Assembly: GCF_964213995.1 (NCBI RefSeq)
Contig: NC_135812.1
Coordinates: 33,170,001 to 33,234,000, forward strand
Direction of reading: 5' to 3'
From: Mustelus asterias
Taxonomy: Eukaryota
DNA length: 64,000 nucleotides
Shown here: positions 1 to 64,000 of the stretch, one piece after another
Numbering within the stretch: the stretch's first letter is position 1
Layout of the letters: the number at the start of each line of letters is the position of its first letter
Made by a program: the position numbers and the translations under genes
The notes under the pieces: model-generated
The model's input: the letters and a program-made list of their open reading frames with translations, nothing else
The model's database searches: none
What the model was told of the DNA's origin: nothing

Positions 1-800
1 CAAGCATAGAGATAAAATAAATTAGCGATGCTCGAGAAAATAGCCGACCCGAGTATGTGGAGAAATGTGAAATTATTCATTTGAGTAGGAAGAATAGAAA
101 AGCATTTTTTTTCAAAAGTGAGAGACTAATTAATGTCGCTTTTCAGAGGGTTTTAGGATCTGTAAATCACAAAAAATTAACATGTAGATACGGAAAAAAA
201 TTGGGAAGAGAAATGGTCTATTAGACTTTATTACAAGGGGATTGGAAACTTGCTGCAATTATAGAAAGTATTGGTGAGACCACATTTTGAGTACTGTCTA
301 CAATTTTGGCCTCCTTACCTCAGGAAGGATATGCTTGCCTTAGTGAGGGGTGCCAGAAAGGTTTGCTAGATTGATTCTTGGGATGAGAGGATTGTCCAAT
401 TAAGAGAGACCATGAAGACTAAGCCCATATTTTCTAGAATTTACAAGGATGAGAGGCAATTTCATTAAAACATAAAGATTCCTAATGGGCTTGACAGGGT
501 AAATGCTGAGAGGCTGTTTCAACAGGCTGGAGAATCTTGAATTAGAGAACATAGTCTCAGGATAAGAGAGATGGTGATTCAGGACTGGAATGAGGATTCT
601 AAGACTTTGAAAGTTTCAAAGGGCTGTAGATGCTCAGTTGATAAGTACATTCAAGACTAACGTTGAAAGTTTTTGGGCACGAAGGAATGTGGGAGCAGAG
701 TGGGAAAGTGGAACTGATGTAGAAGTTCAGCCATGATTTTACTGAATGGTAGAACAGGCTCAATGAGCTGTATGACCTATAGATACTCTTATTTCTTATG
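1..800 (+). mobile_element. Degenerate 3' fragment of a CR1-type LINE
   Basis: Decayed CR1 ORF2 C-terminal motifs (ttggtgagaccacattttgagtactgt, RPHLEYC-like) followed by a CR1-style 3' UTR (cagccatgat...gaatggtagaacaggctc); no intact ORF. Confidence 0.75.
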
Positions 801-2435
801 TTCTTAGCCCAAACAGTGAGACGTGGCAGAGTATTTTACACCAATAGCCAAACCCAATTGTACCTTCAGTTGATGTTCACACAGACACCTCCTAACATTG
901 AATGTTTTCAAGAGTTGGATATAACTCTTGCACGAAAGGGACCAAAGGATATGGGGGAAGGTGGGATCAAGCTATTGAGTTGGATGATCAGCCATGGATC
1001 ATACTGAATGATGAAGCAGGCCTGAATGGCCTACTCCTGCTCCTATTTTCTTTGTTTCTATGATATTGAATTGAAAACAGCATGTTGTACCACCTTGTTA
1101 GGCTAGAACACTCTGACCTATTGCAACAGCTCCACTTGTATCCCAGTTAATTCTGCACTAACCAAGAACTGAATTTGGGCACTCTGATCTATTTAGTTCA
1201 CCAACACTGAACTGAATAACTGAGTCATCAGGAAGTATGAGTGATTGTGCAATCCATTAGCACCGACAGTATGAGAGACCTTGTGACTAAATTTCATAGT
1301 TATCAATCTGATCACTTGCTCACATTTTTATCAAGATTCTACAATTGGTCACTGTACCATGGATTAGGGAGCAGAACATAAGTCTGGTCTCATTCTCCTA
1401 ATCGAATGCTGGAGCTAGGGAAGAGAGCTTTTTCCCGTTACCGGCCTTTTCTTCATAAACTCCACTAATGCAGCTAAAAATACAGCAAAATATCAATGTG
1501 GTACATGGAACAAACATGTCCACCACCTTCAGGATATTGGTGTGTTAAAGGCTCAACAAGGAGATCTACAACTAGAAGTCAAGCTTTCGCCCCCACATTC
1601 TCCTCCCGCTGCAACGGAAATCCATTGCATCAGGACCAATTCAAAAAATTAAAATGCTGCCCTGACACCCACTCAGCATTCCCTAGTGGGAAAACACTAA
1701 CTTGCTATTAAATCCGGTGTGTTGCCTTACCTCAGCTAATTCCCCTGCCAGAAATGTTAAAAAGCCAAATGAACCCAAAATATTAGGTTCTGTAAGGCAA
1801 CAGGAACATACTTCATAATAATCAATCTTTCTATCTCCAGGCACACTCCTCCGCTCTCTGGAGGAAGAATTATCCCTCCCCTCATCCTGCTTAAAGTGAC
1901 CACAGGAATAGCTGTCCTTCCGCTGAGCTGCTGCACACTCAAGCTTTTCCCTCATGTCCCACCCATATCAACCACTGGAAGCCTCTGTCCATTTCTTTGC
2001 AAGGACACTACCCTAAACATCAACCACCCAGATCAGAAAGCCAACAACCCTTCTCACTACGTCACCTATTTACCAATCTTCTAAAGAATGATGCTATGTC
2101 CATAGGACAGTGAATAATCCTCAGGCAACACCTGCACAGCTATATAAATCTGCCCATCAAGAAAAATAAACAGAACGTTCACAATATCCACAGCACAACC
2201 CATGGAAAGCCTTTGGTGGCATCAAAACTCTCCTAAGCAAAAGCATAAAAGATAGAAAACTAGATCTAAAAATCTTAAAACCATGATGCAAACCTTCCCA
2301 CCTCCTGCAAAGTGCAGACAACAGGAGACATATGAACTCAAATAAAGCGAACAGCAATGTTGCTGTGTTAGATCACAATACCGCAATCAGGACCATTCCA
2401 TCATTTATGTTCCCAGACCTGGTCTAAAGTATTCC

Positions 2436-2569
2436 TGATGTGGAGATGCCGGCGTTGGACTGGGGTAAACACAGTAAGAAGTTTAACAACACCAGGTTAA
2501 AGTCCAACACCAGGTTTTTGCTACCAAATAAACCTGTTGGACTTTAACCTGATGTTGTTAAACTTCTTA
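2436..2569. mobile_element. Short Penelope-derived inverted-repeat insertion
   Basis: Penelope terminal sequence (tgatgtggagatgccggcgttggactgggg...aaagtccaaca) followed by its reverse complement; flanked by the 12-bp direct repeat ctaaagtattcc (2424-2435 and 2570-2581). Confidence 0.85.
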
Positions 2570-3280
2570 CTAAAGTATTCCAGTCATGGCTGAAACCACA
2601 ACCTCCAATGGTCAGCTTAAAAAGCAAATACGTCTTAACAGTAACCAAACCAGCAGGCATAAGAGAAACAACAAAATGATCATGGGAAATTTCCTACTTC
2701 TCATGCTCAACATAGGACTGAACATCTAGTAGGGTCCTGTGTCAGAGAGAAAGAAATTTTGGACCAGAGAGGTCTGGGTAAGGAGAGATGGGAGGGGGAA
2801 TTAAGCATGTTCATTGGGATGTATAAACATCTACCTTGCACTTGCTGAGGATGCCTGAAAAGATGAATAGAAGGGAGTGCAACATAAATTAAGCCCTTGA
2901 GCTTGGTGTCGCAACCAAGGACAATGTCACCTCACTCCACCCCACCCTTAAAAACAACTTCTGGCTGTTTGGCACTTAGAACTTCAGACTGCTCGATGGA
3001 CCTTCCTCAAGATAGTCACCTTCAAGTCAATAAATCCCCATCATCACCAACATTAAAATAGCTTAATTACCCAATTATAAAGGAAATGTATTAGCTTAAG
3101 ATAGTACAGATGTGGGCTTCCTACAGGAAACAGTAGCACCATATTTCTTTAGCACTTTTAATGTAAAAAAATGCTATTTCGATCCTTTGAGGAAAAGCAA
3201 AAGTAGTATGATGGCTGATGTAAAGTTTACGTTTTTATATTACACTCTTCTATCCCAAATGGAGCCCTCCAAATTGATCA

Positions 3281-3376
<96 letters not shown>

Positions 3377-4964
3377 CTACAGGAGGAAAGCAATAATTAA
3401 CTCAAAATTAAGAATCCATAATTTAAGTATCTGACAATCTCATAAATGCTTTTAATTGTGAGAGTTGACCAAATTCATTAAACCAAATGGTTCATAAATT
3501 ATATTGGAAGAAGAAATTCAGTGTGAGGTATCATGCAAACTGATAATTTAGTTTGCAAAGGCGACTGGAAAAAAACCATCATCACATATTTAATTGGCAC
3601 ACATGAGTATCTAAGACAGAAATATTACTCTTAAATTGCTTAGAGATCATTTTAATCCAGTTGGAGTTACTTAAATTAAGATTTACTTGGAGTGCATGCT
3701 TATTCATGCCTTGACTTTTCAGGTTTCTTTTGAGGCCTATTCACTTGCCATTTTCCCCCACAAGTTAAATTACTTTCTTCTCCCTGAGCACAGCTAACAG
3801 TTTGCATGTCAACAGATGGAGGTAAAGCCTGCTTAAAGCTACCAACAATATTACTGTTGCCCGCCAGCTATAACTCCCTGCTTCTATTTTCCTTACTACT
3901 GTCTCTCCAAGTAGGAGACAGCTTAGCACACCAGATCTGAAAATGAACAAATCTTTCCAGCATACATGGACTGAACAATACCACACCATGTCACTAACTA
4001 TTGGTAATGCAGACGCACAATTCTGCTGCTCTTTGAGCTTTATTTCCAACCATTAAAGCCTTCATTCTCCTGTACCTTCCTCTATTGTAATCAACACTAG
4101 CTGATATTAAAGCAGTGACCAAACAACTTATTTGATCCAAATTGATAGTTGCTCCTGTCTTTAGATTTCTGCAAAATACTGACTACAATGTTTCAAGTCT
4201 CCAGATTTGGATAACTGGAAAAAGCTGTCCCCTCATTGGTGAATGTTGGTCAATCAGACCAACTTTTACCTATAAGCCTGGAAATTTTCAAGCGTTGAAA
4301 CATTTCTCCCACTTTCATACTGTCTTAGTTGTTAATAGTCTATTTCAACTATTCTCTGTTGTCCTACCCTTTTTTTTAAAACGCCATCCTCTGACATTTA
4401 GTTCTTTCATTTTCCTCATCTCATTCTTTCCCTATCTTCCTACCCCTTTTCTGATCACTGCCTCGCTTCTCAATCACTTGGTGGCCATTTTAAATTGATA
4501 ACCCTATTTTGCATAGGAGACAGCCTTTTCCTATACAAAACCCTTCATAATTTTAAATACATGTATTAAATCACCTTTTAGCCTTCCCTTTTCCAGTGAA
4601 AATACTCTCGGATTACAAGTCTGTCCTCAGAAGTACGTGTCTCAGCTAACCATTTTGTACTGTTCAATTTCCATGGTTTAATATAATATTTTTAAAATAG
4701 GCTGTCCAAAAATGCAAGTGTTCTAACCACCACCAAGTACAAAATTATCATTTTGCTCTTGACTGCTAAACACCAAATTATGAAAACCAAAACACATGGC
4801 TTAATTTGCCTGCACTCATATCAATAAATTATAGACTGGATCCTTATAGTGCTCCTCTCTTCAGCCACATCTACATTTTTGTATTAAATGTTGGCCAATT
4901 TCCTGTCTTTTCTCCCATTGCAAATTACCCAAATGTACATTAATTGCATTTGCCACCTGGATCG

Positions 4965-5278
4965 TAGAATACAATCCCACAGTACAGAAGGAGGCCATTC
5001 AGTCCATCAAGTTTGTACCGACCACAATCCCATCCAGGCCCTATTCCCGTAACCCCGCACATTTACCCTAGCTAATTCCCCAACGCTAGTGTCAACTTAC
5101 CATGGCCAATCAACCTAACCAGCACATCATTGGACTTTGGGAGGAAACCGGAGCACCCGGAGGAAGCCCACGCAGACACGGGAGAAAGTGCAAACTCCAC
5201 ACAGACAGTGACCCAGAATTGAACTTGGGTCTCTGGCACTGTAAGGCAGCAGTGCTAACCACTGTTCCACCATGCCGC
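4965..5278 (-). mobile_element. HE1-type tRNA-derived SINE (V-domain)
   Basis: On the minus strand: ggcggcatggtggaacagtggttagcactgctgcc head, V-domain core tttgcactttctcccgtgtctgcgtggg...cctccgggtgctccggtttcctccc, and a LINE-like tail. Confidence 0.85.
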
Positions 5279-8154
5279 CAACTGTGCTGCCCATCTCTCT
5301 GCCTACTCTAACTTAAATCCATTTGAATTATCTTATCATTGTCCCTCACTGTTCGTCAAAACTCCACTTTTCTGTCATCAACAAATTTGACATAGTGCAT
5401 CCAAAGCAAACCTTTTACCGACAAGGGAACAAAAGCGGACTTGGCCCTGACAGTGGGGCACGCCACCAGCAGCCCATTTTCAGTCCAAGCAATGGCCAGT
5501 AACTCGAGCTCTTTACTTCCTGTCTGTCGACCAACTTTGTCTCTATGTTGATACATCATCCCCTTTTCAGCCATCGTCTGAACTTGTGCAACAAAACTCC
5601 TATGACAGGCCTTATCAAACCCCTTCTGAAAACCTATCTTTACTACAACACATTTCATCTATCAAATCATCCACTTCTTTAAAAACAAGTTTAAATTTGT
5701 CTCCATTCTTTTCTATTGTTAAGTCTATGATATACTTCAACAGTGTGATCAAATGTTTAATTAAATTCAAAGGGATTTTATTTGGACCATTTTTCCACTC
5801 AAATCATTACAATATTTCTATAATTAATATCACTACTCTTCTGTACTCTGTTCCTTTCCGTCCCTCCTGGAAGCTTTGCATTCAGGTATCAGGTCAGGTT
5901 CAGTAATTGCTACTGTATCATGACTTTCTACTTTAAGCAATTGCTCCTATCCCCCAATTTTGTTACTCACTTTGTATTAAGACATTTTACTTTAGGGTTA
6001 CCCTGATTAGACAAATTTGCCTTGCTATGCTTTTCCAGGTTTAACTTTGTTTTAATTATCTGATCCTATTCAAACACATTTAGCCTTTCTACTGCCTCTT
6101 TATCTATATTTAACACATGCACTGCTTTCTAAGCTGCCTACTTTTGTCCTCTCCCTTACCCTTGATATAACCCTTCACCACAGCTCTAGCTAACCAGATT
6201 GTGGAGACAGAGGCCCTAGTTCTGTTCCAGTCTGAGGCATCTCATCAAGAGTACAGCTAAACCAAACCTCAGGAAATTGAACCCTTCCTTCCTACATCAG
6301 GCCTACAGCCACTCATTTACCTTCCTAATCATATTGTTCTTTGGTTTGCTAATATGTGGCAGTAAACACAAAATTACCTTTGACGTTGTGCTTCTTAATC
6401 CAGCTTCTAACAAATATCTTTCATTACTTATTTTCCTCCAAATTATTGGTTCCAACAGGAACAATAATTTTCAGTTAGTTTCCTGTCCTCTCCAAAAATT
6501 CTGCATCAACTCTTATGTCCCTTAACTGGATTGCTGGTGACACCACAAAGAACTCCGTCCACTCTCTGGGGGGAGTTTCCCACTACCACTGTGTTCCTAC
6601 CTAATTCTCTCTTCTTTGGATAATCACTTTTTCCGACTGAACAGTGCAATTTGTCTCCAATTGTGCCACAAGTTCAGTATTTTTGAGCTCAAATCAGCCC
6701 ATTTAATAACTTTTCTATATATGTGACTGACCTGGACAATCAATTCCAGAAAGTCCTATATCATGGAAAGTTTGGTGGAACATAGTTCCACTATCTGAAA
6801 CTGAACTTCAGTATCAAACTCCTGGAGTCTCTCAGCTGCTTCTTGCTCTGCCGACCTCTCGGAGCTCGATTGCTTCTCACTTGTACAATCTAGTCAGCAT
6901 ACATACTCATGATCCTTACTGCCCCTTTCTTATCTGAGTTTAAATCAAAGTTATGTAACTTATCTTTAGTACAGTGGTGGAAAAGTTTTATATGTTTCAC
7001 CAGTATTCACACTGCGCCCCTAGATTCAAAAGACATAAAAACATGCTGATGGGGAGAAAATCCTAGTAGGTAGAGAAAATTTTAAACCCTTAGGCATTTA
7101 AGACACTAACAGAGCTACCAGCACTGAATCAAATGACTCTACATAAGCTAACAAGGGAACAGTTTACACACGTGAATGCAGTAAAAGATCTAAACAAATG
7201 ATTGTGATTTAAACGTCTATTTTGATATTTTAAATGTATTAACTGTATTTTATAAAGTAATTGTGCATTTTAGCCAAGAGCAGGTTGATGCAAGGTGTGA
7301 TGGTATCAGGACAAACAGACAGAACCACATTCTTAGAAAACAATGAAAATTCAGAATGTGCAAGTTCTTATCAATGAGAGTTGCTAACAGCAGAGTTCTC
7401 AAGGCAGCTTCTCGAATAGGATTAATTCACTGCTCAGATAAGACAATGCCTTCTCAGACATGAGAACACGCATTTGTCTGGCTTGGCCGGTGACATGGTG
7501 AAAACTGGTGGGAATATTAATTGACCTTTGTAGCTCAGCGGCTGAGGTTGCTAAGCAATAGAGGAAGTTGAGTCAGCAATAGGGAGAGGAAGCATCCGGA
7601 TTTTACAGACCAATTAAATCCCATTATGTCAGAGGGTAAAATACAATTAGCGAAAGTATGTGACAGGTGTTATTAATGATTTATGTGTACTGAACATGGT
7701 TGATTCAAAGTTAATGAAAGGCGGGAGAAGTTGATAAGAGAAATCTATAATTGATCTATCCTAAGCTTTGTATGTCAGAGTTATTGGATAGGTCAAGCTG
7801 CTCTCGTCCAGATCGCTGGTCAAATGAAAGTTTTGTCTTTAAACTGGGACACCGGCTTTCGTGAGTCTTTGTATTGGCTGAAGTTTCAGCGATACAAGGT
7901 CTCTGGGGAACCCCGCTAACACATGTGCAGTCCAGCAACCAGATGTTTAACAGTAAAATCCAATCAGATTTGGAGGTGCTCTGGTGCCACAGATATTTAC
8001 ACATCACCTTACAGCTTTCAGGTCATTGATAAGGACTGCTCAAAAACATTGCAGGTACATATATCAAAAATAAACCAACCCTTTTCTGTTAAAACTTCTT
8101 CTGAAAACAAAATCTGTGGAAGAAAAACACAAAATAATTTTTGTGGGCACAGAC

Positions 8155-8277
8155 CTGTAGGAAGAAAAGGTGCTGCGTGATTTCCTGGACAAGCTCTTCT
8201 TCTACTTTCTCAGGATAAAACTTAGCCAGGAAATGAAACGTGATTGGATCCTCCTTAGGAACCTCTTGGTCCAACAC
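8155..8277 (-). CDS. NF2: NF2/merlin-like coding exon 3
   Basis: 123 nt, AG/GT flanked, encodes [41 protein letters not shown]. Confidence 0.95.
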
Positions 8278-10389
8278 CTATTTACGGAAATATAGCATTA
8301 AATAAATTCCTCTTATTCACTTAGAGAAAATCTTACCATCAATACTTATCTCAAAGGCTAACTAATGTGAAGAATTAAAATTATTTTTTCTTCAAAAGCA
8401 GCACTGTTGCACAATATTGAGAATATTTAAGCTTGTGACAGAAATTCAGCACAGTTAGAGATACTGTAAATTTCATATCGCATCTACGCCAGCAAATGGA
8501 GGTGTAAAAATGCAATCAAGTATTCTGTCACAGGAAGGGGAAACACAAGAGTGAAATAGGCAATCACTCATTCTAATATATGCGATCAAGCAGATGGCTA
8601 TCAAGTCATAGGATATCACCAACCTATCTTCTTGTGATAGCGATAGGTGTTAAGGGAGAGGAGAAAACTTCATTTACAAGTAGAAAAAATATGGTTCTTG
8701 TTGGAACATATTTTGTTTAAATAATAAATGCTGATTAAATGGCAAATCCTCAAGTGTGAAAAGCAGTACTGTGATGGAGTTGAATTAACTTACACCAATA
8801 TTGAAATAGCACTAATACTTCTTTTATAGTTAACTGTGCTGGAAAATTAAATAATTTTTAAACCAAATAAGGCTTTTTTACAATCAGCTCTGGACTAGTA
8901 AGATTCCATACACGTCTTAGCTAATTTAGAGCTTAACTGCAAGAAATAGACTGACGTCTCCATTATTGATGCACTTCAAGTGTTATCATAACTGTTTTCA
9001 TTATTCAGGAAAATGAATCATCCTCTTATTCAATGGGTTTTATCTAACTTGCAACATCACTGCTTTTCTAACAGCAAATGGAAAATAATGCAAGCACAAA
9101 TGTTTCACCTACTAATGCACGTTTACTTTATGTTTCTTTCTTAATTAGTTCACCTGCAGAAAAGCACTGAACAAAACTTATGAACCATAAACATTGCACG
9201 TGGAAGGATAAGAAAAAGTGTGGGTGAGTACCCATATTCTTAAATTTGGTTGCTATTTTTTGGGAACTGGTCATGAAGACAATAAGCTCTCTACCAAAAG
9301 TGTATAAAGAAAACAAGAGCTCCAGCTCACTCATCATCAAATCATCGGCCCTATGATTTATTTCCTAGCCACTGGAAAACACATACAGAAATTCTTCTGC
9401 CTGTACATCTCACCAGCATAGAATCTTGGAATAGCAAGGCTCCAATACTTACCTTATTTACACTGCAGTCATCTCTCCACTATCACTGCTTCAACTGCAA
9501 AGACAGTAAATCAGTGACAGTAGTGTGTGTGGCTGGAGCAGCATCTTCACCCGGGCTTGGACACAATTATTGGGTTTGGAAACATTTCCATTTCCACAGA
9601 GGAAAACCTTTTGTAAGTCTTTTTATTTGACTAGTAACACTTTTTAATTTAAAAAAAGATTCTTTTAACCAGTTTTTAAGGCTTCTAAAAGTATAAACCA
9701 GCGAGATTGGCAGCTTGTAACTGGGTTCTGACAAGAGATCATTGCCCTGAAACACTAATCCTACTTTCTTCTCCCTCCCCTATCTCTGAGTGTTTTCAGC
9801 ACCATTTTGATTTCTATTACTGTTTCACATCTCTCCCACTGGAATTTTATTATTGATGTTTAAAACTTACCGTGCCGTTACCAACTGGTTTCTAACTAAT
9901 GTTATTATGGACACCAGTAGTCAAGCTATTGGGATTGATTATAATAGCTGTTATTCTTCCCATATTACAATAAAAAATAGTTGGAATCCACTCATTGTTA
10001 AGATGATGTTTATGAACCACACATTTGTCACAGTTTCTGGCACTGTCCAAAGTTGTCAACTGTTCTAAAGCTTTTGAAAAACATAAGCCATTTTTTAAAA
10101 AATTCTTTAAAACAATTCAAGACTGAATAGTGATTTTATATACCTATTCATCTGTATAAATAATTCTGCTCTCACTGAATTCAACCCTCCATTATAAAAG
10201 AAAATAAGCTTTTTCTTAAAACAACATTTTCTTAAAACATAAAATCTATGGAACTCACTGATACGTTGTTCATTAGTTTGAGATTTAAAATTACAACTTT
10301 TAATCTAAAGGCATTTTCAGATTTAACAAGAAACATGTCTCTTGATTTCTGCAAATTGCAAATTTCAAAATTAAATTAAATCCTCATAC

Positions 10390-10515
10390 CCTTTTCTCCA
10401 TTTTTAGCCAAGCATATGTATCTTTTACAATATATCGTAACCCAAAGAACCAAGTTTCACGCAGTCCAATTGTTCGGCACACCAAGTCAAACAAATCCTT
10501 CCCTTTCCATTTCAC
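10390..10515 (-). CDS. NF2: NF2/merlin-like coding exon 2
   Basis: 126 nt, AG/GT flanked, encodes [42 protein letters not shown]. Confidence 0.95.
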
Positions 10516-10786
10516 CTAGAAAATGAAAAACAAAAGAATTTAAAATACAAATTTGTAATAATGATCTTACTTTTGAAATTAAATAAGATATGCATGTCTT
10601 AGTCTGGTCAACTAATCTTGGGCTAGTAAAGATTAAGTGATTGAGGCACCCCCTCTAGCTCAGTAGACAAGAATACTGACCTATGTAGTACAAGATTTTT
10701 AACAATTGGGAAGATCCCTTATTCAACCCTCATTCAGACTTAACATAGCTGATCGCACCCAGAGTGAAATCACAAATAACCTCCAT

Positions 10787-11106
10787 GGGCAGCACGGTGG
10801 CACAGTGGTTAGCACTGTTGTCTCACAGCGCCAGGGACCCGGGTTTGATTCCCGGTTGGGGTCACTAGCTGTGTGGATTTTGCACATTCTCCCCGTGTGC
10901 GCGTGGGTTTCCTCCAGGTGCTCTGGTTTCCTTCCACAGTCCAAAGAAGTGCGGGTTAGGTTGATTGGCCATGTTAAATTGCCCTTAAGTGTCAGGGAGA
11001 CTAGCCAGAGTAAATGCATGGGGTAATGGGGATAACGCCTGGGTGGTCGGTGCAGACTCGATGGGCCAAATGGCCTCCTTCTGCACTGTAGGATTCCATG
11101 ATTCTA
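10787..11106 (+). mobile_element. HE1-type SINE, full length
   Basis: gggcagcacggtggcacagtggttagcactg head with A/B-box-like motifs (gggtttgattcc), V-domain core, tail gatgggccaaatggcctccttctgcactgtaggattcc. Confidence 0.9.
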
Positions 11107-12996
11107 GGTCCCTGGGTACAAAAGGAAGAGGAGGAGCAGGAGGACCTAACCATACTACCCAATAACCAAGCTGATACTGCTATTCATTACCAAGTTGAGA
11201 TGCCCACTATCCAGAAACCAATTGTACTCAATTTCCCTACCAGAAAGTATAATGTTTAGGTGTTTGATAAGGCAGGACCCGATCACCACACTGCTGAAAT
11301 GCCTCGTTAATCATTAGCATATTACTAAGAGCTGTCAGCACTGCAAAAGCATATCTCAGCATGAATCACATCACCTCCAGATTGAAGGGGATAAAAGTAA
11401 AAAAAAGCTTGGAGAAGAAGGGCTAACAATATAGTAACTGGCTGAATTTTGTTAGGACAAGACAGATGTATATATAAATGCAGAAGCTTTTCGAAAAATC
11501 TAACACTTCTGGAGAAATTGAAAACAAACACCTGCAGTTCAGATCACCATGCCTAGCTTCTTTTGACATAGATATGTTGTAAAGTTAGTGCAAACTGATT
11601 TTTGTCACAGTATTATAAACAGTTAGGAATCTGAAACTCTCTTATGTAGGATTTGAACAAAAGGTCAAAGGCAACCTGGAGAAAACAATATGCATTCTGA
11701 AAGAATCGTGCTATTATTTTACTTTGGAAGGATGTTCAGAATAATAGTCGTGAATTTAAACATGTTTAAGAACCATTATTGCATACTGTTACAGATATAT
11801 TCTGAAAAATTGAAAAGATAAAATCAGTTTAATCATCTGAAGCTGTTTTAAGACGGACACTAAGAAATGCATAATCGATCGTAAATAAAGTCTGACCATT
11901 GATACACTAGGTAAGAAGCGCCTGTAGGATCTGTACTTAATTTTATGTCTCTTCTAAAAATTGTCACTTCTGACAAAGGAGTACTCCTTAGCATTGCATT
12001 TTGTGTTCAAATCTCAGGAGTGGAGCTGAATCAACATTCTCACAAAAAAGTGCTGCGAAACAGAGATATAGACATTTCAGGCCACTGTGCATCCACAGTG
12101 ATTATCAAAATGCTCCCCCTCAATTTAATAGAAAAACTGTTTGTTTCCTAAAGCTCTTCAATAGTGGCTGGTGCCTACGAACTGAATTGTAGGAGATCTT
12201 TTCGTCCTTCTTTCCGTATGTGAAGTACAAAAGACCAAGTTGAAGTAAAAACGATCTTGCATTTGTATTGCACTTTTAACATCCTCAGAATGCCCCAAAG
12301 TGCTTTACAGCCAATGAGTTATTTTTAAACTATAGTCACAATTGCTGTGCAAGCAGACAAACCCAGAAAACACTGGAATACACAACATATCTAGAACGAG
12401 ACCGGAAAGTTAATACTTTGGATGCAATCCATTGTCAGAAGTTGAATATTTTTAAAATTCTCTTAGTTGCACATTTCTATCATTTCATCTGTGTTTTCAT
12501 TTAATAAAGTTATATCTAAGGTTCAGAATCAACATCAGAAAGAATATTCTTCCCCATTCTGCTTAGTACAGTATACCCACTTTTTAAACCCAGCATTAGC
12601 AAACAAATGAAGAAAAGTAGATCCCAAGTTTTCCGGAACTGTGACCATTAATTTTACACTGGATCATTAATCGTGCAAGCTTGAGATAAGGAATGGGCTA
12701 GTTTCGTTACTGCTGCTTAAACATAATTCCTTTGTGCTTTTTGCATGCTAAACCAGTGAGTTTCCTTAGCAGACTTTCCATGAGCCTCTTTCTATAATTA
12801 CAAAATGTCACTTAAGTATGTTAGTAACATTCTCAACTATATCACAAAATGTTGGTTTAAGCTCCATTCCAGAGATCTGAGCACAAAAGCTGGGGCTATA
12901 CGTCAATGCAATACTAAGGAGAGCTGCATTGTCAGAAGTGACAGTTGTCAGATGAGGCATTAAACAGGCAAGACAAAAACAAACTTTCTCTCCTAC

Positions 12997-13086
12997 CTCA
13001 CAGCTGAATTCCATCTCTGCATCCATGGTAATAACCTTAACTTTGAAGGTTTTAGGTTGTTTCTTCTTTAAGCCCATTATCGACAT
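12997..13086 (-). CDS. NF2: NF2/merlin-like first coding exon
   Basis: ATG at 13086, encodes [30 protein letters not shown], then GTAGGA donor. A CAG acceptor at 13126-13128 puts the exon start at 13125, and the 39-nt UTR has in-frame stops. Confidence 0.95.
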
Positions 13087-15489
13087 TTTGCTTCTAAATC
13101 CTTTGACCGTCCCCTATGATTAAACCTGACAATTGAAAGCGCAGTATTAATGCCACGATCATAGCACATATAAGAAACTTACACTAAACATGTAAAGTTA
13201 ATAAAGTTAGTTTATAATACAGTAAAATCTACCAGCTTTTCTGACAAGGTGATCCACCTATGTTTACATATAATAGCCTCCCTCCATACATCTTTTGCTA
13301 ATGGTGTTCTGTGCTAACCACCAGGAGGTATGTGAGTGTCCACCTCCATTTCAATTCTTCTGTCATATACTCGTACTCAGTGGCTCTGTAACAAATCTTG
13401 CAGAGTCAGAGGTCTCTACTCCTGGGGAATCTATATCTATAGAAGTTCCATTTGTCCAATCTGGAGTGCATGTTCTCTTCTCATTGAGAAATGCCCAATT
13501 TTTCAAGAGCTTCAGCCCAGGTTGGGCCTCAACTCAAGGAGGTCCATTGTGTGCAATCCTAAATATCTCAGGTTATCGTTACCGATGGCTCCAATGTTCG
13601 ACGTCGGAATGCAATCTCTATCTGCTTATGGTGTAGTTCTATTCAAATGAATTTCAGAATCGTTACAGCACAGAGGGAAACCATCTGACCCATCTTGCCT
13701 GCACCAGCTCTCCAAATGAGCAACTGACATAGTTCCATTCTCCTGTCTTCTCCCCACAGCCCTGCACATTGTTTCTTTTCAAATAACAGTCCAATTCCCT
13801 TTTGAATGCTTTAATTGAACCTGCCTCCACCACTCACGCAGGCAGTGTATTCCAGACCCTAAATCACTCACTGCATGAAGTTTTTTCTCATTTTTCTATT
13901 GCTTCTTTTACTGACTTTTTTAAATTTGTGTCCTCTTGTTTTCGATCTGCTCACTAGTGGAAACAGTGTCTCCCTATCTACTCTGTCCAGACTCCTCATG
14001 ATTTTGAATACCTCTATCAAATCTAACAGCATGAAAAGGGGAGTAAAGTAGAATCATGAAGGCCTTCTGATCACACAAAGACTAGCCCTTCAACTTGGGG
14101 TTATTACTTTGCTTGACAGCTATTTGTGAATCGTTTCTATAAAGGGGCAGGGACCTTGATCAGATGGAAACGCTTTGCAACTGACAGCTTGTTGGCAGGG
14201 ATTCATCCCACAGGCTTAATTCTGAGGTCCATAAAGAGAAATGCATGGACTGTAAAGGCAGATAACATATTTGCAACAAATGTTAAATGATTTTTAAAGT
14301 TCCAGGGCAGTCCGATAACAATTAGGTTAGTCTGAGGGTTACAAAAAATGGTTACCATGAGCGAGAAAGTCAACTTTTTTGTTTTATAAATCAAACATTG
14401 TAGAGAAATATATCTCACTGTGAAAACTATGCATGTGTTCATTTATCCAACTCGAAAATAAAACTATTTGTTGCTTTGAAGTCAGTGTCTGAATTCAGTG
14501 GATTGCTTATCCAATTTACTGTCAAGAAAGAGAATTCACATGATACATTCCAGGAATCAGTGAATGGAGTAAGGGTTCTCTAGAACAATTCTTAGATCAA
14601 ACATCATCTAAATAGATATGGAAAAAGAAGAGGTGCACTACAGATCGTTTAGGATGTGAGCTGTAGGAGGGGGCTGGTGACATGAACTAAAAAAAAAATC
14701 CAGTGCGAAAATTACGTCAAAGCAACTAAATGGAAAATCCAAATAGGGAGCCCAATGACTTGAAAGCTTTTCTAATGTCTATTTATATTTTCTCTTGCAG
14801 TATGACTAAATCTCAAACTGTTTCAACTTAAAACAACTAATATTTATCTATGAACAATATTGTTACAGATCTCAGAAAAACATTCACCCTAAACACAGCA
14901 AGTGTCATGTTTGGAGTCTGGGTGATCTCTTTGCTTTCAGGATCTGAAGAAGAATGAGAGAAATGTGTTTCAAGAGCACAGGATGGCAAACAACAAGAAA
15001 GGATAAGGTGATGTGGGCAACTTTATGATGATCATAATAGCTCAGGGTGAAGCTGAAAGAGGCTTGGGATTTGAACATTCAAGATTTCCAACTAATGCAA
15101 GAGCTGCAATAAAAAAGAAACTATGTTGGAAACTCTACAGAGCTGCAATCAATAAAGGTAATAAAATGTTGAACAGTATAGGAAAAGCATAAAACACAAG
15201 TCAGTGGAAGTCATCACACTATGCAGTGCTCTGGTCAGACAGTATCTTAACCATCCTATTCAGCCTGGAAAAATACTCAAACACCGGAAATGGTAAAGAA
15301 TAGAATAGCAAACTTGGGCTCTCAAGCCAAACGTCTGAATTGAGTAACTGACTGAAGAAACTTCAGTGTTTCAGCCTGAAAAATGCTGAGAATTGATCCT
15401 ATGGTGATGTATGAGATGATTAATGGAACAGAAAAGGTAAATCAAGAACATTACTTCAAATTAACTTGGACAAGGGGGCACAAGTTAAA

Positions 15490-16170
15490 TGAGGGGACTC
15501 AAGTTAAGGCAAACAAGGTATTATTTGGGTAGATCATCAGAAACCAGCTCAAAGAAGTAGATTTTAAGGAGCTTCTTAAGGGTAGAGAGGTGAAGAGACT
15601 TAGGAAGACAATTCTAGAGCTTAGGGTCTTGGCAGCTGAAGGTACAACCATCAATGATGGGGCAATTAAAATCAAGTTAATTCAAGAGGTCAGAGATTAG
15701 AGGAGCATAGATATCTCAGTGTTGTGGGGGTGGAGGAGATCCTAGAGGTAGGTAGGGGGTGAAGCCATGGGGGTAGGATTTGAAAACAAGGATGAGAATT
15801 TTAAGTGGTTAAACAGGACCTGGTGCAAGTAAGGACAGGGACAGTTGAGCTTCAGATTATCTCAAATTTATGGGGTGTAGAATGTGAGAAGTATGACAGA
15901 AGTGCATTAGTCAATTGGAGGGGCAATAAAGGCAAGCATAAGGCTTGCACAGATGAGCTGAGGCAGGAGCAAAGTTATGAAGGTAAAAATAAACAGTCGA
16001 TGTCACAGATATTTAATCAGAAGTTCATCTCAGGGACAGATGCAAGTCACCGAAGGTTGTTCTGTCTGATTCAGACTCAAACAGTGGGTTCCCCAGGAGT
16101 CTTCCTCCTCGACACCTATACTGTGGTAAGGCTCTGTGGTCGCAGTGAGGTGTTTGATACTTCAAAATAA
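15490..16170 (-). mobile_element. Degenerate L2-like LINE 3' fragment
   Basis: Shares motifs (aattctagagcttagggtcttggcagctgaagg; ttgaaaacaaggatgagaatttt) with similar decayed segments near 41300-41740, 57100-57900 and 58990-59150. Confidence 0.55.
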
Positions 16171-16697
16171 AGACTTGGAAATGTTGTTTGCTGTAACTTT
16201 GTGACAGATTAGTCATCAGGTTCTCATTGTGTACTGCAGATGCGTTTGCTATTTGTTATCTTTGAAGTGGAATGAAACTAAAATGGGAGAAAAGAAAGAA
16301 GTGGATCTATTTCCATTTGTGCTCGACTTATTGTGTGTATGTGGGGGGAGGCTTTCACTGCTCAGTAATTCATCATAAGCAACAAGAAGCAACGATTTAA
16401 CCAGCACAGAGATGGGGCAAAAAGCAACAAAATGCCCTAATAGATAATTTTTCACAATAGTTGCCTATCATGGTGATTATTTATCTCGGTTGGAGAGGGA
16501 AATCCACAAATATAAAATAGCACCGACCTCAGAAAGTCAATCAAACACATTCTGGAGGCCCAAACAGTCCTTTCCTGCCCACCCACTGCTGAAACTGTCA
16601 CCTTCCAGAATATTCCCAAACAAAGGGAGTTATTTGTGTGAAGAAGTTAATATTTATGATCTGAGGGGGTTCAGTCACTGTTCCCGGGGATACTCAC

Positions 16698-16925
16698 CCA
16701 CACCGAGCCCCGGCCTGGAGTTACAGCCGCTTCCCGTCCCAAGCGGCAGCCTGGCCTCGCCAACCGCGGCCTTACAACGACACCAAGCCGCCCGGGGGTG
16801 GCCCAGCCACCGTGACCGAAGAGCAGGGCCTTCTTACCGCCACCATCCGACACTCATTCCTCTCACTGCCAGAACATCCAACACCGCGGCTGCACTGAGC
16901 GGCCAGAGCGCACCCTCCTGGTGGG
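16698..16925 (-). promoter_or_regulatory. CpG-rich segment; probable non-coding first exon/promoter of the NF2-like gene
   Basis: Local GC/CpG enrichment and a strong minus-strand donor TGG|GTGAGTA at 16697. The first coding exon begins with an acceptor, so it needs an upstream exon. Confidence 0.6.
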
Positions 16926-16935
16926 ATGTACAGTC

Positions 16936-17018
16936 ATGATGTGGAAATGCCGGCCTTGGACTGGGGTAAACACAGTAAGCAGTCTAACAACACCAGGTTA
17001 AAGTCCAACAGGTTTATT
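16936..17018 (-). mobile_element. Penelope terminal fragment
   Basis: tgatgtggaaatgccggccttggactggggtaaacacagtaag...aaagtccaacaggtttatt, flanked by the 9-bp direct repeat tgtacagtc (16927-16935 and 17019-17027). Confidence 0.85.
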
Positions 17019-17029
17019 TGTACAGTCCG

Positions 17030-18900
17030 CAGCCCCAGCAATACAGTCCATCACCCACCCATTCCACCAGCAATACAGCCCATCACCCCACCATCCCCCA
17101 GCAATACAGGCCATCACCCCATCCCCCAGCAATACAGTCCATCATCCCCCAGCAAAACAGGCCATCATCCCCCAGCAATACAGTCCATCACCCACCCATT
17201 CCACCAGCAATACAGCCCATCACCCCACCATCCCCCAGCAATACAGCCCATCACCCCACCATCCCCCAGCAATACAGCCCATCACCCCACCATCCCCCAG
17301 CAATACAGTCCATCACCCCCCAATCCCCTAGCAATACTGTCCTTCACCCCCCATCCCCCAACAATACAGCCCATCACCCCAGCAATACAGCCCATCGGCC
17401 CCATCCCCCAGCAATACAGCCCATCACCCCACCATCCCCCAGCAATACAGCCCATCACCCCAGCAATACAGCCCATCGGCCCCATCCCCCAGCAATACAG
17501 TCCATCACCCCATCCCCCAGCAATACAGTCCATCACCCCACCATCCCCCAGCAATACAGCCCATCACCCCCATCCCCGAACAATACTGTCCATCACCCCC
17601 CATCCTCTAGCAATGCAGTCCATCACCCCCACCCCCCAGCAATACAGTCCATCACCCCCATCCCCGAGCAATGCCACCCATCACCCCCCATCCCCCAGCA
17701 ATACAGTCCATCATCCCTCCATTCCCCCAGCAATACGGTCCATCACGCCCCCCCAATCCCCTAGCAATACAGTCCATCACACCTCTCCATCCCCAAGCAA
17801 TAGTCCATCAGTCCCTCCCCCCCATCCCCCAGCAATACAGTCCATCACCGCCCCCCCCATTTCCCTAGCAGTAGAGTCCATCACTCCTATCCCCCAGCAA
17901 TAGTCCATCACCTCCCCATCCCCCAGCAATACAGTCCATCATCCCCCCCATCCCCCAGCAATACAGTCCATCACCCCCCAGCAATAGTCCATCACCTCCC
18001 CATCCCCCAGCAATACTGTCTTTCACCCCCCATCACCCAGCAATACAGTTCATCACCCCCCATCCCCCAGCAATACAGTCCATCACCCCCCCATCCCCCA
18101 GCAATACAGTCCATCACCCCCCCAATCCCCTAGCAATACAGTCCATCACCCCCCCCCAATCCCCTAGCAATACAGCCCATCACCCCCCCCCATCACCCAG
18201 CAATACAGTCCATCACCCCCCCAATCCCCTAGCAATACAGCCCATCACCCCCCCATCACCCAGCAATACAGTCCATCACCCCCCCAATCCCCTAGCAATA
18301 CTGTCCTTCACCCCCCCATCACCCAGCAATACAGTCCATCACCCCCCATCACCCAGCAATACAGTCCATCACCCCCCATCCCCCAACAATACAGTCCATC
18401 ACCCCCCATCACCCAGCAATACAGTCCATCACCCCCATCCCCCAACAATACAGTCCATCACCCCATCCCCAATAATACAGTCCATCACCCCCATCCCCCA
18501 ACAATACAGTCCATCACCCCCATCCCCCAACAGTACAGTCCATCACCCCCATCCCCCAGCAATACAGTCCATCACCCCCATCCCCCAACAATACAGCCCA
18601 TCACCCCCCATCCCATAGCAATGCAGTCCATCAGCCCCCCCAACCCCCTAGCAATGCATTCCATCACCTCCCCATCCCCCAGCAATATAGTCCATCACCA
18701 ACCCCCCCCCCCTCCCCCCCCGCAGCAATACAGTCCATCACCCCCTATCTCTCAGCAATACAGTCCTGCCAGCCCCCAGCCCCATTCCCCCAGCAATAGA
18801 ATCCTGTTAGCACTCACCCCCATTCCTCCAGTAATGCAGTCCTCTCAGCCCCCCAATTCCTCCATCAATGCAGTCTTTTCTGCCCCCTTCATTCCCCCAG
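17030..18900. repeat. C-rich minisatellite, ~29-33 bp unit, decaying towards ~20200
   Basis: Dozens of tandem copies of ccccagcaatacagtccatcacccccat with variable C-run lengths. Confidence 0.95.
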
Positions 18901-20927
18901 CAATGCAACCTTATCAGCTCCCCTCATTCCCCCATCAAGAGTCCCGCCTGCTCCCCTTCAAAACCCCAGCAATTGCTCCAGCTAAACAGCTCCCTTCAGC
19001 CCCACCCCCAGTATTGCAATTCTCTTTTCCATATCCTAGCAACAGAGCTCCACTCAATCTTCTCCATGCATTGCAGCTATCTTTCTCCACCCAGCCACAT
19101 AGCTCTCCTCACCTCTACCCAGTCACTGTTCCTCTCACTCCCAGCAAAACAACTTTCCTCACTCCTCCACTAGCTACGCAACTTGTCTCACCTGCACAAC
19201 AGCACAATTCCTCATACCTAGTAGCAGAGCTCCCCTCATTGCCTCTACCAGCAGTACAGCTCCCCTTGCTCCAACAACACGGTTTCTTTCACTTCCCAGC
19301 AATGCAGCTTTCTCTCACCAACTCCTCAGCAATGGAGCTCCAGCATCTCATTAGAAGCAACACAACTTCCCCCCACCTCAAGCTACCCCACAGTCCTTAC
19401 CGACAGTGCAGCTGCTGCATTATCCTCTTATATGCAACAACATCCCAACCAAACTGCTTTCAACTGGCCCTCACCCCAAAACATTACAGCTCCATTTATC
19501 CTGCTGTCCAAAGTCCCACTACGAACAGCACAACCCACACAACCAACTACACTGCTCCCAACAGGATCCACTCTCAAACCAAAGTCAAACAGTCGTCATC
19601 TCAAAATTGCAGCTCTTGCAAAAATCACAAACCTAGCAAGATAGCTACTTACACAATCTAACAACACAGCTCCTGAAAACCCATTCTCCAGAAACTCTTC
19701 ATGCAGTCTCCAAACTTCACAATACCTCCAACCCCAGAAATGTTACATCTACGTCGTGCTATTTCAATCATGGTAACTCTTGCTTCCACATAACTCACCA
19801 AGCAATTCAGCCACCATACAAGTCCTGATACCATCACTAACATGTTTAATGCACAGCTCACTTAATCCTTTTTTGGGAACATAGTTCACATCCAACATAG
19901 CTCCTACACAACCCAATAACTACAGGAATGCAGCTCCCACACGGGCCACACCAGCAGCAACACTGCAGTATAGTTTTCACGCTTTATCGATATAGGTTGC
20001 ATCCCCAAAAACTGTTGTCCACATAACCCTTCACCCCAACAACATAGCTCCCACAGTGTCTCCAACTGCAAGCGCACAGCTCAAACCTCAGCCCCCATAC
20101 TTCTGATAAGTTCACATCTATAATACTGGGAACAAAGCCATACTCCCAGTAAGAAAACTTCATGCAGCAAATACCCATATCGCTTGCAACATAGGTTGGG
20201 CATTAGCTACCAACATGATTTCCGCACAAATTCTTAGTGCTAAAAGATCTCGTTGTTCTGATTTATAATTTTCTCTGTATAGAATTATCATGGAACAGAA
20301 CCTAACACTATATTTTTATTGAAAAATATATCCTCATGGCTACTTTTTATTTTAAACTGGACCTTTCGGCTGAACAAAGACCATTAAGTTCACTGACCCT
20401 ATGTCTATGAGTTATTGCTTGTGAGTCGCCAGAAAAAAAAGTCACTTTCAGAAGTCAGAGATGTCACACCTTGTTATTTCTCAACAGACCAGGGGACTGC
20501 ACAGCTCGAGTTCAAAGCAAGCTACACAAAGGCTATTTGTATTTGATAAACCAGGCCTGCAGCAGAGTCAAAGAATCTAGGGAGACAATGACTTCCCAAA
20601 CCAGACCCTCAACAAATAGCACCTCTTTCAACCCATAATTGCTCAGATGCTATCAACCTGGAACACGAAGCCAATTTCAAGACACTGGATACATATCTTA
20701 AATGAAGAAGTATCATACAGACTCAAACATTATTCTTGTTTCTCTCCCCACAGGTGCTGCCAAGCCTGTTAAGTTTTACTGTGTAAACAACCTTTGTTGA
20801 AGACCTCTTGGAGATGTACAGTCACATGACCTAAGATTCTGGCTTGTTGAACAAGTTAATGTTGCCTTCCTGAGCTGCAAGCCAATCTGCTATTTCAACA
20901 TATGACTGTCTGCTGTTTCAACATAAG

Positions 20928-21191
20928 TAAGAAGTCTCACAACACCAGGTTAAAGTCCAACAGGTTTATTTGGTAGCAAATACCATAAGCTTTCGGAGCG
21001 CTGCTCCTTTGTCAGATGGAGTGGAAATGTGCTCTCAAACGGTGCACAGAGACACAAAATCAAGTTACAGAATACTAATTAGAATGCGAATCCCTACAGC
21101 CAGCCAGGTCTTAAAGGTACAGACAATGTGGGTGGAGGGAGCAATAAACACAGGTTAAAGAGATGTGTATTGTCTCCAGACAGAACAGCCC
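20928..21191 (-). mobile_element. Inverted Penelope 3'/pseudo-LTR segment
   Basis: Reverse complement aligns to 23545-23810 with many substitutions; bracketed by the 13-bp repeat gtttcaacataag (20915-20927 and 21192-21204). Confidence 0.85.
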
Positions 21192-21204
21192 GTTTCAACA
21201 TAAG

Positions 21205-23833
21205 AACAGGAAACTTGAGAAACTCGATATCACCACCAGCAGCAATCAAGCCTCCCCGGTTACCACAGTAGAAAACAGTACCACTGCAGGGAAGTCCATT
21301 GTCAACTTGTTGGATACACACTTCAACCAGGTGAAATCGAAGTTCTCAGCCGAGGGCTCAATCTTTGCCCCACCACCAAAATAGACCCCATCACAGCAGA
21401 CACAGAAGAATTCATCAGGCGAATGAGGCTGCGGGAGTTCTTCCACAAACCCCAAGAGGCCAACAGTGAACACAATGAGACAGCCAATGAACCGGAACAG
21501 CCGACAGAGAGATCCGCAGTGCAACCGAAGAGGAAAGAGTCGAATTGGACTCCTCCGGAAGGCCACTGCCCTCGACTTGACATGTATGCCCAAGCCATCA
21601 GGAGGTGCATCAACACCAAATTCATCAGCTGCACTCACAAGACAGCACCGAACATCACCCAAGCACAACGCAATGCCATCCACGCTCTCAAAACCAACCG
21701 CAAAAATGTCATCAAACCAGCAGACAAAGGAAGGGCCATCGTCATACTGAACAGAACGGATTACTGCAAAGAAGTGTACCGACAACTGAACAACGAGGAA
21801 CACTACAGACAGTTACCCACAGATCCGACCAAAGAACACACCCGTCAACTCAACACTCTGATCAAGACCTTTGATCTGGACCTTCAGAGCACCCTCCGTG
21901 CTCTCATCCCACGTACTCCCCGCGTTGGAGATCTCTACTGCCTCCCGAAGATACACAAGGGAAACACACCCAGCCGTCCCATCGTATCAGGCAATGGGAC
22001 CCTGTCCGGCTATGTCGAGGGTATCATGAAACCCATTGTACAAAGAACCCCCAGCTTTTGTCGCGACACTACGGACTTCCTACAGAAACTCAGCGCACAT
22101 GGAGCAGTTGAACCAGGAGCACTCCTCGTCACAATGGATGTCTTGGCACTCTACACCAGCATTCCCCATGATGATGGCATTGCTGCAAAGGCCTCAGTAC
22201 TCAACGCCGACAACTGCCAGTTTCCAGATGCAATTTTACAACTCATCCGCTTTATCCTGGACCAAAATGTCTTCATCTTCAACGACCAGTTCTTCATCCA
22301 GACACACGGAACAGCCATGGGGACCAAATTCGCACCTCAATATGCCAACATCTTCATGCACAGGTTGGAACAAGACTTCTTCACCGCACAGGACCTTCAA
22401 CCGATGCTATACACTAGATACATCGATGACATTTTCTTCCTTTGGATTCATGGTGAACAATCACTGAAACAACTATATGATGACATCAACAAGTTCCATC
22501 CCACCATAAGACTCATCATGGACTACTCTCCGGAATCGGTTGCATTCTTGGACACACGCATCTCCATTAAGGACAGTCACCTCAGCACCTCACTGTACCA
22601 CAAGCCCACAGATAACCTCACGATGCTCCACTTCTCCAGCTTCCACCCTAAACACGTTAAAGAAGCCATCCCCTACGGACAAGCCCTCCGTACACACAGG
22701 ATCTGCTCAGATGAGGAGGATCGCAACAGACACCTCCAGACGCTGAAAGATGCCCTCATAAGAACAGGATATGGCGCTTGACTCATCGATCGACAGTTCT
22801 GACACGCCACAGCGAAAAACCGCACCGACCTCCTCAGAAGACAAGCACGGGACACGGTGGACAGAGTACCCTTCGTCGTCCAGTACTTCCCTGGAGCGGT
22901 GAAGCTACGGCATCTCCTCCAGAGCCTTCAACATATCATTGATGAAGACGAACATCTCGCCAAGGCCATCCCCACACCCCCACTTCTTGCCTTCAAACAA
23001 CCGCACAACCTCAAACAGACCATTGTCCACAGCAAACTACCCAGCCTTCAGGAGAACAGTGACCACGACACCACACAACCCTGCCACAGCAAACTCTGCA
23101 AGACGTGCCGGATCATCGACACGGATGCCATCATCTCACGTGAGAACACCATCTACCAGGTACACGGTACCTACTCTTGCAACTCGGCCAACGTTGTCTA
23201 CCTGATACGCTGCAGGAAAGGATGTCCCGAGGCATGGTACATAGGGGAAACCATGCAGATGCTACGACAACGGATGAATGAACACCACTCGACAATCACC
23301 AGGCAAGATTGTTCTCTTCCTGTTGGGGAGCACTTCAGCGGTCACGGGCATTCGGCCTCTGATCTTCGGGTAAGCGTTCTCCAAGGCGGCCTTCATGACA
23401 CACGACAGCACAAAGTCACTGAGCAGAAACTGATAGCCAAGTTCCGCACACATGAGGACGGCCTGAACCGGGATCTTGGGTTCATGTCACACTGTCACAC
23501 ATGTCACAACCCCCATAGCTTGCCTGGACCTGCAGAATCTCACTGGCTGTCCTGTCTGGAGATAATACACATTTCTTTAACCTGTGCCTATTGCTCTCTC
23601 CACTCACATTGTCTGTATCTTTAAGACTTGATTAGTTGTAAAGATTCGCATTCTAATCAGTATTCTGTAACTTGAGTTTGTGTCTCTGTATGCCTTGTTT
23701 ATGAGCAGATATCCATTCCATCTGACGAAGGAGCAGCGCTCCGAAAGCTAATGGCATTTGCTACCAAATAAACCTGTTGGACTTTAACCTGGTGTTGTTA
23801 AAACTCTTACTGTGTTTACCCCAGTCCAACGCC
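21205..23833 (+). mobile_element. Penelope-like retroelement, 5' truncated and disabled (RT + GIY-YIG endonuclease)
   Basis: ORF 21423-22781 has Penelope RT motifs (KPADKG, LPKIHK, RPIVS, GTAMG, YIDD). The same frame continues after two TGA stops into ORF 22857-23624 with GIY-YIG motifs (VVYLIRC...WYIGET, RMNEH). The 3' terminal repeat ends ccagtccaacgcc. Confidence 0.95.
23718..23754 (+). ncRNA. Minimal type I hammerhead ribozyme motif in the Penelope terminal repeat
   Basis: CCAU-CUGACGA-A-GGAGC(agc)GCUCC-GAAA-GCU-A-AUGG: conserved core, helix I CCAU/AUGG, helix II, and palindromic AGCU helix III as described for Penelope hammerheads. One extra A follows the core. Confidence 0.7.
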
Positions 23834-26226
23834 GACAGTCATTAGGACACAGCAGTAGTACTGGAGATACAGGATTCACATCAACATATGACGAGCAGGC
23901 ATGCAGAAGGTGCTCTGGCCAGGTTGGACACCTGACCCCATCACACCGGAACTCTGCTGGAAGTTCTACACTGTTGTCTACAAAAACTCAATTATCTCTG
24001 CATGCCTATTTCTCCTCTGTGAACTGAACACCACCGGAAAAATGCATTTTACAACAGTGGTTTTTAGCCACCAACCTCAGTGAAGGAATTCCTCACCGGA
24101 CTTTGATTCTGGACTCTGGAACTTACATGAACCAATATTTATTTTCTCTGCTGTCCATCTTTTCTCTATCCATCCTTTACTGAATTGAGGGGGGGGGGGG
24201 GGTGGACCCTCCTTTTTGCAATTTTTGAATGTGTACAATAAACTAACCTTTTGAGGTCATCCTACCTTGAATTTGCCGTGGGGCTATTGGTAAGAATTAG
24301 ATCACACAAGAAAATGAGGAGTTGGGAAATATGGCACCACTTGTTAAAAAAGAAACAAAATACCCTTCTGTTTACAGATGGGTGATTAGGGGAAAAATTA
24401 GTGCTGTTTGAATGGACATTTCCCAAACAGACTGTAAAGAAGAGGTCGCATGATGAATAATGTTGTGATATCAGTGCTATGTCATAATCCTCTTTATAAA
24501 GAAGTTACCTGTCATGTGACCCACCCCAAAATGTTAACTGGTGCTGATTGTGTGAAAATCACGGCTGTTAGAGGAAATTTTGTTTCATAATTGGGACATA
24601 ATGTCATTTAATGCACAAGGTCATGAATTTAAGGTCATTAAATGTATCCAATTCTAATTTTATTAACTGATAACCTGAAATTTTTATTGTTTTTTTAAGG
24701 GATTAAATTCCACAATTGTTCATTTGTCTGTGAAAAGTTTAAAAGTGTCCTTCGTTATTCATGTGTTCATAAATGAGTGGCTTAATTTTTATATGTGCTT
24801 CGTCATCTCTAATTTTAATTTTGATCTCTTACAATTTTTCCGAAGCAGGGCAAGATGTACCAGGTTGGAGTCAAGTGCCGAATGGTATTAAGGAACGGAA
24901 TCATGGAGTTTCCAAGACTGTCGTAGGAGATAGGTAGGAAACATCACATTACACCTTACGTTGGCATGAAATATTATTTGGACATCTGACAAGATTTTCC
25001 GCTCCCATTGCTGATCCTGTCTGATGAAAATGGGAGCAGAAAATCCCCCCAATGACTTTAGTTTAGATGCATGCATGGTAATGAGAGTTTACGACGTGAA
25101 AGCAAACAAGGATTAAAGAAAACTAAGCTGTTGCTTGGCAACCATCGCCATCCTGGGACAGAAAGAACTTTTAAATTAGTTGTCAGCTGGAGCCAGGAGA
25201 AGCTTGACAGGATAAGGCAGTTGCAGAGGGCAGACTTGTCAAAAGAACAAAAGAAAGTCCCAAAAAACAGGGAGTGGGGACAAAGAAAAATGTCTCAGGA
25301 AGACAGTTAAATTAAAAGAACAAAGAACAAGAAGTTAACCAGGTACTATCTGAAGTTAAAATAAAAAGCAGAGAAATTGCTCTGAGTTAAAGAGAGAGCT
25401 GCAAGAACCAGATTTAAAGTTGTCTAGCTGAGAAGGCAGTGTAAATCAATGTAAATCAAAAGTTTGGTGATGCCTTAACACAGCCTGTGAAATGGTAGTG
25501 TTCTGTTAGCATGCTTGGGTACCTGACAGATTGTGTGGCAGCTTGAATGCTCGTGGCAATCCAAGGCATAAGGATATTGAAAGGATAAATTGAAATCCTG
25601 GAGCTTTATGCTTGGTGGTGGCATCTGAGTGAAAGCTTTGTTTGGGGGAAGATTCCAAGTGTGTTCTTAAAAGGTGGAATTTCGAAACACTTGCTTGAAA
25701 GTCAGAATTCCAGTGAGACCAGTCAGCTCACAGTGGGACCAGTCAGCTCACAGTGGGATAAGCATCTGAGGAGATTTGATGAGAAATCCACAGAAGTTGT
25801 ATTGGGTGGCATCTGTCACTTGGTTTCAGAATGTGGTAAGTCTAACAACAGTTGGCCTATTGGTTTACATGAACTGTGTACTTACTGAGAACATTAGAGG
25901 ATAAGACATATTTTGCGACTTGTGTTATCCTTACAAATCTGTGTACATTTGTAAAGAAATAGTGGGGTAAAGGAGTAGTGTATTCTTGTTAACATCTGTT
26001 GGATGTAACTCCCTCATTATATGGTGCTGTTAAATGGCTAACAATATTAACATCTGATATAAAATTGATATGGCCATAAAAGAAGCATTAGCACTTTGTA
26101 GCCTGACAGCTTGATTTCTCCAACTATTTTCTACTAAGGAAAGAATGTAAAGATACAAAAAAGAGTAAGTTAAAACTTCTAGTAATGATACTCTTAGTAA
26201 GCTGCTGGGATATTTTACTCTGTTGG

Positions 26227-27338
26227 AACATAGAACAGTACAGCACAGAACAGGCCCTTCGGCCCACGATGTTGTGCCGAGCTTTATCTGAAACCAAGAT
26301 CAAGCTATCCCACTTCCTATCATCCTGGTATGCTCCATGTGCCTATCCAATAACCGCTTAAATGTTCCTAAAGTGTCTGACTCCACTATCACTGCGGGCA
26401 GTCCATTCCACACCCCAACCACTCTCTGCGTAAAGAACCTACCTCTGATATCCTTCCTATATCTCCCACCATGAACCCTATAGTTATGCCCCCTTGTAAT
26501 AGCTCCATCCACCCGAGGAAATAGTCTTTGAACGTTCACTCTATCTATCCCCTTCATCATTTTATAAACCTCTATTAAGTCTCCCCTCAGCCTCCTCCAC
26601 TCCAGAGAGAACAGCCCTAGCTCCCTCAACCTTTCCTCATAAGACCTACCCTCCAAACCAGGCAGCATCCTGGTAAATCTCCTCTGCACTCTTTCCAGCG
26701 CTTCCACATCCTTCTTATAGTGAGGTGACCAGAACTGCACACAATATTCCAAATGTGGTCTCACCAAGGTCCTGTACAGTTGCAGCATAACCCCACGGCT
26801 CTTAAACTCCAACCCCCTGTTAATAAAAGCTAACACACTATAGGCCTTCTTCACAGCTCTATCCACTTGAGTGGCAACCTTTAGAGATCTGTGGCTATGG
26901 ACCCCAAGATCTCTCTGTTCCTCCACAGTCTTCAGAACCCTACCTTTGACCCTGTAATCCACATTTAAATTTGTCCTACCAAAATGAATCACCTTACATT
27001 TATCAGGGTTAAACTCCATTTGCCATTCTTCAGCCCAGTTTTGCATCCTATCTATGTCTCTTTGCAGCCTACAACAGCCCTCCACCTCATCCACTACTCC
27101 ACCAATCTTGGTGTCATCAGCAAATTTACTGATCCACCCTTCAGCCCCCTCCTCTAAGTCATTAATAAAAATCACAAAGAGCAGAGGACCAAGCACTGAT
27201 CCCTGTGGCACTCCGCTAACAACTTGCCTCCAGTCCTAAAATTTTCCATCCACCACCATCCTCTGTCTTCGATCAGATAGCCAGTTACCTATCCAATCGG
27301 CCAACTTTCCCTCTATCCCACACCTCCTTACTTTCATC
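26227..27338 (-). mobile_element. 5'-truncated CR1 LINE (RT C-terminal half, open frame 26300-27211)
   Basis: PQGSVLGPLLF, SKFADDTK, RPHLEYCVQFW motifs; tgttcta-type 3' tail. Confidence 0.95.
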
Positions 27339-27422
27339 CTGTTAAAGACACTAAATATATTGATAGACTGATACAGCACAGAATGAATCACCTTAAATCT
27401 GTGTTCTCTGGTTGCTGCCTCT

Positions 27423-27742
27423 TAGAATCATAGAATCCCTTCAGTGCAAAAGGAGGCCATTTGGCCCACCGTGTCTGCTCCGACTTCCCGATACAGCATC
27501 TTACTCTGGCCCACCCCACGCATTTACCCCATTAATCCCCCTAACCTAGACATCTTGGGACAATAAGGGATAATTTAGCATGGCCAGTCCACCTAACCTG
27601 CACATCTTTGGACTTTGGGAGGAAACTGGAATACCTGGAGGAAACCCATGCAGAAACGGGAGACTATCCAAACTCCATACAGTCACCCAATCTGGGTCCT
27701 TGGCACTGAGGCAGCAATGCTAACCACTGTGCCACCAAGCTG
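27423..27742 (-). mobile_element. HE1-type SINE
   Basis: Same head, core and tail as 10787-11106, in reverse orientation. Confidence 0.85.
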
Positions 27743-28346
27743 CTCGCCATCAGAAAGTTTTTTATTTATTCTATTAAAATCATTTTGAACACTTTTATCA
27801 AATATTTATTTAACCAAGTCTGAGCAGGGCTCATCAGCCCATATACGAGTGGTATGAATGTTATCTTTCCTTTTCACTGTGTATGTAAAAAAATCTGATC
27901 CATGCAAAATTGAAAATGTAAACCATGAAGTATCCATCTCTTTGCTGGCATTTGCAGGCTTTCCCTGCAAACCCACAGTTTCTTTGACTGATTTGTCTAC
28001 TGTGAAGTCCGAGGAAAAGAAAAAGACTTCCCGGAGTATTTCAAGCCAATGAAGGTATTTTAAATTGAATGGCATTATTATCACATAACAAATCAGGAGT
28101 CAATTTATGCACATTAAACGTCCACAAACAGCAATGTGATGATGACCAGATTATCTGTTTTTCTGTGATACAGGAGGAAATAGTGGTAATGTCACTGAAC
28201 TAGTTTTCCAGAGACCCAGGCTAATGCTCTAGGACATGGGTTCAAAGCCTACAACAGGAGCTGGTGGAATTTGAATTCAATTAATAAATCTGGAATATAA
28301 AGCAATGGTGACCATAAAACGATCACTGATTCCCTAATATTCTTTA

Positions 28347-28810
28347 GGAGTTTGCACGTTCTGCCCGTGTCTGCGTGGGTTTCCTCCCGGGTGCTCTGGT
28401 TTCCTCCCATCATCCAAACATGTGTGGGTTAGGCCTCTTTTAGGGCAAACCAAATAAACCAACTCAAATTAACTCAGGGATAAAGTAAAAGGGGCAGCTC
28501 TCCAAAAGGAGGGGGAACAGCCCGAAAGGAACAGAAGTACAAAGGAACCTTAAAACATCAAATCATAATGTGATTATCGGGGTCTATAATGCACCCCAGC
28601 CCCTGCGATGCCCAACGGGCGCAGAAGGCGAATGTGTGGGTTAGGTGCATTGGCCAAACTAAATTGCCACTTAGTATAGAGGGGGGGGGGTGGCGGTAAG
28701 GGTTAGCAAGGTAAATAGGTGGGGTTATGGGGATAGGGCTGTGCGTGATTGTTGTTTGGTGTAGATTTAATAGGCCGATTGGCCTCCTGCACTTCAGGGA
28801 TTCTATGTAG
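28347..28810 (+). mobile_element. HE1-type SINE (headless), interrupted by another insertion
   Basis: V-domain core gagtttgcacgttctgcccgtgtctgcgtgggtttcctcc resumes after 28632 and ends in the gggattctatg tail. Confidence 0.8.
28434..28631 (-). mobile_element. Probable Tx1/L1-clade 3' end fragment nested in the SINE
   Basis: 14-bp target duplication atgtgtgggttagg (28420-28433 and 28632-28645). The minus strand reads AFCARWASQGLGCIIDPDNHIMI* followed by a T-rich 3' UTR; family assignment is from recalled similarity. Confidence 0.65.
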
Positions 28811-29099
28811 ATTGAGGGATAAATATTGACATAACTCCCCTGCCCTTCTTCAAGACAGTGCCATGGAATCTTTCACATCCACCCTCTCCTCGGTTTATCA
28901 TCTCATGGGAAAGGTGGCAGATCCGACAGTCCTTGAATCCAGAACCTTCTGACTCTGACCAGAAATGCAGGCATTTGAACTAGGGTTCAAACGGTCACTA
29001 TTGGGGAGGGGAGGGGGAGAGAGTAAAGTCAAATCAGGGGAATTGAATGCGTTGGAATTAAAGACAGAACTATATGTTCAGGGAAGAAAAATCTTAGAT

Positions 29100-29550
29100 C
29101 GGAGAGCCGACTACGAGCCCACTTTAGCTCCAATGGCCGAGTAAAAGCCGCATCGAAGAAGATGATAGATATGCCGGGGGAAGCAATAGCAGGAAACACA
29201 CCCGCTCCACCTCGCTGTGCGCATGCCCGGTTCTCGGTGGGAGGAAGTGGCGCGCTTGCGCAGTCGTGCCGGAAATGTGTCCGCTGCTTTAACATTTCCC
29301 TCCATTCGGAGGTGTGGACCTGGACAAGGTGCGTGTCTGGGACGTCAGATGTGGTTGGGGTGGAATAAGCTACATCGAAAGGAGCAAATAAGTAACCGAT
29401 CATTTACCCAATTATGTTTTGAGACCCCCGGTTACTGTTCTGTCCCGTATAATCAAACTCTGCTACCAGTCTTTTCATGTTATTCGGGTGAATCAATGTA
29501 AGTCACATCTGTCCTTCAAACGTTCCGCACTGCTTTGTAGCCGGAAGTGA
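29100..29550 (+). promoter_or_regulatory. MRPS17: CpG-island promoter and probable non-coding exon 1 of MRPS17
   Basis: NRF1-like tgcgcatgc (29218-29226) and gcgcttgcgca (29252-29262); ETS/GABP-like ccggaaat (29269) and ccggaagtg (29541); CRE-like gacgtca (29341); candidate donors AAG|GTGCGT (29329) and GTAAGT (29498). Confidence 0.75.
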
Positions 29551-30222
29551 GAAAAAAGTTTTTCATTGAATGAAGAAATTTTAAGGAACGTTGCTGATGT
29601 TGAAAATGATGATACTTTAAAGTTAATTATGCATTTACACAGCGTCTTTCCCAAACTCCCATCACCAAATAGGAAATGGTCTTATGGTGTCCCAACACAG
29701 CAAATGAAGTAGTGCAATACATTGTTGTAACGTAGAGAAACTGACAACCACTTTGTAGAGAGCAAGGTCCCACAAAAAGTGGTAAGATATTGGGCTTATG
29801 TGCTTGATGAGAATGGATCCAACTTGTGTGTACAAACAAGATGTTGTAAAAATGCTTTATAAGTACTACGTGTGGCTCATTCTCAACTCTTAATTCAAAA
29901 TGTAATGGGTTCAAGTTGCATTCCAATTCTCTATGTGTAGAGTAAAATATCCAATGGTAGAGTATTGCATCAATGGAGATGAACATCTTGTAATTCATCT
30001 CATTGCTGTTTGTGGAATGTGCTGTTGCTTGTTGTAATTTCCCACAGAACAGCGGTGATTACATTTCAAAAAGGTGATTTTTGCTGTCTGAAATGTTTTG
30101 GGTCACCCGAGCATGTGGAATAAAGAAAAACTTGTATTTGTATAGCATTTTACACAATCTCGGGACTTCCCAAAGTGCTATACTGCCACTTTTGAAGTGT
30201 GGTCACTGTCTAATGTAGGAAA

Positions 30223-30484
30223 TGATGTGGAGATGCCGGCGTTGGACTGGGGTAAACACAGTAAGAAGTTTAACAACACCAGGTTAAAGTCCAACAGGTT
30301 TATTTGGTAGCAAAAGCCACACAAGCTTTCGGAGCTGCAAGCCCCTTCTTCAGGTGAGTGGGAATTCTGTTCTGAACAGAATTCCCACTCACCTGAAGAA
30401 GGGGCTTGCAGCTCCGAAAGCTTGTGTGGCTTTTGCTACCAAATAAACCTGTTGGACTTTAACCTGGTGTTGTTAAACTTCTTA
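30223..30484. mobile_element. Penelope-derived perfect palindrome
   Basis: 111-bp arms (30262-30372 and 30374-30484) with a 1-nt spacer; flanked by taatgtaggaaa (30211-30222 and 30485-30496). Confidence 0.9.
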
Positions 30485-30500
30485 TAATGTAGGAAACACA

Positions 30501-30838
30501 GTAAGTTGTCTCACAACACCAGTTTAAAGTCCAACAGGTTTATTTGGTAGCAAAATCCACTAGCTTTCGGAGTGCTGCTCATTTGTCAGGCAAGTGGGAG
30601 TTCTGTTCACAAACAGGGCATATAAAGACACAAACTCAATTTACAAAATAATGATTACCTATAAAGACTCGCATTCCAATCAAGGCTTAAAGGTACAGAA
30701 CTCCCACTTACCTGACGAAGGAGCAGCGCTCCGAAAGCTAGTGGATTTTGCTACCAAATAAACCTGTTGGACTTTAACCTGGTGTTGTGAGACTTCTTAC
30801 TGAGTTTACCCCAGTCCAACGCCAGCATCTCCACATCA
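30501..30838. mobile_element. Second Penelope-derived inverted-repeat element
   Basis: Imperfect inverted arms of a different subfamily; followed by a third copy of taatgtaggaaa at 30839-30850. Confidence 0.88.
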
Positions 30839-31136
30839 TAATGTAGGAAACACAGCAGCCAATTTGCTTATAGCAATGTTCCACAAAGGTGAATGTGATA
30901 ATGATCACAATGTTTTTGTGATGTTAAGGGTTAACTATTGGCCAGGACACTCAGAGTAACTACCCTGCTCCTTGAAATATTGTCATAGGGTATTTTAAGC
31001 CCACCCAGAGAAGGAGCCTTGGTTTAAAATTACAGTTAAATATACTATTAAAATAGAAGTTGTCTTTAAGCAAAGGTTTTGAGCTATTTTATGTGATTTT
31101 ACAAAATCTCATTTACTTTACAGGCAATTTTGAAAC

Positions 31137-31259
31137 ATGTCAGCAAGAACTGCTTCTGTCCATGCCAAGTGGATTATAGGAAAAGTGATTGGGACAAAAA
31201 TGCAGAAGACTGCCAAAGTCAGAGTAACTAGACTTGTCCTGAATCCATATCTGTTAAAG
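31137..31259 (+). CDS. MRPS17: Mitochondrial ribosomal protein S17, coding exon 1
   Basis: Acceptor at 31123, ATG at 31137, encodes [43 protein letters not shown] donor at 31260. Confidence 0.95.
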
Positions 31260-32117
31260 GTAAATTTGATTACTTAGCGGTATATAAAGTGTTATGCAGA
31301 TTAGAGAAAAAGAGACAATGATTGTTTCATTTATTCTGAGATCTTATTTTTTTTCTTTAAAAACTCGTTAGTCCATATTAATGAATTCAGTTTTACTAAG
31401 CAGATTGTGGTGCAGTTTAGGGATTATTTTCCCAATTAATTATTTTCAGCACTTATAATTTCTAAAATATGTGTATAAAGTTTTATTGGTTTCTAGTCAG
31501 AACATTAACAGATTTACTGTTTTGGTTAAAAGATTGTAATCTTCCAAGATTTAACGATTATTATTTTAATAATTTGAAGACTCGACACAAAGAAGAAACT
31601 CTTCACACTGCTAAATTTTACTTATCTCTTTGGAACCACTCATTACTTTCACTGCCCTTAACTCTACAATCGCCAATTTTGACAATCTTGGATTGTCATA
31701 AAATCCCACTTGATTCTTAAATGGCCCTTAGAAAAGAAAACCTTCTGTCCTTATCTAGTCTGGCCTGTTTCTAACCCACATCACCTATCAACATGGTCAA
31801 CTCTTAACTCTCCATTGAAGTCGGCCTGATGAACCACTCAATTATATTGGGGCAACTAAGGGAAGGGCAATTAATGCCAGCCTTGCCAGTGATGCTCATG
31901 TCGAGTGAACAATTTTAAAAAAAAAGTATTTCCAGAACCTTAGCTATTGAACACCTTGCAGTAGATAAATCCACAGTTCCGAACAGTTGGGTTGACGATC
32001 TGCTCTTAGAACTCCAGCATCATTCCTGTCTAAAAGTAGAAGTTCTTTTTTAAAGCGGTAAATGCATGTTAAATGTACTTTTTAAAACAGCACTTTAAAA
32101 TGTCCATCCTTCTACAG

Positions 32118-32408
32118 TTCTACAATAAAAGGAAGACGTATTTTGCTCATGATCCAAAAGAACAGTGCACTGTGGGTGATATCGTACTTCTGAAGGCTTT
32201 GTCTGAACGAAGGACCAAGCACGTTAAACATGAACTGGCAGAAATTGTATTCAAAGTTGGAAATATCATTGATCCCATCACAAGAGAACGCTGTAGTGGA
32301 AGCCGAATAATTGAACCCCTTAAAGACTCTGATTCAGATGTGGGATGCTTGAATGATCATATGAAGAATTTAGAGATCAATGTTGTGCAGAGTAATACAG
32401 AACATTAA
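32118..32408 (+). CDS. MRPS17: Mitochondrial ribosomal protein S17, last coding exon
   Basis: CAG acceptor, encodes FYNKRKTYFAHDPKEQCTVGDIVLLKAL...KHVKHELAEIVFKVGNIIDPIT..., ends at TAA 32408. Confidence 0.95.
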   Translation, partial: FYNKRKTYFAHDPKEQCTVGDIVLLKALSERRTKHVKHELAEIVFKVGNIIDPITRERCSGSRIIEPLKDSDSDVGCLNDHMKNLEINVVQSNTEH

Positions 32409-32600
32409 AAACTTTGCAAGTTAAACTATAAATACAAAGTTTGTAAATTTGAATGTATTTAATGAATATTCATGTTGCAGCTGTTATTCAGAAATGAAAC
32501 AATAGTTCTTTTAAGAGAAGGAAATGTGTAATGAATATCCCATCTTTATTTTGTGTTTTCCTGTACATGGGAGAGCTTGAATTTTCTGAAATCTTTGTAA

Positions 32601-32606
32601 AATAAA
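32601..32606 (+). terminator. Probable polyadenylation signal of MRPS17
   Basis: AATAAA about 190 nt downstream of the stop codon in an AT-rich UTR. Confidence 0.6.
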
Positions 32607-33746
32607 TCCAAATGATTGCGAATAATTTTCAGTTTAGTTTCACATTCAATCCTCATGATATTAGGTGACTTTTAAAATAAATTACTGGTAGGTTTCCAAT
32701 GTAATTTCTTGATCTGTCAAAATGTAAACTGTCGTAGAGCCAGCCAAGGGTGAGACCAATAGAATTTCTGAGTGAGAGACATGCTCTCTGCAATGTCTGA
32801 TATTTGAAACATTATCTTTTCCCCGCATAGTTCTCAACAAGGATAGCCACCATTCATATTCAAGCAATCCCAACACAGTAGAATGAATAACTGGATGGTT
32901 TCTATCCAGTCCATCGTTACCAATCCCACCCTGACCCACACAAATTGTGAGGTTAGGCAAATTGAAATTTTAAAAACCGAGTGATAATTTTGTCAAGCAA
33001 GGACGTTAAGGGATGTCAAACCAATCAGGTCAATGGAACTAACGTACAATTCAGCCATTGTCTAACTGAATCGTGGAACATGCTCAAGGGACTGAATGGC
33101 CACTGTTACACCTTTAAAGCAAAATTTCATTTCACATTTGAACTAGCCACACATATAATCCATCCGTCATATTTTTTAAAGCCCAATTCTTATGAACTTT
33201 ACATCTTCCTAGGAACAAATGCACTACAATTGCAATATAAATGGATAACCATGTTGATCCAATATTTTAAAAAAACACATATGGATGGATAGCTAAAGAT
33301 CACAAGCAGTAATGTCATCTGAGTTCAGATATCTAGAAAACTATGTGTTTTTCTTTTGTGACAATGTGCACGGAAAATCTTTCTCAAGGTCGTGACCGAA
33401 CAGGCCACCTAAGATGGCGATTTGCAAGAGCATGCTGAGATAATTGGACAAGTACTGAAACCGACAGGCTGCAGCTGCAGACGTTGGAATAAACAGGATA
33501 TAGGCCATCTCAAGGATGAAGGACACTTTCTGGTCAAACCAGGTTGTTTACCAGACACGGTGCCTTAACCCCTTATTTTGGAGGGAGGTATGTGAACTAA
33601 GCGCCTCCAGCATCTACAGGTATAGCTGTTGGGTACACACCCAGAGATCGGTGTGGCAGCACCTGATTGTACTAAAGAACAAAGAACAGTACAGCACAGG
33701 AAACAGGCCCTTCGGCCCTCCAAGCCTGTGCCGCTCCTTGGTCCAA

Positions 33747-36671
33747 CTAGACCAATCGTTTGTATCCCTCCATTCCCAGGCTGCTCATGTGACTATCCAG
33801 GTAAGTCTTAAACGATGTCAGCGTGCCTGCCTCCACCACCCTACTTGGCAGCGCATTCCAGGCCCCCACCACCCTCTGTGTAAAAAACGTCCCTCTGATG
33901 TCTGAGTTATACTTCGCCCCTCTCAGCTTGAGCCCGTGACCCCTCGTGATCGTCACCTCCGACCTGGGAAAAAGCTTCCCACCGTTCACCCTATCTATAC
34001 CCTTCATAATCTTGTATACCTCTATTAGATCTCCCCTCATTCTCCGTCTTTCCAAGGAGAACAACCCCAGTCTACCCAATCTCCCCTCATAGCTAAGACC
34101 CTCCATACCAGGCAACATCCTGGTAAACCTTCTCTGCACTCTCTCCAATGCCTCCACGTCCTTCTGGTAGTGCGGCGACCAGAACTGGACGCAGTCCTCC
34201 AAATGTGGCCTGACCAGCGTTCTATACAGCTGCATCATCAGACTCCAGCTTTTATACTCTATACCCCGTCCTATAAAGGCAAGCATACCATATGCCTTCT
34301 TCACCACCTTCTCCACCTGCGTTGCCACCTTCAAGGATTTGTGGACTTGCACACCTAGGTCCCTCTGTGTTTCTATACTCTTGATGACTCTGCCATTTAT
34401 TGTATAACTCCTCCCGACATTATTTCTTCCAAAATGCATCACTTCGCATTTATCCGGATTAAATTCCATCTGCCACCTCTCCGCCCAATTTTCCAGCCTA
34501 TCTATATCCTGCTGTATTGCCCGACAATGCTCTTCGCTATCCGTAATTCCAGCCATCTTCGTGTCATCCGCAAACTTGCTGATTACACCAGTTACACCTT
34601 CTTCCAAATCATTTATATATATCACAAATAGCAGAGGTCCCAGTACAGAGCCCTGCGGAACACCACTGGTCACAGACCTCCAGCCGGAAAAAGACCCTTC
34701 GACCACTACCCTCTGTCTCCTATGGCCAAGCCAGTTCTCCACCCATCGAGCCACTTCTCCTTGTATCCCATGAGCCTTAACCTTCTTAACCAACCTGCCA
34801 TGTGGGACTTTGTCAAATGCCTTACTGAAATCCATATAGATGACATCCACGGCCCTTCCTTCATCAACCGTTTTTGTCACTTCCTCAAAAAACTCCACCA
34901 AATTTGTAAGGCACGACCTCCCTCTTACAAAACCATGCTGTCTGTCACTAATGAGATTGTTCCGTTCTAAATGCACATACATCCTGTCTCTAAGAATCCT
35001 CTCCAACAACTTCCCTACCACGGACGTCAAGCTCACCGGCCTATAATTTCCTGGGTTATCCCTGCTACCCTTCTTAAACAACGGGACCACATTCGCTATC
35101 CTCCAATCCTCAGGGACCTCACCCGTGTCCAAAGAAGCGACAAAGATTTCCGTCCGAGGCCCAGCAATTTCACCTCTCGTCTCCCTGAGCAGTCGAGGAT
35201 AGATGCCATCAGGCCCTGGGGCTTTGTCAGTTTTAATGTTCCCTAAAAAACCTAACACTTCCTCTCTTGTAATGGAGATTTTCTCTAACGGGTCAACACC
35301 TCCCTCCGAGACACTCCCGGTTAACACGCCCCTCTCCTTCGTGAATACCGATGCAAAGTATTCATTTAGGATCTCCCCTATTCCCTTGGGTTCTAAGCAT
35401 AATTCCCCTCCTTTGTCCCTGAGAGGTCCGATTTTCTCCCTGACAACTCTTTTGTTCCTAACGTATGAATAGAATGCCTTAGGATTCTCCTTAATCCTGC
35501 CTGCCAAGAACATCTCGTGACCTCTTTTTGCCCTTCTAACTCCCCGTTTGAGTTCTTTCCTACTCTCTCTGTATTCCTCCAGAGCTCCATCTGTTTTCAG
35601 TTGCCTGGACTTAACGTACGCCTCCCTTTTAATTTTAATCAGATCCTCAATTTCCCTGGTTATCCACGGCTCTCGAATCCTACCTTTCCTATCTTTCCTT
35701 TTTACAGGCACATGCCTATCCTGCAGCCTTATCAATAGTTCCTTAAAAGACTCCCACATGCCAGACGCGGACTTCCCCTCGAACATCCTCTCCCAATCAA
35801 CATCCACCAATTCTTGCCTAATCCGGCTATAGTCAGCCTTCCCCCAATTTAGCACCCTGCCCGTAGGACAGCACTCATCCTTGTCCATTACTATCCTAAA
35901 GTTAACAGAGTTGTGGTCACTATTTGCCACATGTTCCCCGACCGAAACTTTGACGACCTGACCGGGCTCATTTCCCAGAACTAGGTCCAGTATAGTCCCC
36001 TCTCTAGTCGGGCTATCTACATACTGTTCCAAAGAACCTTCCAGTACGCATTTTACAAATTCCTCCCCGTCCGGTCCCCCAGCTCTAAGCACTTTCCAGT
36101 CTGTGCCAGGGAAATTAAAGTCCCCCACTACAACAACCCTATGTTTTCTGCACCTATCCAGAATCTCCTGACATACCCTTTCCTCCACTTCCCGTGGGCT
36201 GTTGGGTGGTCTGTAGTACACCCCCAGCATAGTGACTGCACCCTTCCTGTTTCTGAGTTCCACCCACAGCGACTCAGTACATGACCCCTCTAAGTTGTCT
36301 ACCCTCTGCACCGCGGTAATATGCTCCTTAACTAATATCGCTACTCCCCCACCTTTTTTAGCCCCTCCTCTGTCTCGCCTAAAACACTTATACCCCGGAA
36401 TATTCAGTTGCCAGTCCTGTCCTTCTTTTAACCAAGTTTCCGTCACCGCAACCACATCCAAATTCCGCACAAGCATTAAGGCCCTAAGTTCGTCTGTTTT
36501 ACCCGTTACACTCCTCGCATTGAAGCAGATGCACTCCAGACCTCCAGGCCCAGTCAGGTCCTCCTCCTCCAGAGTGCTCCTCTTCTTAGCTAGCCTTGCC
36601 CTGGCCCCCAACTCGACCCCAGCCTCAGTATTTACTGACCTCCTGTTTTGTTCCCCACCCCCCTGCCACAC
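33747..36671 (-). CDS. CR1 ORF2: APE endonuclease + reverse transcriptase, uninterrupted
   Basis: FNARS, VTETW, YRPP, GDFN, SDH (endonuclease); KAPGPDG, YRPVSL, DFSKAFD, PQGSVLGP, FADD (RT). Confidence 0.95.
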   Translation of the reverse strand: MWQGGGEQNRRSVNTEAGVELGARARLAKKRSTLEEEDLTGPGGLECICFNARSVTGKTDELRALMLVRNLDVVAVTETWLKEGQDWQLNIPGYKCFRRDRGGAKKGGGVAILVKEHITAVQRVDNLEGSCTESLWVELRNRKGAVTMLGVYYRPPNSPREVEERVCQEILDRCRKHRVVVVGDFNFPGTDWKVLRAGGPDGEEFVKCVLEGSLEQYVDSPTREGTILDLVLGNEPGQVVKVSVGEHVANSDHNSVNFRIVMDKDECCPTGRVLNWGKADYSRIRQELVDVDWERMFEGKSASGMWESFKELLIRLQDRHVPVKRKDRKGRIREPWITREIEDLIKIKREAYVKSRQLKTDGALEEYRESRKELKRGVRRAKRGHEMFLAGRIKENPKAFYSYVRNKRVVREKIGPLRDKGGELCLEPKGIGEILNEYFASVFTKERGVLTGSVSEGGVDPLEKISITREEVLGFLGNIKTDKAPGPDGIYPRLLRETRGEIAGPRTEIFVASLDTGEVPEDWRIANVVPLFKKGSRDNPGNYRPVSLTSVVGKLLERILRDRMYVHLERNNLISDRQHGFVRGRSCLTNLVEFFEEVTKTVDEGRAVDVIYMDFSKAFDKVPHGRLVKKVKAHGIQGEVARWVENWLGHRRQRVVVEGSFSGWRSVTSGVPQGSVLGPLLFVIYINDLEEGVTGVISKFADDTKMAGITDSEEHCRAIQQDIDRLENWAERWQMEFNPDKCEVMHFGRNNVGRSYTINGRVIKSIETQRDLGVQVHKSLKVATQVEKVVKKAYGMLAFIGRGIEYKSWSLMMQLYRTLVRPHLEDCVQFWSPHYQKDVEALERVQRRFTRMLPGMEGLSYEGRLGRLGLFSLERRRMRGDLIEVYKIMKGIDRVNGGKLFPRSEVTITRGHGLKLRGAKYNSDIRGTFFTQRVVGAWNALPSRVVEAGTLTSFKTYLDSHMSSLGMEGYKRLV

Positions 36672-37699
36672 TAGTTTAAATCCTGCCGAAACACTCTAGC
36701 AAAACTCCCAGCCAGGATATTTGCTCCCTTCCAGTTAAGGTGTAACCCATCCTTTCTGTACAGTTGCCATCCTGACTTGAAGATTTCCCAGTTATCTATG
36801 AATTTAAAACCCTCCTTCTTGCACCAGTCCTTTAGCCACGCGTTCAACTGTAGAATCTCCCTGTTCCGAGCCTCACTTGCACTCGGCACCGGGAGCAGTC
36901 CAGAGATTGCTACCATGGAGGTCTTACTTTTTAGCCTAGCACCCAACTCCCTGAATTTCTCTCGTATGACCCCCCTGCTCTTCCTACCTACATCATTTCC
37001 CCCAATGTGTACAATCACGTCCGTTTGACTACCTTCCTTTTTAAATATGCTTCCTACCCTCTCGGAGATATCCAGTACCCCGGCACCAGGGAGGCAGACT
37101 ACCATCCTGGATTCTCGTTCAGTCCCACAGAAGCGCCTGTCCGTGCCTCTAACCATTGCGTCCCCCACAACTATCGCTCTCCTAAACCCCTTCTTTCCCT
37201 TCCGGACCCCTGAGCCTGTCTCCGTGGAGGCGATCTGGTCCTCGTGGCTTACCCCTGGAGGGTCATCCCCCTCCACAGAATCCAAAACAAGATATCTATT
37301 TTGGAGGGGGACAACCACAGGGGATCCCTCCACAGACTGCTCACTCCCTTCCCTTCTCCCATCTGTTGCCCATTCCTTTCTTTTATGGGAGACTGCCACT
37401 GGGGTACTTTCTGGCACATCACCCTTCTGACTATTACCCCTCCTAACTGTGACCCACGTGTCTTCCTTCCGAGACCCTGGTGTCACTACCTGACTATAAC
37501 TTTTATCTATTACTCGCTCATTTTCCCTAACTAAACTGAGTTCATCGAGCCTCAGCTCCAGCTCCCTTACACGATCCTTCAGGAGATGCAGTTCCACACA
37601 TCTGGCACAGATATGGACTTCCGGGAGGCAAGTTGTCTCCAGGAACTCCCACATCCCACACCGAATGCAGTATACTGGCCTCCCACTCATACCAGCCAT
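36671..37699 (-). CDS. CR1 ORF1: zinc-finger/coiled coil + SGNH esterase-like domain
   Basis: CIRC...CARC followed by LKDRVRELELRLDEL; GDAMVRG, HIGGND, DGLHLN. Start placed at the MAGMSG ATG. Confidence 0.9.
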   Translation of the reverse strand: MAGMSGRPVYCIRCGMWEFLETTCLPEVHICARCVELHLLKDRVRELELRLDELSLVRENERVIDKSYSQVVTPGSRKEDTWVTVRRGNSQKGDVPESTPVAVSHKRKEWATDGRREGSEQSVEGSPVVVPLQNRYLVLDSVEGDDPPGVSHEDQIASTETGSGVRKGKKGFRRAIVVGDAMVRGTDRRFCGTERESRMVVCLPGAGVLDISERVGSIFKKEGSQTDVIVHIGGNDVGRKSRGVIREKFRELGARLKSKTSMVAISGLLPVPSASEARNREILQLNAWLKDWCKKEGFKFIDNWEIFKSGWQLYRKDGLHLNWKGANILAGSFARVFRQDLN

Positions 37700-38977
37700 G
37701 TCCTTTTTAGTTTTGGGGATAAAACAAAAAGGGGGTGTAACCGAAGAAAAACAAACAAACAACCTTCCTCGCCTTCGCCGAAGCCCTGTGAGCCAAAGCC
37801 CTTTTAGCTCTCACTCTGTCCCCTGCTCACTCCGCTGCCCACTAACGACGCTGCCCGCTCAAGGGTGCGGCCTACTTTTAAACCCTCCAAAACCTTCCCA
37901 GGCTGCTGCTGGGCCTATTTCCTGTTTAGAAAAAAAACCTCCGATTTTTTTCACTAATTTAACTGAAAAAATAATTAAATAAATTAGTGCACACACAAGC
38001 TCCCTTACCCTCAGCCTGCTCCTGTGGAACAATGAGCAGGGTGATCATGCTCTGATCGATTGATTGGCAATAACTAAAAAGGGCGCGAAACCAACGAGGT
38101 GCAAAAGTTACAGCACAACAGAAGAATCTCTCCCTGTCTCTCACGAACGACAACAATGGTGACTATCGCCAGCAATGACCTGCATGAGGAGAGCCACCAA
38201 AGAAGGAAGGATGACCAGAGCCAGAGTATCAGATCAGACCGAAGGACCAGACTGCACAGGACTACGGAGACCAACGCAAATAAAGGCCAATATCTGCCTG
38301 GGTACTTGTCAGTCACGCAAAAGTTAAGTCAAGGTCTAGTATTGAACTTTAGTATTCTGTGAGATAATTTAGTATTGATTGTGTGGGTGATTAATAATTG
38401 TGAATAAATATTACTGTACTAACGACGTCGACTCGCAATTCGTTGTCCACCATATAAGGGTTAAAACAGACTGTGCGGCAGGAGCAGCAATAAGGTCATG
38501 GCTGATTAAATCACTGGCAATCAATGATCAGAGAAGGCTTAGATAACCAGGAGCTTAACTGAAGAAAAGCTAATTTACCAAGTGTGGATAAAGGTATACA
38601 TAACCAATGAAAGTTATTTTTCCCGTTTTAAGGTTTTCCTGGGCATTAGTATAGGTATCAGGCTTACTGTTAGATGTATAAGGGAGGCGTGAAACTTATT
38701 TCTTCAGAATTGGGAAACGATTGGCCACCTCCAACACCACCATCTAGACTGTCAACTCAAGGATGACAATTTTACAAGTAAACGTTGTTCACATTGAAGT
38801 ATTGCATCATCGTGCTACCGAATAAATCTCCCTAGAATTAGTATAACTTGGAAATTTGCATCAAAGAAACTTCTCCCTCAAAACTCAACTGTTGACAATA
38901 TTTGAGGTATAATGTAGCATTTTTAATAGCACTAAAATCTGCTTTTCTTAACTTCAACTCAAGTGAAATATTAGGTA

Positions 38978-39185
38978 AAAGCAAAATACTGGGGATGCTG
39001 GAAATCAGAAAGAATAGGAAGCACAGGGAGTACTCAGCAGGCCTGACAGCATCCGCGAAGAGAAAAACAGGGTAAATATTTCGAGTCGAATATGACTTCT
39101 TCAGAACTCAAATTCGACAAACGGTTAACTGTTTCTCTCTCTCTACAGGTGCTGCCAGACCTTCTGAGTATTTTCAGCACTTTCA
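38978..39185. mobile_element. Short inverted-repeat element of a second Penelope-like family
   Basis: tactcagcaggcctgacagcatc ... gtgctgccagaccttctgagta arms; the minus strand has a decayed ctgaagaa-gtc/gac-tcgaaa hammerhead-like core. Related remnants lie near 12360, 20700, 51470 and 53500. Confidence 0.55.
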
Positions 39186-40140
39186 CTGAAGTTGAATCTT
39201 CATTGCTGGAAACAGTCATACATGAAATTAGGTAATGCAAAGTGGCTAGCACAAGTGGAACCATGTTCCAATTGCTCAGTATCTGCAAGCAGAGCAAAGA
39301 AAGTTATCACAAAGTAAAAGCCTGGAGCAGCACTCATGTCTGAGGATTCACATGCTGATTTATGAAACTTTCCTGTTATACTGTACAATTTCAAGATCAT
39401 GAGAAGAGGGGAAGAATAATCGCCCTATTAAACTAAATTCTTTAGGTATTGTGTATATATCTGTATGCCTACTGATGTATGTGGTGCCTCTGCAGATTAG
39501 TTTGAGCTTTATTTCTCAGTGAACAATGTAGATATAATCATAGCACAGCCTTAATTAACTAAGTTTAATATAGATTAACAATAGAGTTTAGCAATTTAGA
39601 TTACAGTAAACTAGAGACCAGGTTAGTTATTTTCACATAGCAACATCTATATTCTCACATTGAGTCACAAATCTTTTGTTACATATTTGTATTTATTCCT
39701 GGTGGCTTACTGGAGCTATGCTGTATTAATGTATGCATCGGAAATTATGTAAGAGAGCTAGCCGGAAAACAAAAGAGGAGCCAGCCTTGGAAGTGATCAC
39801 TGACCATTAATAAAGCTCAAATTGTTTTTTAATCAAAATCTGTCCTGTGTATCACGACTCCAACACACAAAAAAACTGGTGAAGAGGACCACAGATATGC
39901 GCTTGCTAGCCATGCAGGAAGAAATTAACCAAGAAAAAGTCGGAATAAAAAGAAATCTTTAACGCGTTCTATAGAGACTAATAGACTAGGTGGACATGAG
40001 TAAATGATACTCTACAAACAAATTAAGGAGCTGGCTGTGATAAACAAGAGACTGAAGCTCAATTAGCTACTGCAATTGTTAAGACTTCTCTTGTCTTACC
40101 AAAAGGCTAAGCAAATGAATCATTGAATAGAATCAAAATA

Positions 40141-40420
40141 TCCTACCCAGGCCCTCTTCCCTGCCCTATCCCTGTAATCCCACACATTTACCATGGCTAA
40201 TCCCTTCTAACCTACACATTTTGGGACACAAAGGGACAATTTAGCATAGCCAATCCACCTAACCTGCACAGCTTTGGACTGTGGGAGGAAACTGGAGCAC
40301 CCGGAAAAAACCCACACAGACAAGTGAAGAACGTGCAAAGTCCACACAGAAAGTCACCCAAGGCCTCATTTGAACCTGGGTCCCTGGTGCTGTGAGGCAG
40401 CAGTGCTAACCACTGTGCAC
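40141..40420 (-). mobile_element. HE1-type SINE (partial)
   Basis: Head and V-domain core in reverse orientation. Confidence 0.8.
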
Positions 40421-42373
40421 TGTAATGCACTTCTGTCTGAGAATTCTGTATAGTAACAACAAAAATCTTTTTCAATTATATTATTGAAGAGAAGCATTTG
40501 ACTTCTGGATCAGAAGTGGGAAACATGTTAACGAACTAATACCCAAATCCAGTCAGTCAAACTTCATTCCATTTTTATCTAAGTAACCTTTCACATCTAC
40601 TTTGACTTTTGTACTACTTTATTTTACAAAACAGTTGTATTACATTTTTCATTCCACATTTCTACTTGATCTAACATTCTTCACGTCTCCTATTCAAAAA
40701 TTTCAAATAATATTTACAACTGTTAAACATTCCCCTCACTTCTCTTCAAACTTTTCTCATGCTCTTTTGCATAAACCTTCCCTTTAAATTATTTTTCTGA
40801 ATTAAATAAAATATTTGAATTTAACAGCCAATCTTATGCTTTCTTCTCAAGCATAAGATTTTAATTAAAGCTTCCATGCCAAACTGCAATTCATTAGCAT
40901 TTTGAATACAGTATCTATTTCCATGTTAAAGCTATCCAAACGTGTCCATAAATGTCACCAAAGTACTAGCTATTTTTGGTAAAGATTCAAATGCACTTTA
41001 TCTTGTCCTATGCAAAAAGGTTAAGCCAACCGTGTCTTGTTTTGCCACAGTTCTCTTACAGCTCTGACCTGAACAACTGTCTCTAAGTGCAAAAGAGATG
41101 TGTTTGTTTGATAATGGAAAGAAAACACATTTTCGTTTCAATGATTATAACAAAACTGATTTTAATTCTTTTTGACACTTGCTGAATATAACCCTTGTTT
41201 TTTTGAGTACCTCTAACGTAGTAAAATATTCCAAGATACTTCACAGGAGAGTTATCAAAGTTTGACACTGAGCCATATTGAGGAATTATTAGACAGATGA
41301 CCAATAACTTGGTCAAAGAGATAGGTTTTAAGAAGTAGAAAGAGAGAAAATTCCAGAAGTCAGGGCTTTGTCAGCTCCCAGTTGGCTGGACAACTAGTTT
41401 GTGATGTAGAGCGAGCTCAATTTGTGTACCAGCCGAGGTTATTCATCTCAACTTCATTATTATTCATCTCTTCTCAACCTTGCCCCTACCTGAGGTGCAG
41501 TGATCCTCAGGTTACATCACCACCAGTCAGCTCTCTCTCGCAAAAAGTAGAGCAACCAATGGTCATCTGGGACTATGACGACTTCGTCTTTACCTTTACA
41601 TGGCCACCAGTGGCGAGACAATCAATATCAGGGGTGCTCAAGAGGTCAGAATTAGATAAGTACAGGTACATAAGAGGGCTCTGGAGCTTGAGGTAATTAG
41701 ATAGGAAGAGGTCAGGCCATGGAGGGCTTTGAAACAATTTTAAAGTTCTCCAATAAAAGTCTATTCAATGACATCATTTTTATCTGAGAGATTTATGGTC
41801 AAAGAGGAAGAGAGATTGTAAACATAAAAAGCAATATACTCATGCTGAAAATCAAATTTAAAGCCAGAACATTATAGCAGTACCTGGAAAATAAATTAGC
41901 ACATAAATATAGATTATGGTTTTGCATAGGTATGTTCACGAGCTACTTTGTTTTTTTTTATTGTAACCCAATTGAAATTGGTTACATAAACATCCTTGAT
42001 TGAGTACAATGCTCCAAAATGTCTAAAATGTAAAGCAAACAGTAATTTTAAAAAAATGAGTCAGTGTTTCCAATTTACATCTACAGTATACCTTATACTA
42101 TGATGATATAGATATCTAGGTTTTGAATGAATTCTCATCAGTAACAAAGGAAACACCAGAACTTAAACAGTAACCTTACTCTCTGCTCCTGAGCCCTTCG
42201 AGTTTTAGATTTGGCAACATTGAACTAAAACAGAATCCCAATTTCTCACCAGTAATAATTAACATTCTAATAATTTCCATATTAGAATGTTAAAATGGCA
42301 ATGCACAAATCCACAATTACTTGATAGATCAATCAACAAACTGTCACACAGACCAGAGTTTCATCATTTTGTG

Positions 42374-42664
42374 TTTTTTTAAATCAAGTCCAATTCAGAG
42401 TCTCATCAAGTGAGACATTCCTGATCCAAGCTGACAAGACAGGGCTCTCACCTCCTGTCCTGGGCTTGGTCTACATGATCCAAGCTGATTGGAGTAGGCA
42501 TTGCACCTCCTCCAAAACTTGATCTCATTTGCATCTTAGCCAAAAGGCCGAGATGCCGCATTTAAAAATTGCTTCAAATGAAGCTAAAATGTAACCTAAT
42601 GAGTTCAACCAAGTACAGCATGTGGATACTACACTTGATCTAAGCCAAAAGGCCGAGAAGCGAT
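42374..42664 (-). mobile_element. U2 snRNA-headed retroposed insertion
   Basis: Starts at U2 nt 1 (ATCGCTTCTCGGCCTTTTGGCTtAGATCAAGTGTAGTATC, 39/40 match to vertebrate U2 as recalled), contains a second U2 nt 7-27 copy at 42533-42553, ends in A7, and is absent from the paralogous sequence at 46480-46495. Confidence 0.85.
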
Positions 42665-42879
42665 TTGTTGTGGTCACAAATTGAACTCGAAACTACAATC
42701 CAGTTTTGAAAGTACACAAAAAATATTTTTGTGGAAAATTTTAGTCTTAGATTTAATGTTAGTAATTGTCTCATTTTACGCTTACTTTGATACTGGCTCA
42801 ATATAATGCCATTTTGTTCACCATACATTCCAGTGCCATTTTGTTTCTGCTTAAAATGAATAAATTCAGAGACATGTTG

Positions 42880-43170
42880 GGGTGGCATGGTGGCACAGTG
42901 GTTAGCACTGCTGCCTCAGTGCCAGGGACCTGGGTTCGATTCCTGGCTTGGGTCACTGTCTGTGCAGAGTCTGCACGTTTTTCCTTGTCTCTGCGGGTGC
43001 CCCGCTTCCTCCCACAGTCCCAAAGATCTGCTCGTTAGGTTCATTGGCCCTGCTAAATTCTCCCTCAGCGTACCCGAACAGGAGTGTGGTGACTAGGGAT
43101 TTTCACAGAAACCTCATTGCGCAGCTAATGTAAGCCTACTTGTGACACTAATAACTAAAATTAATAAAAA
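42880..43170 (+). mobile_element. V-domain SINE with an alternative tail
   Basis: ggggtggcatggtggcacagtggttagcactgctgcctca head and V core; tail aagcctacttgtgacactaataa differs from the HE1 tail. Confidence 0.8.
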
Positions 43171-43380
43171 CATTTAAATAGTCCTATAGTGCAGTCGGTA
43201 CTCAAAACAAATGGGTTGCCTGGTTTGAATTTTTGACAGAGGCAGATTTGTGTCACAGCTAGATTTGTGCCAGGGCTTACTTAGCCATGGTGGTCAAAGA
43301 GGAAGAGAGATTGTACACTTAAAAAGCAATATACTTGTGCTGAAAATCAAATTTACAGCCAGAACATGATAGCTGTACCC

Positions 43381-45035
43381 TCTCCCTCAACGTCAATAAA
43401 ACGAAGGAGATTGTCATCGACTTCAGGAAGCGCAAAGGAGAACATGCTCCTGTCTACATCAATGGGGACGAAGTAGAAAGGGTCGAGAGCTTCAGGAGTT
43501 TAGGTGTCCAGATCACCAACAGCCTGTCCTGGTACCCCCATGCTGACACTATAGTTAAGAAAGCCCACCAACGCCTCTAAATTCTCAGAAGACTAAGGAA
43601 ATTTGGCATATCAGCTACGACTCTCACCAACTTTTACAGATGCACCATAGAAAGCATTCTGTCTGGATGTATCACAGCTTGGTATAGCTCCTGCTCTGCC
43701 CAAGACTGCAAGGAACTACAAAAGGTCGTAAATGTAGCCCAATCCATCACGCAAACCAACCTCCCATCCATTGACTCCATCTACACTTCCCGCTGCCTCG
43801 GCAAAGCAGCCAGCATAATTAAGGACCCCACGCACCCCGGACATTCTCTCTTCCACCGTCTTCCTTCAGGAAAAGATACAAAAGTCTGAGGTCACATACC
43901 AACTGACCCAAGAACAACTTCTTCTCTGCTATTGTCAGACTTTTGAATGAACATAAGAACATAAGAAATAGGAGCAGGAGTAGGCCATCTAGCCCCTCGA
44001 GCCTGCCCCGCCATTCAATAAGATCATGGCTGATCTGAAGTGGATCAGTTCCACTTACCCGCCTGATCCCTATAACCCCTAATTCCCTTACCGATCAGGA
44101 ATCCATCTATCCGTGATTTAAACATATTCAACGAGGTAGCCTCCACCACTTCAGTGGGCAGAGAATTCCAGAGATTCACCATCCTCTGAGAGAAAAAGTT
44201 CCTCCTCAACTCTGTCCTAAACTGACCCCCCTTTATTTTGAGGCTGTGCCCTCTAGTTCTAGTTTCCTTTCTAAGTGGAAAGAATCTCTCCATCTCTACC
44301 CTATCCAGCCCCTTCATTATCTTATAGGTCTCTATAAGATCCCCCCTCAGCCTTCTAAATTCCAACGAATACAAACCCAATCTGCTCAGTCTCTCCTCAT
44401 AATCAACACCCCTCATCTCTGGTATCAACCTGGTGAACTTTCTCTGCACTCCCTCCAAGGCCAATACATCCTTCCGCAAATAAGGGGACCAATACTGCAC
44501 ACAGTATTCCAGCTGCGGCCTCACCAATGCCCTGTACAGATGCAGCAAGACATCTCTGCTTTTATATTCTATCCCTCTTGCGATATAGGATAACATCCCA
44601 TTTGCCTTCTTGATCACCTGTTGCACCTGCAGACTGGGTTTTTGCATCTCATGCACAAGGACCCCCAGGTCCCTCTGCACAGCAGCATGTTGTAATTTCT
44701 TTCCATTTAGATAATAATCCGATTTGCTATTATTCCTTCCAAAGTGAATAACCTCGCATTTGTTAACGTTATACTCCATCTGCCAGATCCTCGCCCACTC
44801 ACTCAGCCTGTCCAAATCTCTCTGCAGACCTGCTACACCCTCCACACGATTCACTTTTTGGGACTTACCTTGCATTAAATTGATCTTTCTCTACACCCTA
44901 ACTATGACTGTAACACTACATTCTGCACTCTCTCGTTTCCTTCTCTATGAATGGTATGCTTTGTCTATATAGCGCGCAAGAAACAATACTTTTCACTGTA
45001 TGTTAATACATGTGACAATAATAAATCAAACCAAA
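43381..45035 (+). mobile_element. Rex1/Babar-like LINE 3' fragment split by a CR1 insertion
   Basis: Translates as SLNVNKTKEIVIDFRK...IVKKAHQRL*ILRRLRKFG...FYRCTIESILSGCITAWY...IIKDPTHPGH; the 3' UTR resumes at about 44860 and ends gacaataataaatcaaacc. Confidence 0.8.
43950..44853 (-). mobile_element. 5'-truncated CR1 LINE
   Basis: ORF with LQRDLDRLSEWA..WQMEYN, RPQLEYCVQYW, FFSQRMVNLWNSLP; (ttcttatg)n tail. Confidence 0.93.
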
Positions 45036-45250
45036 GACTAGTTAGTACCTAAATAAAGATAGATTATGGTTCTTTTTCAATGGCCTCACCTCTTCCTATC
45101 TCTCAGTGCACCAAGGTCAAATATCAGCAGCTTGAAATGTGCGCAAAATAATTGTAAGACTCTTTGAGGTGTGGTTCTCCCAAAAATCAAATTTAAAGCC
45201 AGAACGTTATAGCAGTACCCAGAAGATGAGTTAGCATCTAAATAAAGATA

Positions 45251-45368
45251 TGATGTGGCAATGCCAGGTTTGGACTGTGGTGGGCACCTGATGAAGGAGC
45301 AGCACTCCGAAAGCTTGTGATTCCAAATAAACCTGTTGGACTTTAACCTGGTGTTGTGAGGCTTCTTA
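45251..45368. mobile_element. Short Penelope insertion with hammerhead motif
   Basis: Inverted terminal stub followed by cac-ctgatga-a-ggag(cagca)ctcc-gaaa-gct-t-gtg; flanked by ctaaataaagata and ctaaataaaaata. Confidence 0.85.
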
Positions 45369-45559
45369 CTAAATAAAAATAGATTATGGTTCTTTTTCCA
45401 TGGCCTCACCTCTTCCTATCTCTCAGTGCACCAAGGTCAAATATCAGCAGCTTGAAATGTGTGCAGATTAATGGTAAGACTCTTTGAGATGTGGCTCCCC
45501 CGAGATGATGAACAGGAAAACCTTGGAGCTCATTCCTGGAATGAAGGAGGGTTTTCCAT

Positions 45560-45690
45560 TTTAGCTGAGCAGCCGAGGCCTGAGACTGCTGTTGCTAGGG
45601 AAGGAGGCCGTTCGGCCAGGCCGGCGGCGCATGCGCATGTCCCTGGGCGCCGGGGTGAATGTCACCTCCACAGCAAGATGGCGGCCAGAG
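45560..45690 (+). promoter_or_regulatory. NIPSNAP2: CpG-island promoter of NIPSNAP2
   Basis: NRF1 site gcgcatgcgca (45627-45637), RFX-like gttgctagggaa (45591), YY1-like caagatggcggc overlapping the ATG. Confidence 0.75.
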
Positions 45691-45799
45691 TTCTTGGTAA
45701 CATTGTGGCCTCTGCGAGGAGGGCCACAGCCCGGGTACAAGGCGAAGGCCGGGCCCTGGCGGCAATCGCTACCAAGACTGGCACCGCAACGACAGCCAG
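45678..45799 (+). CDS. NIPSNAP2: NIPSNAP2 (GBAS) exon 1, mitochondrial presequence-like
   Basis: MAARVLGNIVASARRATARVQGEGRALAAIATKTGTATTAR, donor AG|GTCAGT in phase 2, compatible with exon 2. Confidence 0.85.
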
Positions 45800-47379
45800 G
45801 TCAGTGTACCCCGCGAGGCTGCCTCGCCTCTGCCGTCGCTTCGGGCTTCAAAACATTGCTGGAGGCCGACCCGAGGTAAACTGAGACAAAGTTTATTCCC
45901 GGCCGGCCGACTGGCCTGGCTGGCGGGCGCCTCCCTTTTTCTGTCCGCCAAAAAAAATGTCAGGTGTCACCGTGCTTCTTTTGTTTTAACTTGTTCCTCC
46001 GCGCAGTCACCAGCAGAGCAAAGTTAATTTAAGCGCTCGGTTTAGCAGGTGTCCTGATGGTACGGCCGGCAATTAATTAGCTGCAAATCTATTTCCCATG
46101 CTTAACTCGGAAGTTATTTTTTGCAGACTCGCATTTGCAGGGTTTACATTTTTGTCAAGGTCATTTTATCTTAAGCAATTTTAATGTGTTGCTAGGGCCG
46201 TTTTCGTGTATCCATTCTGTTCAAAATACAATCCTTCGTTGGGTAACTAACTACACCAATTGGTTTATGAAAACTACTTAAATACGCCTCTGAATTTGTT
46301 CATTTCCAGCAAAAAAAGACATTGGAATGTATGGCGAACAAGCTGTTGTGTTTGTATCAGAGCAAGAGTAAAACAAGACAGTTACTAGCATTAAACCTAA
46401 GACTAAAATCTTCCACAAAAATGTAATTTTTTTGTATACTTTCAAAACTGAATTATAGTTTCGAGTTCAATTCGTGATCACAACAAAAATATAAAACTCT
46501 GGTCTATATGACAATTTGTTGATTGTTATAGCAAGGAATTATGGATTTGTGGGCATTGACATTTTAACATTCTACTATGGGACAGGAAAATGTTACTTGT
46601 GAGAAATTCGGATTCTCATTTTAGTGTTATCCAGACTTTTTTTTCACCAATGTGGTTGTTCCAAAAAGGAAGGGAGCATGCCCTTATCTGGTTTGTTGTG
46701 ATGAAATGAGCAATTGGACAACCTAAAAAAAACTGACCACAATGCAATTTTGTTCCATGTGAGACTAAGAACATAAAATTGGGTACTCACATAGTCTAAA
46801 GTACAACATTCCACAATACTGTAGTATTAGACCAATGTGCTATACAAACGCAGAATCACATTCTGAGATGTATGCTCTATTTCTCTGACTAAACACTTAA
46901 TATCCTGTTTACTCTATCCCCTGCTGTTCCAACATTGCGTTGATAGATTCAGTTGTCCAAAATGTTCAGATGAAAAGAGGGAATATTGAAAATGGAGCTA
47001 GAAGTACATTGTCGATGGATGAATAGGGAGAAAAGACCATGTGTAACTTTAAAGAAGTTAGAGGACTTAATTGTGATGCAAGGTGGCGTCACCTCTAACT
47101 GAGCTGACTAAAAGACATTGCTGCTAGACCAGCTCTCTGTGACAGGTAGTGAGGAGAACACCGACTTGACTTTGTCCTCACCAATCTACCAGTAGCAGGT
47201 GCATCTGTCCATGACAGCGTAGGAGTGACCACTGCACTCATGGCATCCTTCTTCAGCCAGAGGTGCTGACTAGATGTTCTTGGGCTCTTCCTGAAACTCC
47301 TGGCATCACTGATGTAAGTTTTCAGTCAGTTTGATTCACTTCACTTGATGTCAAGAAACAGCTGAAGGCACTGGATACT

Positions 47380-48600
47380 ACAAATGCTTTGGGCCCAGCA
47401 ATAGTACTGGTGACGTGCTTCACAAATATCTTTTCCCCTAACCAAGCTGTTTCAGTATAGCTACAACAATGGCATCTACCCAACAATGTGGAAAGTTGCC
47501 CTGGTATGTTCTATCGCCAAAAAGCAGATTTAACCTAGCCAAATACCACCCCATCAGTCTACTCTCAATCATCAACAAAGTGGTCAAAGGTGTTCTTGAC
47601 AGTGGCACTTACTCAGCAATAACCTGATAATTGACACTTGGTTTGGGTTCCACAAGGGCAACTCAGCTCCTGACCTCATTACCACCTTTGTCCATACATG
47701 GACAAAAGAGCTGACTTCAAGAGGTTAGGTGAGGCTGATTCCCCTTGATATCAAGGCAATATTTGACTGAGTATGGCATCAAAGAGCCCTGGCAAAACTT
47801 GAGTCAATAGAAAAAAAAAGGGAAAAACTCCACTGATTGGAGCCATACCTGGCAAAAAGGATTTGTGCATTGTGGTTGTTGAAGATTAATCATCTCAATC
47901 CCAGGACATACCTGTAGGAGTTGCTCAGGGTAATGTCCTAGGCCCAACCATCTTCTAGTGCTTCATCAACTTTCCCTCTATTAAAAGGTCAGAAGTGGGA
48001 TATTCGCTGTTGATTGCATAATGTTCAGCACCATTTGCGACGAATCTGATACTGAAGTAGTTTGTGCTCATATCCTGCAAAACCTGAACAGTATGCAGAC
48101 TTGGGCTGAATGTGGAACAAATGTTACTTGTCATTTTCGTGCCAGGCGATGACCATCTCCAACAAGAGGGAATCCAACCATCTCCCCATGACATTCAGCG
48201 GCATACCATCAATGAATCCCCCACTATCCTGGAGGTTATCATTGATCAGAAACTGAACTGAACAATATAATTATTGTGGCTACAAGAGCAGGTCCGAGAC
48301 TGGGAATTCTGTGGTGAGTAATTCACCTCCAGACTCCCCAGTACCTGTCCACAGTGTACGAGGCGCAAGTCAGGAGCATGATGGAATACCTTCCTTTTGC
48401 GTGGATTTGTGCAGCTCCAGCAACACTTTTATGCTTGATATCATCCAGGACAAAGCAACCCGCTTGATTAGCACCCCGTTCTCCACCTTCAACATTCACT
48501 TCCTTAACCTCCGATGCACAGTGGTGGCAGTTTGTATCATCTGTAAGATACACTGTAGCAACTCACCAAGGATCCTTCAACAGTACCTTCCAAAGCTGCC
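47380..48600 (+). mobile_element. Degenerate CR1/L2-group LINE RT region
   Basis: Decayed YHPISLLSII, FGFHKG, LDIKAIFD*VWH and GVAQGNVLGP motifs with many stops; a related 3' tail lies at about 49850-50140. Confidence 0.75.
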
Positions 48601-50410
48601 TACTATTTGTGTTCAAAGGACCTGGGGAACCTAGACAAGGATTGTGAGACCTGACTATAATTTTCCAGAATTGTAGCTGGTAGTCCCCCAGCTATTCCAG
48701 AATTTGAAAAATAAACTTGTCTGGTGCACAGTCAAATTAGCTATTCATTGACACATGTCTGCTTTGACCATGTGTATGTTGATTGTTCCTCTGCCAGAAC
48801 ATCATCATGGGTGTAAAATTAGCACCAGTCTATTTTCTGTGACCCATTCTAGCACTGAGCTCATCCATGTTTCTTGTGCCCACCACCGTTCAAAGATAAT
48901 TTTATTAATGGAACTTACCTCCTGCAGCTTGAACCTTATTCTCCCTAACATGTTGACTAATCAATATTGTTCTATATTGTAAATGATTTTCTCTTCTCAC
49001 GCTCTCGCCCTGCTCCCTTTCAAAACTGCCTTTATTCCTCTCTTCAAAAAGCCCATTCTTGACCCCGTTGGTAATTACCGCTAGATCTCTAAATGTTCTT
49101 TCTTGTCCTTGAGCGACTAAAATACAAGCATGCATGTGTGTGTGTTTAATATATATGTATAGGTACAGTAGTATAGTGATTATGTTACCAGACTGGCGAT
49201 CCGGAAACACTGGAATAATGATCTCAAGATACTATATCCATCCACATTAGCTGGGCAATTCGAAATCAGTTATTAAAATGAAAAACTAATGTCGTAATGG
49301 AAACCATGAAACTACCAGATTGTTCTATTTGATTTACTTAATGTCCTTCAGGGAAGTAAATCAGCTGTCAAACCCAATCTAGTCAACACGTGACTTCAGA
49401 CCTACAGCACTCCAGTTGACTCTTAACTTTCCTCTGAAATAGCCTAGCAAGCCACTCAGTTATATCAAACTACTGAAGAGAACAAAATCAAACGACAAAC
49501 TCAATCCAATCAACACTTCAAAGCATTCCTCACTAACTTCTGGGATGTTGTCCCAAAATTGGGAGAGCGCAACCTGACTAATCAGCCTGGCATTCTCATG
49601 CACATATCTACCCTTTTTCTTTATCCCATGTCCCAGACTCCTCCATTTCCAATCCTGGTCATTTCCAGTGCCACTGACAGGACAGTCACACCAGAGGTAA
49701 AAGGTAAAGTCACCATAGTCCCAGATGACCATAGGCTGCTCTCCCCTTTGAGAGGGAGAGCTAACCGATGGTGATTTAACCTGAGGTTCACACACCTGAT
49801 AAGTGGTAAGTAAAATTCATGCCAGACAATGACAAGCAGTATATTCCAAGCCTCCAACCTCTTCCTCCTCAAATTCAAGGACAGAAAGCACATGGAAACA
49901 GCGTCACCTGCATAGTTCCCTTCCAAGTCACACATTATCCTGACTTGATAACTTATTGCAGTTCCTTTACTATTGCTCAATCAAAAATCTGGATCTCTCT
50001 AACAACACCATCAAGGTACTTTTACAACATGGATTGTGGTGATTTAAGAAAGTAGCTCACAACATCCTTCTCAGGACAATTGAGTATGGGCAATAAAGCT
50101 GGCCTTGCCAGAGATTCCCACATCTCATGAATGAATAAGAAAAAGGGCACAAATTGCCTATTGTGTGTCCCTGAATCCTTCCAATTTTTCTTCCACATAC
50201 AGAACAAATTTTCATTTATTCAATACCTTTCGTGAATGTCCAAAAACACACCACAGCTATGATTTACTCTCAAAGTGTAACCACTGTTCTAATGAAAAAA
50301 AACATTTCAGTCAATTTTCACACAAGGTCCTACAAACAGCAGAGATCAATAATGAGATAATCTGTTCGTAATTCAAGGGATGAATACCTGGAGATAGACT
50401 GAAGGTTAAG

Positions 50411-51000
50411 TTGAGGGAGGATATGTTACAACTATATAAGGTGCTGGTGAGGCCACACCTGGAGTACCGTGTACAGTTTTGGTCTTCTTACTTGAGAAAG
50501 GACACACTAGCACTGGAGGGAGTGCAGGGGAGATTTACTAGGTTGATTCCAGAGTTGAGAGGGTTGGCTTATGAGGAGAGACTGAGTAGACTGGGACTAT
50601 ACTCATTGGAATTTAGAAGAATGAGGGGGGATATTGTGGAAACACATATTATGAAGGGAGTAGATAAGATAGAAGCAGGGAGGTTGTTTCCACTGGTGGG
50701 TGAAACTAGGGGGCATAGCCTCAAAATAAGGGGGAGCAGATTTAGGACTGAGTTGAGGAGGAACTTCTTCATCCAAAGGGTTGTGAATCTGTGGAATTCC
50801 CTGCCCAGTGACACAGTTGAGGCTACCTCGTTGAATGTTTTTAAGGCAAAGATAGATTTTTGAACAGTAAAGAAATTAAGGGTTGGATGAGTGGGCGGAT
50901 GAGTGGAGCTGAGTCCACGAAAAGATCAGCCATGATCTTATTGAATGGCGGAGCAGGCTCGAAGGGCCAAATGGCCTTCTGCTGCTCCTTGTTCTTATGA
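50411..51000 (+). mobile_element. 5'-truncated CR1 LINE
   Basis: LYKVLVRPHLEY..QFW, LYSLEFRRMRGD, VVNLWNSLP motifs plus CR1 3' UTR. Confidence 0.9.
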
Positions 51001-51771
51001 ACCTCCTTGGGTGTCCCGGCAAACATTTTAATATGTTTGTCCTTGCATTTGCATGCTTCCAGTTTTCTGTAACCTCGACAATTATCCTGCTCAGTAACTA
51101 TGACCCCCAATTAACCATTCACAGCCTCAATATCATATTTTACTCTGAGATGAGCTTTCAACCAAATATCCATGCCGTCACCAAGACTGCCCTATTTCCA
51201 TCTCTGTAATACTGCCTAACACATTTGCTGAAACTCTCCTCCATGCCTTTACTACCTCCTGACTTGATTATTGTGACACACCACTGGCTGGTCTCTCATA
51301 TTCTACTCATTAAACCTTAGCTCGTCCAAAATTCTTGCTACCCATATCCTGAATTGCATCAAACCCATTCACCCATCTTCCCTGAAGTTGACTGGCTCCC
51401 AGTTAAATAATGCCTCAAGTTTAAGATTTTTGTATAATTTTCAAATACATCCACATAAAATCCAGTGCATGTTGGAAATCTGAAATAAAAACCGAAAATA
51501 CTGGAAATACAGAGCAGGCAACCTGACCTCCTGAGTGTTTCCTACACTTTTTGTTACTTCCTCCTCATCTTCCATGTACTTTCTTACAACAGCATTATCC
51601 AGCCCAATGTCTTTATCTGATCCCCAACGAGAATGTCTTGCTAAAGTTGAATGTTTGCATTCATCCTCTTTTCCATTATATGCCTTACTTTAGGAGCTAC
51701 CAGGGTTGAGTCACTTGCTGCAATGCTACCTGGCTGACTGGCTGTACTATTGTAATTATGTTTCTATACAG

Positions 51772-51911
51772 AGCATTATCTGCAACTTCTTATAACAGCA
51801 GGGAGGATAGCTGGTTTAAATCGCTATTTGTTAGAAAGGTGGATCCACGTAAAGATGCTCATTCAAACTTGCTATCTAAAAAGGAAACCAGCAGCCTGTA
51901 CAAAATTCAGT
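51772..51911 (+). CDS. NIPSNAP2: NIPSNAP2 exon 2
   Basis: 140 nt, AG/GT flanked; [46 protein letters not shown]. Confidence 0.95.
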
Positions 51912-51999
51912 GTAAGTATTTACAGTATTTTTAATGTCTTAAGGAATGTGCATTATTTTCACATTGTTTCCATGTATAATTTTAAAAATTTCTTTCCAG

Positions 52000-52045
52000 T
52001 TCACAACGTAAAGCCAGAATGCCTGGAGGCTTACAACAAACTTTG
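52000..52045 (+). CDS. NIPSNAP2: NIPSNAP2 exon 3
   Basis: 46 nt, AG/GT flanked; FHNVKPECLEAYNKLC. Confidence 0.95.
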
Positions 52046-53078
52046 GTAAGACTTTAAAAAATCTGATGTCTTTTCAGCTCTTTTGCCTAAAGAAAGGTAA
52101 CCTTTGATTTATCTGGAATACACTTATTATTCATTTTGGTTTCTCCTGTTTAATTTTTTTAAAAAGCCTCACACTATGCCATATTAATCTGTACAATGAA
52201 TTTCATAATACGATGCCATAATACAATACTTTTTAAAAATCCTTATGACTGACACCAGTGGCATTTCTTTTAACTTTACAATAGTAACCTTGAAATTGTT
52301 TTATAATTATTTTAGCTATGAAGATGAGATATTTATGAAGTAGGATCTCTTTAAGAAAATGGTTTAGTAACCTTATTCCATGAGTGAATGTGAAAAACTT
52401 GACCTTTAGTCGACTCAGTTTAAGCTTTGACAGTCCAATATCTAAAATTAGATAAACATAACTTTATTTTGACAAAAGTAATGCGATCAGCATGTACTAA
52501 CCTAAAGTACGTTAGTAAAAATCATGGGAACTTTATAAAGACATCACTATAACATTTTATAATGCTATAAACTGAAAACAAAGGGCCTTGTCTATTACCA
52601 AGGTAAATTATTGCCCCTCATCCTTCTCAACATGTGTGCAGTCCTTAAAATTGTTGACCACTGCATCCTCCCAATGTCTTTACTGCAATCCAGCTAGGTG
52701 AGAGTGTGCTTTTTGATTCATTTTTATCTTCCAACCAAAGCCAAGAAATCATGCCTAATGGTATCTCTTACAGCTTAAGCACCATTATATTTGGTGTTGT
52801 CCAAGGATTTCCTCTCTCCTCTCCTCTCCTCCACCCAACAACATCATCCAAAATATCAAGTCAGTTTTCACATGTATGCTGATGGGACTCAGCCCACTGT
52901 AATCTCCTCTTGCCTTACAACCGTCCTTAGTTATCTGGGCTCCTGTAATTGTGGCCTTTGGCATACCTCCAATTTTAATTGCTCCACTGTTGGTGGCCTT
53001 GCTTTCTTGTGTCTAAGCCCTAAGCTTTGCAATTCCCACCCTAAACCTGTCTCTCTACCTGACCTTTTTTCTTTAATC

Positions 53079-53272
53079 ATAGAAATCATAGAAACCCTAC
53101 AGTACAGAAAGAGGCCATTCGGCCCATTGAGTCTGCACTGACCACAGTCCCACCCAGGCTCTACCCCCATATCCCTACATATTTACCCACTAATCCCTCT
53201 AACCTACGCATCTCAGGACACTAAGAGCAATTTTTAGCATGGCCAATCAACCTAACCCGCACATCTTTGGAT
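53079..53272 (-). mobile_element. HE1-type SINE 3' half inside an L2-like remnant
   Basis: tagaaaccctacagtacagaaagaggccattcggccc...caacctaacccgcacatctttgga. Confidence 0.75.
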
Positions 53273-55150
53273 GTGCAAAAGACGCTTCTTAAAACCTACA
53301 TCTTTGACCAAATGTTTGGTCGCCTGCACTACTATTTCCTTTTGTGGATTAGCATCATATTTTGTTTGAGATGCTCATGTGAAGCACCTTGGATATTTAA
53401 TCACATTAAAGGTTCTATATAATAATGTACAAGGTGTTCTATTTTCTGTCAACAACAGCTTTATCTGCATCAGGAATGTTTGCTTGTATCAAAAACAACA
53501 TTGAAGGCAGTCAGCAAGTCAGGCAACATCCATTGGGAAAACACAAGACTGTTTCAGGTATAAACATTTCTTAGAACCCTTCACCTGACTGCTGTTTTCT
53601 GGACAGATGTTGCCTGATCTGCTGAGTGTCTCCTGCCTTTTCTATTTTAGTTTCAGATTTCAGCATCTGTGATAGTTTTCTTGTAATGCTTACTTTGTTT
53701 GGTTAGAGTCAAAATAATTGTAATCTTTGTTCTATCCATCCTTGGGCACTTCTATATCATTTGTTTTGAGATTAGTTTTGTGTCATTGGAAAGGGCCTTC
53801 TTCAATACATCACAAACCCATTTATCAACACAGCTTACTTGATATTCAAAAGATACATATTCGTGAGTTGATGTAGTTCAACATTCAAATGATGACTTCA
53901 CCGTTTCAGCATTAAGTTAGTAACCAATCAGTTGCATAGTTGGAAGCTTGGGTGGAACTGTTAATTTTGTTTGTAAGTAGCTTTTGTTTTTAATTTCATT
54001 TAATACAAGTGATTATTTTTTATTTTACATTCTTCCTTTAAAGTTTGATTTCATTTTAAGTTTTTGCCCATTCTCTGAATTGCTGGTAGTCAGAGAGCTG
54101 GACGTGGCCCTTGTGGCTAAAGGGATCAAGGGGTATGGAGAGAAAGCGGGAGTGGGATACTGAAAGTGCATGATCAGCCATTATCATACTGAATGGCCTA
54201 CTACTACACCTATTTTCTATGTTTCTATGTTAAAGGGACTAACTGAATTATGGGTCCCAGAAATAAAACTAGCACTCCAGAAAGATGAAAACAGTTACTA
54301 GACACATTAGTGCCTACCTGTATTCATTCGGTAATGTAACCCCCTATACCACTGCTTGGAATGTAAAAAAAGGCCTGGACCAATTTCAGGAAATGTTCTG
54401 AGAAATGTTATATTTCCAAACCACATTGAATACAACACATTGAGTTGCTTAATCAACATTCTGTCAAGTAAATAAGAGCAGGTCCAAAAAATAATTCTAA
54501 TAGCAAATAACAATGCTGAACTCAAAGCATGGTGTGTAAATTATTAAGCAGAACGAAGAGCTTAAGTTTATTTTGTTACTAATTTCGGGTCTGCACTAGA
54601 AATCCTCATGTGTCAAATAGGTAAAAATCCTGAAATGTGACACCATGGAAGGGCTGGGTGACTTTGAGACAACCAATCCATTTTCTCACAACATTTGTTT
54701 AGGTCAATCGAGCAGTTTTATTGGATGTGGGTACGTGGATCAAAGCATGATGATAGATGCATTAAGTAGACAAGAGACTCGCATTATTACTATAAATTTG
54801 TTCTTTGATTATGTAGGAAAGCTGAGGTAATCCCTCTAATGTTATATTAGAAATTAATTATCAAATCAATTGAATCTTCCACATCTACTTTGAAAGTTAA
54901 TTTTATGATGGAATCTCATGAGAATTTGGCAGAGCGTCAGTTTGTGTGAGAAAACAGATGTGGAACTCTGCAGCTCCACCGGTTTTCTCTCTGGACCTGG
55001 CAACTAACTGCAAAAAAAGTGAGTGTGGTTTGCGCTGTCAGCCTGAAGAGGCAGGGATTCTTAGAGCCGGGAACCAGGAGATCAAGGGTGCGCACTCCCC
55101 CACCTCAAGTAGTAAAATACCTGAAATAAACACCTGTTTCTTCTTTACAG

Positions 55151-55245
55151 CATAGAGGTACTACCAAAAGTTCATATAGATGAAAACTACCCATGTGAAC
55201 TTGTGGGGACGTGGAACACGTGGTATGGAGAGCAGGATCAAGCTG
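55151..55245 (+). CDS. NIPSNAP2: NIPSNAP2 exon 4
   Basis: 95 nt, AG/GT flanked; [31 protein letters not shown]. Confidence 0.95.
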
Positions 55246-55901
55246 GTATGAATATTAATATCACAGAATAACAAGGCATTGTTTATTAGTCACTGTTAGA
55301 AATGGGAATTTCTTATAGTTGTATAGTGCTCAAATTACATTTTCTGTATTAAATTATTTTATTTCCTTGTTGCCAATTGAAATTATACCTTGAATATGAG
55401 TGGTATTTCGTTTTAGATACGTAAACTATCCTGTAATTTTGGTTTTCGACCTTTATTTTGTTTACATGTTAATATATAATAACTCTGAAGTTATCTGTTG
55501 CTTGTCACGGAATGTTAAAGTCAACCTTTAAATCTTTATGCCAACTTCCATTATGTGACATTCAGCAAATCTTCTGACTTCCTTTGAAAATCAATGTGCT
55601 CAGAACCGGCTTTGTGTCTGATCATATATCTGTAAGTAGTATACATACAAAGGTAATGAGTGGCTTCATCTCTTGATTCTTGAGCATGGCACCGGTCTAG
55701 GAGATAATTCGTTGTTCTACTAGCCAAGAATTAAATCTTCACTTTGTGTGCAGTATCTAAAAATTTTTTTAAAAGCATATTCATTGTCCACCTAGTATTT
55801 TCATTAGCTCGAAACCAGAACACAAGAGATAGTGCACAGTGACTCACAACATGAAATAGAGAAGACTTGCTATTCTGTTATCCTATTTCTGTCTTTTTCA
55901 G

Positions 55902-55972
55902 TCCACCTCTGGAAGTATAGTGGAGGTTACCCCACGCTTACCGAGGTGATGAGTAAGCTCAGACAAAATAAG
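55902..55972 (+). CDS. NIPSNAP2: NIPSNAP2 exon 5
   Basis: 71 nt, AG/GT flanked; VHLWKYSGGYPTLTEVMSKLRQNK. Confidence 0.95.
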
Positions 55973-57979
55973 GTAACACCATTAAAAGGGTGTATTATAG
56001 TTCTAACAAAATGATGGAAGATCTTGTTTATATAGTCTTCTACTTTGAATAATACTTCCATAATATGTATTGTTGCCTATATATTTACTAGGGCAGGCAA
56101 ATAAAAGTGAGAATGAGAGTTTAGTTTTGGCTTCATGTTTATATTTCATCTGTTTTAAAGGGAATTGAAAATTCAATTGTAAAATGTCAGGAGAACATTT
56201 TTCTGAAATGATACAGTTTTAGCATGGCAACAGATGTTTGGCAGGATAAGGAAATAGCAAAATTACTAGATACTGCAGAGTTTGGAAGTCAAATTAGCCA
56301 ACATTGTGCAGAATGGAGCGAAATTGCAAACTACATATTTTTTTTTAAATTAAGCTTTTACTTCTGAGATGCATTTAAAAGAAACCTTCATCGGAGGCTG
56401 CAGCGTCCGTTATAAATACATTATGTCCTTTGCAATAAGAATTGGCCTTTCCAAGAAGCAATTTCTTTTTCCAGAACAAAGATTTTAAAGTTGTAATATT
56501 TCGACATGCATAGGAGTAATGTTAATTCAATTGCTGTTGGAGGTTAGAAAATTTTCAAGAGATATCTGGAAGGCTGACTATTTTGTAGATGGATGTAGAA
56601 AACAGACAACAGCTTCCAATATATGCTTCCAAAGGCATATGGTAATCATGGCCGGCTATGGCATCAGGTTCATTTCTTATCAGAGACATTTGATAATTTT
56701 TTTAAATAACTTGATTATCAGATTTAGGGTGCTCTTTTGATTACCTATTTAATTGCTGATTCATTGTTTCTCCTCCATTTGACACCTCTACTAATTTGAT
56801 CAACGCCTGCTATGAAATGATGGAACATTGATAGCATAAGTTCTTTAAATAAATGGAAGAAGGAAACATTGTAAAAAAAAAATGAAATTGTGATGCACTG
56901 CATCCAACATGAATGTAGGTGATTTGTCTTTATTATGTGAATACTTCTAGATTCTAAAAGGATTCCCGGTATTTCATTGTATGTGCTATAACGTGAGGGT
57001 TTTAGGCATCTTATTTTTCAATTTCAAGGAGATGGACTTGCATCAGCAACTATGGCCAGACGTAATTAGTAAATTATTTCTGTAATAATGTACGTCTGAC
57101 AGGCAATAATTCAATTTATTTGACTTCTCATAAACCATTACCATACAATTTGATAGTCTAGTAATGTATGAGACTTGGAGGAACAGATATCTCAGATGGA
57201 TTTGCAGAAGTAGGAAGGGCAAAACCTTGGAAGTATTTGAAAACAAGAGTAAGAATTTTACAATTGAAATGTAAGGCCAGGAGGCATTGTGGCTCAGCAA
57301 GCATAGGAGTGATGGGTGAATAAGACTTGGTGCAATATAGCACTTGAGCAGCAGAGTTTTAGATGAGCTCCAGCTGGAAGGTGGGAGTCTGATTCTGAGA
57401 GCTTTGAGATTGGAACGTCTAGAGGTAACAAAGGAATGAGATGAGGCCTGGTGTTACGGAGCTGGAAATAGGTGGTCTTGATGGTGGAGTGAATATGTGC
57501 TCATCTTGGGATTAAATGCAACACTATTGTAGAAAACAGTCTGGTTCAGCCTAAGACAGTTGCCAAGGAGATTGATGGAGTTGGGCTAGGGAATGGAAGG
57601 ACCAAAGGCATGGAGGACATTTCTGCTCATCCAGTAAAGGATATGATGCAAGCAGTGTGACAAATTAGAGATGTTGGGCAGGTCAAGAGAGGTGATGGTG
57701 AGGTAGAGCTTGGTGTTATCAATGTACTTATAAAACTTAAAGTTGTATTTTAGTTTATGTCACTGATGGGGCAACACATAAATGAGAAATAGGAGGGTGC
57801 TACAGACAGATCCTTGGAGTACTCCAGAGTGATGGTGTGTGGGTGAAAAGAACAGCCATTGCTACAGGTGATTCTCTGGTAAGACTGTGTAGATTTGTTT
57901 AGATGTAGTGAACAACAAAAGCTACTTTCATTTAGATAGTGCCTTTAACATAGTCAAACATCCCTCGGTGCATCACTAC

Positions 57980-58920
57980 TATAAATGATTTGGAAGAAGG
58001 TGTAACTGGTGTAATCAGCAAGTTTGCGGATGACACGAAGATGACTGGACTTGCGGATAGCGAAGAGCATTGTCGGGCAATATAGCAGGATATAGATAGG
58101 CTGGAAAATTGGGCGGAGAGGTGGCACATGGAGTTTAATCCGGATAAATGCGAAGTGATGCATTTTGGAAGAAATAATGTAGGGAGGAGTTATACAATAA
58201 ATGACAGAGTCATCAGGAGTATAGAAACACAGAGGGACCTAGGTGTGCAAGTCCACAAATCCTTGAAGGTGGCAACACAGGTGGTGAAGAAGGCATATGG
58301 TATGCTTGCCTTTATAGGACGGGGTATAGAGTATAAAAGCTGGAGTCTGATGATGCAGCTGTATAGAACGCTGGTCAGGCCACATTTGGAGTACTGCGTC
58401 CAGTTCTGGTCGCCGCACTACCAGAAGGACGTGGAGGCGTTAGAGAGAGTGCAGAGAAGGTTTACCAGGATGTTGCCTGGTATGGAGGGTCTTAGCTATG
58501 AGGAGAGATTGGGTAAACTGGGGTTGTTCTCCCTGGAAAGATGGAGAATGAGGGGAGATCTAATAGAGGTGTACAAGATTATGAAGGGGATAGATAGGGT
58601 GAACAGTGGGAAGCTTTTTCCCAGGTCGGAGGTGACGATCACGAGGGGTCACGGGCTCAAGGTGAGAGGGGCGAAGTATAACTCCGATATTAGAGGGATG
58701 TTTTTTACACAGAGGGTGGTGGGGGCCTGGAATGCGCTGCCAAGTAGGGTGGTGGAGGCAGGCACGCTGACATCGTTTAAGACTTACCTGGATAGTCATA
58801 TGAGCAGCCTGGGAATGGAGGGATACAAACGATTGGTCTAGTTGGACCAAGGAGCGGCACAGGCTTGGAGGGCCGATGTGCCTGTTTCCTGTGCTGTACT
58901 GTTCTTTGTTCTTTGTTCTT
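57980..58920 (+). mobile_element. 5'-truncated CR1, same young family as the full-length copy
   Basis: Protein nearly identical to the C-terminus of ORF 33747-36671 (both end GMEGYKRLV), with the same 3' UTR and (tgttctt)n tail. Confidence 0.95.
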
Positions 58921-59968
58921 ATGCTCCAAACGTAATTTAACGCCAGGCTCCCAAAAGGATAGTCAAAAAAAATCAATTTTAATTATATCTTAAAGGAGAA
59001 AAGAGAAATAGAAAGGCAGAATAGTTTTGAAGGAAGTGCAGAGCTTGAGGCTTAGGCAGCTGAGGGTTTGTCCACCAATGATAAAGCAGTTAAAATTATG
59101 GGTGTGTAAAAGGCTGGAATTGGAAGAGTGAAGAGATCTTCAGGTGTATGAGCATAGTTTGGTTTGGATCCTAAGTATGAATACCAATGACCTGATTTAT
59201 TATTTTATGATACACAATAAAGACATTTCACTCTTTTAAAAAATCCTGAAAAAAGTTTGCCATTTTCTTGGATGAATTTTCCCTGATATTTATTTGCTTT
59301 ATGCTAAAACAGGGTAATGATTACTCATTTAGCCATTTTGGAGTAGCAATATTTGTTGTTAAAAGTTCATATGTGGGCTCTTATTTTTTTAAATTCTCTC
59401 TCCAGCTACTTGACTGGGTTCGCAGTATCTGTTGCACTGCTGTTAGTCTGGAAGCAGGTTATCCCCTTTGTTGCTTTTGGACTGTTGTCTGGGGTGACAG
59501 CAGATTGATTTAACACCTTCAATTAGATTTTATTCTGTACTGTTAGATAATAATTCAATATCTTCAGAAACTGGTATTTGGATGAAAATAACTTTTTAAG
59601 CTACATTATCAAAGGAAGCATTAAATGATCATTTTGGTAGAAGGCACCAAGTTCAGTATCTCCATTAAATTAGTTTACAATAAATTCCTTTGCTGTTGTA
59701 AGATGTCAGATTTGGCAGTGACTGTTTAATGAATAGAAATTTTTAGATATGAGAACTGACTTTCTAAGGCTACTTATGTCATTGTGAATAGCATATTTTC
59801 TTTGTGTACATTAGAGCAGCTGGGTATTACTCTAGAAAAATAGGCTTGGTGCAATGTGATTCTCCTGTATTCAGTATCACATTAATAGCAGGAAACTTTT
59901 CTGATTACTAGACTAGTATGAAAAGTTAACTTTCCTGCTAGTGAAATAAATACCTTTTTATTTTTCAG

Positions 59969-60109
59969 GAGTTCATGGAGTTCAGGAAGGAAAGGGGTCA
60001 AATGCTGCTGTCTCGAAAAAACCAATTGCTTTTGGAGTTCAGTTTCTGGAATGAGCCAGTACCTAGGTCAGGACCTAATATTTATGAACTCCGATCCTAC
60101 CAGCTCAGG
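59969..60109 (+). CDS. NIPSNAP2: NIPSNAP2 exon 6
   Basis: 141 nt, AG/GT flanked; [47 protein letters not shown]. The EPVPRSG and RSYQLR stretches favour NIPSNAP2 over NIPSNAP1. Confidence 0.95.
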
Positions 60110-62380
60110 GTAAGAAACATGTTCTTCTTGTATTTATTTTTTTGTATGTATTCTGATAATAGTTTTGTCAGAATTTACCCACTACCACATTTCCAATCAA
60201 TTTGAAATGTGGTAGTGGGTAAACCCAACTGAAATACATCAATATTTTGGGCTTGTGATTTGAGAATGCAATAATAATTTCCCAATTGCAACATAAAATG
60301 GCGAACAAAGCAAAATCTACGACTTATGGTAAGTTAAGTGGACTTATTAGTGTCACATGTACTCTGCCCCCTGGTTGTTTCTCCACTCTTTTTTCCCAAG
60401 CTAGAATTTAAATTCTGTCTCCTTTCTCATGCTTGACCATTTGCCTCTATGCATCCTGAAACTGGTTGTTGGTGCATGCTTTTTTCTAACTATAAAAGGA
60501 GAAATTTTAAGGGCTATAAGGAAAGAACGAGGAATGATCATCATATATTTTTTCAAAATTATAAATATTATTTAAACTGTTGGACACAATGGTAGTTTTA
60601 ATGTCCCCTTCACCGAAACATCAATTAAAAAGAATTAAAAGTAAAAAGAAATGAAATCAATGGTGAAAGCAGAGAGGACCTGCAATGCACCACAAAAGAT
60701 GAAAGGCTGTTGAAATTTCCTTTTGAACTCTAAATTAACTTTCTTACCCATATAACTGGAAGACAAAAGAAAATTCTCGCCAGAAACAATGGCATTAACC
60801 TAGTAAGTGAAATCTGCTGGAGCCTTGCAAGATTATGATGAGGTAAATAATGGATGATGATGCACGGATATTGCAGGAAGAATTAAAAGGAAGATGAGAG
60901 AAAGTTTCTTCAGATGGAAGATTTGAAAATGTGGAATTCTTTGCTGCAGACCGCTGTTGAAGCAAAGTTCCTACATTTTTCTAAAATAGAATTGGACAAT
61001 TGCTTAAAAAATGGTAATATTAAAAGGGTGTGAGCTGCAAGCACAAGTGTGCAATTCAGTTAGGTGGCTGATGTGGATAAAAACATGAGGGTCCTGTACA
61101 GTAATATTTTGTTTCTAATTTGGGCTGCCCATACTTTTATTTCATGGGACACATTGGTGCACACCATGGAAACTTGGGGTCTCACAAAGTTTAAGTGCAG
61201 TGGCCCTGTTAATTGAATACATTTCAACTTGAATTATTAGTGTTCTGATAATATTTATCATTATTAGAGGCAACAGTTCAAAATGAACTTCTTTCTAAAC
61301 CTCGAGTTCCATGAAATGCAGAGGGGGAACCTGGAGATAAAACTGAGTTACCTGACTTTAAGGGCTGATTGCCAAGCTTGTGCCCAGATGTAGTTTGAAC
61401 ATCAAGACCTATTACTTCCCACATTCCATTTCAAAGACAAATCTTTCCTTCTGGTCTGTTCATTCTTCCCCAAGACAACTTGGCACTTAGCCAAGTAGCT
61501 GACAATTTTAGTCTCATCTCCATAACCAAGTGCAATACATCTTTCTATTCTTTTACAAATGTTTTGACTTTGGCCACAATATTCTGCAATTAGTTTCAAT
61601 GTTTCAGATTAAATAGCAGACAAAGGAATTTAATGTGAATCCTGCATTCATACAGTCTTTGCACATCATGAATTGAGAATGAGATTTGATTTTTTTTTAA
61701 ATACAGCAAACTTTGGAGTGCTGATTCCATCTACCCGCAGGTAGAAACAATGCCTAGGCAAATTGAGACAGTATTTTCCATGTTTGCCAAATATACTACT
61801 CTGGGTTCTGAATAATTGAGCTCTGAATAATGATCTTCAGCTTTACCAGGTTTTGCCATCTGGGATATGCACAGTCATGCAAAATTAGAATTTAGGTAGG
61901 AGGGATTTTCTGTAGCTGGTTTCAAGGCTAAACATTTAAGCAGGAATGTAAAATTATATTGGGTTTCACAAAGTCTTTGTAGAATTTCACATCAAACTCT
62001 TTGAAGCAACATTACCATGAAGGAAATGGAAATGTGGGAAGAATCAAATGAAGGAAAACCCACATTGTGTTTTATGAGCTATTTTTATTTACCTTCTGAT
62101 TATAAAGATAGGAAAAATTCTTAAAAACAACAAAAAATCTTTGTGTAAATAAATCGTTTTGGTCGTATGAATAAAAGGGCAGAATATTTTTTTCAAAACT
62201 TGATATTCAAAGAGACTTGTCTGTGTTTGTACAAGGAAAGCAAAAAGTTAGTAAATAAATAAGCAAAACAAATCATAACACATTTACTGTCTGAAAAATT
62301 ACTGAAAAACTGAGATCTTGTTGCATAATATTTGTAAACTCTGTTTTGATTGTTGTTTAATATTGGTATCATTTTTCCAG

Positions 62381-62412
62381 CCAGGAACAATGATTGAATG
62401 GGGTAATAACTG
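62381..62412 (+). CDS. NIPSNAP2: NIPSNAP2 exon 7
   Basis: 32 nt, CAG/GTGAGT flanked; PGTMIEWGNNW. Remaining exons lie beyond the window. Confidence 0.93.
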
Positions 62413-63039
62413 GTGAGTGGCATATTAATGCTTTTGTACAATTTATCCTGCTTTAAGTACAGTGTGACGATTTCATTGTAAGATTATTTGCCAGTGATGG
62501 ATTGAGAGTATGGTTCCATTAACCCTTTACATCTGAAATCACTAATGGATATCCCCATCTGTTTTCATCAGAAAAGCTGACATTCTTAACTTTACACATT
62601 CTCTGTTCCCCAACCTTCAAAACTGTTCCTTTTAGGGAAAATAAAGGTTATCCCTTCCTGAAAAAGTGTCTCTTTAACTCCTGCATTTTCTCCCCTGCCA
62701 CTCACGGTGTATTCTCTCTCTAATGTTTATGAACCAGTTGAGCACTTCTGTGCTTAACTTTCCCACTTCTGCCTGACTGAAGCTCTCTGTCTGTGCCACA
62801 TGTTACCAGTAAAGCCCCATGTCACCAGCTGTTATCCATCCTGCCCATCACAACTGCTCTAAGATCTTTCTGTTGGTCACTGTCATAGGATAACCCTCTC
62901 TTGGTTCCGCTTCTAGTTCGTCCAGAGTAGCTATCGCATTTCTAGTAGTAGCTGCTCCTGTCATCCCACCATGAACTCAGGAACATCTTGTCCTGGTTTA
63001 TATCTCACTCATCAGCAACTTTATCTATAGTTTTGTGGT

Positions 63040-63760
63040 CAGCTTTGATATATATGCTGGCAGCAAATGGCTCTATTTCCCTGGAGTATAATATAGGAAA
63101 GTGTGAAGTTCGTTTTGGTCGTATGAATAAAAGGGCAGAATATTTTTTTCAAAACTTGATATTCAAAGAGACTTGTCTGTGTTTGTACAAGGAAAGCAAA
63201 AAGTTAGCATGCAGGTACAGCAAGCAATTGGGAAGGCAAATGGCATCTTAGTCTTTATTGCAAAGAGATTGGAGTGCAAAAATAAATAAGTCTTCCTACA
63301 GTTATACGGGTCTTTGGTGAGACTGCATCTGGCGTACTATGTGCAGTTTTGGTCTCCGCATTTAAGAAATGATATACTTGCATTGGAGGTTGTACAGCAT
63401 AGGCTCACTGAACTGCTCCCTGGTATGCGGGTGTTGTCCTATGATGAGTGGTTCAGTAAACTAAGTTTAATTCTCTGGAGTTTAGCAGAACGAGAGAAGA
63501 TGTTATTGAAACCTACAAAATCTGAGGGGGCTTGATAGGATGGAAGCTGAGATTTTTTTTGCTGGTGTGGGACATATTCTCAGGATAAGTAGCTGATCAT
63601 TTAGCAATGAGATAAGGAGAAACTGCAAAGATTCACTCAAGTGTGGTGAATCTTTGCAGATTTCTACCCCAGAGGGTTGTGATTGCTCCATCATTGAATA
63701 CACGTAAGGCTGGGTTAAACAGATTTTGGTGTCTATTCCTGCTCTTATTCCTTGTGTTCT
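63040..63760 (+). mobile_element. Old degenerate CR1 3' fragment
   Basis: EYNIGKCEV, LVRLHLAYYVQFWSPHLRND motifs with frameshifts and stops. Confidence 0.85.
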
Positions 63761-64000
63761 CTCACGGCCAGTGACTCCATGAACAACGCCCACTAGTGAT
63801 GTCCGCATCCTATGATTGAATGAAAAAAAGAACTCACGGCATTTTAATCATGAGTTTCAGATCCAACATCCTATCCAACATCTAGGCTGCTGACTTTCGC
63901 CTCTGCTTTATGACTTGAGTCTGCCCTTGTTTCAGTCCCTGACCCACTGGAAACCCTTCAATTTAATATTAACTTTTGAAAGTGAGTTGGTTATGTACTT

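What the first reader, a model, noticed from the sequence alone, without database searches (positions are those of the whole stretch)
36600..36700. Canonical -1 frameshift heptamer at the CR1 ORF1/ORF2 junction
Seen: ORF1 ends CAG GAT TTA AAC TAG, which contains U_UUA_AAC (36680-36674) in the X_XXY_YYZ phase. A -1 slip reads TTT AAA CTA GTG TGG CAG, which is the ORF2 frame. That frame is closed by a TAG six codons upstream, and its first AUG (MLVRNL) falls after the first endonuclease motif (FNARS), so ordinary AUG initiation would truncate the endonuclease. Downstream are G-runs (GGGGGG-T-GGGG...GGGG...GGGGG) and a TCAGTA-AA-TACTGA hairpin. Known: UUUAAAC is the coronavirus slippery site, while well-studied LINE ORF2s (L1, SART1) use termination-reinitiation. 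Inference: this CR1 family may make an ORF1-ORF2 fusion by programmed frameshifting, possibly with a G-quadruplex or hairpin stimulator.
Basis: partly seen in the sequence, partly recalled or inferred. Interest (0 to 1): 0.72.

Follow-up and report, generated by a model that had tools for sequence, protein, structure and literature searches.

The report
Conserved frameshift signal in CR1 retrotransposons
A very common vertebrate jumping gene (CR1) keeps a virus-style 'slippery' sequence exactly where its first gene ends, which suggests that it makes its reverse transcriptase as a fused protein by ribosomal frameshifting rather than by restarting translation, a route not yet tested experimentally.

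Summary
The window holds a CR1 LINE with two open frames. ORF1 ends GAT-TTA-AAC-TAG. ORF2 is in the -1 frame, and its first AUG lies after the first endonuclease motif.

The heptamer is kept in phase in 13 of 14 related loci that span the ORF1 end, and in 8 of 8 published crocodilian and shark/ray CR1 consensuses found without searching for it. Of 167 ORF1 homologue tails, 113 end Leu-Asn. Distant families end Gly-Asn or Lys-Asn, as G_GGA_AAC or A_AAA_AAC would encode (protein evidence only). The -1 frame is open (1 stop in 544 codons). An AUG near the junction is not conserved (5 of 14).

The proposed hairpin is not supported, but a GGGGG run starts 10 nt after the heptamer in 10 of 12 sequences.

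Best reading (about 0.75): programmed -1 frameshifting gives an ORF1-ORF2 fusion. Main rival: termination-reinitiation, since some families have TAATG. Translation itself was not tested. Ten paper searches found no report of this, but the founding 1997-2003 CR1 papers could not be read.

The parts
36671..37699 (-). ORF1 (342 aa): Cys-rich zinc-finger-like N-terminus, coiled-coil helix, low-confidence linker, SGNH/GDSL esterase; ends Gln-Asp-Leu-Asn-stop
   Evidence: (PF13472 E 2.6e-11)
36674..36680 (-). Slippery heptamer U_UUA_AAC in ORF1 phase
   Evidence: conserved
36671..36673 (-). ORF1 stop TAG directly after the heptamer; read as CTA G.. in the -1 frame
36696..36698 (-). TAG that closes the ORF2 frame upstream, limiting entry to 5 codons before the heptamer or later
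36669..36671 (-). GTG in the ORF2 frame overlapping the ORF1 stop: candidate start under the reinitiation rival
   Evidence: not conserved (ATG, GTG, GTA, GGT, GAT, AAG and others in relatives)
36653..36663 (-). G-run starting 10 nt after the heptamer: candidate stimulator
   Evidence: G5 run at spacer 10 in 10 of 12 sequences, 9 and 7 in the other two
36625..36638 (-).
33747..36695 (-). ORF2 frame, 982 aa without a stop: about 50-aa linker, APE endonuclease, reverse transcriptase; first AUG at 36476
   Evidence: (PF03372 E 4e-17, PF00078 E 9e-37)
36510..36524 (-). First endonuclease motif (FNARS), upstream of the first AUG
   Evidence: Pfam PF03372 match starts at ORF2-frame residue 58
37700..37990 (-). 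5' UTR (upstream limit approximate) with a TTTAAAA at 37882-37876
   Evidence: resembles by eye the 5' end of PriPec_CR1-6a; boundary not determined
33674..33746 (-). Short 3' UTR ending in a TTCTTTG-type repeat, no poly(A)

Best explanation
This is a full-length CR1 LINE whose ORF2 is reached by programmed -1 ribosomal frameshifting. Most ribosomes stop after Leu-Asn and release ORF1p. A minority, holding Leu- and Asn-tRNAs on U_UUA_AAC with the stop codon next and a G-run 10 nt ahead, slip back one base and read on. The product is an ORF1-linker-endonuclease-RT fusion of about 1,317 aa, like retroviral Gag-Pol. SHOWN: the anatomy, conservation of heptamer and phase, the open -1 frame, and the lack of a conserved AUG. 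INFERRED: the slip itself, its rate, the G-run as stimulator, and the DNA behind the Gly-Asn and Lys-Asn endings.
For: (1) DNA: 13 of 14 related loci spanning the ORF1 end carry the heptamer (12 TTTAAAC, 1 GTTAAAC). TTA is only 31 of 303 Leu codons, AAC 51% of Asn codons and T 26% of third positions in these elements. (2) Published consensuses found through Asp-Gly-Leu-His codons, not the heptamer: 8 of 8 with a visible junction have TTTAAAC plus stop (read by eye). Heptamer-led searches add bowfin, bullfrog, coelacanth, elephant shark, stingray, bearded dragon and a teleost (positives only). The stop varies (TAG, TAA, TGA); the heptamer does not. (3) Proteins: 113 of 167 tails end Leu-Asn (85 of 138 outside the seed alignment). 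The residue before Leu cannot end in T in 1 of 94 unique tails, against 82 of 282 at the three preceding positions. Of 131 tails ending in Asn, 125 have Leu, Gly or Lys before it, against 21% Leu/Gly/Lys/Pro before Asn inside the domain. Nine of 10 Gly-Asn ends follow Gln, which can end in G but not T. One clade has Lys-Asn followed by 10-12 more residues. (4) The -1 frame has 1 stop in 544 linker codons, against 38 of 532 and 49 of 532 in the other frames. (5) An AUG at codon 4-5 of the -1 frame is present in only 5 of 14 sequences; in the window the first AUG would cut off the first endonuclease motif.
Against: No translation data. No stable stem-loop follows the site (z -1.2 to +1.8 in 12 sequences) and no long-range partner beats shuffled controls clearly, whereas U_UUA_AAC normally needs a stimulator (recalled). 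AUG or GTG lies at codon 4-5 in 8 of 14 sequences, and TAATG in 3 of 8 published consensuses. An open frame is also expected under AUG-independent reinitiation. The 13 loci come from 7 data sets and most look avian, so they are not independent. I picked them by hand and anchored on the nearest TTAAAC (exact position in 9 of 13). L027, a degenerate L2-like copy, lacks the heptamer. Two of 13 lack the stop after it. 54 of 167 tails do not end Leu-Asn, and many of these have no slippery-compatible ending. The Gly-Asn and Lys-Asn classes have no DNA behind them here. The G-run is at spacer 10 in only 4 of 8 published consensuses.
Confidence: 0.75

Rival explanations
1. Termination-reinitiation: ribosomes stop at the ORF1 stop and restart at an overlapping or nearby AUG, GUG or other codon, as in SART1 (UAAUG) and human L1, giving a separate ORF2p. 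The conserved bases would be a termination or reinitiation signal. It could coexist with frameshifting in families that have TAATG.
For: TAATG in L021 and in 3 of 8 published consensuses; AUG at codon 5 in 4 loci; GTG overlapping the stop in the window. This is the mechanism reported for SART1 and L1 (PMC2881922 passage; PMC3894237). TGGGA, the core of the calicivirus TURBS motif (recalled), lies within 100 nt upstream in 6 of 14 sequences.
Against: No AUG or GTG at codon 4-5 in 6 of 14 sequences. The TGGGA positions disagree (-30, -37, -72, -76). It does not predict strict X_XXA_AAC phase, a constant -1 frame, or Leu/Gly/Lys swaps before Asn.
Confidence: 0.16
2. The conservation is at protein level: ORF1p needs a C-terminal Leu-Asn, and the codons are shared by descent.
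For: Terminal Asn in 131 of 166 tails; many sequences are close relatives.
Against: A rare Leu codon and a third-position T are fixed from sharks to birds. Leu, Gly and Lys are chemically unrelated. Lys-Asn is internal in one clade. The last four residues lie outside the final helix in the model (weak, since termini are usually low-confidence).
Confidence: 0.05
3. TTTAAA works at DNA or RNA-processing level, as a TATA-like internal promoter or next to a splice acceptor, giving a separate ORF2 mRNA.
For: Similar TTTAAA motifs sit in the 5' UTR of this element (37882) and of two dogfish consensuses. Many bird gene models enter the ORF2 frame just before Phe-Lys-Leu.
Against: The window element has no AUG before the endonuclease motif for such an mRNA to use. 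It does not explain codon phase or the Gly-Asn and Lys-Asn classes. Gene models are predictions that chase the long open frame (inference).
Confidence: 0.04

Closest known systems
Canonical CR1 LINEs with esterase ORF1 (type IVB, subgroup CR1_7 of Metcalfe and Casane 2014, PMC4120745; vertebrate CR1s of PMC13343379)
   Same: Zinc finger / leucine zipper plus esterase ORF1; APE plus RT ORF2; same junction sequence in their published consensuses.
   Different: The passages I read describe two separate ORFs; the word 'frameshift' does not occur in the main text of PMC13343379.
-1 programmed frameshifting of retroviral and LTR-retrotransposon gag-pol and coronavirus ORF1a/1b
   Same: X_XXY_YYZ heptamer at the end of the upstream ORF, polymerase in the -1 frame, low-abundance fusion expected (PMC5009743 passages; UUUAAAC as the coronavirus site is recalled).
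   Different: Non-LTR element; stop directly after the heptamer; no pseudoknot or stem found, only a G-run at 10 nt.
SART1 and human L1 ORF2 translation (termination-reinitiation)
   Same: Bicistronic LINE RNA, ORF2 adjacent to the ORF1 stop; TAATG in some CR1 families.
   Different: They give a separate ORF2p. Here AUG is not conserved and a heptamer is.
2A StopGo in CR1 and other APE-type elements (PMC3894237); HeT-A gag frameshift (PMC5009743)
   Same: Recoding in non-LTR elements.
   Different: 2A occurs mostly in elements lacking ORF1; the HeT-A shift is inside gag and HeT-A encodes no RT.

Membership tests
CR1 LINE (esterase ORF1) | ORF2 with APE endonuclease and RT | tested here: met
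CR1 LINE (esterase ORF1) | ORF1 with zinc finger / coiled coil and SGNH esterase | tested here: met
CR1 LINE (esterase ORF1) | Short-repeat 3' tail rather than poly(A) (criterion recalled) | tested here: met
CR1 LINE (esterase ORF1) | RT phylogeny places it in the CR1 clade | not tested
   No RT tree was built; assignment rests on architecture and on likeness by eye to named CR1 consensuses
-1 programmed ribosomal frameshift site | X_XXY_YYZ heptamer in phase with the upstream ORF | tested here: met
-1 programmed ribosomal frameshift site | Downstream ORF open in the -1 frame from the heptamer | tested here: met
-1 programmed ribosomal frameshift site | Heptamer conserved at synonymous positions across lineages | tested here: met
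-1 programmed ribosomal frameshift site | Stem-loop or pseudoknot 5-9 nt downstream | tested here: not met
   (pseudoknots are not modelled by the folding program); a G-run sits at 10 nt instead
-1 programmed ribosomal frameshift site | Trans-frame product demonstrated | not testable with these tools
   needs reporter, ribosome profiling or mass spectrometry
Termination-reinitiation (SART1/L1 type) | Conserved AUG at or near the ORF1 stop | tested here: not met
   absent in the window; 5 of 14 sequences; L1 is said not to need one (recalled)
Termination-reinitiation (SART1/L1 type) | Conserved upstream TURBS-like motif | tested here: inconclusive
   TGGGA in 6 of 14 at four different distances
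Termination-reinitiation (SART1/L1 type) | ORF2p made as a separate protein, dependent on ORF1 termination | not testable with these tools
   needs experiment

The most novel reading that the evidence does not exclude
Esterase-bearing CR1 LINEs across jawed vertebrates, and more distant relatives that swap between U_UUA_AAC, G_GGA_AAC and A_AAA_AAC, all make their endonuclease-RT as a Gag-Pol-like fusion to ORF1p by -1 frameshifting. In vertebrates the stimulator is not a stem or pseudoknot but a G-run 10 nt downstream (bound by a protein or forming a quadruplex), acting with an immediately adjacent stop codon.
Probability: 0.4. Interest if true: 0.92.

Novelty: new variant of a known kind. 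Interest (0 to 1): 0.8.

Why it matters
How LINEs translate ORF2 is described as an open question (PMC3894237), with reinitiation as the only worked-out route. The CR1 group is the dominant retrotransposon in most vertebrate species (PMC13343379 abstract). If true, a major LINE clade uses the retroviral solution. Its RT would be tethered to ORF1p and its esterase, which would bear on particle assembly and cis preference. AUG-based ORF2 annotations would be truncated, and the frame break at the junction would be functional rather than decay. It would also be an ancient -1 site with no obvious RNA structure. A roughly 150-nt reporter insert tests it directly.

Tried and rejected
No genome is held for the window, so copies could not be counted directly.

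Viral contigs gave 1 weak bacterial-like locus and nothing. Genome contigs gave 1 weak actinobacterial locus, not analysed. Plasmids gave no match. So no DNA was found for the Gly-Asn or Lys-Asn families, and 9 of the 10 clusters looked up carried no taxon name.

The search among longer proteins returned 15 proteins. The named ones are vertebrate gene models, and I did not establish a naturally fused family.

Sequencing runs: no RNA holder listed. Contigs from 4 runs showed no variant at 36671-36680 among 40 rows shown, with variants at 36681, 36684 and 36685, but 88 rows were hidden. I treat this as weak.

Rejected: the hairpin as stimulator; a long-range duplex; a conserved four-run quadruplex (3 of 12). 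Phe-Phe endings were not counted as perfect heptamers, because the preceding Gln or Glu cannot end in T.

Of 31 loci examined, 16 end before the ORF1 end and L031 gave no hit, so these 17 were left out of the counts. Supplement cells are cut at 400 characters, so most published junctions could not be seen.
Full report
1. Observation. On the minus strand the window holds a LINE with two open frames. ORF1 (37699-36671, 342 aa) has a Cys-rich N-terminus, a long helix and an SGNH esterase. The ORF2 frame (36695-33747, 982 aa) has an APE endonuclease and RT with no stop. ORF1 ends GAT TTA AAC TAG, placing U_UUA_AAC at 36680-36674 in slippage phase. ORF2 is the -1 frame, closed by a TAG six codons upstream, and its first AUG (36476) follows the FNARS codons (36524-36510). 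The G-run and the small hairpin are present as described. A heptamer as such is common (23 loose matches in 4.5 kb), so the case rests on conservation. The closest named ORF1 homologues are from rays and sharks, so the host is probably a cartilaginous fish (inference). No genome is held.

2. DNA conservation. A metagenome scan with an esterase motif far from the junction gave 30 loci, and a viral scan gave 1. Of these 31, 14 span the ORF1 end. Thirteen carry the heptamer there (12 TTTAAAC, 1 GTTAAAC; exact expected position in 9, shifted in 4); the miss is L027, a degenerate L2-like copy. A stop follows directly in 11 of 13. In these elements TTA is 31 of 303 Leu codons, AAC 51% of Asn codons and T 26% of third positions, about 0.014 per independent lineage. 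The loci are not independent: they come from 7 data sets and mostly resemble bird CR1s. For wider sampling I searched Supplementary Table 2 of PMC13343379 (cells cut at 400 characters; read by eye). A search by Asp-Gly-Leu-His codons gave 17 rows. Nine are the CR1 motif, 8 of these show the junction, and 8 of 8 have TTTAAAC plus stop (alligator 2, crocodile, sawfish, catshark, dogfish 3). Searches by the heptamer itself, which can only find positives, add bowfin, bullfrog, coelacanth, elephant shark, stingray, bearded dragon and a teleost, with TAG, TAA or TGA as the stop (species read from name codes, recalled).

3. Protein conservation. Of 233 proteins could be anchored on the catalytic Asp-x-x-His with a profile lacking the terminal columns. 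Of the 167 with tails up to 45 aa, 113 end Leu-Asn, 10 Gly-Asn and 2 Lys-Asn; outside the seed alignment it is 85 of 138 Leu-Asn. The residue before Leu-Asn takes 14 identities, but only 1 of 94 unique tails has one that cannot end in T, against 82 of 282 at the three positions before (related sequences inflate the significance). Of 131 tails ending in Asn, 125 have Leu, Gly or Lys before it, three of the four residues that XXA codons allow; inside the domain those four precede 21% of Asn. Nine of 10 Gly-Asn ends follow Gln, compatible with G_GGA_AAC. Five proteins have Lys-Asn followed by 10-12 residues, so it is not just a C-terminal need. In a tree of 76 representatives (from 164), one well-supported clade of 18 rows mixes Gly-Asn, Lys-Asn, Leu-Asn, Phe-Phe and Gly-Phe endings, and 3 rows have none. 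A separate clade of 6, including an Astyanax protein that I take to be L2-type, has no such terminal ending. These distant families lack DNA here, so their heptamers are inferred. Fifty-four of 167 tails do not end Leu-Asn. Three proteins run through the junction as Phe-Lys-Leu, the -1 reading.

4. Frame and start codons. Across the window and 11 loci, the linker has 1 stop in 544 codons in the -1 frame, against 38 of 532 and 49 of 532 in the other frames. At codon 4-5 of that frame there is an AUG in 5 of 14 sequences, GTG in 3 (including the window) and neither in 6. TAATG occurs in L021 and in 3 of 8 published consensuses. This is real support for reinitiation in some families, yet those families keep the heptamer too. 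The open frame does not separate frameshifting from AUG-independent reinitiation; the heptamer's phase and its swaps do. TGGGA lies upstream in 6 of 14, at four different distances, which is inconclusive.

5. Stimulator. The downstream region is no more structured than shuffles in the window or in 12 sequences (z -1.2 to +1.8). No long-range partner stands out, and a quadruplex enters the minimum-energy fold in 3 of 12. A run of five or more G starts exactly 10 nt after the heptamer in 10 of 12 sequences (9 and 7 nt in the others), where such runs number 2-11 per region of 0.7-2.1 kb. The Gly codon there is GGG in all 12, against 32% of Gly codons elsewhere. In the published set it is at 10 nt in 4 of 8, at 6 nt in 1, and absent or unclear in 3. 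It is a candidate stimulator only.

6. Mechanism. Most likely (0.75) a fraction of ribosomes slip -1 on U_UUA_AAC and make a fusion of about 1,317 aa (342 + 975) that crosses the junction as Leu-Asn then Leu-Val-Trp. The adjacent stop and the G-run could supply the pause (inference). Rivals are termination-reinitiation (0.16), protein-level constraint (0.05) and an internal promoter or splice (0.04). In the model the last helix ends at residue 337, leaving the final four residues outside it, which is weak evidence against a structural need. No step of translation was observed.

7. Literature. Ten searches were run. Four returned nothing, one search returned only the Atkins review, and no listed title or abstract start reports CR1 frameshifting. 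What I saw: PMC5009743, passages from the first 300,000 of 449,034 characters, with no 'CR1' and LINE ORF2 treated as not a recoding case. PMC3894237, parts 1-2 of 3. PMC13343379, passages, section 15 and supplement rows. Passages only: PMC4120745, PMC3905857, PMC4255032, PMC2881922, PMC11835228, PMC2734521. Kapitonov and Jurka 2003 is not held. Haas 1997 and Kajikawa 1997 are recalled only, and Repbase was not available; any of these may already mention the signal, so novelty is not certain.

8. Verdict. The element is an ordinary CR1 by architecture (RT tree not built). The junction signal is real, old and widespread, and best read as a -1 frameshift site lacking the usual structured stimulator. 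This is a known mechanism in a class of element where I found no report of it: new variant of a known kind, interest 0.8.

Noticed in passing
window 32073-32408 (+): Exon-like frame matching Pfam Ribosomal_S17, about 1.3 kb from the 3' end of the CR1; probably a mitochondrial ribosomal protein S17 gene (inference).
   Followed up: partly
window 21219-23624 (+): Two consecutive long frames, the first with an RT match, the second with a GIY-YIG-like look by eye and no Pfam hit: probably a Penelope-like element.
   Followed up: partly
window 57980-58914 (+): 944-base 3' fragment 96% identical to this CR1, so the family was recently active; older CR1 fragments lie near 26.2-27.3, 44.1-44.8, 50.4-50.9 and 63.1-63.5 kb.
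   Followed up: no
window 37876-37885 (-): TTTAAAA in the 5' UTR; two dogfish consensuses have TTTAAACTAG/A in their 5' UTRs. Could be a TATA-like box or a remnant of an older junction.
   Followed up: no
window 16900-19700: Long C-rich tandem-like repeats giving several low-complexity open frames.
   Followed up: no
L002:680-3650: A divergent element with G_UUA_AAC, two stops in a row, a G-run at 7 nt and a -1 frame open for 973 codons.
   Followed up: partly
proteins P0019, P0072, P0250, P0320: CR1-like proteins carry bacterial names in NCBI (Pseudomonas, a gammaproteobacterium, Carnobacterium, Brocadiaceae): most likely animal DNA contamination.
   Followed up: no
stork gene models: Many predicted proteins enter the ORF2 frame just before Phe-Lys-Leu and read a 94-97 residue open linker to the endonuclease motif, with Met positions varying between copies.
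   Followed up: partly

What the first reader, a model, noticed from the sequence alone, without database searches (positions are those of the whole stretch)
42374..42664. U2 snRNA-headed short retroposon, with its empty site preserved nearby
Seen: on the minus strand the 291-bp insert begins at U2 nt 1, matches U2 for 40 nt (through the GUAGUA branch-pairing motif), then switches to non-U2 sequence. It has an AAUUUUUA run at nt 95-102 (about where U2 has its Sm site), a second U2 stem-loop I copy extended into a longer hairpin (GCATCT-CGGCCTTTTGGCTA-AGATGC), an ATGCAAAT octamer (42527-42534), a 13-bp internal repeat (tgatccaagctga, 42422 and 42476) and an A7 end. The flanks ttttgtg / ttgttgtg look like a decayed target duplication, and the paralogous sequence at 46480-46495 lacks the insert. 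Known: U1/U2-headed SINEs (SINEU) are described in crocodilians, and Keno (Tx1 clade) and Utopia retrotransposons insert near U2 nt 37-38. Inference: this is either an elasmobranch U2-headed SINE family or a retrocopy of a U2::Keno-like read-through transcript driven by a U2 promoter.
Basis: partly seen in the sequence, partly recalled or inferred. Interest (0 to 1): 0.8.

Follow-up and report, generated by a model that had tools for sequence, protein, structure and literature searches.

The report
U2-headed SINE riding the Keno retrotransposon
This is one copy of a short jumping element that starts with a piece of the U2 splicing RNA; a few copies sit inside real U2 genes at the spot a known retrotransposon cuts, which suggests the element borrows the U2 gene's promoter and the retrotransposon's enzymes.

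Summary
The 291-bp insert is one copy of a dispersed family of about 300-bp elements that begin with U2 snRNA nt 1 to about 35-40. The genome has 523 exact head/body junction hits for this subfamily and 3,573 exact hits of an internal hairpin for all subfamilies (controls 0). Target duplications of 12 bp or more flank 42 of 90 copies, against 8 of 400 control pairs.

Of 12 exact hits to a second U2 gene type's upstream flank, 6 continue into the SINE, 2 into Keno and 4 into intact U2. Duplication-flanked dispersed copies carry U2-array spacer, so array-resident copies probably act as sources. The body is strongly structured (z -5.4) and folds back over U2's branch-point-pairing segment.

Best reading: a SINEU-like non-autonomous retroposon, mobilised by Keno and transcribed from U2 promoters. 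Transcription is inferred, not shown. Tail homology to Keno is inconclusive, the Sm-site idea fails, and Repbase/Dfam could not be checked.

The parts
42374..42664 (-). Whole element copy (U2-headed SINE, about 96% identical to the majority of its subfamily)
42625..42664 (-). Head: U2 snRNA nt 1-40, including stem-loop I and the branch-point-pairing GUAGUA (42632-42627)
42593..42620 (-). Fold-back arm: diverged inverted copy of U2 nt 11-38 that pairs with the head in the consensus fold
42571..42584 (-). Small hairpin; its loop lengthens in other subfamilies
42563..42570 (-). Single-stranded U-run; not a canonical Sm site (no G after the run in 26 of 26 rows)
42531..42556 (-). Second U2 stem-loop-I copy extended into a hairpin; 3,573 exact copies genome-wide
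42475..42528 (-). Long hairpin module 1 (holds one copy of the 13-bp repeat in its 3' arm)
42423..42471 (-). Long hairpin module 2 (second copy of the 13-bp repeat; holds the only pair with a change on both sides)
42400..42416 (-). 3' hairpin
42374..42399 (-). Shortened 3' tail and A7
46288..46625 (+). Inverted paralog of the flanks that lacks the insert (empty site near 46483-46487)

Best explanation
A non-autonomous retroposon family (SINEU-like) that parasitises the U2-targeting Tx1 LINE Keno. Step 1 (shown): the roughly 300-bp unit is copied as a whole to thousands of sites with target duplications. Step 2 (junctions shown, enzyme inferred): Keno's endonuclease/RT sometimes places it at U2 nt 38 in U2 genes. 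Where the 5' junction resolves within the shared U2 head, a full-length element stands behind the U2 upstream flank. Step 3 (inferred): such copies are transcribed by Pol II from the external U2 promoter at U2 +1, which explains why copies start at U2 nt 1 with no internal promoter. Step 4 (inferred from transductions): these array copies seed the dispersed copies, because Keno's specificity is relaxed in this genome. The fold-back arm most likely keeps the U2 branch-point segment from pairing with pre-mRNA or splicing factors (inferred).
For: Family: 523 and 3,573 exact hits, controls 0. Duplications of 12 bp or more in 42 of 90 copies against 8 of 400 mismatched pairs. 60 of 62 copies not chosen by similarity rank start within U2 nt 1-15, 35 within nt 1-5 and 15 at nt 1. 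Site: 9 tail+U2(38..) junctions, control 0, 8 with element body, against 108 intact U2 sites. Keno's 3' junction is the same nucleotide. L120 and L115 show U2 38-55 and 38-53 duplicated on both sides. Promoter: 6 of 12 type-2 U2 upstream hits run into the SINE, 2 into Keno, 4 into intact U2. Type-2 U2 scores 175 bits and shares a motif near -53 to -43 with type-1 U2 and U1 by inspection. One degraded copy sits behind the type-1 flank (L122). Sources: L129 (16-bp duplication), L133 (18 bp) and L128 (10 bp) enclose U2-array spacer plus SINE. One SINE unit in L117 is 99.3% identical to dispersed L107. Partner: Keno has an APE-type endonuclease, RT and a zinc-knuckle ORF1, its own U2 head and 722 dispersed tails. 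6 of 20 tail loci (5 of 19 independent) hold a SINE within 1.5 kb. Structure: z -5.4 and -7.8; 48 of 49 gapped columns are unpaired; wobble-type changes at 8 of 17 G/U positions against 0 of 11 A/C positions in the fold-back arm, p about 0.01.
Against: No RNA evidence of a transcript starting at U2 +1. Tail homology to Keno is not significant: best 4/500 shuffles among 30 comparisons; 1/300 in a looser test. None of the 65 position-sampled loci (35 + 30) was followed by U2 38+, so under 1% of copies are at U2 sites. Only one array-resident copy in the C21 cluster (L119) and one degraded copy in C24 (L122) are in genuine array context behind a promoter; the other promoter-flanked copies are displaced composites, and their extra upstream DNA means their RNA did not start at the adjacent +1. 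A strict search for type-1 flank plus SINE found 0; a looser one found 3 with only 4-5 upstream bases. True covariation is weak: one pair changed on both sides, 476/500 shuffles as high. For this window's own subfamily, only L114 has a U2-site junction, and it lacks a promoter flank.
Confidence: 0.72

Rival explanations
1. A true SINE family mobilised by Keno or another Tx1 element, but transcribed from unrelated upstream promoters, as Kojima proposed for crocodilian SINEU. U2-array copies are dead-end insertions and the heads are re-added by template switching onto U2 snRNA.
For: Extra U2 fragments ahead of some copies (L024, L082, L175, L176) look like template jumps. The head/body junction differs between subfamilies. 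PMC4494074 describes recurrent head addition.
Against: Duplication-flanked composites carry U2-array spacer, so array DNA did serve as template. Typical copies stop at U2 nt 1 with unrelated flanks.
Confidence: 0.17
2. The masters are host-functional variant snRNA or other structured ncRNA genes under U2-type promoters, and the dispersed copies are their processed pseudogenes.
For: Strong conserved fold with indels confined to loops. Similar sequence in runs of three other organisms.
Against: No canonical Sm site. No U2 41-191 similarity. Many successive subfamilies, A-rich tail and promoter-flanked copies that interrupt U2 genes at the Keno site. No tandem gene array of the element was seen among the loci fetched.
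Confidence: 0.06
3. A sum of independent U2-LINE chimeric retrocopies, or a truncated U2 pseudogene beside unrelated DNA.
For: Such chimeras are described (PMC4494074, Discussion).
Against: 523 copies share one exact junction. 28 of 30 loci picked by the internal hairpin alone carry the U2 head, and all 30 end in the short tail rather than continuing into a LINE.
Confidence: 0.02

Closest known systems
SINEU-1/-2/-3 of crocodilians (Kojima 2015, PMC4494074; parts 1-4 of 5 read, i.e. main text, no supplements)
   Same: U2-derived head, under 500 bp, A-rich tail, internal oligo-T, nested older U2 head, tandem insertion, Tx1-clade partner inferred from shared target.
   Different: SINEU was reported only from crocodilians, prefers Mariner-N4_AMi, partners with Tx1-Mar, and its promoter was left as an open question. 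Here the shared target is the U2 gene itself, the partner is Keno, and copies stand behind U2 upstream flanks. No U1 segment and no U2 41-191 segment. No sequence comparison with SINEU consensus sequences was possible.
Keno (U2-specific Tx1-clade LINE; as described in PMC4494074 and PMC4640811, passages and section 6 of the latter)
   Same: Same 3' junction at U2 nt 38, U2 head, duplications of about 16-21 bp beginning at nt 38, interleaved in the same U2 clusters.
   Different: The element has no ORF; its body does not match Keno's 5' UTR and its tail similarity is inconclusive, so it is not shown to be an internal deletion of Keno.
R2 SIDEs of Drosophila (Eickbush & Eickbush 2012, PMC3414825; abstract and outline only)
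   Same: Non-autonomous element inserting at its LINE's site in a multicopy RNA gene, where transcription would depend on the host gene.
   Different: SIDEs are internal deletions of R2/R1 with a 5' ribozyme and are described as rare. This element has a novel body, no ribozyme match in Rfam, and thousands of copies outside the target gene.

Membership tests
SINEU | 5' head derived from U1 or U2 snRNA | tested here: met
   U2 nt 1-40, 39/40; head in 28 of 30 hairpin-picked loci
SINEU | Short (under 500 bp), non-coding, high-copy unit with a shared structure | tested here: met
   about 300 bp; 523 and 3,573 exact hits
SINEU | A-rich 3' end and target-site duplications | tested here: met
   42 of 90 with 12 bp or more vs 8 of 400
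SINEU | Target preference shared with a Tx1-clade LINE | tested here: met
   9 U2-nt-38 junctions; 6 of 20 Keno-tail loci hold a copy
SINEU-1/-2/-3 (the named crocodilian families) | Sequence homology of the body to SINEU-1, or U1+U2 (SINEU-2), or U2 5' plus middle segment (SINEU-3) | tested here: not met
   No U1 segment and no U2 41-191 segment, so not SINEU-2 or -3 in structure; the SINEU-1 body was not available to compare
Non-autonomous Keno derivative (SIDE-type) | Body made of Keno 5' and 3' ends | tested here: inconclusive
   5' UTR no match; last 70 nt colinear by eye but best 4/500 of 30 comparisons
Classical Pol III SINE | Internal A/B-box promoter from tRNA, 7SL or 5S, and no internal T-run terminator | tested here: not met
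   Only U2 found by Rfam; T4-T5 runs near-invariant inside the element
Sm-class snRNA variant | Sm site (purine-A-U-run-G, consensus recalled) between hairpins | tested here: not met
   Base after the U-run is A 18, T 7, C 1, G 0
Keno (for the partner LINE in L044) | APE-type endonuclease plus RT, inserted at the conserved U2 site | tested here: met
   PF03372, PF00078 (below its curated cut-off on a partial frame), PF13966, PF00098; followed by U2 38-191. No RT tree was built.
Any named Repbase/Dfam family | Sequence match to a deposited consensus | not testable with these tools
   No repeat library is offered

The most novel reading that the evidence does not exclude
A SINE with a two-niche life cycle: it survives by re-inserting, through Keno, at the one site in U2 genes where its own U2 head regenerates a full-length element under the external snRNA promoter, sends thousands of promoterless copies elsewhere, and has evolved an antisense arm that hides U2's branch-point-pairing segment. 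This would give a direct answer to how snRNA-headed SINEs are transcribed.
Probability: 0.55. Interest if true: 0.75.

Novelty: new variant of a known kind. Interest (0 to 1): 0.62.

Why it matters
Kojima 2015 (PMC4494074) left open how snRNA-headed SINEs are transcribed, because U1/U2 promoters are external and are not copied with the RNA. Here candidate source loci are identifiable (for example G000:C21 near 28.064 Mb), with the promoter flank, the partner LINE and transduction footprints, so the question can be tested directly. It also suggests the U2 gene/Keno pair can support a high-copy parasite, analogous to the R2 SIDEs of rDNA but far more abundant, and that an RNA with a U2 5' end may be under selection to mask its splicing-active segment.

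Tried and rejected
Expression: no RNA holder listed as on record. Laying four runs (contigs, RNA type only guessed) gave 0, 116, 102 and 99 contigs at 80% likeness or more, from organisms A-D. This shows related sequence in B, C and D and says nothing on transcription or on the head, which was not in the stretch laid.

Body versus the 5' UTR of the L044 Keno copy, U2 41-191, antisense U2 and U1: no match. Tail versus two Keno tail types: inconclusive. Type-1 promoter flank plus SINE: 0 hits; 3 hits with only 4-5 shared upstream bases, not counted as support.

The first duplication count misplaced tail ends and was replaced. One search dropped L028, L050 and L067 (no tail found), L085 and L091 (no head) and L047 (not included). 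The first empty-site alignment misaligned the 3' flank and was redone. L121, one of the 9 junction hits, has a tail remnant without a detectable body. Covariation statistics were weak. Sm site and octamer-as-enhancer were rejected.

Literature searches listed no paper describing a U2-headed SINE outside crocodilians or one tied to Keno; this covers only the open-access library, mostly at listing level. Own-scan look-ups by sequence, place and a long word list were empty.

Full report
Observation. The flanks have an inverted paralog 3.6 kb away that lacks the insert, with about 4 extra bases at the filled junction. This copy's tail is shorter than the family's.

It is a family. The 291 bp gave 41 listed matches in the own genome (3.68 Gb; 2,321 candidates, 40 scored), nearly all about 95% identical over nt 1-284. 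A 22-mer across the head/body junction has 523 exact hits and the internal 26-nt hairpin 3,573, both with control 0; these are lower bounds. Of the first 30 hairpin hits on contig C1, 28 carry the U2 head and all 30 end in the short tail. They fall into several subfamilies whose head/body junction lies between about U2 nt 34 and 40. Duplications of 12 bp or more (one mismatch allowed) flank 42 of 90 copies against 8 of 400 mismatched pairs (dropped rows are listed under Tried and rejected). Among 62 position-sampled copies, 15 start at U2 nt 1, 35 within nt 1-5 and 60 within nt 1-15. Seven of 30 loci hold a second copy within 1.5 kb.

The partner. True U2 genes lie in arrays on C24, with 1,833-bp and about 8,035-bp units. 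The larger unit contains a LINE with a zinc-knuckle ORF1, APE-type endonuclease and RT. It is followed by U2 38-191, preceded by U2 13-58, and begins with its own U2 5-35 head. By target and domain content this is Keno as described in PMC4494074 and PMC4640811; no tree was built. Its tail motif has 722 exact hits spread over the contigs, so specificity is relaxed. Six of the first 20 such loci (5 of 19 independent) hold a SINE within 1.5 kb, three directly behind the Keno tail; the 64-kb window holds one copy.

Same target. A SINE tail directly followed by U2 nt 38/39 onward occurs 9 times, control 0; 8 have element body, at 7 loci, from different subfamilies including this window's (L114). 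L131 and L122 add two degenerate cases. With 108 intact sites, random insertion of 10,000 copies would give about 0.001 such junctions (my arithmetic). L120 and L115 show U2 38-55 and 38-53 on both sides of the element, the Keno-type duplication. Most copies are not at U2 sites: 0 of 65 position-sampled loci.

Where the promoter could come from. A second U2 gene type (448-bp unit, C21; 175 bits) was found through these junctions. Of 12 exact hits to its upstream flank plus head start, 6 continue into the SINE, 2 into Keno and 4 into intact U2. L119 has the order intact U2, spacer, SINE with full head, U2 38-185. One degraded copy stands behind the type-1 flank (L122). The upstream flanks of U1, U2 type 1 and U2 type 2 share a short motif near -53 to -43 by inspection; calling it the proximal sequence element is recalled knowledge, not a test. 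Dispersed composites enclosed by 16-bp (L129), 18-bp (L133) and 10-bp (L128) duplications contain array spacer ahead of the SINE, so array sequence was copied out together with the element. These composites need read-through from an upstream unit or a template jump, so they show array origin but not initiation at +1. Initiation at +1 is inferred from the pile-up of 5' ends at U2 nt 1. Transcription itself was not shown.

RNA anatomy. The sense strand folds far better than shuffles (z -5.38 here, -7.76 for L086). The 26-copy consensus has five hairpin domains plus a weak tail helix; 48 of 49 gapped columns are unpaired. Compensatory double changes are scarce (one pair), so support comes from indel placement and G-U-tolerant changes. 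Element nt 45-72 is a diverged inverted copy of U2 nt 11-38. Its transitions fall at 8 of 17 positions facing G/U and 0 of 11 facing A/C (Fisher p about 0.01, one comparison with the register taken from the fold). That pattern fits selection on RNA pairing on this strand, though editing is not excluded. The helix covers most of the branch-point-pairing segment. A motif like U2 nt 24-31 opens three hairpins in 19 of 26 rows, suggesting the body grew by duplicating head-derived modules (inference).

What failed. The body does not match the L044 Keno 5' UTR, the rest of U2 or U1. The last 70 nt align colinearly with Keno tails by eye but not significantly after 30 comparisons. The U-run is not a canonical Sm site.

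Comparison with what is known. It works like crocodilian SINEU (PMC4494074, main text read; supplements not seen), and in its dependence on a target gene like R2 SIDEs (PMC3414825, abstract). It meets the general SINEU definition but not the structure of SINEU-2 or -3. Eight literature searches listed no U2-headed SINE outside crocodilians, PMC5786205 (passages) adds none, and Repbase/Dfam entries could not be seen. Unchecked scan notes report U2-headed Keno copies and other snRNA-headed short elements in other genomes, so the head itself is not rare. The new part is the link between SINE, Keno site and U2 upstream flank. The host taxon was not determined; a 3.68-Gb genome is larger than crocodilian genomes as I recall them.

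Verdict. Real, high-copy, SINEU-like; new variant of a known kind. My estimates: family 0.97, Keno-mobilised about 0.85, U2-promoter-driven sources about 0.72. Interest 0.62.

Noticed in passing
L044 (G000:C24 about 44.815-44.94 Mb): A Keno copy with frameshifts is co-amplified with U2 genes as an approximately 8,035-bp tandem unit; 16 intact U2 hits at this spacing.
   Followed up: partly
L043:2125-2331, 3974-4180; L045:2159-2365, 4002-4208, 5855-6061: Several U2 units of the 1,833-bp array have U2 nt 18-37 repeated in place of about nt 38-50, next to the Keno nick site; possibly abortive-insertion scars spread through the array.
   Followed up: partly
L134-L141 (G000:C21 28.05-28.08 Mb): A second U2 gene type (about 90% identical to the main type, 448-bp unit) in a small cluster mostly filled by Keno and the SINE.
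   Followed up: partly
L124:8481-8971; L126; L046: A second, older Keno-like tail type (about 77% to the L044 copy), also followed by U2 38+.
   Followed up: partly
L024, L082, L175, L176: Extra U2 fragments (nt 1-40, 13-37, 24-50) stacked ahead of the SINE head: recurrent head addition, as reported for SINEU-2.
   Followed up: no
window 17033-18702: Approximately 30-bp C-rich minisatellite, about 1.7 kb.
   Followed up: no
window 41796-46625: Several short duplicated segments (41796/43291, 45049/45369, 41848/45183 and the inverted flank paralog) suggest a locally duplicated, decayed gene region; a GC-rich stretch lies near 45800-46050.
   Followed up: no
window 30262-30484: Perfect 111-bp inverted repeat with a 1-nt spacer, formed by a common interspersed repeat.
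   Followed up: no
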